DNA of 64,000 nucleotides from IMG/VR virus record IMGVR_UViG_3300027793_000052, positions 248,001 to 312,000 of that record, one strand, 5' to 3'. The first letter of the stretch is position 1; every line of letters starts with the position of its first letter. A program made the position numbers and the translations under genes. The notes below the pieces were generated by a model. That model had not been told where the DNA came from and did not search any database. It saw only the letters and a program-made list of their open reading frames with translations. This document shows positions 1 through 64,000 of the stretch, in pieces.

Positions 1-1
1 T

Positions 2-3000
2 GGTTACATAGCTGCTTCACAATTTTTAGATGAAGATAAATATAAACCACAACAAATATTAAGAGAAAAATACAAAGCCACTAAAATACATTACAACAAT
101 CAAGAATTGGATAGTGATATAGATGATACATCACCATTTTCACCTTGGTGTGACAATACGGCTATAGGTGATAATAGATGTACTACTATAATGGATTTGG
201 TAAAACTTATTAATGTTTTTGAAAAAGACAACAAATCCAACATTATTAAAAGTCCGGAATTTTTTGAGTTACAAAACTTAGAGGCTCTACAAAAATTATT
301 GACACAATATCGTGACACTGTTACAACTTTAATTAATCAATTACAAAGCCAAAACTATCTTTTTGAAAATAGTGAGGCTTATAAAGATGAAAATTTACCA
401 CCACTTAAACAAAAATTAGTTTTAAATAACCCTGATCAAATTAATGAATTAAATAAACAAGATAGTGGTTTATTATACGGTTATTTTAATAAAAAAAATG
501 GTACATTTTTAAATTTAGTAAAAGATATTTTAATAAAAAAAATAACAAATAATGATGTTTATGGTGATAGGTATACTAATTGTTTAAGTGAGGGTTTTAA
601 CAATGATTATGTAAAAAGTATAGAAGAAAAAAATCCTGAAGAACAATTATATACTTTTTTTTATAATCTATTAGATAATAAACCTTTTCAATACGGTATT
701 TTAAAAGGAATGTCTTATGCTGATAGCAATCAGATACAAAAAGATAAAAACGGTCAAACAATAAGTTTTATAGATTTTGGTTTTATATTAAAAGATATTG
801 ACAATTCTTTAAAAATTTTAAATAACAACTCCTCAGACCCAAATCAACTTGGTGTAATAAATAAAAAAAGGTTAGAAGTTAATAAGGCAATCAATAATGT
901 TTTTAGCACAACAATTGGTTTTAAACCCTCAATAAGAAATATATTTACTGTCATACTATGTAACACTGAAACTTTTATTGACATATTAGTAGACTTACAA
1001 GTAAAGGCTGAAGAATACCATGAACAAAACACACAAGTAACACCAAATGGACAAGGTGATATTTTTTCTGGTTATGATAAAGTATACCCATGGCCAACTT
1101 ACATTGAAAAAGGTTATACACCCCCATCTGGTTCTGCCAAAAACCAAGGTGAAAAAGAAGTATATCCAGGTAGAAGATACCCTAATTGGGTTGAGTGTAT
1201 ATTTGTTGAAGATTTTTTAAAAGCATTAAAAAAGTTTAAAGAAGAGACAAAAATAATTGAAAATGATACAACTGGTATAGGTGGTTTTGACAATTATGTA
1301 CCAATAAACCCATTGGAGTCACCTTTGTGGTATGAAAACCCTACAAAATACAAAGATGTTCACGATAAAGAAACCACTTACAGGATTATAGGTGAAAGAG
1401 CTTTTATTAATTTAGATCACAGTTATTTTTCACCAATTAGAATGACACCTGACATGTTGGACATGCCATTAGGTATTAGAAGGAAAGAAACAGAATGGAA
1501 TCCTATTAAAAACACAGATAATGGTCAGGACGATATTGCATCTATATTAGGAGCAATGGATGCTTGGAATTTATTAAACAGTAAAGATGACGGTGATAAA
1601 ATAAGTCTTGAGTTAAATTTAATTCTTAAAGAAAATGATCCCGAAAAATTTATACAATCCGTATTAAGTCGTTTAAAAACAGACGGATTTAATTGGACGG
1701 AAAAAACAGCAGCAGAAATATCCAATTTAAATACTACAATATCAACTGGAAGTACGTTAGGTGCTTCATATGGTTTTAATTGGGATGACGTGTATTATGT
1801 ATTAGATACTGGTAATAATGGAATAAAGTTAGACACTCTTGGAAAAGTTGTTATTCATGCTAATCCACATAAAATGGATTTCAATAATTTATTTAAAATA
1901 ATACCAGCACCAAACGGATCACCTGAAAGTAGTACTAGACAAATAGAAATAACCAATGACAAATTAGTTAGTCAAATAAACAACTACTCCGATAAAATAT
2001 CGTTAGAAACTTCATTTATAAATTTTAATACTAAATCATTAGATGATGCAACAGATTACCCTAAAGATATAAATAAAATCACTTTAGATAAAAATGAAAA
2101 AGTTGGTTGGTTCATAACTTCATTAAGTAACCCACAACAATATATAACTTTGGCAATGTCAGATGTTAAAGAAGGTAAATTAACGGATTGGTACAAAAAC
2201 ACTGATATTAGTAAATTATCTATATCAAACATGGGTTTATTATCTTATTGGGACTACGATAATTTGAATGAAACATATGGAATTAGTTTTTTAACAGATG
2301 AAAACAATCAAGGTGATATATTTGGCAATAAAATTGATTTTAATGGTGATAATTTCCCTAAATTAGAAAATTTTTCTGATCCTAAAAGTACTAAAATAGA
2401 ACCGGAAGATAATATAACAGGTGAAGGTGTGGCAGGTGGTGACGGTATTTCTACACCATTCATATCAACACCATTATGGTTGGATAATATAAATAAATTT
2501 AGAACTAACGCAAGTGGAAGTAGATTAAAAACTAACTCTAGTGGTGGAATGGATACTGACGATAAAATTCAGTATAGAAATTTAGCTTATTTATTTTTAC
2601 ATACACTAAAAACCACCCCATTAATAACTAGATATACGTCTGATGATGGTTATTTATGGGATAAAAATAAAGCAATAGGTGCATCAAATCTTATAGATCA
2701 AGGTAAATCTTCTGACCCAGCATTAATACAATCATTAAGAGCTTTTATGATTAATGGTGGTATGGCGAAAGTACCAAAGGCTTGGTTACTAACACTTGGT
2801 TCTGAATTATGGAGATGGAAAATGTTTGTGGGTACTAAAACAATTAATGACAAAATAGTATGGAACAAACCTTTAACTTGTAAAAAATGTGATAAAGGCG
2901 ATAAACCCAATGGTTTTGACCCTTTAGCACAACCCGGATTTAATTATAACCCAACAGGTGGTACATACACAAAAAGATTGTATAAAAATTATACACTTGG

Positions 3001-5989
3001 ATTTGATAAAAATGAACCGATAGAGAGGAATGATATACCAGTATATTTAAATAAATTATACAATATAACTAACAATAATTTTTATGTTAACAACATACAA
3101 ACATCTGTTTTTAGTAATGAATATCAAAACAGAAAGAAAGGTCAAATATTAGATGGTGGTAATGATCCTTATTGTTCTTTTAGATATTATAATATCTATA
3201 AAGACAAAATGGGACCGTTAAAAGATAATTTAAATTTAACTAACGAACAGGTCACCCCACAATCTGAAACTAAATCATATAGTTGGCCACAACTATGGAT
3301 AGCACCACACCACATACCTTATGTTAATCCAGAAATTTTTTATGATAACGATGAAGGTGAAGCATCAGGGTTTGTTGTGGCTTTTGAAAATGGTATAGAT
3401 TACATGGACTACCAAACAATAATGCCTGTTACATATGATAATACTGAGTATTATGATGGTACATCATTAAATAGTGGTGAATATTACACTTACAGATCCA
3501 GAAGTTATGATGGTAACTTAGGTATGGTATTACAATATATACCAGACGATATAAAAAATAAAATAATTGAAGAATTTGAAAAATGGTGTGATAGTCAAGA
3601 ATGGAGACAAAACATATTACCAATTTTTGATCCTGTAAATTTTGGATCTCAAACTTCTACTATATTTACAAATTACCAACTTAGACAAGACATATCGGTT
3701 AAAACCGTAGGTAATCATAAAGATAGTTATGTTTTAACACTTAAAGACGATGAATCTACATCTAGTTTAAAAAAATTGTTAACGGATCAATATTGGTTGT
3801 TATCTTCTACACCTAAGATATGGTATGGTATTGGAGATGATACACAACCTGGTACAGATGCAATAACAAATCAATTTAAATCTATAGGTAACTCCCAACC
3901 ATTTTTAGTTTCAAAAAAAATATTAGATAGTTATTTAACTTCTTTTTATAATGAGTTTACAAAACAAAGGAATGAAAGGATACAAGAGGTTAATAAAAAA
4001 GAAACTGAGAGTGGTACAAACAACGATTCCATAATTAACGATGATGATATTAAATTATCTCTTTATAGAACTTTTAAATCTTTATCGGATAAATGGATTT
4101 CAGCATCAAATAAAGGTAAATCTTTTTTTACTCTTGTTAATGACGGTAATAACGTATGTGATGGCAATTACAGATACAGAGGTAAAACACAAAGTAATGA
4201 TTCACAAAGTAATGAACCACCAAAAACATTGGCAAACAATTTTCAATACGTAAATAGAGCTATGGGTGACATTGGTGATATTGCTGTAATAGACGTGACA
4301 AAATTAATGGAAATATTAGACAATCCAAAATTATCACTATATCAATACATAACAGATTTGTTAGTACAAAATGAATATTTATTTTTTCCACTTCCAGCAT
4401 ACATAAATTTTACACATTCAGGATTATCTGATGACGCTTTAGTGGATATGTTTAGGCCAGTAAATGATTTAAGTACAATAAGTTGTGGGCCAATATTTTT
4501 GTCTATGTATGTGGGAGGTACTTCCAGACAATTAGACTTAAATAACAATACTTTAAAATCTAATTGTAAACAAGATAATGATGCTTTAAAAAACATAAAT
4601 AACGACAGTTTTTCTTTAACAGGATTTGGTAATAACATACCGGAAGATTTCACCAACACCGAAATATCCAAAACTACAACAGCTTTTAAAGTTACTTATG
4701 GTATTGAAAACCAAAACCATTTTAAAAATATACAGTTAGATCAGGCTGATTTTAAAGAAACTGCAGAATCGTTAATGGTTATAGATAAACTATCACAACA
4801 AGGTGGTAGCGATAGAACGACAAAGGGACAAAATTTAAATACAGCCTATTTAACACGTTCATACACTTGTGAAATAGAATCATTTGGTAATATGATGATA
4901 CAACCAATGATTTACTTTGATTTAATGGGAGTACCAATGTTTAGTGGAACTTATTTAATAACAGAAGTTAAACATAATTTTAAACCAAACAACTCCACAA
5001 CATCTTTTAAAGGTGTTAGACAACCTAAAATGACTGTACCTATTGTCACTGATGTAGCGACAGCAATGAATCTATCATTTAAAGGTGAATCTAGTGATGG
5101 TTCAGGACAGTCTATTGTTGATAACAATAATAATAATAATAATAATAACGGAAGTAGTTCTAAAAGTAAGTCAGTAATACCAACCGGTTCTTACGCACCA
5201 ATTGTAAAAACGTTAATAGAAAATGGGTCAACAAACGGTAATGTATCAGCTGGTAATATTACATTAAAAGCAATACCACCAATAAAAGGTATTAACAATT
5301 TTAAATTAAACAATGCTAGAGAAAATTTATTAATAACCGAAGCTTCAGATTCTTTAGTGGTAATGATGAATGATTGGGTTAGTTGGATGATACAAGATGG
5401 TTTTAAAGGTGACAAAGGCATTTACGCTTATATAACATCAGTATTTAGAGATTATAATAAACAAGTTGATATTAAAAAAGAATATGGTAATGCAGCCGCA
5501 GAACCTGGTACATCACCACACGGTTGGTGTATAGCGGTAGATATACAAATGTTTAGAAAAGATGGATCCATAATACCTAATAAGAAAAATCAACCACAAT
5601 ATTTTAATATTAATGAAAATCCGGCTTTAAAATGGTTATTCGATAATTCATACACTTACGGATGGATATTACCTGAAAAATTGAGGGATGGTGATCCACT
5701 TGAAGAACATTGGCATTTTGAATATCACGGAACATCTGCTAAGTGCTTAGTTAATGAATCACCTACAGTATATGGGTACACAATTAAAGTTGACAAACCA
5801 GATAAATCCATAGTCATAAACCCAAAAACTAAAAACGGTAAAACAGCTGTTTATACTGACTGTAAATATAAAAAAGTTGATTCTGGTGAAGGAACTGAAG
5901 GTAACGGTACATTAGGTACAAAAAGTACACAAAAATTAAGTAACATTCAAAAAATAAGTTATAGATTAGGTTATTTAGGTAAAATATAA
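2..5989 (+). CDS. Large baseplate hub/tail-associated protein (gp27/late-control-D-like segment) with C-terminal M15B (VanY-like) peptidase; 5'-truncated by the window edge
   Basis: The frame is open from base 2 (GGT TAC ATA GCT...), so the track start at 107 is artefactual. Hub-like motif SYTCEIESFGNMMIQPMIYFDLMGVPMFSGTYLITEVKHNF at ~4860-4980. M15B motifs SVFRDY..Q, GTSPHGWCIAVD and EHWHFEY at ~5440-5730. Confidence 0.75.
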   Translation, partial: GYIAASQFLDEDKYKPQQILREKYKATKIHYNNQELDSDIDDTSPFSPWCDNTAIGDNRCTTIMDLVKLINVFEKDNKSNIIKSPEFFELQNLEALQKLLTQYRDTVTTLINQLQSQNYLFENSEAYKDENLPPLKQKLVLNNPDQINELNKQDSGLLYGYFNKKNGTFLNLVKDILIKKITNNDVYGDRYTNCLSEGFNNDYVKSIEEKNPEEQLYTFFYNLLDNKPFQYGILKGMSYADSNQIQKDKNGQTISFIDFGFILKDIDNSLKILNNNSSDPNQLGVINKKRLEVNKAINNVFSTTIGFKPSIRNIFTVILCNTETFIDILVDLQVKAEEYHEQNTQVTPNGQGDIFSGYDKVYPWPTYIEKGYTPPSGSAKNQGEKEVYPGRRYPNWVECIFVEDFLKALKKFKEETKIIENDTTGIGGFDNYVPINPLESPLWYENPTKYKDVHDKETTYRIIGERAFINLDHSYFSPIRMTPDMLDMPLGIRRKETEWNPIKNTDNGQDDIASILGAMDAWNLLNSKDDGDKISLELNLILKENDPEKFIQSVLSRLKTDGFNWTEKTAAEISNLNTTISTGSTLGASYGFNWDDVYYVLDTGNNGIKLDTLGKVVIHANPHKMDFNNLFKIIPAPNGSPESSTRQIEITNDKLVSQINNYSDKISLETSFINFNTKSLDDATDYPKDINKITLDKNEKVGWFITSLSNPQQYITLAMSDVKEGKLTDWYKNTDISKLSISNMGLLSYWDYDNLNETYGISFLTDENNQGDIFGNKIDFNGDNFPKLENFSDPKSTKIEPEDNITGEGVAGGDGISTPFISTPLWLDNINKFRTNASGSRLKTNSSGGMDTDDKIQYRNLAYLFLHTLKTTPLITRYTSDDGYLWDKNKAIGASNLIDQGKSSDPALIQSLRAFMINGGMAKVPKAWLLTLGSELWRWKMFVGTKTINDKIVWNKPLTCKKCDKGDKPNGFDPLAQPGFNYNPTGGTYTKRLYKNYTLGFDKNEPIERNDIPVYLNKLYNITNNNFYVNNIQTSVFSNEYQNRKKGQILDGGNDPYCSFRYYNIYKDKMGPLKDNLNLTNEQVTPQSETKSYSWPQLWIAPHHIPYVNPEIFYDNDEGEASGFVVAFENGIDYMDYQTIMPVTYDNTEYYDGTSLNSGEYYTYRSRSYDGNLGMVLQYIPDDIKNKIIEEFEKWCDSQEWRQNILPIFDPVNFGSQTSTIFTNYQLRQDISVKTVGNHKDSYVLTLKDDESTSSLKKLLTDQYWLLSSTPKIWYGIGDDTQPGTDAITNQFKSIGNSQPFLVSKKILDSYLTSFYNEFTKQRNERIQEVNKKETESGTNNDSIINDDDIKLSLYRTFKSLSDKWISASNKGKSFFTLVNDGNNVCDGNYRYRGKTQSNDSQSNEPPKTLANNFQYVNRAMGDIGDIAVIDVTKLMEILDNPKLSLYQYITDLLVQNEYLFFPLPAYINFTHSGLSDDALVDMFRPVNDLSTISCGPIFLSMYVGGTSRQLDLNNNTLKSNCKQDNDALKNINNDSFSLTGFGNNIPEDFTNTEISKTTTAFKVTYGIENQNHFKNIQLDQADFKETAESLMVIDKLSQQGGSDRTTKGQNLNTAYLTRSYTCEIESFGNMMIQPMIYFDLMGVPMFSGTYLITEVKHNFKPNNSTTSFKGVRQPKMTVPIVTDVATAMNLSFKGESSDGSGQSIVDNNNNNNNNNGSSSKSKSVIPTGSYAPIVKTLIENGSTNGNVSAGNITLKAIPPIKGINNFKLNNARENLLITEASDSLVVMMNDWVSWMIQDGFKGDKGIYAYITSVFRDYNKQVDIKKEYGNAAAEPGTSPHGWCIAVDIQMFRKDGSIIPNKKNQPQYFNINENPALKWLFDNSYTYGWILPEKLRDGDPLEEHWHFEYHGTSAKCLVNESPTVYGYTIKVDKPDKSIVINPKTKNGKTAVYTDCKYKKVDSGEGTEGNGTLGTKSTQKLSNIQKISYRLGYLGKI

Positions 5990-5993
5990 AAAT

Positions 5994-6617
5994 ATGGAAA
6001 CAATACCAAAACATTACAAAGCTATGTTGGACACATTGGCTTACACAGAAGGAACTTTAGGTGTTTCTAATAACGGTTATGATTTATTATTTAATTTTTT
6101 TACCATAAACGGTTGGTCAGACAATGCTGAGTTTGGACACCAAGGTAAAAATTGGTCTGTACCTATAGGTAATGATTTTACAACAGCTGCTGGAAGGTAT
6201 CAATTTTTAGCTAGTAGTTGGTATGATATGTCACAAAGGGAAAAAGACATTTTAAAATTACCTAAACTTGATACACCAATAACTTATAAAAAAGTTAATT
6301 ATAATTATAACGCACCTTTTAATAAAGTTAATCAAGATTATTTGGCCTACAAATATTTAAAATTAAAAAAAATAACCGAAGAATTATTAGTAGAGGCCGA
6401 AAAATCAGTAAATAATTTTTCCACTATGATTGAAAAAACAAAATTAGATTGTACATGGACTTCATTAGCTAGATCTTTATCATCTTCAGCAAAACCATGT
6501 GAAAAACAAGCAAAACCTGGTGAAACCAAAAACAAACAAATTTGTACACCAAAAGTATGTTCGTCAGGTGCTGAAGAAATATGGACTGTTTATAAAATGG
6601 CTTTAAGTAAGTATTAA
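5994..6617 (+). CDS. Lambda R-type lysozyme / lytic transglycosylase
   Basis: YKAMLDTLAYTEGT..NGYDLLF, TTAAGRYQFLASSW and CTWTSL match the lambda-lysozyme family motifs. Confidence 0.8.
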   Translation: METIPKHYKAMLDTLAYTEGTLGVSNNGYDLLFNFFTINGWSDNAEFGHQGKNWSVPIGNDFTTAAGRYQFLASSWYDMSQREKDILKLPKLDTPITYKKVNYNYNAPFNKVNQDYLAYKYLKLKKITEELLVEAEKSVNNFSTMIEKTKLDCTWTSLARSLSSSAKPCEKQAKPGETKNKQICTPKVCSSGAEEIWTVYKMALSKY

Positions 6618-6656
6618 TTTATTTTTTCATTTTTATTCATTATATTTTTATATTAT

Positions 6657-7286
6657 ATGAATATCATTGGAATTATAGTATCAAAAGACGATTTAACAGG
6701 AATACCAACAAACTTTGTTCGTATGTCTCCTGAAGATTATTTAAAATTAGATAACAAAGAACTCCCTACATTAATAATCGGATGGGGTTTAACTAAAGAT
6801 AATTTTAATAAAGCATCAATTTTAAATAAAAAGATATCAGATAATCTTTATTGGACATTTTCTACCGATGAAAAACGTGGTGTATTTGAATCTGATTTAA
6901 AGAAATTTATTAAAAAATCTTACGACGATTTTATAAAAGGTCTAAAATATTTTAATATAGACCCTATTATGTATAAAATAAATAATACCGAAGAATTAAT
7001 TGAAAAAATAAAGAGCCTCTCTGGTGGTTTTGCATATTTATATCTAAATAAAGTTGTGTACATATATCACAACTTTAATTTATTTTCTATCGACCTTAAT
7101 CAATTGGATTTCATAAAGTTTGATAGAAATGTTGTACTTAATGTGGTGAAAGAAATTATGAATTTTTTTAACAGTGAAATGGAAAAAGAATTTAAAAATG
7201 AACTTAAGTACTTGGATATAAAATATTTACCATACTTAATATACAGAGATGCAACAAAAAACATTATTACTAGCGTCATTCCTTAA
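6657..7286 (+). CDS. Hypothetical protein
   Basis: 209-aa ORF with ATG start, in a co-oriented gene run; no motif recognised. Confidence 0.7.
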   Translation: MNIIGIIVSKDDLTGIPTNFVRMSPEDYLKLDNKELPTLIIGWGLTKDNFNKASILNKKISDNLYWTFSTDEKRGVFESDLKKFIKKSYDDFIKGLKYFNIDPIMYKINNTEELIEKIKSLSGGFAYLYLNKVVYIYHNFNLFSIDLNQLDFIKFDRNVVLNVVKEIMNFFNSEMEKEFKNELKYLDIKYLPYLIYRDATKNIITSVIP

Positions 7287-7650
7287 AGAAGATAAGTTAG
7301 ATTGGTTCTTAAATAAAATTTGGAAAAATTTTAATGTTAAAAAACAAAATGTTTTTTTCTTCAAAATGAATGATGATTATGTATTAACATATAGACTATC
7401 TTTAGATATTGAAAAAAGGATAGACATAAAAAAAGAACTCCCTAAAACCATACAAATACATAAAAAAGGTAGTACCATGTTTACAATTAATGCTTTAAAT
7501 AAATTAATAGAAACAGAAAGTGGTTTACAAGGTAATGTTAATCATAAAGACTTTCAAGTTGATTGGAGTAAGTATGAAAATAAAATAATACTACTCAAAG
7601 GGGAGGATTTAGAGATTTTACCTATTGAAAGAATATTTTTTAATAATTAA
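7249..7650 (+). CDS. Hypothetical protein
   Basis: 133-aa ORF overlapping the previous gene by 38 nt. Confidence 0.7.
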   Translation: MQQKTLLLASFLKEDKLDWFLNKIWKNFNVKKQNVFFFKMNDDYVLTYRLSLDIEKRIDIKKELPKTIQIHKKGSTMFTINALNKLIETESGLQGNVNHKDFQVDWSKYENKIILLKGEDLEILPIERIFFNN

Positions 7651-7652
7651 CG

Positions 7653-7661
7653 ATATTTATA
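7653..7661 (+). promoter_or_regulatory. ATATTTATA candidate late-promoter motif
   Basis: Intergenic, 13 nt before the ATG at 7675; recurs upstream of about 10 genes. Confidence 0.55.
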
Positions 7662-7674
7662 TAAAAAAAGTGTC

Positions 7675-7866
7675 ATGTTAGTAAACAAAAACAAAAATGA
7701 AAAAAATATTCAATCTAATTTGGATAATTTTTTAAAGGGTAAAAAACAAGAAGATTGTAACACCGATGAGTGTTTAATTAACAACCCTGAAGAAATCGTA
7801 AAGAGAGAAAATAAAAAAATCATCACAAATGATGGTAGACAACTTTTAAACGAATACACAAACTAA
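7675..7866 (+). CDS. Small hypothetical protein
   Basis: 63-aa ORF directly after the ATATTTATA motif. Confidence 0.65.
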   Translation: MLVNKNKNEKNIQSNLDNFLKGKKQEDCNTDECLINNPEEIVKRENKKIITNDGRQLLNEYTN

Positions 7867-7868
7867 AT

Positions 7869-8693
7869 ATGGAAAAAGATTTATCTAAAGAATTATCGGA
7901 ATCTCTAAAAAGACATAGAGAACTTCTTGGTTATGATCCAACCAAAGGTAAGTCTTCATTGGAAGAAAGTAGATATAGACATACATATCCGGCAGTTGAT
8001 GATATGACTGATTATGCCGATGAAGAGGAGACTACAGAAACAGAAGAAGAAACAACTGACACCGAAGGTGGAGAAGAGGGTGGTGATAACCCTGATTTCG
8101 ATTTCGGAGGAGAAGAAGAAGGTGGTGATGAAGAAACTGCTGATACTGAAGGTGGGGAGGAAGAAGACACCGACGAATTTGGTACGGCTGATGAATTCAG
8201 TGCTGCAGACGAGTTAGAAACTGAAGATGCAGACGAGGAAGTTGAAGAAATAGATGTAACAGATATTGTTAAACGTGCTGACGATGCTAAAGGTTATTCT
8301 GAAAAGGCTGTTAAAGCAGCCGAAGAAGGTAAAAATATGATAACAGATTTAATGTCCAAGTTTGACGCGTTACAATCTACTTTATCAAAGATAGATACTG
8401 TGGCTAACGAACTTAATGTTATTAAGAGAGATATTCAATCACAAAAACCTAAAGAAAAATTAGAATTACGTTCATTAGACTCATATCCGTTCAACGTTAA
8501 ATTAACTGATTATTGGAATGATGAAAAATTAAAAGATAATTATGAAATTACTTCAGGTACTCCTGACGCTGAAAGTCAAGACGGTGAGGTTAAAGTTTGG
8601 AAAGTAAAACCTGAAGATGTTAAAGATTACAACACAACAGATATTAAAAAATCTTTTGTTCCTGAATCTAAAAAGAAAAAAAGAACAATTTAA
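7869..8693 (+). CDS. Acidic low-complexity protein (possible head scaffold/internal protein)
   Basis: Long E/D/G/T-rich stretch, then a coiled-coil-like segment; followed by a terminator. Function is inference. Confidence 0.65.
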   Translation: MEKDLSKELSESLKRHRELLGYDPTKGKSSLEESRYRHTYPAVDDMTDYADEEETTETEEETTDTEGGEEGGDNPDFDFGGEEEGGDEETADTEGGEEEDTDEFGTADEFSAADELETEDADEEVEEIDVTDIVKRADDAKGYSEKAVKAAEEGKNMITDLMSKFDALQSTLSKIDTVANELNVIKRDIQSQKPKEKLELRSLDSYPFNVKLTDYWNDEKLKDNYEITSGTPDAESQDGEVKVWKVKPEDVKDYNTTDIKKSFVPESKKKKRTI

Positions 8694-8704
8694 AAAGTAA
8701 ATAG

Positions 8705-8730
8705 AAAAGGGGAAACTTTCCCCTTTTTTT
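8705..8730 (+). terminator. Rho-independent terminator
   Basis: AAAAGGGGAA-ACT-TTCCCCTTTT hairpin followed by a T run. Confidence 0.85.
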
Positions 8731-8734
8731 CTGC

Positions 8735-8763
8735 TTTACAAAATCTTAATTATCCATTATAAT
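8735..8763 (+). promoter_or_regulatory. Sigma70-type promoter TTTACA-N17-TATAAT for the ssb-recA replication operon
   Basis: TTTACA at 8735-8740, 17-nt spacer, TATAAT at 8758-8763, immediately after the terminator. Confidence 0.65.
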
Positions 8764-8828
8764 TAACCTACGTATACATCATATGTACTGCGTATTAAAT
8801 AAATGTTAAACAATTAAAAAAAAACAAA

Positions 8829-9662
8829 ATGAGTAATGTATTAGATGCAATCATGTCACAGTATGAGAAGAATAAGAATACTGGTGGCAGTAAAAATTTC
8901 GAAGAAAAGGACTTTTCAAAGTATTTTAACCCACGTTTAGAAGATGGAGAAAAAAATGGCGAAGCAACTATTCGTTTAATGCCAACCAAAGAAGGTGCAT
9001 CACCTTTTGAAGAAGGTTATTTTCACGTTATGCAAGTTAATGGACAATGGAGAAAACTTTATTGTAGAGAACATAACGACGGTGAAACTTGTCCATTGTG
9101 TGAAGTCGAAAAGGCTTTAAAAGCAACAGGTAGTGAAGAAGATAAAAAAATAGCTAAAACTTACAAAGCAGGTAAATTTTACCTTGTTCGTGTTATTGAC
9201 CGTTCCAAAGAAGAAGACGGTGTTAAAATTTGGCGTTTTCGTCATAACTATAAGGGTGAAGGTGAATTAGATAAAATGATACCTTTATTCACTAAAAAAG
9301 GAAATCTTGCAGACGGTAGAGAAGGTCGTGACCTTACACTTATGTTAGGCCGTGGTGATAAAAACAACACCAAAATAATTTCAATTATGGCCGAAGACCC
9401 ATCAATGTTAACAAATGATAAAGAAAAAGCTAAATCATGGGTTAAAGATACTTTATCATGGAAAGAAATTTATAAATCTTCTCCACTTGAATATCTTGAA
9501 ATTATAGCTAATGGTGAAACACCTGTTTGGGATAAAAAACTTGAAAAGTTTGTAGCTAAAGGTGAAGAAACGGTTAAGAAAGAAACTCCTACAAGTTCGG
9601 CTAAATATACAGCCCCTAGTGTTGAGGATGAGGCTGGTGATGATGATGAAATGCCATTTTAA
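8829..9662 (+). CDS. ssb: Single-stranded DNA-binding protein, T4 gp32-like
   Basis: ATIRLMP, Zn-site residues (H, C, CPLC), GVKIWRF, GRDLTL and an acidic tail DDDEMPF; lies upstream of recA. Confidence 0.85.
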   Translation: MSNVLDAIMSQYEKNKNTGGSKNFEEKDFSKYFNPRLEDGEKNGEATIRLMPTKEGASPFEEGYFHVMQVNGQWRKLYCREHNDGETCPLCEVEKALKATGSEEDKKIAKTYKAGKFYLVRVIDRSKEEDGVKIWRFRHNYKGEGELDKMIPLFTKKGNLADGREGRDLTLMLGRGDKNNTKIISIMAEDPSMLTNDKEKAKSWVKDTLSWKEIYKSSPLEYLEIIANGETPVWDKKLEKFVAKGEETVKKETPTSSAKYTAPSVEDEAGDDDEMPF

Positions 9663-9672
9663 TTTTTAAGTT

Positions 9673-10701
9673 ATGTCAGAAAGTAAAGAAGCAACAAAAA
9701 AGTCTATTGGTAAAAAACAGTTTTCATTAGACAATTTAAAAAATAAGTTTAGTACGAAAACTAAATACAAGGAAACAGAGTATTTTGATTGTGGTGAAGC
9801 ATTTCACAAAGCATGTGGTATACCAGGGCCTGTTGTGTGTGGTATATCTATGTTTTTAGGCCACAGTAATAGTTCTAAAACCACAGCTTTAATTAAAGCT
9901 GCCGCTGATGCACAAAAGAAGGGTCATTTACCTGTTTTCATAATAACAGAAAGAAAATGGTCTTTTGATCATGCTAAAGAGCTTGGTTTAGATTGTGAAA
10001 AAAATTCAGAAGGTGAGTGGGACGGATTCTTCTTATTCCGTGATGATTTTGATTATATCGAACAAATCACTGATTATATGAATGATTTGTTAAATGCTCA
10101 AGAAAAAGGTGAGTTACCACATAGTTTAGCTTTCTTTTGGGACTCTGTAGGTTCGGTACCTTGTAAAATGACCTTTGAAGGTAAAGGTGGTAAAATGCAT
10201 AACGCATCAACTTTAGCTGATAAAATAGGTCTAGGTATTAGTGGAAGAATATCCAAGTCAAAAAAACAGGATTACCCATATGAAAACAGTTTAATAATAG
10301 TGAACCAACCATGGGTGGATTTACCGGATAACCCATTTGGACAACCAGAAATAAAGGCTAAAGGTGGTGAGGCAATTTGGTTGGCATCTAGTTTAGTGTT
10401 TTTATTCGGTAATCAAAAGAAGTCTGGTATTTCACATATAATGGCAACCAAAGATAAAAGGAAAGTTAGTTTTGGTATACGTACTAAAGTATCTGTGTTA
10501 AAAAACCATATAAACGGTTTAGGTTACAAAGATGGTAAAATAATAGCCGTACCACATGGTTATATTGAAGATACTACAGAAGCTGTGGATCAATATAAGA
10601 AAAACTATTCTGAATTTTGGAAAGAAAAATTGGGGGCAGTAGATTCAGACTTTTCTTTGGAAGAAGATAAAGAAGGTGATTATCAATTATTTGAAGACTA
10701 G
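9673..10701 (+). CDS. recA: RecA/UvsX-like recombinase
   Basis: Walker A variant GHSNSSKTT, FIITE, WDSVGS, IIVNQ and KGGEAI motifs. Confidence 0.9.
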   Translation: MSESKEATKKSIGKKQFSLDNLKNKFSTKTKYKETEYFDCGEAFHKACGIPGPVVCGISMFLGHSNSSKTTALIKAAADAQKKGHLPVFIITERKWSFDHAKELGLDCEKNSEGEWDGFFLFRDDFDYIEQITDYMNDLLNAQEKGELPHSLAFFWDSVGSVPCKMTFEGKGGKMHNASTLADKIGLGISGRISKSKKQDYPYENSLIIVNQPWVDLPDNPFGQPEIKAKGGEAIWLASSLVFLFGNQKKSGISHIMATKDKRKVSFGIRTKVSVLKNHINGLGYKDGKIIAVPHGYIEDTTEAVDQYKKNYSEFWKEKLGAVDSDFSLEEDKEGDYQLFED

Positions 10702-10729
10702 TTTTTTAGGACTTTTAGACACTGGGTGT

Positions 10730-10738
10730 ATATTTATA
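10730..10738 (+). promoter_or_regulatory. ATATTTATA candidate late-promoter motif
   Basis: Intergenic, 4 nt before the ATG of the endonuclease gene. Confidence 0.5.
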
Positions 10739-10742
10739 ATAT

Positions 10743-11579
10743 ATGTTTATAAAAAATTGTCATATATGTAATTGTGAGATGGTATATAAAGATAAAAGGT
10801 CTTTTATGAAATCCACAAAAAATAATACACCATGTTTGAGTTGTAATAGAAAAGGTGATAAAAACCCCTTTTATGGTAAAAAACATACCAAAGACAGTAT
10901 GTTAAAAATGGTGGAAACATCTAAAAATTCTGAAAAAAGAAAAGAATATTACAACAAAATAAAGACAGAAGAGTTTAGAAAACAATTGTCAGAAAAATTT
11001 AAAGGTAGTGATAACCCCAACTACAATAGGGGTTATTACAAATCCTGGGTTGAAAAGTACGGGGTGGAAGTAGCTAATGACATGATGACCGAGTTTAAAA
11101 AAATACAATCATTATCATCATCTGGTGAAAATAATCCCATGTTTGGTAAACCCTCACCAAAAAAATCTGGTAATGGTTGGGGTGGGTGGTATAAGGATTT
11201 TTATTTTAGAAGTTTATTGGAATTATCTTACCTGATTAATATCATCGAAAGGTTTAATATTAATTGGGAGTCTGGTGAACAAGACAAATATAAGATTCAG
11301 TACGAAATAGACGGTAAGAAAAGGAATTATTTTCCTGATTTTATCTTAAATAATAAATACATTATAGAGTGTAAACCGAAAAAACTGTGGAATACACAAG
11401 TTAATAGTATTAAAAGAAAATACGCTGAAGAATTTTGTTCTATGAACGGTTTTAAATTTAAAATGGTGGAACCTAAAAAGATATCTTTTACTGAATTAGA
11501 AGAAATGATTAAAAATGGTGAAATTATTTTAAACGAAAAATATACTAATAGATTTAATAAACTTATACTTAATAAATAA
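10743..11579 (+). mobile_element. Free-standing putative homing endonuclease: Zn-finger + NUMOD3 repeats + TnsA-like PD-(D/E)XK domain
   Basis: CHIC/CLSC; NPFYGKKHT, NPNY and NPMFGK repeats; RSLLEL...RNYFPDFIL..YIIECKP. Confidence 0.75.
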
Positions 11580-11821
11580 TGAGAATCGACTGGACACAAT
11601 TACAATTAATATATCAAACACTAGGTGATGATATTAAAAACCACGTATCAGTTTTGGTTCATGAGTACTTAGTAGGTACACAAACACAAACTATAAAAGA
11701 TGAGTTGATATCGTTGAGAATTCTAGTCGATAATCCAACCCCAATTAATATATCAGAAAGAAGAACTATTGTCCAACCCTTTAATTTTGTGTCAAACAAT
11801 GACGGGGCTCAAAGTAACTAA
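11579..11821 (+). CDS. Hypothetical protein
   Basis: 80-aa ORF coupled to the previous stop (TAATG). Confidence 0.6.
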   Translation: MRIDWTQLQLIYQTLGDDIKNHVSVLVHEYLVGTQTQTIKDELISLRILVDNPTPINISERRTIVQPFNFVSNNDGAQSN

Positions 11822-12821
11822 AAGAAAAGAAAAAACTAAAACACTTCTTGTTGATGGCAATGTGTTATTAAAAAGATCTTACAATGGCGCGAAAAATGTT
11901 TTCTACAAGGAGGTACATATCGGCGGAATTTTCCAATTCTACACCACATTAAGAAAACTCATAGTAGAGTTATCAATAGATAAGGTTATTATCATGTGGG
12001 ATGGTGAGAGAGGTGGTTATTTAAGACTAACCTACTATCCTGAATACAAAAGGAATAGACCTAAATTCTTCGACGAAAACTACGAAATCCAAAAATTAAG
12101 AGTCAAAGCTTACGCTGAAGATTTATTCTTGCGTCAATATGAACACCCCGATTGTGAATCAGATGATTTATTATCTTTTTACTCCATCAATAGAAGTAAA
12201 AACGAAGAAGTAATTATCTACACAAATGACCGAGATTTGTGTCAATTAATTTGTGAAGATGTTAGTCTATATTTGGCAGATAAGAAAACCTTGGTGGGTG
12301 TAGGCAATTATAATTGGTATTTTCAACACCACTATCAAAACGCTGGTTTAGTTAAAATAATAGAAGGATGTACAACAGATAATATTAAAGGGATTGATGG
12401 TGTTACTGAAAACACACTTTTAACCCATTTCCCTGAAATAAAAGATAAAAAAATTACCTTAGAAGAGATATTTGAACGTAGTAAAACCTTGAAAGAAGAA
12501 AAAAATTTAAAGATATTTGAATCAATATTGGAAGGTAAAACTAAAGGATGTCACAAAGGTAATGTATATGAAATAAATAAAATAATAATAGATCTACAAC
12601 AACCACTTTTAACGGATGAGGCTAAAGAAGAAGTTTTAAATCTTATTAATTTACCATTAAACCCCGAAGGTCGTGATTATAAAAACGTATTAAAAATGAT
12701 GTTTGAAGACGGTGTTATGTACGCTATACCTGGTGGTGAAAATGGTTATGTAAATTTTTTAGAACCCTTTATAAAACTATCCAAAAAAGAAAAAACAAAC
12801 TACAAAAACTCAAAACTATGA
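11799..12821 (+). CDS. 5'-3' exonuclease / flap endonuclease (T4 RNase H, PolI N-terminal type)
   Basis: LLVDGN, WDGE, YPEYKRNR, ESDDLL, TNDRDLCQL and DNIKGIDGV motifs. ATG at 11799 preferred over the track TTG at 11769. Confidence 0.9.
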   Translation: MTGLKVTKRKEKTKTLLVDGNVLLKRSYNGAKNVFYKEVHIGGIFQFYTTLRKLIVELSIDKVIIMWDGERGGYLRLTYYPEYKRNRPKFFDENYEIQKLRVKAYAEDLFLRQYEHPDCESDDLLSFYSINRSKNEEVIIYTNDRDLCQLICEDVSLYLADKKTLVGVGNYNWYFQHHYQNAGLVKIIEGCTTDNIKGIDGVTENTLLTHFPEIKDKKITLEEIFERSKTLKEEKNLKIFESILEGKTKGCHKGNVYEINKIIIDLQQPLLTDEAKEEVLNLINLPLNPEGRDYKNVLKMMFEDGVMYAIPGGENGYVNFLEPFIKLSKKEKTNYKNSKL

Positions 12822-13255
12822 AAAAATTTGAATTCTTATTAAAGATTAATGGCAATATTATTTGCCAACGTTACTTTTCTGTAAAAAATTTTAACACCAA
12901 ATCGGTAAACTCTTTAGATTTATACGACTGTGTGGATGATTGTACAGGTATGATACAAGAACAACTAAAAGAAAAAGCCATAGATTATTTATGGAACCAA
13001 TTTAACCCATACGAAAAACAAACAGAAGAACAAATTAACAGAACACCAATCTATGAAAAAGAAGATATTTTTGATTTTGAAATTAGAATAGATGAAAAAA
13101 CTATTATAGCTAAACGTTTTACTGGTAATGTTTACCCACAAAGAGTTAGATATAGTGTTGATATTCGTGAATTAATTTCTAAGATTATATCTCGTATTCA
13201 AGAAACATTAGGTCAAGAAAATTTTACTGTGGAATACGCAAGCATAAAATTGTAA
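12818..13255 (+). CDS. Hypothetical protein
   Basis: 145-aa ORF with an ATGA overlap with the exonuclease stop. Confidence 0.7.
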   Translation: MKKFEFLLKINGNIICQRYFSVKNFNTKSVNSLDLYDCVDDCTGMIQEQLKEKAIDYLWNQFNPYEKQTEEQINRTPIYEKEDIFDFEIRIDEKTIIAKRFTGNVYPQRVRYSVDIRELISKIISRIQETLGQENFTVEYASIKL

Positions 13256-13264
13256 TCACTATTT

Positions 13265-14674
13265 ATGAATATACAAAGTAAGAAGATGGGTAAAAATGTT
13301 ACATTAGGGTATCTCGGTTATAAGTTTCAAACCGAATTAATTAACCAACTCTTACATCCAGCGAATAAAAAATTTTCTGACAGAATTATCGACATTGTAC
13401 ACGCCAAGTATTTCGATAATGAATATTTTCGTCTCATAGTAGCCCAAATTAAAGACTACTATGAGAAGTACGAAAAAGTTCCAGCTTACGACACTTTAGA
13501 AACCATTTTTAGAATGGAGATTAAAGACAAAGTAACTCAGGACTATGTATTTGAAATGTTAAATGAAATTCGTAATTTGGTTGTAACAGATTGGGAATTT
13601 ATTCAGGGTAAAGCTTTAAATTTCTGTAGACAACAAGAACTTAAAAAAGCCAATGAAAAAATTAACAAGATTGTTGATAATGGTGAGTTTGACAACTATG
13701 AAACTTGTGCTGAAATTTTAAGAGAAGCTTTAGCTGTAGGTTCCGAAAAAGATGACGGTACTTCCATCACCGAAAACATTGAAGCAGTGTTAGAAAAAGA
13801 CTTTAGACACCCAATTCCGACAGGAATAAGTGGTATTGATAATTTAACCGATGGTGGTTTGTCTAAAGGTGAGTTAGGTGTTATTTTAGCCCCATACGGG
13901 ATTGGGAAGACCACCATATTAACAAAATTAGCTAATACGGCTTACAATGAAGGTTATAATGTTTTACAAATAGTATTTGAAGACATGCCTGATGTTATTA
14001 AAAGAAAACATTTAGCGTGTTGGTCAGGTATTAATTTAAATGAATTAGCTGACCGAAAAGAAGAAGTTTTAGCTAAACACAAAGAAGTAACTTTTAACCG
14101 TAACAATGACCTCAAAATTAGAAAATTTTCATCTGAGGGAACAACCATGCAAACAATAAAATCTTTTGTTAGACATGAAATTTCTAATGGTTTTAAACCT
14201 GACATGATAATTTTAGACTATATCGATTGTGTTGAATCAACACGTCAGTATAGTGATGAATGGTCTGGTGAAGGTAACGTTATGAGAGGTTTTGAATCTA
14301 TGTTAAGTGAATTTGGTATGGTAGGTTGGACAGCAGTACAGGGTAATAGAAGTTCTATTAGTTCCGATGTTGTTACAGGTGACCAAATGGGAGGTTCAAT
14401 TAAGAAAGCTCAAATCGGACACTTCATTATGTCAATAGCAAGAACTCTTCCACAAAAAGAATCTGGTAGAGCTACAATAGCAGTCTTAAAATCACGTTTT
14501 GGTCGTGATGGTGTTGTATTCGAAGACTGTACATTTGATAACGGTAGGGTGTATATAGACACAGAATCCTCAAACACATTCTTAGGGTACGAAAAGAAAC
14601 AAGAGGAGAAAAAAGAAGCACATACACGTGATAGAATACAAAGAGCAAAAGAGTTACAAAAACAAAACAATTAA
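13265..14674 (+). CDS. dnaB: Replicative DNA helicase (DnaB/gp41 family)
   Basis: IPTGISGID, Walker A APYGIGKTT, IILDYID, WTAVQGNR and KSRFG motifs. Confidence 0.92.
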   Translation: MNIQSKKMGKNVTLGYLGYKFQTELINQLLHPANKKFSDRIIDIVHAKYFDNEYFRLIVAQIKDYYEKYEKVPAYDTLETIFRMEIKDKVTQDYVFEMLNEIRNLVVTDWEFIQGKALNFCRQQELKKANEKINKIVDNGEFDNYETCAEILREALAVGSEKDDGTSITENIEAVLEKDFRHPIPTGISGIDNLTDGGLSKGELGVILAPYGIGKTTILTKLANTAYNEGYNVLQIVFEDMPDVIKRKHLACWSGINLNELADRKEEVLAKHKEVTFNRNNDLKIRKFSSEGTTMQTIKSFVRHEISNGFKPDMIILDYIDCVESTRQYSDEWSGEGNVMRGFESMLSEFGMVGWTAVQGNRSSISSDVVTGDQMGGSIKKAQIGHFIMSIARTLPQKESGRATIAVLKSRFGRDGVVFEDCTFDNGRVYIDTESSNTFLGYEKKQEEKKEAHTRDRIQRAKELQKQNN

Positions 14675-14706
14675 AAAATTACAAATTTTCTAAAAAATTA
14701 TTAAAA

Positions 14707-17700
14707 ATGGAGATTTCAAGTAAAATACTCTCAGACATAACAGTCCACATGAAATACGCTAAGTATGTTCCTGAGTTAAACAGAAGAGAAACGTGGGAAG
14801 AATTGGTGACAAGAAATAAAGAAATGCACCAAAAAAAATATCCACAAATTAAAGATGAAATTGAAAAGGTATATAAATTAGTATATGATAAAAAAGTTTT
14901 ACCCTCAATGAGAAGTCTTCAATTTGGCGGAAAACCAATTGAAATTTCACCGAACAGAATTTACAATTGTGCATACATGCCAATTGACCATACGGATTCT
15001 TTCGCTGAAGCGATGTTTTTACTATTAGGTGGTACAGGGGTTGGTTATTCGGTACAAAGACATCATGTTGATAAATTACCAGAAATTAAAAAACCAAACA
15101 CAAATAGAACTAGAAGATACCTTATCGGTGACTCTATTGAAGGATGGGCTGACGCTATCAAAGTTTTGATTGAATCGTATTTTGGTTCTAAATCTTCCAC
15201 CCCTATATTCGATTATTCTGATGTTAGACCTAAAGGTGCAAGATTAGTAACATCAGGTGGAAAGGCACCAGGACCTCAACCTCTAAAAGATTGTATCCAT
15301 AACATTAAAAAGATTTTAGATACAAAAAATGACGGTGATAAATTAAAACCAATTGAAGTTCATGATATTGTATGTTTTATCGCTGATGCAGTTTTAGCTG
15401 GTGGTATTCGTAGAGCGGCTTTAATTTCATTATTTTCAGCTGATGATGATGAAATGTTGGCATGTAAATCAGGTAATTGGTGGGAATTAAATCCACAGAG
15501 AGGTAGAGCTAACAACTCAGCTGTTTTAATGAGACATAAAATCACCAAAGAATATTTTATGGACATTTGGAAACGTATTGAGTTAAGTGGTTCAGGTGAA
15601 CCTGGTATCTACTTATCTAACGATAAAGATTGGGGGACTAACCCATCACTGAGAGCCGGTACAAAAGTTTTAACAACAGAAGGTATATTTCCTATTGAAG
15701 ATTTACAGGATAAAAAGTTTTATGTTAAAAACTTAAATGGTGAAATTAGTGAGGCTAAATGTTGGTTATCTGGTGTGGATAAACAATTATGGAAATTAAC
15801 GTTAAGTGATGGACATGAATATTTTGCAACACCAGAACACGAATGGCCTGTATGGGACGGAACTAAATATATTAAAGTTAAAACCCCTGATTTAGTATCT
15901 GGAGATAAACTACCAATTTTAAGGGAATCTAAATTATTTGACGGTGATTTAGGTAATTATGAAGATGGTTTCTTATCAGGATGGTTAATTGGTGACGGAT
16001 GGGTAACAAATAGAAAAGAATATTCAGAATATGGTATGATAGTTTCTGACTTAGATGATAAATCTAACATATCTGAAAGGTTAATTAACACTATTAAAAC
16101 AAACGTCCCAGAATTTAATGGAAGTTTCAAAAAAAGATTTAGAAAAGAATTTGAAAACCATGAAGAAGAAATGCAAATAATTTTGGTGGATACTAAAACT
16201 AAAGAGATAGGTATTAATAATAAACAAGTTGATACCTATATAAAAAACTTTGGTATTGTGGATAAAAATGTTGGTTTACCTAAAGCCGTTTGGGAGAATG
16301 GTTCCGAAGAATATAGAAAAGGTCTAATAGATGGCTTATTTAGTTCAGATGGTAATATTTCTAAAACACAAAAAAGAATAACATTAACTTCTAGTCATAA
16401 AAAATTAATTGATGATGTTTCCGAGTTATTAGGTTTTTATGGTGTTAAAACAAAAATTAAACATAAAAAATCTAAATTAGATGGCTATGATAATGAATTT
16501 GATAGGTATGATTTAAAAATTTGTGAAGGAGCGTCTATTAAACATTTCAGAAATTTATTTAAACTAAGTAATAAATATAAACAAGATATATTAGATTCTT
16601 ATGAATTCAGATATAATATTGTTGACCCTAAACAGATAGAAGTAGAATCGGTAGAACTAACAAACATTAAGGAAAATGTTTGGGATATATCTGTCTATGA
16701 CGAAACACACTGTTTTCAGATATCTAAAGTTGTAACTGGAAATTGTTGTGAGATAGCATTACGTCCTTATCAGTTTTGTAACTTATGTGAGGTAAACGCT
16801 TCAGATATTACATCTCAAGAAGATTTCGAAGAGAGAGTTAAAGCGGCAACATTCATTGGTACATTACAGGCTGGTTACACTGATTTCCACTACTTAAGAG
16901 ATGTATGGAAACGTACAACTGAGAAAGACGCTCTCATAGGTGTTGGTATGACAGGTATTGGTTCAGGTGTTGTATTGGGTTACGACATGAAGAAGGCAGC
17001 AAAAATATCTAAAGAAGAAAATGAAAGAGTGGCAGGTTTATTAGGTATTAATAAGGCAGCTAGAACTACTACAGTTAAACCTTCAGGTACTTCTTCATTA
17101 GTATTAGGTACATCTTCAGGTATTCACGCATGGCACAATGATTACTATGTTAGACGTGTTCGTGTTGGTAAGAACGAGGCTATCTATAGTTACTTATCTA
17201 TTTACCACCCTGAATTACTAGAGGATGAATACTTTAGACCACATGATACGGCTGTTATTTCTATTCCACAAAAGGCACCAGAAGGAGCTATTGTTAGAAC
17301 AGAATCCGTATTCCAATTACTTGAACGTGTTAAAAAGGTTTCACACGAATGGGTTAGAAGTGGTCACAGAACAGGATCCAACACACATAATGTATCCGCT
17401 ACAATCTCTATCAAAGACAATGAATGGGATTTAGTTGGTCAGTGGATGTGGGATAATAGAGACTATTATAACGGATTATCCGTATTACCTTACTCAAACC
17501 ATACTTACAAACAAGCACCATTTGAGGATTGTGATAAAACGACTTATGAAAATTTACTTAAGACATTACACAATATTGATTTAACTAAAGTGGTAGAATT
17601 GGATGATAATACTGATTTAAGTGAAAATTTGGCATGTTCCGGAAATAATTGTGAGATAGATATAGATCTTAGCAAACTAACAAAAAACGATGTAGTTTAA
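14707..17700 (+). CDS. nrdJ: Class II (B12-dependent) ribonucleotide reductase, monomeric RTPR type, interrupted by an intein
   Basis: LPSMRSLQFGG, YNCAY, GGIRRAALISL, GEPG...GTNP/CCEI, QFCNL, TVKPSGT, and a C-terminal CSGNNC redox pair. Confidence 0.9.
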   Translation: MEISSKILSDITVHMKYAKYVPELNRRETWEELVTRNKEMHQKKYPQIKDEIEKVYKLVYDKKVLPSMRSLQFGGKPIEISPNRIYNCAYMPIDHTDSFAEAMFLLLGGTGVGYSVQRHHVDKLPEIKKPNTNRTRRYLIGDSIEGWADAIKVLIESYFGSKSSTPIFDYSDVRPKGARLVTSGGKAPGPQPLKDCIHNIKKILDTKNDGDKLKPIEVHDIVCFIADAVLAGGIRRAALISLFSADDDEMLACKSGNWWELNPQRGRANNSAVLMRHKITKEYFMDIWKRIELSGSGEPGIYLSNDKDWGTNPSLRAGTKVLTTEGIFPIEDLQDKKFYVKNLNGEISEAKCWLSGVDKQLWKLTLSDGHEYFATPEHEWPVWDGTKYIKVKTPDLVSGDKLPILRESKLFDGDLGNYEDGFLSGWLIGDGWVTNRKEYSEYGMIVSDLDDKSNISERLINTIKTNVPEFNGSFKKRFRKEFENHEEEMQIILVDTKTKEIGINNKQVDTYIKNFGIVDKNVGLPKAVWENGSEEYRKGLIDGLFSSDGNISKTQKRITLTSSHKKLIDDVSELLGFYGVKTKIKHKKSKLDGYDNEFDRYDLKICEGASIKHFRNLFKLSNKYKQDILDSYEFRYNIVDPKQIEVESVELTNIKENVWDISVYDETHCFQISKVVTGNCCEIALRPYQFCNLCEVNASDITSQEDFEERVKAATFIGTLQAGYTDFHYLRDVWKRTTEKDALIGVGMTGIGSGVVLGYDMKKAAKISKEENERVAGLLGINKAARTTTVKPSGTSSLVLGTSSGIHAWHNDYYVRRVRVGKNEAIYSYLSIYHPELLEDEYFRPHDTAVISIPQKAPEGAIVRTESVFQLLERVKKVSHEWVRSGHRTGSNTHNVSATISIKDNEWDLVGQWMWDNRDYYNGLSVLPYSNHTYKQAPFEDCDKTTYENLLKTLHNIDLTKVVELDDNTDLSENLACSGNNCEIDIDLSKLTKNDVV
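15646..16743 (+). mobile_element. Intein (366 aa) with LAGLIDADG endonuclease, inserted at the NP/C-x-E active-site motif
   Basis: Exteins rejoin as TNP-CCEIAL. Intein starts SLRAGTKV, has block B TPEH, LAGLIDADG motifs SGWLIGDGW and DGLFSSDG, and ends VWDISV..THCF..VVTGN with +1 Cys. Confidence 0.92.
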
Positions 17701-17708
17701 ATTTAATT

Positions 17709-17738
17709 AAAATCCCCACAATGTGGGGATTTTTTTTT
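17709..17738 (+). terminator. Rho-independent terminator
   Basis: AAAATCCCCAC-AAT-GTGGGGATTTT hairpin plus T run after nrdJ. Confidence 0.88.
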
Positions 17739-17758
17739 GATAAAAAATATTTATTTGT

Positions 17759-18535
17759 ATGATTATATATAAAACAACAAATCTATTAAATAATAAAATA
17801 TACGTAGGTCAATCTAAAAACGATGATGACCACTACTTAGGTAGTGGAACATACATAACCAAGGCTATAAAAAAATACGGTAAATCAAATTTCAAAAAAG
17901 AAATATTAGAAAGGTGTTCAACACACGAGGAGTTAAATTCTAGAGAATTGTATTGGATAGATAAATTAAACTCAACAGATAGGAGTATAGGGTACAATGT
18001 TAGCAGAACTACTTATGGTATATATACAGAAGAATCACGTAAAAAACAAGGTTGTAAAGGTCATTCAGAAGATACTAAACGTAAAATATCAGAGGCTCTA
18101 AGAAAGTACGAAAGAACAGATGAACACAAAGAAAAGTTATTAAAATCTATTAAAAATATAGATTTTTCTTACATGAAAACTGAAGAATATCGTAATAATA
18201 TGAGTAAGTTAACCAGTGGAGAAAAAAACGGTATGTACGGTAAAAAACACGGTAATAATACTAAAGAAAAAATTAGTAAATCATTAATGGGTAAAGAACC
18301 ATGGAATAAAGGGAAAGATGGATCATCATACTATAAAACCATGTTAATCAATTCTTTAAATAAGATACGAACACATTACAATATAACAATAGAAGAACTT
18401 ATAAATAACTTAGATTTGTATGTTAGTAAATCTAAAAACGATGGAATTATATCTAAGAATAAAGGTATATCCAACAACACTTTAATCAAGTTCGGTATAC
18501 CAACCTTATACGAAATACGTAAAAAACATGGGTAA
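17759..18535 (+). mobile_element. Free-standing GIY-YIG homing endonuclease with NUMOD3 repeats (Seg-like)
   Basis: MIIYKTTNLLNNKIYVGQS, YLGSG, E.ELYWI, GYN; HSEDTKRKISE and NGMYGKKH repeats. Confidence 0.88.
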
Positions 18536-18539
18536 TTAA

Positions 18540-18564
18540 AACCCCTCCTAGTGAGGGGTTTTTT
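18540..18564 (+). terminator. Rho-independent terminator
   Basis: AACCCCTC-CTAGT-GAGGGGTT followed by TTTT. Confidence 0.85.
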
Positions 18565-18620
18565 ATGCTCTAAAAATTACACTTTATATTTTATTTTTTG
18601 GTGGTAAATTTCTTAAATGG

Positions 18621-18629
18621 ATATTTATA
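18621..18629 (+). promoter_or_regulatory. ATATTTATA candidate late promoter of the baseplate/tail operon
   Basis: 15 nt before the ATG of the first baseplate gene, downstream of a terminator. Confidence 0.6.
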
Positions 18630-18644
18630 AAGAAAAGTATTAGA

Positions 18645-19031
18645 ATGGCACAAAAAAGATTTATTAACATACAGTTTCCATTTTCTGATGACCCTGAAGG
18701 CAAGTTTTTAGAAATGAATACCGAACCAAAAAGAGCTATTAAAGCGGATTTGGTTCATTTATTATTAACTAATAAAGGTGAAAGATTGTATATGCCAGAT
18801 TTTGGTGCTAATTTAAGACAATACATTTTTGAACCAAATGATGAACCTAGTTACAGTGCTATTAAAAACGAAATTAATACAGCTATATCCAAGTTCATAC
18901 CAAATTTAAATGTTACTGAATTAACGGTAACACCATCTGAAAATAATATTCATGCAGTTATAGTTAGACTAGATTATGTTGTAACTACAGGTGCTTTTGA
19001 ATCTAACGACTTTGTAATATTAGAAATATAA
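18645..19031 (+). CDS. Baseplate wedge subunit, gp25/GPW-like
   Basis: LLLTNKGERLYMPDFGANLRQYIFEP...FIPNL is the gp25 signature. Confidence 0.88.
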   Translation: MAQKRFINIQFPFSDDPEGKFLEMNTEPKRAIKADLVHLLLTNKGERLYMPDFGANLRQYIFEPNDEPSYSAIKNEINTAISKFIPNLNVTELTVTPSENNIHAVIVRLDYVVTTGAFESNDFVILEI

Positions 19032-19032
19032 A

Positions 19033-20850
19033 ATGGCCGAGAAAAAAATAAATTATTTTGCCAGACAGTTTGCCGATGTAAGAGGGGAATTGATAAATTA
19101 TGTAAGACATTTTTATCCTGAGTTATATCAAGATTTTAATGACGCATCAATAGGTATGATGTTAATCGAATTAAATGCAGCTGTGTCTGACATGTTATCT
19201 TATCATACAGATAAAATGTTTACCGAAACACAAATTGATTATGCACAAGAAAGAAGGTCTGTAATGAATATCGCCAGAACTTTAGGTTTAAAAATACCTG
19301 GCAGAAGGTCTTCCATAACACTTGTAGATTTTTCTGTTGTCGTACCAGTTTTTGGGGACACTTTTGATGTGAGATACGCTCCCACAATAAAATATGGAAC
19401 CCAAGTTGCCGGTGCTGGACAAACATTTGAAACATTAGATGATATAGACTTTTCCTCACCGTTTAGTACAGGTGGCATACCCAACAGACTAATTATCCCA
19501 AATATAAACGCTAATAATCAAATAGTTAGTTATACTTTAGTAAAAAGAGAAATTGTATCAAACGGGATTAGTAAAATATATAAAAAAATTATAACTGATA
19601 GAGATGCTAAACCTTTTTTAGAAATCATATTACCCGATAATAATGTTGTATCTATAGAACAGGCAATAACAAAAGAAGGTACCACATTTATAAATAACCC
19701 AACAACAGCCGAATTTGTTGATAATAATTTAAGATGGTGGGAGGTAGATTCCTTAGCTGAAGATAAAATATTTGTAGAAGATCCAAATAGAAGTACCGAT
19801 AATACTGGTATAAAACCAGGTAAATGGATGTCCGTTAATAGAAAGTTTATTAAAGAATATACTGACACTGGCTTTTGTAAAATAACATTTGGTTCTGGTT
19901 TTTCCGATCAACAAAACTTACAAGCTTACACAACAAATCAATATGTTTTACAAGTATCTAATTTTTTTAATAGTACTGCTTTAGGTGAAATACCTAGACC
20001 TAATACGACTTTATATGTTAGATATAGAGTAGGTGGTGGTACTACGGCTAACATAGGTGCTAATGTTATAAATAGTGTTGGTTTTGTAGATATGTTTGTA
20101 AATGGACCTAACACTACCAACAACCAAGCTGTTAGACAATCCTTAAGGGTTAACAACCCAATACCGGCTTTTGGTGGTGGTGATGAACCAACAATTGATG
20201 AAATTAGATGGATGACAAAGTATAACTTTGCGTCACAGAATAGAGCGGTTACGATAAAAGATTATATAGCAACCATATTTAAAATGCCAGGTAAATTTGG
20301 TGTCCCTTTTAGAATGCAAGTGGCTGAAAATCAAAATAAAGTAGAATTTGCTGTATTGGGTTTAAACTCACAAGGTAAATTAGATAACTCGTCAACCAAC
20401 ACATTAAAAGAAAATATGTCAACTTGGTTAGCGGATTATCGTATGATTAATGATTATGTTTTAATTAGAGACGGTAAAGTTATTAATTTAGCTTTTGATA
20501 TTGATTTATATACAGATAAATCTTTTAATCAGGCTGAGATAGTTAACAATGTTATTAACACAATAACAAGTTATTTTGATGTAAATAAATGGCAAATGGG
20601 TCAAAACATATACATATCACAATTAATAGAACAAATTAATAATGTAGCCGGTGTATTAAATATTACAGACATAAAAGCTTACAACAAAGTTGGTGGTAAT
20701 TATTCTTTAAACTTTACAAGACAAAGTTATATAGATAACGTAACCAAACAAATTGATTTAACTTTGGATTATGTTTTATTTGGTGAATATGATACAATGT
20801 TTGAAATAAAATATCCACAAACAGACATTAGAGTTAGGGTCAAATCTTAA
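19033..20850 (+). CDS. Baseplate wedge subunit, gp6/baseplate-J-like
   Basis: LSYHTD...AQERRSVMNIARTLGLK, ITFGSG, YRVGGG and QNRAVTIKDY motifs; follows gp25. Confidence 0.85.
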   Translation: MAEKKINYFARQFADVRGELINYVRHFYPELYQDFNDASIGMMLIELNAAVSDMLSYHTDKMFTETQIDYAQERRSVMNIARTLGLKIPGRRSSITLVDFSVVVPVFGDTFDVRYAPTIKYGTQVAGAGQTFETLDDIDFSSPFSTGGIPNRLIIPNINANNQIVSYTLVKREIVSNGISKIYKKIITDRDAKPFLEIILPDNNVVSIEQAITKEGTTFINNPTTAEFVDNNLRWWEVDSLAEDKIFVEDPNRSTDNTGIKPGKWMSVNRKFIKEYTDTGFCKITFGSGFSDQQNLQAYTTNQYVLQVSNFFNSTALGEIPRPNTTLYVRYRVGGGTTANIGANVINSVGFVDMFVNGPNTTNNQAVRQSLRVNNPIPAFGGGDEPTIDEIRWMTKYNFASQNRAVTIKDYIATIFKMPGKFGVPFRMQVAENQNKVEFAVLGLNSQGKLDNSSTNTLKENMSTWLADYRMINDYVLIRDGKVINLAFDIDLYTDKSFNQAEIVNNVINTITSYFDVNKWQMGQNIYISQLIEQINNVAGVLNITDIKAYNKVGGNYSLNFTRQSYIDNVTKQIDLTLDYVLFGEYDTMFEIKYPQTDIRVRVKS

Positions 20851-22637
20851 TGAATAGTATTAGAAATATAATAGGTGAAAAGAGATACAAACTCGCCACC
20901 AACCAAAACACTAACTTAAGTTTAGACTTAGAGAATAAAACTAAAGTTTTAAATAATGAGGTTTTTTTTGAGGTTGTTAATGCTCAAAATGTTTTTGAAG
21001 TTGAAAGAAATGAAAGTAACAAATATAGATTTAACGGTAAATTAAACATCTACACATCAAACGCTTTATCTACTACAGCAACATCTAATGATTGGGATCC
21101 TTTATTCAAGGACAACCCACCAACAACACCAAATAATTGGGTTATGCAAATAACATATCCTTCATTTATGGATGATGAATATGAAATAAAATATTCTCAT
21201 CCTGTTTTTGGGTTAAAAACCAAAGCTTACCGTGGTTTACAATATACAAAATTAAGTTCCACTTTTGTTAACGGATCTAATAAATTAACGATAATTGGTG
21301 TACAGAGACATAATTTAGAAATAGGTGATTTTGTATATTTAGTTGATACAAACTACCAAGGGTTTCATAGAGTACAATCTTTAGGTATTAGTGGTAATGA
21401 TTTAAAAACTTCAGTCACTTTAGACACATTTGTTGATACGGTGACTGGTGTTACAACAAATTATAATAATTTTAAAAGAGTATTAAATGTATCTAAAAAC
21501 GATATATCTTTTAACAATCCCAATACATTTAACTATACCGAATCCACCGATATTAGTGGTAACACAGGTATGGGGTACACAAAAATAGTAACTACATCAA
21601 ACCATGAATTAAGTATTAACAATTTCGTTGATATTAGAGTAGGATCTTCAAACCCATTAAATGGTGTTTGGAAAGTTGTTAATATATTAGCCCCAAATGT
21701 TTTTATAGTTAAAGTTGAAACTTTGGCTAACTACAATTTTTCTTCAGCAAAATATAGAATATTAGATTGTACACCATCAGAATATTATATTAGGTACTTT
21801 GAACTTTTAACATCAAATGAATATGAAGTTTATAAATGTGCCTTTAGTTCCAACATATACAGTAATGTAATTGATCCTAAAATAGGTACAGCTAACGATA
21901 CATGGGCATTTCAATATAATAAAGACATCAACATTAAAAATTTAAAGGACAATAGAAACGGTAAAATTTCTGAATTATACTATACCATAATAAAAAGAGC
22001 TGGTTTAAAAACATACCCTTGGAGTGATGTTGTGGCAGATTGGGACTTTAATGCCACATTTACCAATTTAAGTAATGGTTTAGAAACCATATCAAAAATA
22101 AACCCTAATGGTATCGGTTCGGTTGAAAAGAAAACCCAAAGAACTGAAAGTGTAAACCAAGCCGGTGATTTAGTATTTAATTCGGGTGATTTTTATTTTG
22201 GTGAATTTGTTGAATTTAACATGTTAGAAATTATTGAAAGGCCTGTTGCTGACGTAATACATAGATTTGGGTTAAATAGTAACCCAAACGGAAGAGGTTA
22301 TTATTACAAACCATTTCAAAATTTACAAATCAGAGTGTACTCTACACAAATAGAAACGGCAGATGCTGATGAAATAGTTATTGACTTACCAGAAAACTTT
22401 GTGACATATGCCGATGGATCTTTGGCTTGGAAAGATTTATTACCAATAGGTTACTATGAGGATGATAATAATGGCGTTGATTATCCTTTTAACAATGGGG
22501 CCAATTATTTTTATTTTAATAAAAACTTATACGTTAGAGTACAACCAATATATGTCCCACCACCAACCCAAACTACAACACAAACCACAACACAAACTGT
22601 TGATAATGCAATTGTTAATATAAACGAAGAGTGTTAA
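20850..22637 (+). CDS. Putative structural (baseplate/tail) protein
   Basis: 595 aa, beta-rich composition, TAATG coupling within the tail operon. Confidence 0.6.
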   Translation: MNSIRNIIGEKRYKLATNQNTNLSLDLENKTKVLNNEVFFEVVNAQNVFEVERNESNKYRFNGKLNIYTSNALSTTATSNDWDPLFKDNPPTTPNNWVMQITYPSFMDDEYEIKYSHPVFGLKTKAYRGLQYTKLSSTFVNGSNKLTIIGVQRHNLEIGDFVYLVDTNYQGFHRVQSLGISGNDLKTSVTLDTFVDTVTGVTTNYNNFKRVLNVSKNDISFNNPNTFNYTESTDISGNTGMGYTKIVTTSNHELSINNFVDIRVGSSNPLNGVWKVVNILAPNVFIVKVETLANYNFSSAKYRILDCTPSEYYIRYFELLTSNEYEVYKCAFSSNIYSNVIDPKIGTANDTWAFQYNKDINIKNLKDNRNGKISELYYTIIKRAGLKTYPWSDVVADWDFNATFTNLSNGLETISKINPNGIGSVEKKTQRTESVNQAGDLVFNSGDFYFGEFVEFNMLEIIERPVADVIHRFGLNSNPNGRGYYYKPFQNLQIRVYSTQIETADADEIVIDLPENFVTYADGSLAWKDLLPIGYYEDDNNGVDYPFNNGANYFYFNKNLYVRVQPIYVPPPTQTTTQTTTQTVDNAIVNINEEC

Positions 22638-23419
22638 TAAAATATACCATACAAAATTTATTTCAAGAAATTACTGGGGCAACATCAACATTGACAGGTG
22701 GCACGTTGAATGGGTTATATAAATCTATACCTTTACCGATAACTCAAACAATAGCACCGTTGTTTTTTGGTGACAAAATGTTAGATGTTATAAATGAAGA
22801 AAAAGAAAAAATGATAAACCCAATAATTGACGGTGAAACTTTAAAATATAATTTTAATAATTTGACTGCCAACAACAATAAAGGTTTGTTAATTAGTTTT
22901 AAATTTTGGGATCCCAACACTTCTAGTATGAATATGGATTATAGTTTGGCTGGTTTCACAACTGAAGATGTGACAAAAAATAAAAACGGGTTTAAAAAAA
23001 GTTTTTTTAGATTATATTTTTATGACAGTAATGATAGTGAAAATAATTCTTTAATATTTACGGAAGATATTGATGTTGATTATACTTTAAAACCTGAATT
23101 TAGTTTAAACCGTTTATATTGGTTAAGAAACGACCAATACTTTGTTGATAATAACACCAACCGAGTTTTATATATGGACGCTAGATTTTTTAATGCTAAA
23201 ACAGGCAAAATACACAGATTTATAAACCCACCATCTAATGTTACAATGCCTGTAGATATAAATACATATAAAGACATAAACAATAGAGGGTGGAGAACTT
23301 CCAGAGTAGAATTTATAAACCCTAAAAATAATAATGGTAATTATAATTTTTTAGTAACACCTAATGTTGGTGCTAACACTAATAACACAATAACAATGAC
23401 AGAGTTTATATTAAAATAA
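22631..23419 (+). CDS. Putative structural protein
   Basis: 262 aa, overlaps the previous gene. The GTG start is uncertain. Confidence 0.6.
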   Translation: MLIKYTIQNLFQEITGATSTLTGGTLNGLYKSIPLPITQTIAPLFFGDKMLDVINEEKEKMINPIIDGETLKYNFNNLTANNNKGLLISFKFWDPNTSSMNMDYSLAGFTTEDVTKNKNGFKKSFFRLYFYDSNDSENNSLIFTEDIDVDYTLKPEFSLNRLYWLRNDQYFVDNNTNRVLYMDARFFNAKTGKIHRFINPPSNVTMPVDINTYKDINNRGWRTSRVEFINPKNNNGNYNFLVTPNVGANTNNTITMTEFILK

Positions 23420-25191
23420 TGGAGTTATTTAAAAGAAATGTAGGTTATCAAGACATAGGTAGGGATAGTAATTTAACAATCACTGCCACTACAATATACA
23501 TACCTATATTTTTAACTCAGTCATTTGAAGATTTAGGTCTTTATACAGACACTAAAAACCCAATATTTGACGTTGTTACGGGTTTTACAGGTATATGGGA
23601 CACCACGTCTAATACTGGAACAACACAAAAACCTTGTTTGGTTTTAAATAATTGTGGTGTAGGTAACCCTACAATAATAAAACCTTCATTTTACGGTGCG
23701 TCCGATGCTTCTATTAATGTTAACAATATTACAAATTGTTCACAACAGTATACATTTAAATGGACTGGACCTAATAATTATAACAATACAACCACACTGT
23801 ACCCAACAGGATTAAAGGCTGGTAATTATACATTAAAGATTACAGATAACAATTGTGATATATCCTACCATTCTTTTTTAATTCCAGAAGCAGAAATTTT
23901 AAATACAACAACTTCTTTATTTAATTCTCAAGTTAATGATATTAATGGAACATGTAATGGTTCAGCCTCGGTTGTTGCATCTGGAGGTTTAGCACCTTAC
24001 AGTTATAATTGGTTTATAAATACAGGTGTTACGGCCACAACATGGACAAGTTTAGGTTTAACAACTTCTACCATAACTGGACTTTGTGCTGGTACATATT
24101 TAGTTCAAACCACGGATTCCACAGTACCACCAGTAACAGTATCTTCTATTTTTAAAATAACTGAACCAAGTGTATTATCTGGTAATGTAATAACAACAAT
24201 CAACGTGGATTGTTTTGGTGGTAATAATGGCGAGATTAATGTTATAGGTTTTGGCGGTAATATGGGTACTGGTTATACCTATACATTATCACCTGGATTT
24301 ATTTCTAATTATACTGGTATGTTTAAAAACATAGGTTCTAATACTTATAGTGTATTAATCACAGATTCCGTAGGATCAACTTATAATCTAACACCAATAA
24401 TTATAACACAACCAGTTGTTGTTAATGCTACCGTAAATTTATTATCAAATGCTGGATGTTTTGGTGGTGATTTAGGTTCTATAACTATAAACCCTTTTGG
24501 TGGTAACGGATCTTATTCAATAACAGCTTATCGTAATGGTTTACAATATAATTTCTACACTACATCATCATCATTAAATATAACCGATTTAGAAGCTTCA
24601 TTATATACGTTTGATATTACAGATGGTAATGGTTGTACATTTAATGGATTGTCACAAACAGTTTACCACAGAGAAGATTTTGATATAACAATAACTAAAC
24701 CATCACAAATAAATGGTTATGATATACCTTGTTATAGTAATACAACACAAATAACTGCCACGACAACATTCATTTCCGACGCTTATACATTACCGACGCC
24801 CGCTGGTAATATTAATTTTTATGCTAATGGTGTTTATAAAAGTACTTGTTCACACGTATTGGGTAGTGGTTGTACGTCTATATTAACAGGTTTAACCGCT
24901 GGTGATTACACAATTACAAGCGTATCTAATGTTGGGTGTTCTGCAACAACCTTTGTAACTTTAACACAACCAGAATCAGTTTTATCGATAAACTTAGGAT
25001 TAATTGAAGTTTCGGCGTCTGATAGACAAGGTGTTATAAATATTAACGGTGGTGTTACTCCTTACACTGTTTTATGGAGTGATAGTAGTAATGACATAAC
25101 ATCTAACGTACACACTACCGGATACGGCGTATTAAGTGTTACTGTTACAGATAATAATGGTTGCACAGCAACAGATAATATAACAATATAA
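23419..25191 (+). CDS. SprB-repeat-containing putative tail fibre/adhesin
   Basis: Repeated C.G..NG.I.V...GG...YTY.W/L and L.AG.Y...ITD.NGC units. Confidence 0.7.
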   Translation: MELFKRNVGYQDIGRDSNLTITATTIYIPIFLTQSFEDLGLYTDTKNPIFDVVTGFTGIWDTTSNTGTTQKPCLVLNNCGVGNPTIIKPSFYGASDASINVNNITNCSQQYTFKWTGPNNYNNTTTLYPTGLKAGNYTLKITDNNCDISYHSFLIPEAEILNTTTSLFNSQVNDINGTCNGSASVVASGGLAPYSYNWFINTGVTATTWTSLGLTTSTITGLCAGTYLVQTTDSTVPPVTVSSIFKITEPSVLSGNVITTINVDCFGGNNGEINVIGFGGNMGTGYTYTLSPGFISNYTGMFKNIGSNTYSVLITDSVGSTYNLTPIIITQPVVVNATVNLLSNAGCFGGDLGSITINPFGGNGSYSITAYRNGLQYNFYTTSSSLNITDLEASLYTFDITDGNGCTFNGLSQTVYHREDFDITITKPSQINGYDIPCYSNTTQITATTTFISDAYTLPTPAGNINFYANGVYKSTCSHVLGSGCTSILTGLTAGDYTITSVSNVGCSATTFVTLTQPESVLSINLGLIEVSASDRQGVININGGVTPYTVLWSDSSNDITSNVHTTGYGVLSVTVTDNNGCTATDNITI

Positions 25192-25682
25192 TGGTATCAG
25201 GAACGACTTCACATAAATTAGATGTAATTAGTACATACGATAACGTTAGACCTTTTAAAGTAGGTAATAGTGGTATTACTGATGGTTTTGTATATGTCAT
25301 AACTAATATAGATTACGTAGATCCTATACTACAAACTGGTTATACAAAGATTTATTACACAATAGGTGACATAGATTACGTAACAACATATAGACCATCG
25401 ACAAATCAATTTGATACTAAAACACATCCAACAACATTCTCAACTACCTCAAGTGGTTATGATTTTGAACCTTACTTATATGGTAATAGCCAATTAACTT
25501 TTGATGTAAAAGAAGAAGCAAAAATGGGGCTAGTTTTCCCACCAAAAGTAAACAACGAGCTATTTATAGAAAGAATGTCTGTAGCTGTTTTTGAGAGACA
25601 TTCAAGATTGGCTGAAATCAAAAGTTTAGAAGGTTTAGTTGAATATAGAAACGGATATTATAATATAGTAGAAAATAGTTAA
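25191..25682 (+). CDS. Putative structural protein
   Basis: 163 aa, TAATG-coupled within the tail operon. Confidence 0.6.
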   Translation: MVSGTTSHKLDVISTYDNVRPFKVGNSGITDGFVYVITNIDYVDPILQTGYTKIYYTIGDIDYVTTYRPSTNQFDTKTHPTTFSTTSSGYDFEPYLYGNSQLTFDVKEEAKMGLVFPPKVNNELFIERMSVAVFERHSRLAEIKSLEGLVEYRNGYYNIVENS

Positions 25683-25691
25683 AAAAAAAAT

Positions 25692-26591
25692 ATGGCAACA
25701 GGACAATACGGGATAGTTAGGTCATCATCGGTTACACCATCAGATATGGATATATATTATACATATGCGCCATCAAGAGATGTTAGGCCCACAATTCCAT
25801 TAACAGCGTTAGACCCTAATCAGGTTATATCAAGATTTAATGATCCAACAACTAACACAAACGGGACACCTTTATTTGATGGTCTATATAATTTAGAATT
25901 ACCTGTAACACAGTTTTCAACTAAAGGTATTTATTCTATTGTTATAAAACCAAAAGAGGTTAGAACTAAAATTACTGATTGTGGTGTTTTAGCAGCTTTT
26001 CCTGATATTAAAGGTATTATTTTAGATTTAGATACTTTAGGTATACAAGATGCCGGATCTTTAATAGGATATCGTGTTGAATATTATAACCAAAACAATG
26101 GTAGTAAGATACCTAATTTTTTTAGAATTATAACATCAGCAAACAGAACTGAAGCTATAAATACTAATCAATCAAACACAGTACAAAAATCAGTTAAATA
26201 TAGGTTTAATGATAACTCAAATTTAGTTTTTTGTACATTAACACCAAGTTCAGCACCTAATGTTAGACCAAATCAATTTCCAGATATAGGTACACCAGGA
26301 CAAGAAATATCTATAACCAATACATTCTTTAACCCAATTTTGTTGGAGGTTAATATGGTTGAACACGATATTGAAACATTGGCGTATGGTATATTTGGCA
26401 ATCAAACCAAGTCAATTGTTGATGGTAAATATACTATTTACGATGAACAAAATCGTATATATAAACAATACAACTTATACGAAATACAAGACCAATTTAC
26501 TGGTGAACCTTTATACGAAGTTCGTCAAGAAGTTGATAATATTGATTTCACCAAAGATTTCAATACAATTACAAATGTACCATTAGCCTAA
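25692..26591 (+). CDS. Putative structural protein
   Basis: 299 aa within the tail operon. Confidence 0.65.
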   Translation: MATGQYGIVRSSSVTPSDMDIYYTYAPSRDVRPTIPLTALDPNQVISRFNDPTTNTNGTPLFDGLYNLELPVTQFSTKGIYSIVIKPKEVRTKITDCGVLAAFPDIKGIILDLDTLGIQDAGSLIGYRVEYYNQNNGSKIPNFFRIITSANRTEAINTNQSNTVQKSVKYRFNDNSNLVFCTLTPSSAPNVRPNQFPDIGTPGQEISITNTFFNPILLEVNMVEHDIETLAYGIFGNQTKSIVDGKYTIYDEQNRIYKQYNLYEIQDQFTGEPLYEVRQEVDNIDFTKDFNTITNVPLA

Positions 26592-29500
26592 TGTCAAACG
26601 TTAAAGTAGTACCTCGTTCACTAACTGATGCGTATAAAAGAAGAGAAGGTGATTTCTCACCAGATTTAGTTGGTTTACAATTCACAAGCGGTGACGCATT
26701 TTTTACTTTTGGTAATTTTAATGTAACTACAAATGTAAGCCCCAGATTAAGTAAAGACTTTATTTTAGGTGGTGAGTGGTCGGAATACTACAATTTAGAA
26801 AATTTAAACTTAAGTCAGTCGGATTCAATAACTTTAGAAACGAATGATTTAAATATTTTTTTAAATTTTGACCCAAACAACATTAGTAGGTATGTTTATT
26901 TTGGTTCTTTTTATGAACTCATTAGAGTTACATTAGAACAAATAATACAAAAATGGAAAGGTTCTATATATCTAAACCCTTTATCTAAAACAAATATAGC
27001 TGTAAATACAGTATTATCTTTTCAGTATGACCAAATTAACGGTGTTGCATCTTTTTTAATACCTAAAAGTGTTATCAGTAACCCCTTCGAATTAATAGTA
27101 GATGACAATCAAGATTTTGTTGATTTAAAACCTGACGAGATATTTAATCTTTCTAGAGATTATTCAAAATATGTTATAGAAATAAATGGTAATCAGTTTC
27201 CTGTTGTTGGCTACACAGGATCAACCACAAATTATTCATATATAAGAATAAATACTAAAGGTAATCCTTTCACACAATTATCAGGATCAACCTTTGGTTC
27301 ATTAACTTATCATTTAAAACCTAATAATAATGAAGTTAATTTATTTTTTGAAGAACTAACTGATTTTGAAAATTTAATACTAAATAGAATGACTGTACCT
27401 CAGTACACTTGTTCTTTTTTAGTACCATCTGAGGTTGATGGTTTTATATCTTTTTCAAACAAAAATTTCACATGGCCAGTATCGGATGGTTACAATATAG
27501 ATATAAACACAAACGAATATAGTTTATATGTTGAAAAAATATTACAAACGGCAAAAGATTTTGATTTATATAAAACAGATTTAGTATCTAGAAGATTTGT
27601 TTCGGAATCAATTCACGAATATGATACAGATGGTGGTGGACAAGAAATTTATGGAAGAAAAGTTAATAAACTTTTAAAAATATATGGTAGAGAATTTGAT
27701 GAGGTTAAAAAATACATAGATGGTATTTCTTTTGCTAATGTGGTTACTTACGACAAGTTGGATAATACGGCTGATGAATTAATTAAGATAATGGCTAAAA
27801 CATTAGGTTTTGATGTTTTACTAACCGTTGGAACTGACAATTTTAACTTAAAAGAAATAACGGACAAACCACTAACAACAGTATTTAGTGGACAATCTAT
27901 GGGATTATCGACTAAAGAATTGGATGTAGAACTTTGGAGAAGATTGGTTATAAACGCGTGGTGGTTATGGAAATCTAAGGGTACCAGAAAAGTTATAGAA
28001 TTTTTCTTTAGTTTATTTAATATACCACAATGTATGTTATCGTTAAATGAATTTGTTTATTTAGCTGAAAATAGATTAAATACTGTAGAAATATATGAAA
28101 TATTAGCTAATTTATATGGTGGTATAGAAAATGTTGATTTAACCGTTATACCTATGGATGATTTTGGATTCCCATCAAAGTTACCAACAACAACAGATAA
28201 TTATTTTCAAATGGACGGTTTTTGGTATAATGGTGGTAGTGAAAGTACTATTGGTAACAACCCACATATAGGACCATACGATTACGGTAAAAAATATTTT
28301 AACCAATATGAATGTTTTATTGATAGTACAGTGTTACAAGGTTTACGAAATACTACTGTTACTGTACCTAAAACTGAAAATTTATTTAACAATTATAACA
28401 AAGGTACTTTTTCTGTAGATACAGAGTTAGGCTTACCTATACCTTATTATGGTTCTGATTATGCTAATGTATTAAATAATAACGGACAAGTAAATAACGC
28501 AACTGTAACATCAGCGGGTTTAACAGAACCAAAAACAATATACGCACCACCAATAGAACAAGAGGGTAGTCAAACATTTATGGGTTTAACGTTTGAAACT
28601 AATTCAGATGTATGTAATCTTTGTCCAGAAATTTTTTACGGTGAAGACGGTATTGTTTATAATTTAAACGATAAAAAACCTATAACAGATGAAAAATGTT
28701 GTATGGGTACTTGGTTGGCAAGTGTACCAACTGAAACAACACCCCCTATAGTATGTCCACCATCTAAAGATGTGTTGGTAAATCAAAACGATAGGCTTGT
28801 AAAAGCTATTATTAATTGTTATTCTAATACTTCTTTAACTTTAGAACAAAAAGACACTTGTTACAACCAAGTTTATACACAGTACGGATCAAACCCACCT
28901 TGTGCTGTTGGTATGGTTTCAGGCCAATCAATAATAGGTATACCTAAAGATTGTTGTAATAAAGATAATTTAGGTTTTGATGTGTATTGGGATGGTAGTT
29001 TTTGTTATCAAAAAGAATGTTATGTTAAGTTACAAACAGGTTTAAATTGTAGTGATAATTTAATAATAACAAGTGATAGTATAAAATGTCAGGCAAGTAA
29101 ACTTTTAGAATGTGTTGATTGTGACAGTGAATTTGTTTATCAATCCGCGAATTTATTTAGAGAACAACCAAACAAAAATTTAGGATTAATTGATTTGGTT
29201 AATTCTTACACTTGTTATTGGTGTCAACCTGAAAATTACATAACTAAAATTTGTGATGCTAGAAGTTTTGTGAACGGACTAACTCAACAAGAAATTAACG
29301 ATTTATATATTAAAATATTTGGACCAATAGGTGAGGCTTCAGATTCAATTATTAAAGAAAAGGTTAATAACGCTTTAACAAGTTCAATCAAAAATTATGG
29401 TTGTTTATTAATATCAAAAAATGGTGAATTTATTGTTGATAATAATTGTTGTAAATTAAGGGGTGGTAATTATGTTAATGGTTACTGTTTTAAACCACAA

Positions 29501-30535
29501 GATGATCCTTGTAATACGGCACAAGTAAATAGTAGTCATGTATTTGTAGATGATAAAGGTAATTTATTATCACAAAATTGTTGTACAAAATACGGTAGTT
29601 GGACTTTTGGTTCTATAAATATAGTTTCTAATGGTACAATTTTAACGGATAGTTTAGGATCTTCATTCGCTAATTCATTGGGTGAAAAATATTATTGTTC
29701 AGCATGTCCTCAAAACATAACAATATATAACGGAACAGAAGTTAGAGACAATTCAACAAATCAAAGTTTAACATCACAATGTTGTGTTGATTATGGTTAT
29801 GAATGGAATGGGACTATATGTGTTGTAAAAACGCCTACAGATGGTGGTGGTACAGGTATTGACACTGGTGGTAATACCACAGCAGGTGAGGCTGAATTAT
29901 GTTTAAAAGATTGTATCATAACTTATGAACCCACAGGAACTAAATGTGAGGATGCTCTGTTACAATTGTTAGAAATGAATAGAATATTAGTTAAGGGTTG
30001 GGGTTGTTTACAAAAAGTATATGAAGAACAAACATATTATCAATTAACTAATAATCCATTATATAGAAATAAGATATACAATTTTAACAACACTACTTTT
30101 AAAACTGTTGATGAGTTAATTGACCTATTGAATAATATGTTACAAACATATTATAATTATTTAGAAGATTATATACCAAACGCTACATTCCCAAATGATA
30201 TTAAAAATAACGGTGCTTTCACTTGTGACATAACAATTATGAATAGTTTCTATAACGACTATACTGTAGCCGGACTTAATGAATTTTGTTCTATAGATGT
30301 GTTTACAAGTTATGCCGGTAATCTACTACCAGTGGATGATCCAATTAATGATGGATGGGATTATGTTGAGGCGATAGATTATTTGTTAGCTTTAAACTCT
30401 TCAGGTAGTTGGGTTGTTTTAAAAAGTAATGAACAAATACCAACAGTACCTTTAACCAACACAAATCAAAACTGTGTAGTACCAACTTATGATGAGTTAA
30501 TTTTACAACCATATTTTCCAATAAGTAACGGATAA
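26591..30535 (+). CDS. Large structural (baseplate/tail) protein with Cys-Cys repeat C-terminal region
   Basis: 1314 aa. WRRLVINAWWLWKSKGTRKVIEFFF resembles phage tail/baseplate gp7/P2-I-type motifs; repeated CC units follow. Confidence 0.65.
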   Translation: MSNVKVVPRSLTDAYKRREGDFSPDLVGLQFTSGDAFFTFGNFNVTTNVSPRLSKDFILGGEWSEYYNLENLNLSQSDSITLETNDLNIFLNFDPNNISRYVYFGSFYELIRVTLEQIIQKWKGSIYLNPLSKTNIAVNTVLSFQYDQINGVASFLIPKSVISNPFELIVDDNQDFVDLKPDEIFNLSRDYSKYVIEINGNQFPVVGYTGSTTNYSYIRINTKGNPFTQLSGSTFGSLTYHLKPNNNEVNLFFEELTDFENLILNRMTVPQYTCSFLVPSEVDGFISFSNKNFTWPVSDGYNIDINTNEYSLYVEKILQTAKDFDLYKTDLVSRRFVSESIHEYDTDGGGQEIYGRKVNKLLKIYGREFDEVKKYIDGISFANVVTYDKLDNTADELIKIMAKTLGFDVLLTVGTDNFNLKEITDKPLTTVFSGQSMGLSTKELDVELWRRLVINAWWLWKSKGTRKVIEFFFSLFNIPQCMLSLNEFVYLAENRLNTVEIYEILANLYGGIENVDLTVIPMDDFGFPSKLPTTTDNYFQMDGFWYNGGSESTIGNNPHIGPYDYGKKYFNQYECFIDSTVLQGLRNTTVTVPKTENLFNNYNKGTFSVDTELGLPIPYYGSDYANVLNNNGQVNNATVTSAGLTEPKTIYAPPIEQEGSQTFMGLTFETNSDVCNLCPEIFYGEDGIVYNLNDKKPITDEKCCMGTWLASVPTETTPPIVCPPSKDVLVNQNDRLVKAIINCYSNTSLTLEQKDTCYNQVYTQYGSNPPCAVGMVSGQSIIGIPKDCCNKDNLGFDVYWDGSFCYQKECYVKLQTGLNCSDNLIITSDSIKCQASKLLECVDCDSEFVYQSANLFREQPNKNLGLIDLVNSYTCYWCQPENYITKICDARSFVNGLTQQEINDLYIKIFGPIGEASDSIIKEKVNNALTSSIKNYGCLLISKNGEFIVDNNCCKLRGGNYVNGYCFKPQDDPCNTAQVNSSHVFVDDKGNLLSQNCCTKYGSWTFGSINIVSNGTILTDSLGSSFANSLGEKYYCSACPQNITIYNGTEVRDNSTNQSLTSQCCVDYGYEWNGTICVVKTPTDGGGTGIDTGGNTTAGEAELCLKDCIITYEPTGTKCEDALLQLLEMNRILVKGWGCLQKVYEEQTYYQLTNNPLYRNKIYNFNNTTFKTVDELIDLLNNMLQTYYNYLEDYIPNATFPNDIKNNGAFTCDITIMNSFYNDYTVAGLNEFCSIDVFTSYAGNLLPVDDPINDGWDYVEAIDYLLALNSSGSWVVLKSNEQIPTVPLTNTNQNCVVPTYDELILQPYFPISNG

Positions 30536-30569
30536 AAACGTAAATAAAAATAATTATATATAAAAGATA

Positions 30570-32432
30570 ATGGCTTTAAGACCTATAACTAGTTTAAATA
30601 CCGAAAATCAAATATTAGGATGTTTAAATCCTTTAGCGACTAACTATCGTGAGGTTCAAAACCCTAATGGTATTAATCCTGAAGTTATAATTGTTGAACC
30701 TCATTTTTGGTTTATTGAAGGTACAACAACAAAGGCTAAAATATGGGACACAAACCAAAATAGTTATAAAATTTATAACATAGTAGAAAGTACACCAACA
30801 AGGTGTCAATATGTTAATACGGTTGAAGGGTGTAAAGATCCTTTGGCCTATAACTATAATAGTAAGGCAACAAAAAGTTGTGTTAATTGTTGTACATACG
30901 TTAATCAAAACATCAATGTATCAAACCAAAGAGTTTCTGAAGCACCAGAAATAATACAACCAGCCTGTTCTTTAGTTGGTGTTACAACCAAAAATTATCT
31001 ATCAACACAAATATTGGTGGATAGTAACGGTGTGGATTTAAGTAAAGTTTGTTGTGAAAAACTAGCTAGTGATTATTCCATGACTTGGGTGTACGATACT
31101 AACACAAGTAAATGTTTTATAAACGATGATTTTAAAAATATAGACACTACAACTAATAGTGATTGTTTACCTGTTATATTTTCATTGAATGAAAAACCAA
31201 TGGGTATTACTTGTGAAAGTGAATTAACAATAAATTTATGGTTATATGTGGGTAAACCGAAAAAAGAAGAATGTTATAACAACGGAGACCCAATATCTGC
31301 TAGAATAAAAATAAGTGATGATACTTTAAATAACGCTTTAACACAAATCAACCAATATAATGCAAATGTAAGTGGTTTTGATACTTGGGTAAAATTAGAA
31401 GCCACACTACCACCCACACCAACTACAGTGGAGTTTACTGTTGACATAGAATTTTATGCCGGTTTAAATTGTTGTTGTACTTATGATATTTTTGTTGATA
31501 ATATAGAAGTTTTATGTAATAGTCAAATAATTCAAACTTCGGATAGGTTAAGTGGTAGAGATTGTCCTGGTTTTAAATTAAAAAGAGTAATAGATAATAA
31601 AAAGTCTTGGGTTTATAACCCTGGATTACCTGAAGTTGGTATCTCAGAGTATGATGACATAGAAAGAGAAGATGGATCTTTTGGTTTACTAAATGGTGAG
31701 GGTACTATAAATAGAACGTTTGCACCTAGTTTAGATGCTGAATTACCTTGGAGGTATACAGATTATTGGATACAATCTAGTGTAAAAGAAAAACATAGTA
31801 ATTTAGTTTTAAACACTAAAGAACTTGAATTAACATTTGATATGTGCGCTGACTGCCCAATTAGTGGTACATCATTTACATGTCCTAATGGTTTTACTTT
31901 ATCCGCCGGTACAACTGTTTGTTATAACATGACGGGTACGACTAGTGCAACTTCTATAACTACGGTAACTTATTTAAGTTTATACAATTTAGAAAACTAT
32001 AAAAAACAATTCCAAAGTTTTTGGATACCTTTTATGGAACAGTTTATACCAGCAACAACAATATGGGTCGCTGGTGAAAGATGGTGTAATGAACCTTGTA
32101 CTATTATAAATCCTTGTGATTATGATTTTGAGTTGGTGGAAGCTGAAGTTAGTATAGAAACAACCCCAAGTATCAAAGAACCAACTGGTGGTGTAAGACC
32201 CAAACCTAAAAAGGTACCTAGTTTTTACGAAAATATACAACTAGTATCTACAGACACTACATCATACGCTGAAAGACTTATAAATCCACCTAATATTGTA
32301 CAGATAGAAGATGTCGGTCTTATCAGATTCAAACCTTTATTTAGAACGTTTGATGATTTATCTATTGTAAATAAATTAGAACAGTATAAACAAAGATTTA
32401 CGGCTGTTACTACTAAACAAATTATTGAATAA
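30570..32432 (+). CDS. Cys-rich putative structural protein
   Basis: 620 aa, with two GC.(D/N)PLA.NY motifs and several CC pairs. Confidence 0.6.
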   Translation: MALRPITSLNTENQILGCLNPLATNYREVQNPNGINPEVIIVEPHFWFIEGTTTKAKIWDTNQNSYKIYNIVESTPTRCQYVNTVEGCKDPLAYNYNSKATKSCVNCCTYVNQNINVSNQRVSEAPEIIQPACSLVGVTTKNYLSTQILVDSNGVDLSKVCCEKLASDYSMTWVYDTNTSKCFINDDFKNIDTTTNSDCLPVIFSLNEKPMGITCESELTINLWLYVGKPKKEECYNNGDPISARIKISDDTLNNALTQINQYNANVSGFDTWVKLEATLPPTPTTVEFTVDIEFYAGLNCCCTYDIFVDNIEVLCNSQIIQTSDRLSGRDCPGFKLKRVIDNKKSWVYNPGLPEVGISEYDDIEREDGSFGLLNGEGTINRTFAPSLDAELPWRYTDYWIQSSVKEKHSNLVLNTKELELTFDMCADCPISGTSFTCPNGFTLSAGTTVCYNMTGTTSATSITTVTYLSLYNLENYKKQFQSFWIPFMEQFIPATTIWVAGERWCNEPCTIINPCDYDFELVEAEVSIETTPSIKEPTGGVRPKPKKVPSFYENIQLVSTDTTSYAERLINPPNIVQIEDVGLIRFKPLFRTFDDLSIVNKLEQYKQRFTAVTTKQIIE

Positions 32433-32439
32433 TATTGTA

Positions 32440-34053
32440 ATGGGATTTTTATGTTCAGACGAAGAAAGTAAGAAAAAAGTACCGATAAAAGACTTGGCTG
32501 ATGTTATAACATCCCGTGATTTGGGTTTAAATAATGTTTATAACTTAAACCCTAATGTTAATGTTTGTTCTGAGACATTCTTAAGTCCACAATATTATGT
32601 TACAGGAGCAACTAGTAATGTAGCTTTAGGGATGAGTGGAACAACACCAGTATCATTAAGTTTGACAGGTTGCACTACAGGATCAACAGCTGTTTATAAT
32701 TTAAATTACACACCAAATTTCAACATTAAATTTTTTCTAACAGGTAACACAGAATACACAGGTTATACTGGTAGTTTATGTTATAATATTTTTAATCAAA
32801 ATAAATTTAACACGACTAAAAGTAATGATGTACTTACTAGGTCTACATCTATTTTAAGAAATTGTGCACCTTATAAATTTATACCAACAGGATTTACTAT
32901 AACACAAAATTTTGAGGAAGGTAGATTACCTAAAACATGGTCACAATATTTAATAAGACCTTATTATACTTTTGTAAGTAAAACTTGTAATGAAGGTGTT
33001 TTATTTAATACTTGGGATAGTACAACACAAGAAAATACATTCTCTAAAGGTGATTATTATTTTGTAACAGTTGTGGATCCACCAACTCCAATATTAGCAC
33101 CACCAGAAGATGAACCAATACCACAATACAATTTTGTACAAGATTTATTATTAAAAAATGGTGTCTCAGGACCACAAGGACCACAGGCTATAAATGGTAC
33201 TTTAAATTATTTTATTTTGAGGTGGAGACCAATAGACACCAGTTCAGTTATGGTATTTGTTAATGGTGTTAAATTAACAAACGGTTATGACTATACACTT
33301 ATTAGTAGAGGTTTTACATTACCACCAATAGTGGTTTTTAATTTTTCACTAAACAGTACTGATTGGGTTGTGGCTAATTATATGGCTGGTACCACTGACG
33401 CAACACTTAATGTAGACTTTAGTAAATATTTTGTCAATACACTGGTAGTACAAAATATAACAGTGGATACTAATCCAGGTTATGTTGTCACGTTAAACAA
33501 TAACACAATAACTGGTAAACAAGAATTTTATTGTTCACAACCAATATCTAAAGATGATGCAATAATAGTATTTGTTAACGGTGTCGAATTAGTTCAAAAT
33601 CAACAATTTTTCTTAAGTACGTCACAAGATAACAGAATTATATTTAATAATTTAGCACCTATTGTTTTAGGTGATGTTATTTCCATTTTTGCAGTTTCAC
33701 CTAATTTTATATTTGGAGGCAATAATTACGGCAGTTTAGATAAAAATGAATTTAGTGTACAATGGGGATCAGTACCAGAGTTACCCGAAAATGTCAGTGG
33801 TAAATTTATAGTTCAGATATTTGATGATAATGACATAACAAATACCGTTTTATATCAACAACAGACAAATTTTGTTGAGGGTTTAACGAATTATGTTTTA
33901 ACGTTTAATAGTTTAGCTGTTAATATATATTATAGATTTAGGGTTACATTTGAAACTACGTACACAACATATTTAAATAATCAAATTACCACATGTTCAT
34001 ATGCTGAAGGTTATTTTGATACGGTAAATGAATATATTAACAATACATATTAA
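32440..34053 (+). CDS. Putative tail/structural protein
   Basis: ATG at 32440 preferred over the track TTG at 32425. Duplicated VFVNGV.L motif typical of virion beta-domains. Confidence 0.6.
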   Translation: MGFLCSDEESKKKVPIKDLADVITSRDLGLNNVYNLNPNVNVCSETFLSPQYYVTGATSNVALGMSGTTPVSLSLTGCTTGSTAVYNLNYTPNFNIKFFLTGNTEYTGYTGSLCYNIFNQNKFNTTKSNDVLTRSTSILRNCAPYKFIPTGFTITQNFEEGRLPKTWSQYLIRPYYTFVSKTCNEGVLFNTWDSTTQENTFSKGDYYFVTVVDPPTPILAPPEDEPIPQYNFVQDLLLKNGVSGPQGPQAINGTLNYFILRWRPIDTSSVMVFVNGVKLTNGYDYTLISRGFTLPPIVVFNFSLNSTDWVVANYMAGTTDATLNVDFSKYFVNTLVVQNITVDTNPGYVVTLNNNTITGKQEFYCSQPISKDDAIIVFVNGVELVQNQQFFLSTSQDNRIIFNNLAPIVLGDVISIFAVSPNFIFGGNNYGSLDKNEFSVQWGSVPELPENVSGKFIVQIFDDNDITNTVLYQQQTNFVEGLTNYVLTFNSLAVNIYYRFRVTFETTYTTYLNNQITTCSYAEGYFDTVNEYINNTY

Positions 34054-37000
34054 TGGCTAACGAATCAATAAGGATAAGAACAACACCTGGTGATAATAAA
34101 AACATCAGGTTCAAACTTGATCAAGAGTTTGATTTTTTAGAAATTTTAAGTCTTAAGATAACACAAGAAGACCTATATCAACCATTTTGCGCTGATTACG
34201 GTGTTGTAGTTGGTCGTGTAATTGCGAACAAAGGTTTTGGGGTACCTAACGCTAAAGTATCAATATTTGTACCCATAACAGATGAAGATGAAAAAAATCT
34301 TTTAATTAAAAATTTCTACCCATTTAAAACACCCTACCAAAAAAACAGTGATGGTATTAGATATAATTTACTATTATCCAAACCAACTTGTAGTTTAAAT
34401 GTGGGTGTAGGTACGTTTCCAAATAAAGAGGATATGTTAGATAATGATACCGTGTTAGAAGTTTTTGACAAGTATTATAAATATACAACTAAAACTAATG
34501 ACGCTGGTGATTATATGATTTTTGGCGTACCTGTAGGACAACACACGGTTCATATGGATGTTGATTTATCAGATATCGGTGCGGTAAGTATTAGACCTTA
34601 TGATATGATATCTGAAGGTTTTCCTGAAAAATTATTTAAATCTAAAACAGAGTTTAAAACATCAACCAATTTAGATTCTTTACCACAAATAAAGGTTGGT
34701 GATAAAGGTATAGAGGTTATACCTTTTTGGGGTGATCCTGACACTTGTGAGTTTGGTATAACTAGGGTTGATTTTGATACAAACGTACAAATAAATAGTA
34801 CAGCATTATTTTTTGGTTCTATATTTACCGATTCGGGTAAGATGTCACTTAACCTAGGTTGTAACCCAAAAAATGATCAGGGTGAACAAGATAATTTTAA
34901 AACTGGTGCTGGTATCATAAGAATGATTAGGGCTAAGCAATATGATATATCAGAGTGGGTTAATAACGATAAAATAGTACCAATAGAATTAGAAAATTTT
35001 GATATTGACGGTGGTGAGTTAATAGACGATGATGGTGTGTTTGCTTTTACATTACCAATGAATATTGGACATGTTATAACAGACGAGTTTGGTAATTTAG
35101 TACCCTCAAACAATCCTTCTATTGGTGTTGCTACTAAAGGTATGTACAGGTTTAAAATGAATTTTATTGAACCGAATGAAAACCCTAAAATTAGAACTGC
35201 TCACATGTTGTTCCCTAGTTTTGGTAGGGATTTTGACGGTACTTTAGGTGGTGTAAATGGTGCCGGAATACTTGGTGGTACAGAAGATCAAAGATTTAAT
35301 ACAAATATAACAACTTATAAAGATATTGATAAAGATTTTCATTTATTTGAGTTTAAACAATTATATACGATAGCTCATTATATTAAAAAATATAAAAAAG
35401 GTATTAACAGGTTTAGTTTTTTAGGTATAAAAAATACAGACGTATCAACACAAACAAACCCATTTCCTTTCACCAATGCTATATGGAAATTTAACCTGAT
35501 GTATTATATCAACGCACTTTTTATTGATATAACATCTTTTATCTTAAAATTTTTGACCATATTGACTAGTATTTGTTTTGGTTTTTGTTTAAACCTTGTT
35601 GTAAAAATACCGGCAGAATTAATTTCTTTTACTGTCCCCGTTATAGATGTAACAATAAAAATACCAAAAAACGATATTATTTTATTTAAATTTGGTATTT
35701 GTATATCTATATGCCCCTTTAAGTGGATTACAAACTTATTACCACAATTACCTAGTGGTGGTAGAGGTTTTACTTTAAATTGTGAAACAGTACCAAGTGG
35801 TGAAATAGAAATAGATTTACAAAGTTGTTCTGCAGATGCTTGTTGCGGTCAACAAACTGAAGTTTTTAAATTTGAAGGTGGTGTAGGAAAATGTCCTGCA
35901 GGATCAAACTGTTATCAAAGTTGTCTTAATAACGAAACATTTATTGACGGTTGTTTTAAACCTGACAATATATCATCTTTACCCTGTATTAATGATATTG
36001 AGACTTGGAAATGTTGTGCTAAGGTAAGTTTAGCTGAAGATTTAAATTTAATTAGGAGAGTGTTTTTTGATGCTTGGGTGTTGGGTACGGCCTATTTATT
36101 TCAATTTAAGTATAAAAGAAAAGTTAATAAAAAAACCGGTAAAGTTAAAAAAGAAAAGTTTTGTGGACCTGGTTCTGATACAACAAGGGGTGATAACTAT
36201 AAAAAAAATAAATGTTGTTTAGACTCTGGTAATGGTAATGATTGTGATAGATGTTTATTGAGAGGTCCTGGCCAAACTAAATCTAGATCGTATTTCGGTA
36301 TACAAGATTACCATGAAAAATTCCATAACGCAACACCAACTGGAGCAGATGATATAGAGGATATTATTTATTGTAACGCTTTGATGCCTACAAAAATTGT
36401 TTCATTAGGCCGTGTAGAAATGTGTGAAGATAATTTAACACAAATAGAAAATTCTATAAATGCTTCAAGAGCTATATCTAAATATACACAAGGACATGAC
36501 TTTTTTACTGGTACTTATAATGAAAGTGGTTGGGATTTAGGTTATTGGGTGGATTATTTAAAAGAAACTTCATATGAAGATCCTAGAGAAGTTATTGATT
36601 ATTTGGCCAGTAAAAGAAATTGTAATTTAGATCCTATGTTTTATGGAGGTATTGGTTGTCATGAAAGGGAAATGCAAGACCAAGAATTTTTTCTTATGAA
36701 AGAAATTTCCAAAATATACACTGATATAATAACAGCACCCAAACCTGTTGGATCTGATTTTACAGACGTTTTTGAACCCGCAGGTGGTTTTGTAAATCCT
36801 TTAGCTAATTTACCGGCTATAGACATATCGACAAGTGGTGGTACTGCTGGTGATTCTGGGTTTGAAGTTGATTTGGAAGTTGGTAACAGATTTAGTCCTT
36901 GCGGTTCCAACGGTAACTGTAATCCTGGTTCTAATTGGACTACTACATGGTTAGACCCTAATGACGATTCTGCTAATAATTTTTTAGGTTTTGATAGCAT

Positions 37001-37124
37001 AACTCAACCAATCCAAAGAAATAATATAAACACTAGATCTAATATACCTTATTATTATTTTGGTATAAACCCAGGTAAGACGGCAATAAATAAATTAAGA
37101 AAAGATTTCTTTGTTAAAAGATAG
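34053..37124 (+). CDS. Large structural protein with N-terminal carboxypeptidase-regulatory-like Ig domain and an internal hydrophobic segment
   Basis: VVVGRVIANKGFGVPNAKVSIFVP...TNDAGDYMIFGVPVGQHTVHMDVD; Cys-rich middle region. Confidence 0.6.
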   Translation: MANESIRIRTTPGDNKNIRFKLDQEFDFLEILSLKITQEDLYQPFCADYGVVVGRVIANKGFGVPNAKVSIFVPITDEDEKNLLIKNFYPFKTPYQKNSDGIRYNLLLSKPTCSLNVGVGTFPNKEDMLDNDTVLEVFDKYYKYTTKTNDAGDYMIFGVPVGQHTVHMDVDLSDIGAVSIRPYDMISEGFPEKLFKSKTEFKTSTNLDSLPQIKVGDKGIEVIPFWGDPDTCEFGITRVDFDTNVQINSTALFFGSIFTDSGKMSLNLGCNPKNDQGEQDNFKTGAGIIRMIRAKQYDISEWVNNDKIVPIELENFDIDGGELIDDDGVFAFTLPMNIGHVITDEFGNLVPSNNPSIGVATKGMYRFKMNFIEPNENPKIRTAHMLFPSFGRDFDGTLGGVNGAGILGGTEDQRFNTNITTYKDIDKDFHLFEFKQLYTIAHYIKKYKKGINRFSFLGIKNTDVSTQTNPFPFTNAIWKFNLMYYINALFIDITSFILKFLTILTSICFGFCLNLVVKIPAELISFTVPVIDVTIKIPKNDIILFKFGICISICPFKWITNLLPQLPSGGRGFTLNCETVPSGEIEIDLQSCSADACCGQQTEVFKFEGGVGKCPAGSNCYQSCLNNETFIDGCFKPDNISSLPCINDIETWKCCAKVSLAEDLNLIRRVFFDAWVLGTAYLFQFKYKRKVNKKTGKVKKEKFCGPGSDTTRGDNYKKNKCCLDSGNGNDCDRCLLRGPGQTKSRSYFGIQDYHEKFHNATPTGADDIEDIIYCNALMPTKIVSLGRVEMCEDNLTQIENSINASRAISKYTQGHDFFTGTYNESGWDLGYWVDYLKETSYEDPREVIDYLASKRNCNLDPMFYGGIGCHEREMQDQEFFLMKEISKIYTDIITAPKPVGSDFTDVFEPAGGFVNPLANLPAIDISTSGGTAGDSGFEVDLEVGNRFSPCGSNGNCNPGSNWTTTWLDPNDDSANNFLGFDSITQPIQRNNINTRSNIPYYYFGINPGKTAINKLRKDFFVKR

Positions 37125-37142
37125 TAAAAAGATAATATAACG

Positions 37143-37151
37143 ATATTTATA
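37143..37151 (+). promoter_or_regulatory. ATATTTATA candidate late-promoter motif
   Basis: Intergenic, 13 nt before the GTG at 37165. Confidence 0.55.
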
Positions 37152-37164
37152 AAATAAAGTAAAA

Positions 37165-39213
37165 GTGAGTTACATTGACAAAAATTCAAATATAGTTGTT
37201 TCGGCAAGGATGACCAACGAAGGAAGAAGATTACTTTCATTAGGTCTTTTAACTTTTGACACTTTTAGATTAGGTGATTCAAACATTGATTATTCAACAT
37301 TAGGTTCTTCTTATGATATTACATTAGAAAATATAATTAGAGCTAAGGCTGAAAATCCTGATTTAAAAACGCCATTATTACCTACAGCGACAGCAACAGA
37401 CACTTATGTCACAATACCAACACTAAATCCGGTTATTTTAGAACAATTAATAACAGCACCTAAAGTTGGTTTCTTTGATTATGGTACTGGTGGTACAATA
37501 ACTTATACGGCTTACACAGATACAGTTTGTCATATACTACAGTCTGATACTATTATACCTTTAGCCGGCTTAACTGGTGGAACTTCTATACCTATTAGAC
37601 AATCAGGTTCTTACGGTTCAAACACTTATGAACCTAAAATTGGTGATTTAATGATGGTTAAAATGAGTAACGATGAGTTAGCCTTGACACAAACACCTAC
37701 AGTAGTTGATTTAAACGTACCAGTACCATACCTATGGTTTCAAGTACAAGCGGTACAAAGTGGTTCTTTAACTGGTGATGACTTACAAATACAAATAGAT
37801 AGAAATTTCGCTAGTTTCCCTTCTTATGGTGGAGCCAATGAAGCACAAGTTATATTTTATCCATTGGGTACTGGTGGTACACAAAACTCATTATTTAGTG
37901 ATGGTGGTTTCTTCAGTGGTGGTTGTGTTTGGAATATGAACAATGTTTGGTCATACCCAATACCAGGTGTTGATGACAGCACACACGAAACTTTTAATAA
38001 ATACGGTTCTGAAACTTATATTGGTAGTAAAGAATATTTTGGATATACGTCAGAGATAGGTTTATTATATACAGCAAATACGGCTTGTAATTTAATACCA
38101 TCAATTAGTATTATACATTACACCAATAAAGAAACATGTGATAATCAGAGTGAACAGAAATACGGTCAGAAATTTTATGTTGATACAACAACACAAGACA
38201 CACCTGAATTGATATTACCTACATTAATGTGGCATAAAGACTATAGTGGTAACACAATAGGTCATACTTTTATGACAACAGGTGACACTAAATTTGTTAC
38301 CTTATCTGGTGTTAATACAACAGTTTATTATCATGATTTGGTAGATAAGTATGGTAATGCTGTTGGTAGAACTTATCCTGAGTTACACATGTTTACAATC
38401 GACAATCAAGAATTGGTTGCAGCAATGTCTTACAAATCAAACAGAAATTGGACTTTACCTACAATAATAACAACATTAGGATCAACAGTTGATGGTGTTA
38501 TAGACGGTACTGAAACACTTTATGTAACTTATATGTTGGAAAGTACTTCAGGTTATACAAGTGGCTTACACTGTCAAAATACTGTTTGTGTTAATTTTGA
38601 TACACAAGATTGTAAATGTAACCCAATTGATGCTAAAACAGTAGAGTTAACATTACCTAATGAATTTCCATTTATGAAAGTTAGTGGTGGAACAGGGTGG
38701 TACGCTGATAGATTTTATGCTTTAGTACAAAAACAAACTATTGGTACTTACCCTGATCCGACAGCTTGGGTTATGATAGATTTTACATCAGATATTGTTG
38801 GTCATACAGTTGGACAAAGGATTAATCCGGCAAACTTAGCAAATTCAACGTTTGAAGTTACGGCCACTAATTACGCTTCAGCAACACCTTATGATTTAAA
38901 TGATTACATAAAAATACCTGGGATAGCTGAAACAGAATATTTACAATTTGGTGATGAAAGATTTTTGTATGGTAACATTGAGTCAACAGGGGTAACAAAC
39001 AAATACAGAACAAAATTTGTATTTACTGTACCACCTACACAATTTAATTGGTCAACAAACCCTACATGGTCAAATTCAAACCAATATACACATATAAATG
39101 AGGTTTGTGTTTATGACGTTAATAAAACATTGGTGGCAATAGGTAAAATGAATTTACCGATTGAAAAGGTACCTAACGCTACTATAATAATAGAAATTGC
39201 ATTTGATTTATAA
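37165..39213 (+). CDS. Putative structural protein (baseplate/tail-fibre attachment type)
   Basis: ARMTNEGRRLLSLG...FRLGDS at the N-terminus; INEVCVYD..KTLVAIGK..PIEK...EIAFD at the C-terminus. Confidence 0.65.
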   Translation: MSYIDKNSNIVVSARMTNEGRRLLSLGLLTFDTFRLGDSNIDYSTLGSSYDITLENIIRAKAENPDLKTPLLPTATATDTYVTIPTLNPVILEQLITAPKVGFFDYGTGGTITYTAYTDTVCHILQSDTIIPLAGLTGGTSIPIRQSGSYGSNTYEPKIGDLMMVKMSNDELALTQTPTVVDLNVPVPYLWFQVQAVQSGSLTGDDLQIQIDRNFASFPSYGGANEAQVIFYPLGTGGTQNSLFSDGGFFSGGCVWNMNNVWSYPIPGVDDSTHETFNKYGSETYIGSKEYFGYTSEIGLLYTANTACNLIPSISIIHYTNKETCDNQSEQKYGQKFYVDTTTQDTPELILPTLMWHKDYSGNTIGHTFMTTGDTKFVTLSGVNTTVYYHDLVDKYGNAVGRTYPELHMFTIDNQELVAAMSYKSNRNWTLPTIITTLGSTVDGVIDGTETLYVTYMLESTSGYTSGLHCQNTVCVNFDTQDCKCNPIDAKTVELTLPNEFPFMKVSGGTGWYADRFYALVQKQTIGTYPDPTAWVMIDFTSDIVGHTVGQRINPANLANSTFEVTATNYASATPYDLNDYIKIPGIAETEYLQFGDERFLYGNIESTGVTNKYRTKFVFTVPPTQFNWSTNPTWSNSNQYTHINEVCVYDVNKTLVAIGKMNLPIEKVPNATIIIEIAFDL

Positions 39214-39440
39214 TGTCATTTATTGGTGGTGATACTGATAGTTTAAAGTTTGTTTTGACAAATAAGGGTAAACAAATATTGATTGAAAAGGGATGGGAGA
39301 ATTTAAACATTTACTATACTTTTTTTGATGATGATGTTAACTATACAATTAACTCATACCCTAATTTGATTTCAGATATAAATGGTGTTGAAAATAAAGT
39401 GTTAGATGATAATACAAAATATAGATATAACTTAAAATAA
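39213..39440 (+). CDS. Small putative structural protein
   Basis: LTNKGKQIL...YTFFDDDVNY echoes the N-terminus of its neighbours. Confidence 0.6.
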   Translation: MSFIGGDTDSLKFVLTNKGKQILIEKGWENLNIYYTFFDDDVNYTINSYPNLISDINGVENKVLDDNTKYRYNLK

Positions 39441-40567
39441 TGGCTGCTGAATTACAATTTAGTTTAACAGAATTAGGGTATAAAACATTAATCAATAAGG
39501 GATTGGTTGATACGTTAACCCATTATAGTTTGGGTGACTTTGACCACAATTATACTATTAAAAATGCTACTAATAATATATTAGCAAAAATAACTGGTTA
39601 CCACAATGAAACTACTAAAACTGAATGTGGTAAATCTAAATATGAAGGAATGTTCCCTACAGAGCCAACTACCGAAGAAATATTAAATACAAGAAGTAGA
39701 GTACAAACAATTTTTAATAGAGTAGACTGTGATTACGAATTCAATGAACCTTCAATACAATTAAAAATTAATTTAAATACATGGTTAAACGATTTATCAA
39801 ACATATCTACTTATAGTTATGATATGACTGAACATCTAACTTTAGACTTATGGAGTTACATTTCAATTTTAAATCAAAGAATAGATTTAACAACTAACGA
39901 TTATAAAACTTATGATACCATAACTGATTGTGGTTTTATTTACACACCAATGACCACTGAGGACCTTAAACTTTTTAATATACTTAGTCCTAAATACATG
40001 AAATCAGCTGAGAACGGACAAAAATATTTATATAACCAAACAGGTTTAAGATACAATTCCCCTCTATTATTAACTTTTTCAACCAACTCCGTTAATGGTA
40101 ACACAGTACACGGTACAAGAGGTTTATTAAGTTTAGTACCTAATGAGTGGGGTTACTATTGTGATGGACAATTTTTAACAATTGAAACTGTTGAAAATAC
40201 TGATTCTAATAATTTCCCTTGGGAAAGTATATATCCGGCTGTTAAAATCGGTAATGGTATTTATGTGTTAAAAAGTAATGATAGTTTTTTAACTAAAAAT
40301 AGGTTAATTGGTTATCTATATAATATGGTGGGTGTTACTGATAATACAACGACCGCATTACAGGGTTTAATAGATTATGCAAAACTTTTCTTTAAAACTT
40401 ATGGGTCACAAATGCCAGACGGTAGCTACCAAACAAAAATAAATTTTAATGTTTATGTTAAATCTGATAAAACAGACAACATAAATGAAGTTGTTGGTAA
40501 CATATTTGGTATTACTTTATCTTATAACCCCTCCGACACCACATCACAAATAATTCAATTGATATAA
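39440..40567 (+). CDS. Putative structural protein
   Basis: LTELGYKTL...HYSLGDFDHNY is the same N-terminal motif family. Confidence 0.6.
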   Translation: MAAELQFSLTELGYKTLINKGLVDTLTHYSLGDFDHNYTIKNATNNILAKITGYHNETTKTECGKSKYEGMFPTEPTTEEILNTRSRVQTIFNRVDCDYEFNEPSIQLKINLNTWLNDLSNISTYSYDMTEHLTLDLWSYISILNQRIDLTTNDYKTYDTITDCGFIYTPMTTEDLKLFNILSPKYMKSAENGQKYLYNQTGLRYNSPLLLTFSTNSVNGNTVHGTRGLLSLVPNEWGYYCDGQFLTIETVENTDSNNFPWESIYPAVKIGNGIYVLKSNDSFLTKNRLIGYLYNMVGVTDNTTTALQGLIDYAKLFFKTYGSQMPDGSYQTKINFNVYVKSDKTDNINEVVGNIFGITLSYNPSDTTSQIIQLI

Positions 40568-40569
40568 TT

Positions 40570-40794
40570 ATGGCAATAATATTACCTACATACTCTCAAG
40601 ATTATCTACCTTATCGTTATGCTGATAGAATAGAAAATAACGGATTATCAGAATATAATTTTTTCTATTCACCTGTTAGTAAAGTTTTTTGGTTTAAAAA
40701 CCCAAAAGGTACTTTAACACAAGTAACAATAGATTTACCAACAATAGATAATTTAATAGAGGTAAATAATAACGGTCAAAGAACAACTAATTAA
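40570..40794 (+). CDS. Small hypothetical protein
   Basis: 74-aa ORF within the operon. Confidence 0.55.
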   Translation: MAIILPTYSQDYLPYRYADRIENNGLSEYNFFYSPVSKVFWFKNPKGTLTQVTIDLPTIDNLIEVNNNGQRTTN

Positions 40795-40802
40795 AAAAAA
40801 TC

Positions 40803-41966
40803 ATGAGTTTGTTACCAGTAGAAAATGTATACACTAAAACTGAAACTGTAAAATCAGATTTATATAACATCTTAGGTGATGGTTTTACTTTTTATAAGGT
40901 TTTACCATTCACAGACACCAATTTTGGTAATTATTCTATAAGTCATATATGGGGTAATTTAGGTTATTATAATGAAATAAGTTATAATACAACAAATAAA
41001 TCAATAACATCTGGTGGTTTATTAGATACCATGTTAGCCGATTTACCGAAATCTTTTTATTCTAAAGGTATGATTATCGGTATTGTCAATAACGATGATT
41101 ATAGAGTAGAATTAAATGGTTATAATATTGGTCTTAGAATTCCTTTGAACTCAAGTTACTCTGGTATGACATCAGGTTTAACAGCCACCACTTTATATTC
41201 ATCTTTTGTTTACGAACCTGGTATCTTAGATATTAGTGTTACAAATTTGTGTGATGGAACTAAGGCTGACAGTCAAACACAGGAATCAAATTATATATGG
41301 ACATCAAACGTGGGTATAGGAGCCAAGTATAACTCAACGTCTGAAATGTATAAATCAGGTGTTGTTTATTTATTTAGTGATGACATCTATTATACATTTA
41401 CAGGTGGTACTGGTTCTAGTATTAGTTGGGGTTATCAGTTTGGTGTAGACAACAAATACTCTAAAGGAGCAAGATTAGCCAACCCTAGTAAATCACAAAC
41501 TTTATTCAAAAATACATATGACAGAGCCGTCGGTATGTTACATTTACAATCAGGTATTTTTTATTTGTGGGATGAAAATATTGTAGACGGTTTTAATTGG
41601 ACCAACTTTACAGGAAACCAACTAACTGGGGCTACAACTACTAGTGGTAATACATACGCTGTTGTTGGTGATATAGACACATCCGTTTCACTTAAAGTAG
41701 ACATTATATCCAAACCTAGTGATTGGAATAGTACAACAAATCCCTCGGCTATCGGTGAAGATTGTGGTACAGTATTTACTTCTATATGTTTATACGATAA
41801 TAATGGTAATCTATTAGGGGTTGCTAAAGCCAATGAGGCTATACAATTAAGTGACACAACTTATACACCACTTACTCTAGAATTACCAATTTCTGGGGCC
41901 ATCAATGATGATGTGAACGCCATTTGGAGTTCGGGTTTAATTGCGGGTTATGAGTTAGGGGTTTAA
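40803..41966 (+). CDS. Putative structural protein
   Basis: C-terminal TSICLYDNNGNLLGVAKANEAI parallels the C-terminus of 37165..39213. Confidence 0.6.
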   Translation: MSLLPVENVYTKTETVKSDLYNILGDGFTFYKVLPFTDTNFGNYSISHIWGNLGYYNEISYNTTNKSITSGGLLDTMLADLPKSFYSKGMIIGIVNNDDYRVELNGYNIGLRIPLNSSYSGMTSGLTATTLYSSFVYEPGILDISVTNLCDGTKADSQTQESNYIWTSNVGIGAKYNSTSEMYKSGVVYLFSDDIYYTFTGGTGSSISWGYQFGVDNKYSKGARLANPSKSQTLFKNTYDRAVGMLHLQSGIFYLWDENIVDGFNWTNFTGNQLTGATTTSGNTYAVVGDIDTSVSLKVDIISKPSDWNSTTNPSAIGEDCGTVFTSICLYDNNGNLLGVAKANEAIQLSDTTYTPLTLELPISGAINDDVNAIWSSGLIAGYELGV

Positions 41967-41991
41967 TAATAATATTAATTAATTGTTTTAT

Positions 41992-42642
41992 ATGGAAATT
42001 AAAAAACGTATTCTTGGGCTTGATGTGAGCACCAAAACAATCGGGATGGCATTATTCGAAGAAGATGGTAAGTTATTAGAATTAACACACATCACACCGA
42101 AAATAAAACCACAACCAGAAAATAAAATAGAAGAGTTATTTAGAAAGGTTGATGCTTTTGAAAAACTTTTAACCAGATATATGGATTTAGAAATAGATAA
42201 GGTTATCATTGAAGAACCGTTATTGAATAGTAATAATGTTAACACAGTAGGTACTTTGTTACGTTTTAATGGTATGATTTCTAAAGTTGTTGATGATGTA
42301 TTAGGTGTTGTACCTGAATTTATTTCTTCATATGATTCCAGGTCTCACGCTTTTCCAGAATTAATGTCCATAAGAACACAAGATAAAAAAGGTATACTTT
42401 ATAAAGAAAAAGATTTAAAATCTAAAAAACCTGTATTGTTTGGTGCATATCCATGGGATGTAGACAAAAAACAAATTATATGGGAAAAAGTTGCCGATAG
42501 AGAACCACAAATTGTTTGGGAATATGATAAAAATATGAAGTTGAAAAAAGAAAACTTTGATATGACTGATGCATATGCTTGTGTTTTAGGGTATATGCAT
42601 AAAAACAATTTTTGGAAACCCAAAGTTATTTTACAAACTTAA
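41992..42642 (+). CDS. ruvC: RuvC-like Holliday junction resolvase
   Basis: ILGLDVSTKTIG, VIIEEP and DMTDAY catalytic motifs. ATG at 41992. Confidence 0.82.
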   Translation: MEIKKRILGLDVSTKTIGMALFEEDGKLLELTHITPKIKPQPENKIEELFRKVDAFEKLLTRYMDLEIDKVIIEEPLLNSNNVNTVGTLLRFNGMISKVVDDVLGVVPEFISSYDSRSHAFPELMSIRTQDKKGILYKEKDLKSKKPVLFGAYPWDVDKKQIIWEKVADREPQIVWEYDKNMKLKKENFDMTDAYACVLGYMHKNNFWKPKVILQT

Positions 42643-42660
42643 AATTAATAGTTATATTTG
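42630..42660 (+). promoter_or_regulatory. Promoter TTTACA-N17-TATATT(TG) upstream of primase
   Basis: TTTACA at 42630-42635, 17-nt spacer, TATATTTG at 42653-42660. The latter also fits the Bacteroidota -7 element TAnnTTTG. Confidence 0.6.
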
Positions 42661-42664
42661 TCAT

Positions 42665-43642
42665 ATGGGACAAATAGAATCCTCTTTACTATTAGACGTA
42701 ATTCAAGAAATTTTAGGTAACCCTAGAAAGGAAAACCGAACTAAAGGACAATTTTCATTTGATTGTCCGGTTTGTTCTGCCGAAAAAGATATGCCACAAG
42801 GTGATGGTAAAGGTAACTTTGAAGTTAATGTCAATAAAGGTGTTTACCACTGTTGGTCCTGTGGCGGGACTCATAAAACACATGGTTCCATAGGTAAATT
42901 AATAACCAAGTTTGGTCGTAAAGAACACAAGAAAAAACTAAAACAATTAGGTATCCAATTAGATGACGTTAAGTCACCAAAAAAGAAAGAAATACAAGAG
43001 GTAAGAGAAATACATTTACCTGAAGAATATACGCCCTTTGAAGGTACAAATTCTAACACTTTACCTTATAAAGAGGCTTGGAATTATTTGACCAAGAATA
43101 GAAATTTACCACCAGATATAATCTATAAATATAAAATGGGTTATACCACTGAAGGTGATTATGCCTTTAGAATTATTGTCCCTTCTTATGATAAAGACGG
43201 CAAGTTAAATTATTTCACAGGACGCACATGGTTATCCAAAAAGAAACCTAAATATAAAAACCCTGACCTACCTAGGGAAGAGGTTATTTTTAATGAACAA
43301 TTAATAAATTGGGATTCCACGATTTATATTGTGGAAGGACCTTTTGACCATATAGTGGTTTATAACTCCATACCAATGTTAGGTAAAGACCTACATTCAA
43401 AACTGTATGATAGTTTAATGAAAAAGGCCAATAGTTGGGTTGTTGTTCTGTTAGATGATGATGCTTGGGATAGAGCAAAACAAATATACTCACAACTTAA
43501 TGTGGGTAGGTTACATGGTAAAGTTAAAGTTATTAAAATGAAAGATGGTTATGACATATCACAGGTTAATGAAGAATTCGGTAGGGAAGGTGTAATAGAC
43601 GTTTTAAAATCATCCGTTAAATTAAAAGAAAGTATGTTATAA
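42665..43642 (+). CDS. dnaG: DNA primase (Zn-ribbon + TOPRIM)
   Basis: CPVC...HCWSC Zn site, RIIVPSYD..G.LNYFTGR, IYIVEGPFD and LLDDDA motifs. Confidence 0.9.
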   Translation: MGQIESSLLLDVIQEILGNPRKENRTKGQFSFDCPVCSAEKDMPQGDGKGNFEVNVNKGVYHCWSCGGTHKTHGSIGKLITKFGRKEHKKKLKQLGIQLDDVKSPKKKEIQEVREIHLPEEYTPFEGTNSNTLPYKEAWNYLTKNRNLPPDIIYKYKMGYTTEGDYAFRIIVPSYDKDGKLNYFTGRTWLSKKKPKYKNPDLPREEVIFNEQLINWDSTIYIVEGPFDHIVVYNSIPMLGKDLHSKLYDSLMKKANSWVVVLLDDDAWDRAKQIYSQLNVGRLHGKVKVIKMKDGYDISQVNEEFGREGVIDVLKSSVKLKESML

Positions 43643-43648
43643 TTTTTG

Positions 43649-43657
43649 ATATTTATA
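43649..43657 (+). promoter_or_regulatory. ATATTTATA candidate late-promoter motif
   Basis: 6 nt before the ATG at 43664. Confidence 0.45.
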
Positions 43658-43663
43658 ATTAAG

Positions 43664-43870
43664 ATGGGATTTAATAAAAGATATGTTAATAAAAAAATAA
43701 TTAAAACTGTTTTAAGTGAAGACGGTATTGATGCTTTGATAAATTTTATAAAAAAACCTGACGCTCTAATTATTGAGGATGTTTATTCACAAAAAGTTTG
43801 TGACATTATTTTGGACAACCAAAGTGGTGACGATATTTTAAACAAAATATTAAATATAGATAATGGCTAG
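43664..43870 (+). CDS. Small hypothetical protein
   Basis: ATG at 43664 (MGFNKRY...) preferred over the track TTG at 43646. Confidence 0.6.
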   Translation: MGFNKRYVNKKIIKTVLSEDGIDALINFIKKPDALIIEDVYSQKVCDIILDNQSGDDILNKILNIDNG

Positions 43871-44612
43871 AAAAAGAGATAGCGTTGTTTGGTTGGAACC
43901 TAAAGAACATGTTTATATACATAAAGTTACAAATGAAAAATTTAAATCTGTAACAGGTGTTTTATCCATGTTGGAACCTGAATTTAACTCTGAAGAAGTT
44001 GCATTAGCTATTTCTATGCAAGACCCCTCCAAGAAGAAGGAACAATATCAGAATATGTCTCAAGAGGAGATATTAGCCGAATGGAAACGTATTAACGATG
44101 AGGCTAATGAATATGGTACACAAATCCATGAAATAATGGAAAGGTATCTATTGGCTGACAAAATTTATATACCACAAGATGATTATGAAAGGGAATTAAT
44201 AACTAAATTTCAGGAGATAGATCCAATGACAAAAGGTACAATATACCCAGAAACTATTTTATTCTCTGAAAAACACAAATTGGCAGGTACTGCTGATATT
44301 ATAGAGGATTGTGGTGACTACTTTAATGTATGGGATTGGAAAACTAATAAAGCTTTCAGATTTATTTCGGAATATAACCATTGGTTAAATCCACCTGTAT
44401 CACACTTATCAGATTGTCAATATAATGTATACGCTTTACAATTATCAATCTACGCTTACATGTTTCAAATGGAAACTAAAAAGAAAGTGGGTAGATTGGG
44501 TATATTCTATTATGATAAAGAACAAGGATTTAAATTAATACCACTACCTTACATTGGTCTTGAGGCAAAGGCCGTACTAGATTATTGGGTAAATAAGAAC
44601 AACAAAAAATAA
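43863..44612 (+). CDS. PD-(D/E)XK exonuclease (RecB/Cas4-like superfamily)
   Basis: GTQIHEIME, LAGTADII, VWDWKT and YALQLSIYAYM motifs. Confidence 0.85.
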   Translation: MARKRDSVVWLEPKEHVYIHKVTNEKFKSVTGVLSMLEPEFNSEEVALAISMQDPSKKKEQYQNMSQEEILAEWKRINDEANEYGTQIHEIMERYLLADKIYIPQDDYERELITKFQEIDPMTKGTIYPETILFSEKHKLAGTADIIEDCGDYFNVWDWKTNKAFRFISEYNHWLNPPVSHLSDCQYNVYALQLSIYAYMFQMETKKKVGRLGIFYYDKEQGFKLIPLPYIGLEAKAVLDYWVNKNNKK

Positions 44613-44629
44613 ATAATTTGATATATTGA

Positions 44630-44689
44630 TTATTTTTTTATTTCTTTCCTTTTTCCCCCAGTCCACTTATATATTGGTTCTATTTTCAT
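44630..44689 (-). pseudogene. 19-codon remnant of a Dam/D12-class DNA adenine methyltransferase N-terminus
   Basis: The minus strand reads ATG AAA ATA GAA CCA ATA TAT AAG TGG ACT GGG GGA AAA AGG AAA GAA ATA AAA AAA TAA = MKIEPIYKWTGGKRKEIKK*. This matches the Dam motif-X start P..KW.GGK; no continuation in the other frames. Confidence 0.7.
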
Positions 44690-44783
44690 TTATTGATTTT
44701 TTATCAATAATAACTAAAATAAATAAAAAGTACATAAAAATATTTTTATTGTTGTGTATTTATATCATACAAAAACAAAAGTT

Positions 44784-45092
44784 ATGCAAGAATTAAATTC
44801 AATTACCTATCAAGAAAAAATTAATGAAAATAAACTAACATTAGTTAAGTATGCCGCAAATTGGTGTGGGCCATGTCGCATGTTAACACCCATCTTAAAT
44901 AAGGTGGTTGAAAATTATACCGATATTAATGTTGGTGAAGTTAATATTGACACACACCCTGATTTGGCTGTTAAAGATGGCATTAGAGGTGTACCGACAA
45001 TAGTTTTTTATAAAAATGGACAAGTTGTTGATAGAATGGTTGGATTACAACCGGCTCAAGTTTACCAATCTAAAATAGATAGTTTAAAATAA
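44784..45092 (+). CDS. trxA: Thioredoxin
   Basis: WCGPC active site and GIRGVPT motif. ATG at 44784. Confidence 0.93.
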   Translation: MQELNSITYQEKINENKLTLVKYAANWCGPCRMLTPILNKVVENYTDINVGEVNIDTHPDLAVKDGIRGVPTIVFYKNGQVVDRMVGLQPAQVYQSKIDSLK

Positions 45093-45098
45093 AAAATA

Positions 45099-45656
45099 TT
45101 AATCTCTAACACGAAATTCAATAGAAAGACGGTCAAATCCCATCCAACCTTTAACAATTATCCAACGATATTCAAGGTTTGATTGAGGAATAAAACCGTC
45201 TTTTAGTTGTATACCAATATTAGATTGTGAAATATTATCCAATATTTCTTGACCAACATTCAATCTAACACCATTAATAAATTTATTATAATTGGTGACA
45301 GCCAAATCATAATCCCCATAACCAAATATTTGAATAACTTTATTCACAGCATCATGACTAGCTACCTTAAAAATAGGTTCAGAATATAAAGTCCAATCCT
45401 TTAATTTATCTTTATTATATTTTTTAATTTCAACACCATCACCATTTGGTGTAATTGCGTCATACTTATGAAAGACACTACCTTCTATGGGATAAAACTT
45501 TGTTGGGTCAAAATCAACCGAAGATATTTTTTGAAAATTAGAACGACCACTTCCTGACCACTTAATTCTAGGTGACTTAGAAACACGACGCCAACCTAAG
45601 GTCTCACATATGGAATATTCAAAATCCACACCAGTTTTATTTCTACTTTGTCCCAT
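45099..45656 (-). CDS. Putative restriction-endonuclease-like PD-(D/E)XK nuclease (only intact minus-strand gene)
   Basis: 185 aa with ATG start; N-terminal G..FE helix and KYDAITPNGDGVEIKKY (D...ExK). It fills the gap between two + strand genes exactly. Confidence 0.6.
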   Translation of the reverse strand: MGQSRNKTGVDFEYSICETLGWRRVSKSPRIKWSGSGRSNFQKISSVDFDPTKFYPIEGSVFHKYDAITPNGDGVEIKKYNKDKLKDWTLYSEPIFKVASHDAVNKVIQIFGYGDYDLAVTNYNKFINGVRLNVGQEILDNISQSNIGIQLKDGFIPQSNLEYRWIIVKGWMGFDRLSIEFRVRD

Positions 45657-45684
45657 TTACAGATTAAGTATTTTAACGTATTAT
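45656..45684 (+). promoter_or_regulatory. Promoter TTTACA-N17-TATTAT upstream of the DUF4338 cluster
   Basis: TTTACA at 45656-45661, 17-nt spacer, TATTAT at 45679-45684. It overlaps the start codon of the divergent nuclease gene. Confidence 0.55.
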
Positions 45685-45718
45685 TGTAAGTATATAATAT
45701 TTTTTTAAAAAAGTAAAA

Positions 45719-46867
45719 ATGGCTGAAGTATTCGATACAAAATTAACACCTGAAGAAACAGAATATTTAACCAACAGATTGATGGGTTTTTATAGTGAGT
45801 TGGAAACTATTCAGGATTATTTCTTAGAACGTAAGAAAGAGAAGGTGGTTGATATTAACCATGATAAGTTCACAAAACTTATGTTCGATGATTATGGTAT
45901 CGAACCTAAAGATATGAAATTCGAGATTGAAATAATAGATGGTAAATTATTTAATCCAGCAACACAAATAATCACATCACTACCACTTGAATCTCAAATC
46001 GGTAGACAAATAATGATAGGTGTTAAAGAAACAAATACCAATAAGTACGTTGGGTTTATTCGTTTAGCTTCACCTGTTTTATCTATTAAACCACGTAATG
46101 ATTTATTTCAGGGGTTTAAAATCACAGCTAATGAAGTGAACAAATATATGATTAACGGTGCTATCATTGTACCCGTACAACCATTTGGTTATAACTATTT
46201 GGGTGGTAAGTTGTTGGCCTTGATTTGTTGTTCACATGAGGCAAGACAAATGTTAAAAGATAAATACGGTGATAAGATAGATACGGTATTTATGGAAACC
46301 ACATCACTTTATGGTGATATTAAAGGGGTTAGTCAATATGACGGTCTTAAACCTTTTATGAGATATGGTAGTATGACAGAATCCGACTTATTTTTATTCC
46401 CTAATGACGATGTTTTTATGGAAATTAGAAATGTGTTAAGACCATTATACGGTAAACCTGAATGGGGTGGTTCTATGGTTGACCCTGGTCCATCTGGCCC
46501 TAAGATGAGAGAATTTAATAAAATAATCTCTATATTAAAAAACCACTTAAGGGTTCAAAATCCACAGAAATATAAAGAATTTCATGACTTTACTAAGTCA
46601 CATATGAAAGCTAAAACCAAAAAAAGGTATTACTACTGTAATTACGGTTATGATAATATTGGGGCATATATATCTAGTGACGGTAAAGTACCTTTAGTTA
46701 AGAGAGATAATTGGGATAGATACCATTTAACTCACATGATTGATTGGTGGAAGTCAAAAGCACAAAACAGATACGAGACTTTAAAAAATGATGGTAGATT
46801 AAGAAACGATTTGGAGATATACACATTGGATAGGATTGAATCTGGTAATGTTGACATGGTAAGATAA
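45719..46867 (+). CDS. DUF4338 (Druantia DruA-like) domain protein, paralog 1
   Basis: GRQI, VGFIRLASPV....PRN, IVPVQPFGYNYLGGKLLALICCS and ETTSLYG....SQYDGL motifs. Confidence 0.7.
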   Translation: MAEVFDTKLTPEETEYLTNRLMGFYSELETIQDYFLERKKEKVVDINHDKFTKLMFDDYGIEPKDMKFEIEIIDGKLFNPATQIITSLPLESQIGRQIMIGVKETNTNKYVGFIRLASPVLSIKPRNDLFQGFKITANEVNKYMINGAIIVPVQPFGYNYLGGKLLALICCSHEARQMLKDKYGDKIDTVFMETTSLYGDIKGVSQYDGLKPFMRYGSMTESDLFLFPNDDVFMEIRNVLRPLYGKPEWGGSMVDPGPSGPKMREFNKIISILKNHLRVQNPQKYKEFHDFTKSHMKAKTKKRYYYCNYGYDNIGAYISSDGKVPLVKRDNWDRYHLTHMIDWWKSKAQNRYETLKNDGRLRNDLEIYTLDRIESGNVDMVR

Positions 46868-47070
46868 TGTTAGAATTTAAAAATCCAATACCAGTAGTAG
46901 TTGAAGATAACAAAGAAGGTTATGCCATATATGTAACAAATGGCGGTTCATTTGAGAATGATATATGGTGTGTGGTTCATTGTGACGGCGGCATTGTTAG
47001 ACATTACAGAAGTGACCAAATAAAAATACATAATAATTTAACTTTAGATATAAAAAAACATGGACAGTAA
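46867..47070 (+). CDS. Small hypothetical protein
   Basis: 67 aa, TAATG-coupled. Confidence 0.65.
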   Translation: MLEFKNPIPVVVEDNKEGYAIYVTNGGSFENDIWCVVHCDGGIVRHYRSDQIKIHNNLTLDIKKHGQ

Positions 47071-47461
47071 AAAAGTATCAAATCTATTAAGGGCTGTAGC
47101 AGACCTTATGGATAACACAACAGAAGTTGTACAAGAAACACAAAAAGATATGGTTAAAACCATAGAAAAGAACACAAATGACTATTTAGAACATTCTTTA
47201 AAACTTATGAGAAAGATTGAAGATAATGACACAATTAGAGCTTATAAGAATAAAATGGGTAAGCAAAATAAAGTTTTGTCTGAAGCCTTACTAGAAATAC
47301 AAAAGTTACGTGAGAATGCTATAGAAGACATGATTAGAGATGCTAAAGGCATATCCAACCCAATAGACTTTTTTAATAAAACTATCACTAATAGTGAAAA
47401 ATTAGGTAGACAGTTTGTTAAAGAAGGTGAAATTTTAAATAAGGCTATTACACAAGAATAA
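47060..47461 (+). CDS. Hypothetical alpha-helical/coiled-coil protein
   Basis: 133 aa, heptad-like, rich in L/I/K/E. Confidence 0.65.
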   Translation: MDSKKVSNLLRAVADLMDNTTEVVQETQKDMVKTIEKNTNDYLEHSLKLMRKIEDNDTIRAYKNKMGKQNKVLSEALLEIQKLRENAIEDMIRDAKGISNPIDFFNKTITNSEKLGRQFVKEGEILNKAITQE

Positions 47462-47464
47462 TTT

Positions 47465-48109
47465 ATGTACTGTGAGGTATCACCAAGACAATCTGGTAAA
47501 ACTACAAGGTTGATAACAGCCTTGGTGGAATACCTACGTAACAATATACGTAATAACCATTATGTTGCTTTAGTCACACCTAACTCTAATATAACTAAAG
47601 ATTTACTTAATCTTATTAGAGATAGGTTGGCTATAGAATGTTCTTATGATGTAGGTATGGAATGGCCTAGTGATGGTATATACCGATTGGTTGATGATTA
47701 CCATATGAAACACATCATAACAAAAACAAGGTTTGGTGAGTATAGAAATGAACCTAATATGTGGTTTTTCGATGAGTTTGCCTCCATACCAATGGATAAA
47801 GTTTTACACCCAATTAACCAAACCCTAATAACAAATGCCTATTATTGTACAACACCATCAAATGGTATTAACTTAACAACAGATACTATAGTTGAGTATT
47901 GTCGAGATAATAATATAAACATTCAATTCCATAACCCTTGGACACCTAATAGACTTAGGGAACAAGGTGGTTTGGAACCTTATATTAGAAATCATGTATT
48001 GGGTAGTTGGGTAGAATATATGGCATCAAACGGTTTTAACATAGAAGAGTTAAAATCAGAAATCATTTCAAAATATATTAAAAAACATCGTTTTATTAAT
48101 GGTAAATAG
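47465..48109 (+). CDS. Stand-alone terminase-type P-loop ATPase domain protein
   Basis: Walker A PRQSGKTT, VALVTPN, Walker B WFFDEF, coupling-like YCTTP; only 214 aa, with no nuclease domain. Confidence 0.62.
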   Translation: MYCEVSPRQSGKTTRLITALVEYLRNNIRNNHYVALVTPNSNITKDLLNLIRDRLAIECSYDVGMEWPSDGIYRLVDDYHMKHIITKTRFGEYRNEPNMWFFDEFASIPMDKVLHPINQTLITNAYYCTTPSNGINLTTDTIVEYCRDNNINIQFHNPWTPNRLREQGGLEPYIRNHVLGSWVEYMASNGFNIEELKSEIISKYIKKHRFINGK

Positions 48110-49049
48110 AGAACAGTTAAAACATGATTTGTTAAATTTTACCTTCTTAACACAGGAAGAACAAAAGGCTAAACAACCCAAGAAGTACGATTCAATATGG
48201 ATTAATGAAAGTATTGTAGATGATCCAATAAACATTAAACCATTATTAATACCTGTGGATTCCACTAGTAAACTATGGAGGGAGTGGAAAAGTGTGGAAG
48301 AACATGTGTCTAGTTTCCCATTTAGACGTAGTCCTGGTAGAAATAACTATTTCCTTGTTAAAAACGAGTATGATGGTAAAAATCTAGGTATTTTAGATGT
48401 GGCTGCCGATTTCTTAGCATTAGGACCAAGAGATAGACACATTGGTTGGAACAAAGATGAAAGAGTTGTTAGAAATAGAAATATTGCTAATATATCTGTT
48501 TGTGTACCTACTAGACATTTTGGTTATAACATGGCAGGGGGTAAGTTATTAACATTGTTAGCTGCCTCTAATTTTGTTGGTGACCATTGGAAATTAAAGT
48601 ATGGTGATGATTTGGCTGGATTAACTGTAACTTCCTTATACGGTAGAGGTGTACAATACAATAGATTAAAACACTTTAAATATTTAGGTCTAACACAAGG
48701 ACAAGGTACAGTACAGATAGACGAGGACCTATATCAACAAATGAGGTTGGTTGTGGAGGAGGAAGAAGGTGAAATACCTGGAGGTCAATTTACAAGTGGT
48801 AAAAACTCAAGAATAAATATTATTAGAAAGGCTAGTGATTACTTAAATATTGACGCTAGGGTTTTAACAACCCACGGTAATCGTAGAGGGATTTATTGGT
48901 GTGATAGAGGTGATAACACTTCAGAGTTTTTAAGAGGTATTGACAAAGACTTCAAGGTTAAAGAAGGTTTGGATATAGAAACACTAACAAACCATTGGAG
49001 AGAAAGGTGGGCCTATAAACGTATTGAAAATGTTAAAACTAAAGTTTAA
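48099..49049 (+). CDS. DUF4338 (Druantia DruA-like) domain protein, paralog 2
   Basis: PGRN.YFLV, LGPRDRHIGW, CVPTRHFGYNMAGGKLLTLLAAS and TVTSLYGRGVQYNRL..FKYLGLTQGQG motifs. Confidence 0.75.
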   Translation: MVNREQLKHDLLNFTFLTQEEQKAKQPKKYDSIWINESIVDDPINIKPLLIPVDSTSKLWREWKSVEEHVSSFPFRRSPGRNNYFLVKNEYDGKNLGILDVAADFLALGPRDRHIGWNKDERVVRNRNIANISVCVPTRHFGYNMAGGKLLTLLAASNFVGDHWKLKYGDDLAGLTVTSLYGRGVQYNRLKHFKYLGLTQGQGTVQIDEDLYQQMRLVVEEEEGEIPGGQFTSGKNSRINIIRKASDYLNIDARVLTTHGNRRGIYWCDRGDNTSEFLRGIDKDFKVKEGLDIETLTNHWRERWAYKRIENVKTKV

Positions 49050-49070
49050 ACTTAATAAAAAATAATTAAT

Positions 49071-49859
49071 ATGATTAAATCTGTTGTACACTGTGCTGAT
49101 ATACACCTACGTTTGTTTAAAAGACATGAGGAATATACAGAACAATTTGAGAAGTTTTATAAAGAATGTGAAGAAATACAACCTGACAGGATTGTTATTG
49201 TTGGTGACTTAGTACATTCTAAGAATCAAATGACACCTGAACTTATTTATATGGTTACAACCTTTTTAAATAATTGTTCAAAAATAGCTATGACTGTTAT
49301 TACATTAGGTAACCATGATTTCTTGGCAAACAATTTAGATAGGATGGATGCTTTATCACCCATCATATCCACAATGGATAACCCTAATATCTTATTTTTA
49401 AAACACACAGGCACATACAGAGATGAAAATGTAGTTTGGTGTGTTTATGGACATATGGAAGGTTCTGAGAGACCTAATATAGAAGAGGCAAGAGAATTAT
49501 ATGGTGATGATGTGACTTATATAGGTTTATATCATGATCCTTTGGTTGGTTTAAAAACTAACGTTGGGTTTGAATTTGAGGATGGTAAAGATATCTCTAT
49601 TTTTGAAGGTTGTGATATGGTTATGTGTGGTGATATCCACAAGTATCAGGTAATGAAACACCGTAAAACACCAATTGTAATGCCATCATCAATGATTCAA
49701 CAAGACTTTGGTGAAGACCCATATAACCACGGTTATGTGTTATGGGATATCACAACAAAAGAACATGAGTTGAAGAGATTACCAAACGATTATGGGTTTT
49801 ATACTTTTAAAATTAAATCTATTGAGGATATAGAAACAGAGTCAGAGAGATTAGTATGA
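49071..49859 (+). CDS. sbcD: Mre11/SbcD/gp47-like metallophosphoesterase nuclease (short)
   Basis: HCADIH, IVIVGDLVH, LGNHD, LYHDP and MCGDIHKYQ motifs. Confidence 0.88.
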   Translation: MIKSVVHCADIHLRLFKRHEEYTEQFEKFYKECEEIQPDRIVIVGDLVHSKNQMTPELIYMVTTFLNNCSKIAMTVITLGNHDFLANNLDRMDALSPIISTMDNPNILFLKHTGTYRDENVVWCVYGHMEGSERPNIEEARELYGDDVTYIGLYHDPLVGLKTNVGFEFEDGKDISIFEGCDMVMCGDIHKYQVMKHRKTPIVMPSSMIQQDFGEDPYNHGYVLWDITTKEHELKRLPNDYGFYTFKIKSIEDIETESERLV

Positions 49860-50125
49860 ACTATGATGAACAAATAAAATCAATTGAAGAACTTATAGGT
49901 TATTTTGATTTTAAAATCAATAACGTACTTAATAGAACCGAAACTGAATATAGGGGTGGGCTTAGAAGACTTATGTTACAACGTAATAAATTAATTGATA
50001 GTTATCATATTTTATTAGAAACAAGACGTAGAAACGTATTAGGTATAAAAAAACAAATAAAACCACATAAATTCAACGAACCAATAAATTTTGATATAAC
50101 ATTCTTAACAGATTATTATTTTTAA
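49856..50125 (+). CDS. Hypothetical protein
   Basis: 89 aa, ATGA overlap. Confidence 0.6.
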   Translation: MNYDEQIKSIEELIGYFDFKINNVLNRTETEYRGGLRRLMLQRNKLIDSYHILLETRRRNVLGIKKQIKPHKFNEPINFDITFLTDYYF

Positions 50126-50820
50126 TGGACTTATTACCTAAAAATATTAAAGACGATATTTGGAATTATTGTAGAGCCAATAATATAACCAATATGGATA
50201 AGTTCATAGTTGATATGGTTATCCAAGGATTGAATATTGAGAAATATGGTAACTCACCTATTGTACCACAAGTTATAGAAAAAGAGGTTATAAAAGAGGT
50301 TGAAATTGAAAAGATTGTTGAAGTACCTGTTGAGAAAATAGTAGAGAAGGTGGTTGAAGTACCAGTGGAAAAGATTGTGGAGAAAACAATAGAGGTACCT
50401 GTAGAAAAAATTGTAGAAAAGGAAGTTTATATCACCAATAATGAAGAAGTTGAAAAATTAACTCTCGACATTACCAAATTAAAGGAGGATAATAAAAAAT
50501 CATCTGATAAGGTAGAAAAATTATCTAAAGCCAATGAATTGTTAAATTCTGATTTAAAAACAAAAGAACTAGAAGTTGGTGAAATAAAATCTGAACGTGA
50601 TAACTTATTGTTAGAGTTAGATAAAGAAAAAACCAAGGTTAGTAATTCTGAATTAAATAAACTATACCAAAAAATACAAAATTTGGAGTCCCTTTTGGAA
50701 GTTGAAAAAAATAGAAGTAAACCTAAAATTGATATTACAAACCCTTTTAATGATAAACCCAAGGATGTTATTAAATGGGTACCACAGGAAAAAGATGATA
50801 AAGATTTATATAACGAATAG
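50125..50820 (+). CDS. Protein with EKIVEVPV repeats and a coiled coil
   Basis: (E/V/K/P)-rich 12-aa repeats followed by a long heptad region. Confidence 0.75.
   Translation: MDLLPKNIKDDIWNYCRANNITNMDKFIVDMVIQGLNIEKYGNSPIVPQVIEKEVIKEVEIEKIVEVPVEKIVEKVVEVPVEKIVEKTIEVPVEKIVEKEVYITNNEEVEKLTLDITKLKEDNKKSSDKVEKLSKANELLNSDLKTKELEVGEIKSERDNLLLELDKEKTKVSNSELNKLYQKIQNLESLLEVEKNRSKPKIDITNPFNDKPKDVIKWVPQEKDDKDLYNE
50278..50427 (+). repeat. Degenerate 36-nt tandem repeat encoding EKIVEK(V/T)(V/I)EVPV
   Basis: EKEVIKEVEIEKIVEVPVEKIVEKVVEVPVEKIVEKTIEVPVEKIVEKEV, with synonymous variation between units. Confidence 0.85.
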
Positions 50821-50854
50821 TGACTTATTATAAAATATATAACATAATTAACTA

Positions 50855-53227
50855 ATGACTACAATAACAAAAGAAAAAATAAAAATACCAGCTAAAGCAT
50901 CGGTTAGAGTAATATGGGAAGGTGACCCCGTAGAATATACAAAAGATAGGGTAAAACGTATTGAACAATATATCGCAGAAAAATATTCTGTAGATAAAGT
51001 ACAAGTTATTTTTAAACCCAAAAAACAAAATACTGAACACGGGGAAGTTGAAATGGCCATAACGGATAACGTTATGGATATCAATTACCAACGTAGATTA
51101 TTTAAAGAATGGTTAGATGGTAATAAAATTGACGTGGATTGGGATAGACTTATTAGGTTGGATGATAAGGTTAACGATAAGTTAAAAGAAAAACGTGATA
51201 TAGAATATCGTTATCGTAATTGGCATATTAAAGAATTGGAGTGGGATAATTTCCTATCTTATGGTGATGGAAATAAGTTGTCTATAGATGGTTTAAAAGG
51301 TATTACAACAATTACCTCTAATCCACCTAATATGGGTGGTAAGACTGCTATGGCAATAGATTTACTTTTATTCTTATTCTTTAACGAAACAACAAGAACT
51401 AAAGTTGCTGCACAAATTTTTAATAAATTTAGGGATGTTAATAATGTTAGGGTCAAAGGTGTTATTAATATAGACGGTGGTGACTATGTCATAGAAAGAA
51501 ACTTAAGTAGAAGTAAAAAGAAAACCGAAGAAGGTTATAATGTTAAAACTGATTTAAATTTTCAGAAGATATTATCTGATGGTTCTGTTTTAAATTTAGA
51601 AGGTGAACAACGTAGGGAAACGGATGAGTTTATTAAAAAATCTATTGGTGATGTTGATGATTTTCTTTTAACTATCATTGCTACATCAGATAATTTGGAA
51701 GAATTAATACACACTCTACCAACACAAAAAGGTAAGTTATTATCTAAATTTATTGGTTTAGAAGTTATAGAACAAAAAGAAGAAATTGTTAAAGAAATGA
51801 AATCGGCTTGGGCTAAAAACTTAAAATCAGATCAATATAACACAGGTGATTTAAAAAAAGAAATTGAAAATCTAGAAAGTAAAATTAAAGATTTTAATGA
51901 AGATATTAAAATATCTGAAGAAACATTATCTTCATTAAAAGAAGAAATTGTTGATACAACTTCCATTAAAGAAACTTTACTATCCCAAAAAATTATTATT
52001 GATGGTGAAATAATAAAATTAAGACCTGAAGATATCAATAGAGAAATAGATACCGTAATTGAAAAGGGTAAAAAATCTAAAGAAAAGTACGATATACTAA
52101 AAACCGAATTTGATAGATTAACTGAAATAGAATATGATGCTCAGATACATAAAGAGTGGAAGCAACAATTAAGTGATTTAAATACATCTAGAAGTCATAA
52201 AACTATAAAAAAAGACAGCGTTGAGGGTTTAATTAAAAATCTTGAAGAGGGTGAATTTTGTTCTCTATGTAAACAACCTTTAAAAGATGTTGACCATTCT
52301 GATGAAATTGCTAGCAATAAAATTACCTTAGAAAAGTTAATCGAAGATATCAAAGGGTTTGATACTGAAATTGAAGAGGCTAAAAAAGAAATTGAAAAGT
52401 TTGATAAAATTAAAGAACAGGTTGATGAATATGATAGAAAATCTATTATGATTGACAAAATTGAACTTGAGATTGAAAACTTTAGACTTCAACTAAAAGA
52501 TAAAAAAGATTTAAAGAAAAAATACGAGGACAATATCGGTAATATAGAAAAAAACAAAGACCTAGATTCCAAAATACTTGGTTATAACGCTAAACTGGAT
52601 AGGTTAAATAGAGAAAAAGACGAATTAATAACCAAAATACAACGTAATAAAACTGAAATTGAACGTTTTGAAGATAACATAGTTAAAAACAAAGAATTAA
52701 TTAAAACAATTAAAGTTGAAGAAGAGGTTAAACTTATTTTTGATATATACATTAGGATAGTTGGTAAAAACGGTATTACAAAATTAATAATGAAAAATGT
52801 TATACCTTTATTAAATTCAGAATTAGAAAGATTATTAACGGATTCCGCTGATTTTAAAATTACCGTGGATTTAAATTCTAAACAGGAGGTTGATTTTATG
52901 TTAGAAAAAGAAGAGGGTGGTAAAAAAATAAGTTATTTATTAACAGAAGGTAGTGGTTTAGAAAAAACGTTAGGTTCTTTAGCCTTAAGAATGGTACTAT
53001 CAAGGGTCAGTACATTACCCAAACCAAATATAATAGTGTTAGATGAAATTTTTGGTAAGGTGGCTAATGAAAATTTAGACTTGGTGGGTAATTTTTTTCA
53101 AAAGTGCTCTGAGATGTTTGATAATATATTTCTGATTACTCATAACCCGTTAGTTAAAGATTGGAGTACAAATATTATAACAATAGAAAAAATTAATAAT
53201 ATTTCTTCTTTGAAGTTATCAAGATAA
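50855..53227 (+). CDS. sbcC: Rad50/SbcC/gp46-like SMC ATPase with ~115-aa N-terminal extension
   Basis: IKELEWDNFLSYG, NMGGKT, CSLC Zn hook, SGLEK signature, VLDEIFG and LITH motifs. Confidence 0.9.
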   Translation: MTTITKEKIKIPAKASVRVIWEGDPVEYTKDRVKRIEQYIAEKYSVDKVQVIFKPKKQNTEHGEVEMAITDNVMDINYQRRLFKEWLDGNKIDVDWDRLIRLDDKVNDKLKEKRDIEYRYRNWHIKELEWDNFLSYGDGNKLSIDGLKGITTITSNPPNMGGKTAMAIDLLLFLFFNETTRTKVAAQIFNKFRDVNNVRVKGVINIDGGDYVIERNLSRSKKKTEEGYNVKTDLNFQKILSDGSVLNLEGEQRRETDEFIKKSIGDVDDFLLTIIATSDNLEELIHTLPTQKGKLLSKFIGLEVIEQKEEIVKEMKSAWAKNLKSDQYNTGDLKKEIENLESKIKDFNEDIKISEETLSSLKEEIVDTTSIKETLLSQKIIIDGEIIKLRPEDINREIDTVIEKGKKSKEKYDILKTEFDRLTEIEYDAQIHKEWKQQLSDLNTSRSHKTIKKDSVEGLIKNLEEGEFCSLCKQPLKDVDHSDEIASNKITLEKLIEDIKGFDTEIEEAKKEIEKFDKIKEQVDEYDRKSIMIDKIELEIENFRLQLKDKKDLKKKYEDNIGNIEKNKDLDSKILGYNAKLDRLNREKDELITKIQRNKTEIERFEDNIVKNKELIKTIKVEEEVKLIFDIYIRIVGKNGITKLIMKNVIPLLNSELERLLTDSADFKITVDLNSKQEVDFMLEKEEGGKKISYLLTEGSGLEKTLGSLALRMVLSRVSTLPKPNIIVLDEIFGKVANENLDLVGNFFQKCSEMFDNIFLITHNPLVKDWSTNIITIEKINNISSLKLSR

Positions 53228-53239
53228 CACTTATCTTTG
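53209..53239 (+). promoter_or_regulatory. Bacteroidota housekeeping-type promoter TTTG-N19-TATCTTTG
   Basis: TTTG at 53209-53212, 19-nt spacer, TATCTTTG at 53232-53239; matches the -33/-7 consensus. Confidence 0.6.
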
Positions 53240-53244
53240 TGAAG

Positions 53245-53253
53245 ATATTTATA
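53245..53253 (+). promoter_or_regulatory. ATATTTATA candidate late-promoter motif
   Basis: 15 nt before the ATG at 53269. Confidence 0.55.
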
Positions 53254-53268
53254 ATAAAAACATAACTT

Positions 53269-53745
53269 ATGGATAGTAAAAGATTTTTAATGGTAATTCT
53301 TGGTACATCATCCGATATTGAAACTGATTTAAATTATATTGCGGATGGTGATAGTGGTGTTAACTATGTAGACGGTAAGGGTATATTTATTTGTACGTTT
53401 TTTAGTCCATATACAACAACTGAAATTCAAGAAAAATTGTCCCACAGACCTGCTATAATGATTTTTGATATTACAGATATGGACAACTACAGTGTTAACT
53501 TACCTTCAAAGTATTATGCCGGTTTATTTCCAGAAGTTGCTAAAACAATGGAATCCATTAATGAAAGTTTAAAACCTAAATGGGAACCTGTGGCTTCTAA
53601 AACTAAAAAATCTTCTAAGAAAAAAGAAGTTAAAAAAACAGAAGAGTTTGATTCTGTAGATGAGATTTTAGATAAACTATCACGTAATAATTACGATAGA
53701 AGTTGTTTAACCGAAAAAGAAATCAATATATTAAATAAAATATGA
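53269..53745 (+). CDS. Hypothetical protein
   Basis: 158 aa, ending in a VDEILDKLS...LTEKEINIL helical motif. Confidence 0.7.
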   Translation: MDSKRFLMVILGTSSDIETDLNYIADGDSGVNYVDGKGIFICTFFSPYTTTEIQEKLSHRPAIMIFDITDMDNYSVNLPSKYYAGLFPEVAKTMESINESLKPKWEPVASKTKKSSKKKEVKKTEEFDSVDEILDKLSRNNYDRSCLTEKEINILNKI

Positions 53746-53924
53746 CATTTTTAATTTTATATGGAATATGGACATTACATGTACTATTAGGCGTTTGCTT
53801 CTTATACTATTTTGTTTCTAAAAAAAGTTTTGATTTCGATAATGTATTAGCTGTAATGATTTTTATTTCATTGTGGCCAATAATAGTTTTATTTTATTTT
53901 TGTAAAAAATGTTTAAAATATTAA
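53742..53924 (+). CDS. Small two-TM membrane protein
   Basis: Two hydrophobic segments; ATGA overlap. Confidence 0.55.
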   Translation: MTFLILYGIWTLHVLLGVCFLYYFVSKKSFDFDNVLAVMIFISLWPIIVLFYFCKKCLKY

Positions 53925-54385
53925 ATTACCTACCTTCATGGTTAAAAAAGAAAAAAACAGTAAAAAATACTGAAGATAAAGATGTTAAATCTTTAATCAA
54001 TCTTCTAAAGAAAGAAGATAAAAAAACACCTAAAATCGAAAGATACGAATATCAAGGACACACTTATAAAATCGGTGATAAGGTTATTTGTAGATCCAAT
54101 GAACCACATCCATTTTGGTATGGTAAAATAGTTGAGTTTTGGGACAATAATGGTAAATGGAACACGGCAGTACCTAGGGTCAGAAATCTAAAAACTGGTA
54201 AAGTTTGGGGTGTTAATGGAATTATTAAACCTTTTTCTAAAGAGTTAGTCGAAAAACTAAAAACCATGAAAGCTTTGGAACAATGGAATTATTTAGCACC
54301 TGAAGAAGCTAGGTATACAGAAAGTGAAATGAAACTTAAAGAAGAAAACTTTAAGAAAAAATCCGAATTATATAAAAAAAGTTAG
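53909..54385 (+). CDS. Hypothetical protein (SH3/KOW-like segment)
   Basis: YKIGDKVICR...GKIVEF motif. Confidence 0.6.
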   Translation: MFKILNYLPSWLKKKKTVKNTEDKDVKSLINLLKKEDKKTPKIERYEYQGHTYKIGDKVICRSNEPHPFWYGKIVEFWDNNGKWNTAVPRVRNLKTGKVWGVNGIIKPFSKELVEKLKTMKALEQWNYLAPEEARYTESEMKLKEENFKKKSELYKKS

Positions 54386-54432
54386 TATATTTGTAATTAA
54401 TTAATAAAACGGTCTATTTATTGTTGATTACA

Positions 54433-54798
54433 ATGTTATTTGAAGAATACGAGAAGATTTTAACAAAAGGTAAACGTGTCGAATGGCACGGAATTTCAGT
54501 ACCTAAAGATTTGTTAACCCCAACAGTTCAAGCGGTTGCACAAAATATTATTGAAACAATTAATAAATTTGAATCTATAGCTGTTGATAAAGACAATAAA
54601 AAACAGTATATTTGTACACTTTGGGATAATCTTAAAAATTTACCATATAAATTAAACAATGATTTTTTTCTAATTAAAAAGAATAAAATAGAAGAAAATT
54701 TAAAACAAAAACCAATTAAAGAAAGTAAAAAAGAAGAAACAACAAATAGTAAAAAACCCACCAAAAATAGTAGTTTAATATTCGGAAATAAAAAATAA
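54433..54798 (+). CDS. Hypothetical protein
   Basis: ATG at 54433 preferred over the track TTG at 54421. Confidence 0.6.
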   Translation: MLFEEYEKILTKGKRVEWHGISVPKDLLTPTVQAVAQNIIETINKFESIAVDKDNKKQYICTLWDNLKNLPYKLNNDFFLIKKNKIEENLKQKPIKESKKEETTNSKKPTKNSSLIFGNKK

Positions 54799-54808
54799 AG
54801 TTACATAT

Positions 54809-55636
54809 ATGAATAACACGACAAACATTAAAAGATTTATTGACACGTCAGAAGAAAGCATCTCTAGATACTTAAAAGACGTAAGAAAGGTTGATGTATT
54901 AACTCCTGAGGAAGAAAACAAATTAGCTTTAGAGGTACAAAATGGTAATCAAATTGCGATGGAAAAGTTAATTACGGCAAATCTTAGATTTGTCATTAGT
55001 GTGGCTAAAGAATATCAAGGGCAAGGTTTACCTTTGGTGGATTTGATATCTGAAGGTAACTTTGGTTTAATTAAGGCGGCACAAAAATTTGACCCTAGTC
55101 GTGGATTTAGATTTATATCTTATGCGGTTTGGTGGGTTAAACAATCTATCATACAATCTTTAAATGATAACGCTAGAACTGTACGCATACCCGTTAATGT
55201 AACAAATAACGTATCTAAACTTAAAAAAGATATGGCAGCTTTTGAACAAGAACACGGTAGAAAGGCTACTGACGCTGATATGGATTTAAGTTTGTTAAAC
55301 TTACCATCTTGTACGTCACTTAATGAAACTATTAATGAAGATGGTGATGAAATGTTGGATGTTATTGCTGATAACACTTTTGAATCACCTGACGAATCTT
55401 TTCAGAAACCATCCGATATGTTAAAAGTTGAACTAGATAAAACTTTATCGGTGTTATCACCTAGAGAAAGAGTTATTATTGAACTTTACTTTGGTTTAAA
55501 TGGTACACCTCTAACTTTAGAAGAAATAGGTGAGGATTATAATCTTACAAAAGAACGTATAAGACAGATTAAAGCAAAGGCTTTACGTAAATTAAGAGAT
55601 AAAAGTCAAAATTTATTTGACTTTGTACACAAATAA
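54809..55636 (+). CDS. rpoD: RNA polymerase sigma70 factor, RpoD/SigA type without region 1.1
   Basis: YLKDV, ANLRFVISVAKEY, DLISEGN.GLIKAAQKFDPSRGFRFISYAVWW, RTVRIP and TLEEIG..LTKERIRQIK motifs. Confidence 0.93.
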   Translation: MNNTTNIKRFIDTSEESISRYLKDVRKVDVLTPEEENKLALEVQNGNQIAMEKLITANLRFVISVAKEYQGQGLPLVDLISEGNFGLIKAAQKFDPSRGFRFISYAVWWVKQSIIQSLNDNARTVRIPVNVTNNVSKLKKDMAAFEQEHGRKATDADMDLSLLNLPSCTSLNETINEDGDEMLDVIADNTFESPDESFQKPSDMLKVELDKTLSVLSPRERVIIELYFGLNGTPLTLEEIGEDYNLTKERIRQIKAKALRKLRDKSQNLFDFVHK

Positions 55637-55641
55637 AATTG

Positions 55642-55667
55642 AAACCACGGAATTCCGTGGTTTTTTT
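55642..55667 (+). terminator. Rho-independent terminator
   Basis: AAACCACGG-AATT-CCGTGGTTT plus T run. Confidence 0.88.
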
Positions 55668-55715
55668 ATTTAATTTATACCGATATGTGTTATTATTAAT
55701 ATAATAAATAATAAG

Positions 55716-55724
55716 ATATTTATA
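55716..55724 (+). promoter_or_regulatory. ATATTTATA candidate late-promoter motif
   Basis: 17 nt before the ATG at 55742. Confidence 0.55.
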
Positions 55725-55741
55725 TTAAAAATTAAAATAAC

Positions 55742-56050
55742 ATGAAAACAATTACCGAATTTATTGATAAATGGGCCATCAGGGTGATGTTTCCATTGGT
55801 TATTATTGTTTTTTTTAAAACATGTAACACAAACAACAAGGTAGAAAAAACTAGAGAAGAATTAACCTTTAAAGTTGATAGTATTAACAATGTTGTTAAA
55901 CAATCAGCTTCAAAACCTGAAATAGAGAAGATGATTAAGATTGAAGGTTTAAAATCTGAAAAGAGAATGATACAATCAACAGATAGAAAAATTTTAGATG
56001 TTAATAGACAATCTGAGATTGATAAGGAGATTGAAACATTGAACAAATAA
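55742..56050 (+). CDS. Membrane-anchored small coiled-coil protein
   Basis: N-terminal hydrophobic segment WAIRVMFPLVIIVFF followed by a charged helix. Confidence 0.65.
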   Translation: MKTITEFIDKWAIRVMFPLVIIVFFKTCNTNNKVEKTREELTFKVDSINNVVKQSASKPEIEKMIKIEGLKSEKRMIQSTDRKILDVNRQSEIDKEIETLNK

Positions 56051-56754
56051 TGGGTTTTAGACGTATAATTAAAGAATCTATAACAGAGTTTGAGTGGAAA
56101 AAACTCATAGGTGAGGGTTTGATAAAAACCCATAACCCAAAACAGGTTGTTGATATTTTAAATAGATTCGTTAATAAAACATTAGATGTAAAATTACACA
56201 AAGAGGAAGATAGTGACACTTCTGGTATTATTTTAGTTTACTTTAAAGAAGATTTTAAAAAAACAAAAATAGACGAATTATTATCTTTTATGAATAATAT
56301 GGGATACTATCCGGCTGGATTTTTTAGTAAAACAAATATGTTTACTAAAACGTATCAGGAGTTAGGTGATGATTTATATAGCGTAAGGTTTGAACCTAAA
56401 TTTGATACAGAATATATACCGCAAGATAGATATATGTACCACATAACAGATGGTAAACATATCGAAAAAATAATGAGGATAGGGTTAACACCTAAAACTA
56501 AATCTAAAGCATTATATCACCCAGAAAGAATATATTTAACAAAGACAATCAACGATGCTTTAAACATAAAAACAATATTTAGTTTACAGAATTTAGAGTC
56601 TGATTATGGTTTGATAGTATTGAAAATAGATTTACAAAATTTATTTATACATCTTAGGGAAGATTCACAATTTAAAGGTGGTGTTTATACAACCGATAAC
56701 ATACCACCAAATCATATACAAGTGGTGGATTTAAAAAAAACAAATAATGATTAA
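56050..56754 (+). CDS. Protein with C-terminal ADP-ribosyltransferase-fold domain (Tpt1/KptA NAD-binding-lobe-like)
   Basis: YHITDGKHIEKIMRIGLTP, RIYLT, VLKID and GVYTTDNIPPNHI motifs. Confidence 0.6.
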   Translation: MGFRRIIKESITEFEWKKLIGEGLIKTHNPKQVVDILNRFVNKTLDVKLHKEEDSDTSGIILVYFKEDFKKTKIDELLSFMNNMGYYPAGFFSKTNMFTKTYQELGDDLYSVRFEPKFDTEYIPQDRYMYHITDGKHIEKIMRIGLTPKTKSKALYHPERIYLTKTINDALNIKTIFSLQNLESDYGLIVLKIDLQNLFIHLREDSQFKGGVYTTDNIPPNHIQVVDLKKTNND

Positions 56755-57406
56755 TTGGTTTAAAAATAACAAGAAAAGTTTAATTAGAGGAGCATTCCTA
56801 GTACCGATAATACTAGTGATGTTTATATCCATATCACACGTAGTTAGTTGGTATGATTTAGCAAACCCTTTTAAATGGGCTATATATCTATCGGTAGCTA
56901 TAGAAATAGCTGCTATGAGTTCCATTGCTGCAGCATCTGTAAGAATTAAAGGTGGTGTTTGGTTGGTATTCATATTGGTGACATTGATACAGTTCATGGG
57001 TAACATATTTTTTTGTTTTAATGATATCGATGTTAACTCTAAAGAGTTTAAAAGTTGGGTGGAATTGACAGGACCGATATTTGAGTCTATTGGTTCTGAT
57101 ATTAAGGATATTGTTGCACAAAAAAGATGGTTAGCTTTATTAGAGGGTGGTTTACTACCTATCATATCATTAACTTCATTGCACTTCTTCATTAGATACG
57201 GTGGTGAAGATGACACTAAGATTGAACGAATCAACCAAGCTACCGACCAAGCTACAGACCAAGTAGTTGAAGAGGTGAAAGAACCTGAAACCGTAATACA
57301 AGAAATAGTAGAAGAAATTTCTACACCAGAATCACCAACAACAATTACAACTAATGCTATAATAGACAGACCCAAAAAAAGAAATTGGTGGGGTAAAATT
57401 AGTTGA
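56747..57406 (+). CDS. Multi-pass membrane protein (holin candidate)
   Basis: About 4 hydrophobic segments and an acidic tail, directly upstream of the amidase-like gene. Confidence 0.6.
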   Translation: MINWFKNNKKSLIRGAFLVPIILVMFISISHVVSWYDLANPFKWAIYLSVAIEIAAMSSIAAASVRIKGGVWLVFILVTLIQFMGNIFFCFNDIDVNSKEFKSWVELTGPIFESIGSDIKDIVAQKRWLALLEGGLLPIISLTSLHFFIRYGGEDDTKIERINQATDQATDQVVEEVKEPETVIQEIVEEISTPESPTTITTNAIIDRPKKRNWWGKIS

Positions 57407-58005
57407 AAATGATAAATAAAACAACATATCAATTACCAGAAGAAAATTATTATAAAGATATCTTCGATAAGACACAAATAATAATTGGCCATACGTATAG
57501 AAATAATATGAAACATTATGGTAGTTGGGTATATAGATTAAATGGTAAAAATAAAAAAACAGCAACATTTACCATAACCAAAGAAGGTAAAATATTCCAA
57601 CATTATGATCCTAAATATTACTCAGACTTTACAAATAATAACCAAGACAAAGCCTCCATATCTATAGTATTAGAAAATTTGGGTTGGTTAAAAAAAGATG
57701 GTATAATTAATCGTTATGTAGATTGGTTAGGTAATACACATAGAAAAGAAGAAGATGAAATTTTAAGTAAACGTTGGCGAAATCATAATTATTGGGACAA
57801 ATACAGTCAAGAACAATTATCGGCATTAAAAATTATCATAAATAAATTGTGTGAAGAATATAATATACCAAAAAATTTTATTGGCCACAATGTTTATGAT
57901 GAAAATGTGGATCTTTATAAAGGAATAACATTTAGAAGTAACTATAGTCAGGAATCAACAGACGTTAGTCCTGCTTTTGATATGGAATTATTAAAAAACT
58001 TGTAA
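57403..58005 (+). CDS. N-acetylmuramoyl-L-alanine amidase (Amidase_2)-like protein
   Basis: IIIGHT, FTITKEGKIFQ, SISIVLEN, YSQEQLSAL..L...YNIP and TDVSPAFD motifs. The start may be ATG 57409. Confidence 0.7.
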   Translation: MKMINKTTYQLPEENYYKDIFDKTQIIIGHTYRNNMKHYGSWVYRLNGKNKKTATFTITKEGKIFQHYDPKYYSDFTNNNQDKASISIVLENLGWLKKDGIINRYVDWLGNTHRKEEDEILSKRWRNHNYWDKYSQEQLSALKIIINKLCEEYNIPKNFIGHNVYDENVDLYKGITFRSNYSQESTDVSPAFDMELLKNL

Positions 58006-58006
58006 A

Positions 58007-58552
58007 ATGAAGAAAAAAGACGATATCAGAGACCTTTTAGGTAAGATTAGAAAATTACAAAATGAAAATCACCAAATCACAACTTTAAATTCTGATGATA
58101 TTAGAAAAAGATTAGATGAGTCTAAATCACCTGTAAATAAATTAATTTTATTAAAAGAGGAAGAAGTACAAAACGTTACATCTGATGAACAAAGAGAAGA
58201 AGAAAATAAATTTAAAGATGTTGTGTCTAAATTGGTCAAGTTTGATGAAATTCAAGTTTATAGACAAAATGTAACTTGGGGTGGTTTTTTAGTTCGTGAA
58301 AAAATTAGATGGACATTTTCTCTAGACGAAAATAACGGTTGTTATATAAGTACGGAAAGTTTGGATATGCTACAACTAACAACTGAAGTTATTGAATTAC
58401 TTAAAAAACTTCGTGGTTATTATGAAGTATGGTCGGATGAATGGTCAAGTAGGCTAACAGGTTCACCTAAAGAAGGTGGAGAAGGGGAAGGTTCTGCAGC
58501 ACCAGAAGGTGGAGAAACTGCAGCTGAAACAACAGGTGGTTTTGGTGTTTAA
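58007..58552 (+). CDS. Hypothetical protein
   Basis: 181-aa ORF in the late cluster. Confidence 0.65.
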   Translation: MKKKDDIRDLLGKIRKLQNENHQITTLNSDDIRKRLDESKSPVNKLILLKEEEVQNVTSDEQREEENKFKDVVSKLVKFDEIQVYRQNVTWGGFLVREKIRWTFSLDENNGCYISTESLDMLQLTTEVIELLKKLRGYYEVWSDEWSSRLTGSPKEGGEGEGSAAPEGGETAAETTGGFGV

Positions 58553-59349
58553 TGGAAAAGAAAGATAAATTTTATGTGGTGTTAATGGCTATTATGATAT
58601 TGGTCATTTTATTTTTAAGTTGGCGTATCGGTAATTTAAAAGTTGGTAATTCTGATGGTATTGATGAACTTAGAAAAACCATAATACAAAACGATTCACT
58701 AACTAAAATAAAAGAAGGTCAGTATACTAAATTAGTTGATTATTATAATTCAGAAAAAGAATTAAAAGAAGAACTTAAAAAATCTAATCGAGATTTATAT
58801 AACACATTAAAAAAACAAGATGAAAAAATATTAAGTTTAACTAAAGTTGTTATTTCATTAAAAGATACTGTTGTACAAGGTTTTGGTAAATTTAATCCCA
58901 ATGACACAAATTTAATTGATTTAAATTTAAAATATCCAGTAAGTGATGAAAAACCTTTTATATTTTGGAATGGTTTTGTTAATAAAAAAACAGCCTTTTA
59001 TAAGGGTAATTGGGAGTTTAATACCTTACCAATTCAAATTGTATTGACAGAAGAAAAAAGAGGTTTGTGGAAAACAAATGTTGTTGGACCAAAATGGTTT
59101 AAATTGGATTCCCTAACAATTAAAAGTTTACCACCAGAAGATTTCCCCCAAAAAATAGAAAGAAATATTCAGTTTTTATTAGGTGGAATGTATAATTCAA
59201 ATATTGTACCAATGGTACCTAGAGCTATTGGATTTGGTGGTGGTGTTAGTTTTAAGAATCAACATAATTTAATTATGAACGTAAATTCTGACCAATCATT
59301 TAGTTTAGGTTATTATTATAAATTTAAAACATTCAAAAAGAATAAGTAG
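58552..59349 (+). CDS. N-terminally membrane-anchored protein with coiled coil
   Basis: TM segment FYVVLMAIMILVILFLSW, then a coiled coil and a beta-rich C-terminus. Confidence 0.65.
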   Translation: MEKKDKFYVVLMAIMILVILFLSWRIGNLKVGNSDGIDELRKTIIQNDSLTKIKEGQYTKLVDYYNSEKELKEELKKSNRDLYNTLKKQDEKILSLTKVVISLKDTVVQGFGKFNPNDTNLIDLNLKYPVSDEKPFIFWNGFVNKKTAFYKGNWEFNTLPIQIVLTEEKRGLWKTNVVGPKWFKLDSLTIKSLPPEDFPQKIERNIQFLLGGMYNSNIVPMVPRAIGFGGGVSFKNQHNLIMNVNSDQSFSLGYYYKFKTFKKNK

Positions 59350-59350
59350 T

Positions 59351-59665
59351 ATGAGTCAACAAATTAATAGATTATTAGAAGAAATAAAAGAAAATAATGA
59401 CAAAAAAGTTATTTTATATACAATGTCACATTGTCCTGCGTGTAAAGAATTGAAAGAAAAATTAGATCACGTTGGTATCTACTATGAAAATGTTGAAATG
59501 GAAGGTAATGACAAAGTATGGTCGGAAATTAAATCTGAAGGTGGTGCTGACTATGTACCACAAGTTAGAGTTTCAAGTAAACTTATACACGAATTTGATG
59601 AAATTAATGATTTAATCGGTATGGTAATTAGTGAAATGATTGGCCGTAAAATTATTATAAAATAA
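59351..59665 (+). CDS. Glutaredoxin-like protein
   Basis: LYTMSHCPACKELKEKL...YVPQV motifs. Confidence 0.8.
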   Translation: MSQQINRLLEEIKENNDKKVILYTMSHCPACKELKEKLDHVGIYYENVEMEGNDKVWSEIKSEGGADYVPQVRVSSKLIHEFDEINDLIGMVISEMIGRKIIIK

Positions 59666-59675
59666 TTTTTAAGAT

Positions 59676-59702
59676 AAAACCACCATGTTAGGTGGTTTTT
59701 TT
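59676..59702 (+). terminator. Rho-independent terminator
   Basis: AAAACCACC-ATGTTA-GGTGGTTTT plus T run. Confidence 0.82.
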
Positions 59703-59713
59703 ATGCTCTTTTG

Positions 59714-59722
59714 ATATTTATA
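59714..59722 (+). promoter_or_regulatory. ATATTTATA candidate late-promoter motif
   Basis: Just after the terminator, 45 nt before the ATG at 59768. Confidence 0.55.
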
Positions 59723-59767
59723 GAAAAATGTATTTGTACAAATAACAATAAATTAAAAAATTAAAAA

Positions 59768-59929
59768 ATGGCTAAAAAAGTATTACGTTACACAGAAGAA
59801 CAGTTTATAACACTTCTTGAAAACATTGTAAAAAAAGTTAAAGCTGAAGAAACTTTAAACGAATCAGTAGATCCTAACAGAAATGCCAGAAGACAAAATT
59901 TAAACGAAAGATTTAAAAAACTAAAATAA
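59768..59929 (+). CDS. Small protein missed by the ORF track (53 aa)
   Basis: MAKKVLRYTEEQFITLLENIVKKVKAEETLNESVDPNRNARRQNLNERFKKLK*, with an A-rich leader; fills the gap exactly. Confidence 0.75.
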   Translation: MAKKVLRYTEEQFITLLENIVKKVKAEETLNESVDPNRNARRQNLNERFKKLK

Positions 59930-59933
59930 TCCA

Positions 59934-60218
59934 ATGAGTAATAATAATATAAAAAGGATTATTAAGGAGGAGTTAAACAAATCTGATGAGGCTAAAATTA
60001 AAAAAATAGCTAAGGATGAGTTTGACAAACTAATTGGTAAACATTTAAAAAGTGAAGATCTTGAAAAAAAGGTTAAAGAATTAGTTCTTAAACATATCAA
60101 GAAAGATAAACCAACACAAAAAGAAGTGGCTAATATCACCAAAGAAGTGTTAGTTAAACTATACAAAACACTTTGGACTAGGAATAATTTTTGGAGTAAC
60201 GGTTTAGAAAATATCTAA
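59934..60218 (+). CDS. Hypothetical helical protein
   Basis: 94-aa ORF, starting IKRIIKEEL. Confidence 0.65.
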   Translation: MSNNNIKRIIKEELNKSDEAKIKKIAKDEFDKLIGKHLKSEDLEKKVKELVLKHIKKDKPTQKEVANITKEVLVKLYKTLWTRNNFWSNGLENI

Positions 60219-62134
60219 TGGTACAAAAAGATCCAAACGCAAAAGAAGGAATGAGAGTTAGGGTTCTATCTATGGTAGATGACCCTAACCCAGTACTTGC
60301 AGGTACAGAAGGCACTATTGTTTTAATAGATGATATGGGTACATTACATGTTAAATGGGATGATGGTAGAAGATTAGGTTTAATACCTGGTATTGATAGG
60401 TATGTCTTAGAACCTGAAGAATTTTCTAATTTAATGGACGATGCTTTTAGTACAATAGATGAGGCAGATTCTGGTAAAAATGCCATAAATACATCTATAA
60501 ATCAAACCCCATCAAACATTAAAAAATCTATGCCAAGTATGCCAAGTTTGTCAAAAAGTAATGTTACCAAAAATTTTAAAACAGCTAACATTAAAGATGT
60601 TAAGGTTGAGTCTAATGAAATTAAAGGTGGTAAGGCCGATAAATTAAGTATTAAAGATTTGGCTAAAAAACATAAAGTTTCTATAGAAGATATTAAAAAA
60701 GAAATTAAGATTGGTGTAAAGATTGAGAAGGAACATGTTGGTAATGATGTTAACAAGGCTAAAGAAATAGCTATGGATCATATATCAGAGTTCTCAGACT
60801 ATTACTCCAACAAAAGATATGGTGTGTTAGCATCGGAAAAAGGTCTTAAAAAATCTAAAAAGAAAAAGGTTAATGAAAATCATGAACCATTGTATTTGTT
60901 AGACGCAATGACCGCTTGGATGGCGTACAGAGGTTATAAAGAATATGGGCTCAAGGGGATGATTAAAAATCTCGGAAATAACCTAAAAGAAATCATGAAA
61001 GACTTTATTGAATATTCAACAACTGTTTATGGTACACCAGTAACTAAAGATATGACAGAGTATCAATTTAAAGAGTTATTAAAAAAATTTAAATCGGATA
61101 AAACTGATTATATGACATCGACTGCTGGAGGTGTATCCACAGGGGCTTATACTGGTAATGCTTGGGGTTCAGGACCTTTAACCAAAAGTAAATCAGTTGC
61201 CAAACCTGGCCCATTAAAAGAAATGACATATACACCCGACGATGATATTAGTGATACTAGTGCTGAAGCTTGGGCTGATAAAAATAAAGATGGATGGAAG
61301 TGGAATGATACCCCTTTATGGGAAGAAGGTGAAATTATCGATCCTTTGGCTAAGATAAAAACATCATGGGATGATGACAATTTGGACATCTCCAAAGATT
61401 GGGATAAAGTTCAAAAGAAAAAAAATCTTAAAAAAGAAGATGTATTAAAGATGGTCGGTATGAGACTTATAGAATCTAAATATAAAATTGTTAATGATAA
61501 GAGTTTAGATAGTATTAAAGATAATTTTAAACCACCAAGAACAGAAGATGAGGAAGAACCAATAGAAGAGACAACAACATTTGGTTCTGTTTGGGGACCT
61601 AATGGACCTCCTGTTGGGCCGGCTTTCGCGGCAAAACAAGGTCAATGGAGAGCAGGAAAAAACCCAATATGGAAAGGTGGTAAAATAGTTCAAAAAGTTA
61701 ATAATTCTGGTGTTTTAAACCCTATTACTGAAAATAAAATAGAAGTAGGTGATATGGTAAAAATTAAAAAAGAATACGGTGGTGGTACGGGTGAAGTTGT
61801 TGACATTAAGAAATCATTTGTTGTTGTAAAAACAAAAGACGGTAATAAGTCATACCACATGTCTGATTTAATTACAGAAGCTAATAAGGTTAAATACAAT
61901 CCTGATGGTCAAATAGTACAGATAAAAAAGAAGTGTACCAAATACCCTTATTGTAGTCAAGGGGCTATAGACAAACCTTTAAAAATATCAAGTTCAGTTA
62001 GTCAACCAGGGACTTATGTAGAAACAGAGTTATCTAACGAGACAATAAAGAACATACATGAAATATCCAAACAAATTGGTAGACCTTTTATAGAGGTTTA
62101 TAATTTGGTTAAAGAAAAATTGGGTGATTATTAA
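60218..62134 (+). CDS. Modular protein: DUF4314-like + DUF5661-like + KOW/SH3-like segments
   Basis: GTEGTIVLIDDMGTLHVKWDDGRRLGLIPGID; IGVKIEKEH...EIAMDHISEFSDYY; IEVGDMVKIK..GGGTGEVVDI. Confidence 0.65.
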   Translation: MVQKDPNAKEGMRVRVLSMVDDPNPVLAGTEGTIVLIDDMGTLHVKWDDGRRLGLIPGIDRYVLEPEEFSNLMDDAFSTIDEADSGKNAINTSINQTPSNIKKSMPSMPSLSKSNVTKNFKTANIKDVKVESNEIKGGKADKLSIKDLAKKHKVSIEDIKKEIKIGVKIEKEHVGNDVNKAKEIAMDHISEFSDYYSNKRYGVLASEKGLKKSKKKKVNENHEPLYLLDAMTAWMAYRGYKEYGLKGMIKNLGNNLKEIMKDFIEYSTTVYGTPVTKDMTEYQFKELLKKFKSDKTDYMTSTAGGVSTGAYTGNAWGSGPLTKSKSVAKPGPLKEMTYTPDDDISDTSAEAWADKNKDGWKWNDTPLWEEGEIIDPLAKIKTSWDDDNLDISKDWDKVQKKKNLKKEDVLKMVGMRLIESKYKIVNDKSLDSIKDNFKPPRTEDEEEPIEETTTFGSVWGPNGPPVGPAFAAKQGQWRAGKNPIWKGGKIVQKVNNSGVLNPITENKIEVGDMVKIKKEYGGGTGEVVDIKKSFVVVKTKDGNKSYHMSDLITEANKVKYNPDGQIVQIKKKCTKYPYCSQGAIDKPLKISSSVSQPGTYVETELSNETIKNIHEISKQIGRPFIEVYNLVKEKLGDY

Positions 62135-62144
62135 CATAAATAGC

Positions 62145-62153
62145 ATATTTATA
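62145..62153 (+). promoter_or_regulatory. ATATTTATA candidate late-promoter motif
   Basis: 14 nt before the ATG at 62168. Confidence 0.55.
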
Positions 62154-62167
62154 ATAAAAACAAAAAC

Positions 62168-63124
62168 ATGTCAAATATTAATAAACTAATAAAGAAAGGT
62201 CTTAACAAATTATTGGAGACAAAAGGTTTTGAAGAAATGGAATTTGCTTTTGGTACTAAAAAAAATTCCGAATTATCACAAGAGGAAAAAAACCAATTTG
62301 GTCCCATGGGTAATTTAAAAGACCAAAAAGGTGGTAATATCACAACTCAAGAAGTTAATGGTTTAAAAGTGGTAAACAAAACCAATAAAACAAATGATAG
62401 TGACGCTCAAGCATATTATAAAGAAGTGGCTAAAAAAGTTAAAGACTATCAAACACCAAACGATAAAGAAAAGTTTGATGCACCTAAAGTAGATACTAAT
62501 ACAAATGTTGAAGATGAGAGACTTGAGATAACTGGTTATGATGTTGGTGTTTCTGGTTTAGAAGTTACAGCCGATTTAGCTGCTGAAAAAGGTGGTTCAG
62601 AAGGGGTTAAAGCCAAATATAAAGAAAGGATTAAATCTGATGATCCTACGGCAGAGAAAATGATGAAGAACGCTAAGAAAACAAATGATTTAAAATATAA
62701 AAAAGAAGCAAATAACACAAGACCTGTAAAGGCACAAAAATCACCACAACCAATGGGAGAAAATGTGGAATATAGAGGTGTTGATGCTAAGAACATCTTT
62801 AAAGCTAACGGTAAGTTAATATCAGAAGAACAAGTTTTAAAATTAGCAAATAAAGTACCATCTAGGATTAAAATAGATGAAACAACTTTTGCTATTACTG
62901 ACGGTGAAAACACGTATAGACTTATATGGGAAGGTGATGATAAAAACGGTGAGGCAATCATTACAAACCATAAAAACAGTACATTAGTAAAAGAAGATAT
63001 TGAAAAAATGAAGAAACTTTGGGGTTTTAAATCTAATAATTCTATATCCACTAAGAAAAACATTACCGAATCTGGTGAAGACGCATTTAAAAGAATGTTT
63101 AAAAAAATAAAAGAAGATAAATAA
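62168..63124 (+). CDS. Hypothetical charged protein (possible internal head protein)
   Basis: 318 aa, K/E-rich, with a late motif upstream. Confidence 0.65.
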   Translation: MSNINKLIKKGLNKLLETKGFEEMEFAFGTKKNSELSQEEKNQFGPMGNLKDQKGGNITTQEVNGLKVVNKTNKTNDSDAQAYYKEVAKKVKDYQTPNDKEKFDAPKVDTNTNVEDERLEITGYDVGVSGLEVTADLAAEKGGSEGVKAKYKERIKSDDPTAEKMMKNAKKTNDLKYKKEANNTRPVKAQKSPQPMGENVEYRGVDAKNIFKANGKLISEEQVLKLANKVPSRIKIDETTFAITDGENTYRLIWEGDDKNGEAIITNHKNSTLVKEDIEKMKKLWGFKSNNSISTKKNITESGEDAFKRMFKKIKEDK

Positions 63125-63132
63125 TAAAAATT

Positions 63133-63157
63133 AACCCCTCTTCGTGAGGGGTTTTTT
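63133..63157 (+). terminator. Rho-independent terminator (near-identical to 18540)
   Basis: AACCCCTC-TTCGT-GAGGGGTT followed by TTTT. Confidence 0.85.
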
Positions 63158-63167
63158 ATGCTTAACA

Positions 63168-63176
63168 ATATTTATA
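63168..63176 (+). promoter_or_regulatory. ATATTTATA candidate late-promoter motif
   Basis: After the terminator, 32 nt before the endolysin ATG. Confidence 0.55.
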
Positions 63177-63208
63177 TATAAAATAATAGATTTTAAAAAC
63201 AAAATTAT

Positions 63209-63751
63209 ATGAAACCAGGTTATATTTCAGAATACGTAACACTCAAAGAAGTTACTTATAGTGATACAGCAGCAAGAAAAGGTATTGATAACACACCTTC
63301 ACCAGAACAAATGAAACTAATTGAAGCCGCGGCCGTTAATGTTTTTGATAAATTAAGAGAGTGGGTTGGTGGCCCTATCAAAATCAACAGTGTGTTCCGT
63401 GGTGATAAATTAAATAAAGCTATAGGGGGTAGTAAAACATCACAGCATTGTGTTGGATTAGATCCTAAAACTTCTAGTTATGGGGCGGCTTTCGATGTGG
63501 ACGATGATTACTTCCAAAAAAAATTTACAACTAAAAACAACAATGACATGTTTCATTACATCAAGGATAAATTAGATTTCGATCAATTAATATGGGAATT
63601 CGGCAGTAAATCAAATCCTGATTGGGTTCATTTTAGTTATAGACCTGATGGTAAAAATAGAAAACAAGTTCTCATAGCTGTTAAGAAAGAAGGTAAAACA
63701 GTTTACTTACCATATAAAGGAAATGAAAATTTAACCGGCTCAATTAAATGA
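63209..63751 (+). CDS. Peptidase M15A-family (Peptidase_M15_3) endolysin
   Basis: PIKINSVFR..LNKAIGGSKTSQH, AAFD and FDQLIWEF...WVHFSY motifs. Confidence 0.85.
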   Translation: MKPGYISEYVTLKEVTYSDTAARKGIDNTPSPEQMKLIEAAAVNVFDKLREWVGGPIKINSVFRGDKLNKAIGGSKTSQHCVGLDPKTSSYGAAFDVDDDYFQKKFTTKNNNDMFHYIKDKLDFDQLIWEFGSKSNPDWVHFSYRPDGKNRKQVLIAVKKEGKTVYLPYKGNENLTGSIK

Positions 63752-63806
63752 TAAATCAATTTTAAAATCTATTTAATTTAAAAACTATTGGTTTATATTA
63801 TAAATT

Positions 63807-64000
63807 ATGAAAGGGAAAACACAGGCCATAGATTTTATAGAATACATTTCAAAACCTATGAATAAAGAAGATATTTCTTTAATGTATAAGATTAATAATA
63901 TAACCCCTGAGAGAACAGGTTTATATTTAGATTTTACACAAACAATATATCAAACCATAATTTCAACCTATTTGGGCGATGAAGTGATGGACAATAAATC
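63807..64000 (+). CDS. Hypothetical protein, 3'-truncated by the window edge
   Basis: ATG at 63807, open to the window end (MKGKTQAIDFIEYISKP...). Confidence 0.6.
   Translation, partial: MKGKTQAIDFIEYISKPMNKEDISLMYKINNITPERTGLYLDFTQTIYQTIISTYLGDEVMDNK

What the first reader, a model, noticed from the sequence alone, without database searches (positions are those of the whole stretch)
44630..44689. Fossil N-terminus of a Dam methyltransferase hidden in an apparent intergenic gap
Seen: the odd pyrimidine-rich stretch on the + strand reads MKIEPIYKWTGGKRKEIKK* on the minus strand. Established: D12-class N6-adenine MTases (Dam, T4 Dam) start with P..KW(A/T/S)GGK. No frame continues the gene, and the neighbouring + strand nuclease stop is at 44612. 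Inference: a deletion removed most of dam and left the start and probable promoter region (44690-44760).
Basis: partly seen in the sequence, partly recalled or inferred. Interest (0 to 1): 0.68.

Follow-up and report, generated by a model that had tools for sequence, protein, structure and literature searches.

The report
Deletion scar of a phage Dam/restriction cassette
The 19-codon reading frame is the leftover start of a Dam-type DNA methyltransferase gene, left when one 1,392-base deletion removed that gene and a neighbouring restriction-enzyme-like gene from a freshwater giant phage; the undeleted version still circulates in the same samples.

Summary
Window 44689..44630 (minus strand) reads MKIEPIYKWTGGKRKEIKK*, in the 171-nt gap between a PD-(D/E)XK exonuclease gene and a thioredoxin gene of a 318-kb uncultured freshwater jumbo phage.

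- **Intact allele:** metagenome contig L105 (1,641 nt) has the same flanks.
- **What lies between them:** a 187-aa PD-(D/E)XK, restriction-endonuclease-like gene on the plus strand. Converging on it is an intact 289-aa Dam-family methyltransferase, whose first 18 residues equal the window's peptide.
- **The deletion:** removing L105 nt 123-1514 (1,392 nt) gives window 44513-44761 exactly (249/249).
- **The junction:** it lies in a TTTTT run inside a roughly 28-nt imperfect direct repeat. Codon 19 straddles it, and the stop codon comes from the far side.

The deletion is real rather than an assembly error. Independent assemblies carry the same joint, and two samples hold both alleles, with the intact one at lower depth.

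This is an ordinary kind of event, documented unusually cleanly. Interest is modest.

The parts
43863..44612 (+). PD-(D/E)XK exonuclease gene, the left neighbour; its stop is at 44610-44612
   Evidence: Pfam PDDEXK_1 at 32.6 bits and PHROG 298 exonuclease at E 4e-25. Its 3' end is identical to L105:1-100.
44613..44634 (.). Intergenic sequence left of the deletion. In the intact allele it precedes the restriction-endonuclease-like gene.
   Evidence: Identical to L105:101-122.
44635..44639 (.). Deletion junction: a TTTTT microhomology that fits both sides
   Evidence: read laying reports the joint 122->1515, skipping 1392, with 5 letters fitting both sides. Reconstruction is 249/249 identical.
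44618..44647 (.). Hybrid copy of the roughly 28-nt imperfect direct repeat that brackets the deleted segment in the intact allele (L105:106-134 and 1499-1527)
   Evidence: Three-way alignment. The two BLAST flanks overlap on window 44621-44647. Repeat sequences are printed.
44630..44689 (-). Remnant ORF of 19 codons plus TAA. Codons 1-18 (44689..44636) are the 5' end of the Dam-family methyltransferase gene. Codon 19 straddles the junction, and the stop comes from the left flank.
   Evidence: The first 18 residues are identical to the intact 289-aa L105 protein, and 16 of 19 match L020.
44690..44710 (.). Perfect 8-bp inverted repeat TTATTGAT-N5-ATCAATAA directly abutting the dam start codon. 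Its role is unknown; it could be an operator or regulatory site.
   Evidence: the repeat finder I20. It is retained identically in L105 and is not found upstream of other dam homologues.
44690..44783 (.). Retained upstream region of dam, the divergent spacer to thioredoxin. It is absent from relatives that lack the insert.
   Evidence: Identical to L105:1570-1641 as far as 44761, where the L105 contig ends. Relatives L001-L003 and L007-L009 have only 14-50 nt between nuclease and thioredoxin. The promoter scan was not above the shuffled background.
44784..45092 (+). Thioredoxin gene, the right neighbour
   Evidence: Pfam Thioredoxin at 88.9 bits.

Best explanation
Window 44630-44689 (minus strand) is a non-functional 5' relic of a Dam-family (D12-class) N6-adenine DNA methyltransferase gene.

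An ancestor of this phage carried a roughly 1.56-kb insert between its exonuclease and thioredoxin genes. The insert held a 187-aa PD-(D/E)XK restriction-endonuclease-like gene on the plus strand. Converging on it with a 4-nt overlap was a 289-aa dam gene with its own upstream region. This looks like a compact type II restriction-modification cassette.

A single 1,392-bp deletion then occurred between two imperfect direct repeats of about 28 nt, with the crossover in a TTTTT run. The likely mechanism is replication slippage or short-homology recombination (inferred). The deletion removed the whole endonuclease-like gene, including its start, and dam codons 19-289. It fused dam codons 1-18 to the spacer after the exonuclease gene, which supplies an immediate stop.

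Losing both genes at once avoids the self-restriction that loss of the methyltransferase alone would risk (inference).

Shown: the homology, the intact allele, the exact junction, the coexistence of both alleles, and the nuclease fold and catalytic motif of the partner gene.

Inferred: the molecular mechanism of deletion, restriction activity, the methylation specificity, and any fitness effect.
For: **Homology**
- The peptide and its frame are as described.
- KW.GGK occurs once in the window against 0.01 expected.
- Every full-length carrier of YKWTGGKRK is a D12 methyltransferase.
- The remnant is 84% identical to the L020 N-terminus.

**Intact allele**
- L105 holds R187 (140-703, plus strand) and M289 (1569..700, minus strand) between flanks matching the window.
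- M289 scores 141 bits on PF02086, 180 bits on TIGR00571 dam (cut-off 114.85) and 216 bits on PADLOC MTase_II.
- M289 has the EPFFGGGAV and LDPPY motifs.

**Exact deletion**
- L105 minus nt 123-1514 equals window 44513-44761, 249/249.
- The repeats at the two ends are shown.

**Independent assemblies**
- The X13 contig (4,982 nt, depth 25) and the X17 contig carry the joint 122->1515, skipping 1,392 nt.
- In X1 and X3, high-depth contigs (20 and 51) break at the branch points.
- In the same two runs, low-depth contigs (4.8 and 7.2) cover the cassette with 0 mismatches.
- The deletion allele is held complete in 11 runs from 10 studies.

**Partner gene**
- D86, E99 and K101 are invariant in 11 homologues.
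- The AF2 model has pLDDT 81.
- Every fold match is a PD-(D/E)XK nuclease, many of them type II restriction enzymes.
- There is a weak HpyAIV-family hit (E 1e-6) and a TM of 0.70 to the HinfI/HpyAIV cluster.
- R187 homologues sit next to dam in about 25 loci, in two arrangements.

**No other copy**
- No other D12, N6_N4 or phage-Dam methyltransferase, and no copy of the cassette, lies elsewhere in the genome.
Against: - L105 is only 1,641 nt long, so linkage of the intact allele to the rest of this phage rests on 249 nt of identical flanks plus Logan contigs that bridge the nuclease end into the cassette (X1 record 2, X3 record 20).
- Most runs are flagged as possible sources of the window, so they are not all independent. 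Only contigs, not raw reads, were available, so allele frequencies are rough.
- The endonuclease assignment is by fold, motif and gene context. The NCBIfam score is 28 bits, far below the equivalog cut-off of 160, and no Pfam family reaches its threshold.
- Whether the remnant is transcribed or translated is not known.
Confidence: 0.93

Rival explanations
1. Assembly artefact: the phage really carries the intact cassette, and the assembler collapsed it at the short repeat.
For: Both alleles are present in runs X1 and X3, where the big contigs break exactly at the branch points. An assembler therefore had to choose a path.
Against: The same joint lies inside a 4,982-nt contig at depth 25 in X13 and in a contig of X17, both assembled independently by Logan. 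The window stretch is held at 100% of sampled words in 11 runs from 10 studies, 2017-2024. Flank depth (20 and 51) far exceeds cassette depth (about 4-7), so most molecules lack the cassette.
Confidence: 0.03
2. Reverse polarity: the window shows the ancestral empty site, and L105 gained the cassette by insertion.
For: The nuclease-thioredoxin junction is an insertion hotspot in relatives: a GIY-YIG homing endonuclease in L006, and other cargo in L004/L005 and L010-L012.
Against: The window retains 54 nt of dam coding sequence in frame with its start codon, plus about 94 nt of dam-side spacer. Relatives with truly empty sites (L001-L003, L007-L009) lack both. An empty target cannot contain the first 18 codons of the incoming gene.
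Confidence: 0.02
3. Chance resemblance: an AT-rich intergenic stretch that happens to encode a Dam-like N-terminus.
For: The ORF is only 19 codons, which is too short for Pfam or PDB searches.
Against: Expected motif count is 0.01 per window. The first 18 residues and 54 nt are identical to an intact gene with identical flanks.
Confidence: 0.005
4. The remnant is kept because it now has a use, for example as a translated micro-ORF, or as a spacer carrying a promoter or operator for thioredoxin.
For: The ORF is intact and keeps its start context and the palindrome at 44690-44710. The deletion allele is the majority form in several samples.
Against: The flanks show zero substitutions relative to the intact allele, so the deletion is too recent for conservation to mean anything. 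The promoter scan is not above background. Relatives express thioredoxin with only 14-50 nt of spacer.
Confidence: 0.04

Closest known systems
Dam-family / D12-class N6-adenine DNA methyltransferases (PF02086, TIGR00571; E. coli Dam, T4 Dam, M.DpnIIA), including the Dam-type methylases reported as common in jumbo phages (PMC7824862)
   Same: The remnant carries the family's N-terminal P-x-x-KW-T-GGK segment at the normal distance from the start codon. The intact allele (L105) scores well above both curated cut-offs and has the FGGG and DPPY motifs.
   Different: The window copy keeps only 18 of 289 codons and lacks the SAM-binding and catalytic motifs, so it is a pseudogene fragment and not an enzyme. 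The closest cultured-phage homologues of the intact protein are only about 31% identical. Its target sequence is untested.
Type II restriction-modification cassettes as mobile, gain-and-loss elements flanked by direct repeats (Furuta, Abe and Kobayashi 2010, PMC2853133)
   Same: A two-gene unit, methyltransferase plus PD-(D/E)XK nuclease, is present in one genome and absent at the same site in a near-identical one, with short direct repeats at the boundaries.
   Different: The carrier here is a virulent-type jumbo phage rather than a bacterial chromosome or prophage. The 'empty' site is not clean and keeps a gene stump, which marks loss by internal deletion rather than precise excision. Restriction activity is not demonstrated.
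HinfI/HpyAIV family type II restriction endonucleases (PF09520, NF045832)
   Same: The deleted 187-aa protein shows weak sequence similarity (E 1e-6, residues 25-136) and a predicted-structure TM of 0.70 to that cluster. It also has a D...ExK catalytic motif.
   Different: It is about 80 residues shorter and scores 28 bits against a 160-bit cut-off. It is partnered with a D12 (Dam-type) methyltransferase. GANTC, which I recall from memory as the target of HinfI/HpyAIV, is not depleted in the genome, whereas GATC is.
Short-homology (direct-repeat) deletions in phage and bacterial genomes
   Same: One copy of an imperfect repeat of about 28 nt remains, with the crossover in 5 nt of exact identity, and the intervening 1,392 nt is lost.
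   Different: Nothing unusual. The mechanism (slippage versus annealing) cannot be told from sequence.

Membership tests
D12-class / Dam-family N6-adenine DNA methyltransferase (PF02086, TIGR00571) | N-terminal KW(A/T/S)GGK segment near the start of the protein | tested here: met
   The window peptide has YKWTGGKRK at residues 7-15 and aligns column for column with seven full-length family members.
D12-class / Dam-family N6-adenine DNA methyltransferase (PF02086, TIGR00571) | SAM-binding motif I (FxGxG) and catalytic motif IV (DPPY) | tested here: not met
   Both are absent from the window, where no frame continues the gene. Both are present in the intact allele L105 as EPFFGGGAV and LDPPY.
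D12-class / Dam-family N6-adenine DNA methyltransferase (PF02086, TIGR00571) | Profile score above the curated cut-off | tested here: not met
   No PF02086 match anywhere in the 318-kb genome. L105 M289 scores 141 bits (cut-off 22) and 180 bits on TIGR00571 (cut-off 114.85). The window feature therefore derives from the family but is not a functional member.
Type II restriction-modification system (the deleted cassette, as seen in L105) | Adjacent methyltransferase and endonuclease genes whose linkage is conserved | tested here: met
   R187 and M289 converge with a 4-nt overlap. R187 homologues flank dam in about 25 loci, either convergent or in tandem.
Type II restriction-modification system (the deleted cassette, as seen in L105) | Endonuclease with a PD-(D/E)XK fold and catalytic D...(D/E)XK residues | tested here: met
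   D86, E99 and K101 are invariant. AF2 pLDDT is 81. All fold hits are PD-(D/E)XK nucleases.
Type II restriction-modification system (the deleted cassette, as seen in L105) | Membership of a named restriction-enzyme family | tested here: inconclusive
   NF045832 HpyAIV scores 28 bits against a cut-off of 160. No Pfam family passes. No PADLOC hit. Atlas structure TM is 0.70 to the HinfI/HpyAIV cluster.
Type II restriction-modification system (the deleted cassette, as seen in L105) | Site-specific cleavage that is blocked by the cognate methylation | not testable with these tools
   This needs enzyme assays.
Direct-repeat (short-homology) deletion | A repeat at both ends of the segment in the intact allele, with a single hybrid copy at the junction | tested here: met
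   L105:106-134 and 1499-1527 are imperfect repeats with a shared TTTTT. The window has one hybrid copy. The joint has 5 letters fitting both sides.

The most novel reading that the evidence does not exclude
The lost cassette may be a working phage-borne type II restriction-modification system. It would be built from a Dam-family methyltransferase and a previously undescribed compact (about 185 aa) viral branch of the HinfI/HpyAIV-like endonucleases. It would segregate as a presence/absence polymorphism within one natural jumbo-phage population, for example as a weapon against host DNA or co-infecting phages that is repeatedly gained and lost. The genome's strong GATC avoidance may be linked to this conflict.
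Probability: 0.4. Interest if true: 0.55.

Novelty: new member of a known kind. Interest (0 to 1): 0.36.

Why it matters
This is a clean, base-exact example of how accessory defence or offence genes are shed from a giant phage genome. The parent and the deletion derivative are both recovered from the same environmental samples, and the repeat that mediated the loss is visible.

It also shows that a very short reading frame in an 'intergenic' gap can be a dependable marker of recent gene loss.

The deleted partner gene points to an uncharacterised, mostly viral group of small restriction-endonuclease-like proteins. These are linked to Dam-type methyltransferases and could be tested as new restriction enzymes.

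For annotation, the practical result is that 44630-44689 should be labelled a dam pseudogene remnant rather than a gene. This phage strain has no D12 (PF02086), N6_N4 (PF01555) or phage-Dam (PF05869) family methyltransferase.

Tried and rejected
- **Megablast against cultured phages.** Window 43600-45700 found nothing.
- **Relatives fetched through the nuclease.** The 18 IMG/VR loci show no dam at the junction. On their own they would have wrongly suggested that no longer allele exists.
- **Dam-bearing IMG/VR contigs.** These lack the window's nuclease. Only L025/L040 is syntenic, through the DruA-like and downstream genes. There dam-R is in tandem on the other strand. It therefore shows the same neighbourhood, not the same allele.
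- **Sequence upstream of dam.** It is not conserved among dam loci, so no shared promoter or operator could be defined.
- **Promoter and terminator scan of 44400-45000.** It gave no signal above shuffled background.
- **A 22-nt A-rich match.** Window 44708-44729 matches the L008/L009 nuclease-thioredoxin junction. It is low-complexity sequence and was not pursued as evidence of a target duplication.
- **Weak tblastn similarity of M289 to the DruA-like gene.** The hit (E 0.057) proved to be a motif-less 26% match and was rejected as chance.
- **Foldseek and VIA matches of R187.** These stay below Z 8 and TM 0.5 against solved structures, so only the fold class is claimed, not a family.

Full report
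**Setting**

The window is positions 248001-312000 of a 317,983-nt IMG/VR virus record, judged 96% complete. It is an AT-rich (30% G+C) uncultured freshwater jumbo phage. Its nearest cultured relatives are very distant: the primase is 30% identical to Flavobacterium phages, and megablast against phage records finds nothing.

The finding lies in a replication and recombination gene block, in this order:
- primase (42665-43642, plus strand);
- a 74-aa ORF;
- a PD-(D/E)XK exonuclease (43863-44612, plus strand);
- a 171-nt gap;
- thioredoxin (44784-45092, plus strand);
- a 185-aa ORF on the minus strand;
- a DruA-like gene (45719-46867, plus strand).

**Observation**

The minus strand from 44689 to 44630 reads ATG...TAA = MKIEPIYKWTGGKRKEIKK*. 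The other two frames do not continue a methyltransferase and run into the antisense of the exonuclease gene.

This is not a chance ORF:
- A back-translated KW.GGK motif occurs once in the window, against 0.01 expected from dinucleotide-preserving shuffles.
- The back-translated 9-mer YKWTGGKRK was scanned through IMG/VR (12 loci) and the JGI/ENA metagenome contigs (56 loci).
- Apart from the window's own contig (L117, 100% identical to the window) and one off-pattern hit (L123), every hit sits 4-16 residues behind the start of a methyltransferase ORF. These ORFs are about 290 aa where whole; some are cut by contig ends and a few are decayed.
- Six of these ORFs were scanned and all are MethyltransfD12, at 126-143 bits against a cut-off of 22.
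- The remnant aligns without gaps to their N-termini. It is 84% identical to L020, whose DNA is 82% identical over the same 56 nt. Most differences are synonymous.

**The intact allele**

The decisive hit is L105, a 1,641-nt metagenome contig.
- L105:1-134 matches window 44513-44647, and L105:1501-1641 matches window 44621-44761.
- Between these flanks L105 carries two genes.
- The first is a 187-aa ORF on the plus strand (140-703), here called R187.
- The second, converging on it with a 4-nt overlap, is a 289-aa ORF on the minus strand (1569..700), here called M289. It starts MKIEPIYKWTGGKRKEIKTFSKYYPDF.
- M289 is a complete Dam-family enzyme. It scores 141 bits on PF02086, 180 bits on TIGR00571 'dam' (cut-off 114.85) and 216 bits on PADLOC type II MTase. 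It has the EPFFGGGAV and LDPPY motifs.
- Removing L105 nt 123-1514 (1,392 nt) reproduces window 44513-44761 exactly, 249 of 249 bases.

The apparent 97-98% identity of the BLAST flanks has a simple cause. Each alignment ran a few bases into the other copy of a repeat.

**The junction**

In L105 the deleted segment is bracketed by an imperfect direct repeat of about 28 nt:
- TTGATATATTGATTATTTTTTTTATCTTT at 106-134;
- TAATATTTTGAAAATGTTTTTATTTCTTT at 1499-1527.

The two copies share an exact TTTTT, and the crossover lies within it (window 44635-44639).

The consequences for the reading frame are:
- Dam codons 1-18 (44689..44636) are original.
- Codon 19 (AAA) straddles the joint.
- The TAA stop belongs to the spacer that follows the exonuclease gene.
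- The left end point lies upstream of the R187 start codon, so nothing of that gene remains.
- The sequence upstream of dam, including a perfect palindrome TTATTGAT-N5-ATCAATAA that touches the start codon, is retained unchanged as far as L105 reaches (44761).

**Polarity**

The window must be the derived state, because an empty target site cannot contain the first 18 codons of the incoming gene.

Relatives with truly empty sites exist. In L001-L003 and L007-L009 (nuclease 79-91% identical) only 14-50 nt separate the nuclease stop from the thioredoxin start. They have neither the stump nor the 94-nt spacer.

The history is therefore in two steps. First, about 1.56 kb of cargo was inserted between the nuclease and thioredoxin genes. 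Second, the 1,392-bp deletion occurred.

The same junction is a general cargo hotspot:
- L006 carries a GIY-YIG homing endonuclease there (34.5 bits).
- L004/L005 carry broken ORF pieces there.
- L010-L012 carry a 140-aa ORF there.

A more distant syntenic relative, L025/L040, carries dam followed by an R187 homologue in tandem. The pair lies directly upstream of its DruA-like gene.

**Not a misassembly, and polymorphic in nature**

The window stretch 44000-45400 is held at 100% of sampled 31-mers in the Logan contigs of 11 runs from 10 studies, dated 2017-2024. Most of these are flagged as possible sources, so they are not all independent.

Contigs of four runs were laid on L105 (1,641 letters, within the operators' limit), with these results:
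- **X13:** a 4,982-nt contig at depth 25 passes 1-122 and continues directly at 1515-1641. This is a joint skipping 1,392 nt, with 5 letters fitting both sides.
- **X17:** this run is not flagged as a possible source and shows the same joint.
- **X1 and X3, deletion allele:** the large contigs (depth 20 and 51) end at L105:127 and resume at 1501/1515.
- **X1 and X3, intact allele:** separate low-depth contigs (4.8 and 7.2) cover 98-444, 505-832 and 1020-1174 in X1, and 98-1212 in X3. All have zero mismatches.

Both alleles therefore coexist in the same samples, and the cassette-bearing one is at lower contig depth. Contig depths are only a rough guide to frequency.

The flanks of the two alleles are identical, so the deletion is recent at the scale of point substitutions.

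**What was deleted with dam**

R187 has no Pfam family above threshold. Its best hit is Card1-like endonuclease at E 0.038. It has no PADLOC hit.

The evidence that it is a nuclease is as follows:
- It has a weak match to the HpyAIV family of type II restriction enzymes: E 1e-6 and 28 bits against a cut-off of 160.
- Eleven homologues from dam-adjacent loci align with invariant D86, E99 and K101, the D...ExK signature.
- An AlphaFold2 model built on that alignment has mean pLDDT 81 and pTM 0.80.
- By Foldseek, it matches only PD-(D/E)XK nucleases, including R2 restriction-like endonuclease domains, cap-snatching endonucleases, Cas4-like proteins and EcoO109I.
- By VIA-align, the matches reach Z up to 7.7 and include EcoO109I, BspD6I, PspGI, EcoRII, HindIII, PfoI, Bse634I, Cfr10I and NgoMIV. 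No single match stands out.
- The ESM Atlas places it among mostly viral 'hypothetical' clusters (score 0.97). Its stored model aligns at TM 0.70 to the HinfI/HpyAIV cluster.
- R187 homologues lie next to the dam homologue in about 25 of the fetched loci. Most are convergent, and one lineage has them in tandem. Conserved linkage in two arrangements is what a functional gene pair would show.

I therefore read the lost segment as a type II restriction-modification-like cassette. Cleavage activity and specificity are inferred, not shown.

**State of the present genome**

The 318-kb genome has no other D12, N6_N4 or phage-Dam type methyltransferase. It has no second copy of the cassette.

GATC is the second most under-represented tetranucleotide: 306 observed against 817 expected, a ratio of 0.37. 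GANTC is not depleted, at 0.87. This fits long-term exposure to GATC-directed restriction and a Dam (GATC) specificity for M289. It is circumstantial.

**Mechanism and consequences (inference)**

The repeat structure points to replication slippage or short-homology annealing. Removing the endonuclease-like gene together with most of the methyltransferase is the 'safe' way to lose such a pair, because a methyltransferase-only loss would expose the phage's own DNA.

The stump is most likely inert. There has been no time for selection to act on it, and the promoter scan gives nothing above background.

**Comparison with what is known**

Dam-type methylases are reported as common in jumbo phages (PMC7824862). 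Restriction-modification units flanked by direct repeats, present in one genome and absent from a close relative, are well described in bacteria (PMC2853133).

The present case is a new instance of these known phenomena. It has three less common features:
- the carrier is a jumbo phage;
- the parent and the derivative were both caught in the same metagenomes;
- the endonuclease-like partner belongs to an uncharacterised, mainly viral group.

**Limits**

- Only contigs, not raw reads, were available.
- L105 is short.
- Enzyme activities are untested.
- No alternative genetic code was used.

Noticed in passing
whole genome G000 (window included): GATC is strongly avoided: 306 observed against 817 expected by a Markov model, a ratio of 0.37. 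It is the second lowest of all 256 tetranucleotides, after GCGC. GANTC is near expectation at 0.87.
   Followed up: partly
L006:6798-7481 (the same nuclease-thioredoxin junction in a relative): A 228-aa GIY-YIG homing-endonuclease ORF (Pfam 34.5 bits) occupies the junction where the window has the dam stump. The junction is a recurrent cargo insertion hotspot.
   Followed up: partly
L004:6730-7135 and L005:6730-7135: About 370 nt of broken ORF pieces lie at the same junction, including a '...DIHGDKYDYS...' stretch of the kind seen in homing-endonuclease-associated proteins (recalled from memory). L004 and L005 differ by a frameshift. This looks like another decaying insert. Pfam gave no hit.
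   Followed up: partly
L010:2061-2480, L011:6740-7159, L012 (same junction): A 140-aa acidic ORF of unknown function, with no Pfam hit, sits between the nuclease and thioredoxin genes in a third set of relatives.
   Followed up: no
L025/L040:359-1806: In a more distant syntenic jumbo-phage fragment, dam and the R187 homologue are in tandem on the same strand. They lie directly upstream of the DruA-like gene, which is 63% identical to window 45719-46867. The cassette therefore occurs in a second arrangement in the same variable neighbourhood.
   Followed up: partly
L108:3340-3498; L125; L133; L143: Other decayed copies of the same dam family turned up. L108 keeps only about residues 3-40, followed by an unrelated G+C-richer stretch. 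L125 is truncated after about residue 184. L133 and L143 are frameshifted. Loss or decay of this gene seems recurrent, although some cases may be assembly errors.
   Followed up: partly
window 44690-44710: A perfect 8-bp inverted repeat, TTATTGAT-N5-ATCAATAA, directly abuts the dam start codon. It is retained in both alleles and absent upstream of other dam homologues. Its role is unknown.
   Followed up: partly
upstream of dam in L100, L152, L136, L131, L133: A triple direct repeat, tgtgaaaaa(tg), lies about 40-70 nt upstream of the dam start in the closest non-allelic dam loci. It may be a regulatory element of that cassette lineage.
   Followed up: no
window 45719-46867 (plus strand): A 382-aa protein matches the Druantia DruA family (PF14236, E 5e-15) and PHROG 19197 (E 5e-90). 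It is conserved next to this locus in all relatives, and several relatives have a weaker second match a few kb downstream (about 31% identity). A defence-system-like protein encoded by a phage.
   Followed up: no
window 45099-45656 (minus strand): A 185-aa ORF on the opposite strand to all its neighbours has no Pfam or PHROG hit. It is conserved (51-66% identity) in most relatives that have thioredoxin, but is absent in L003.
   Followed up: no
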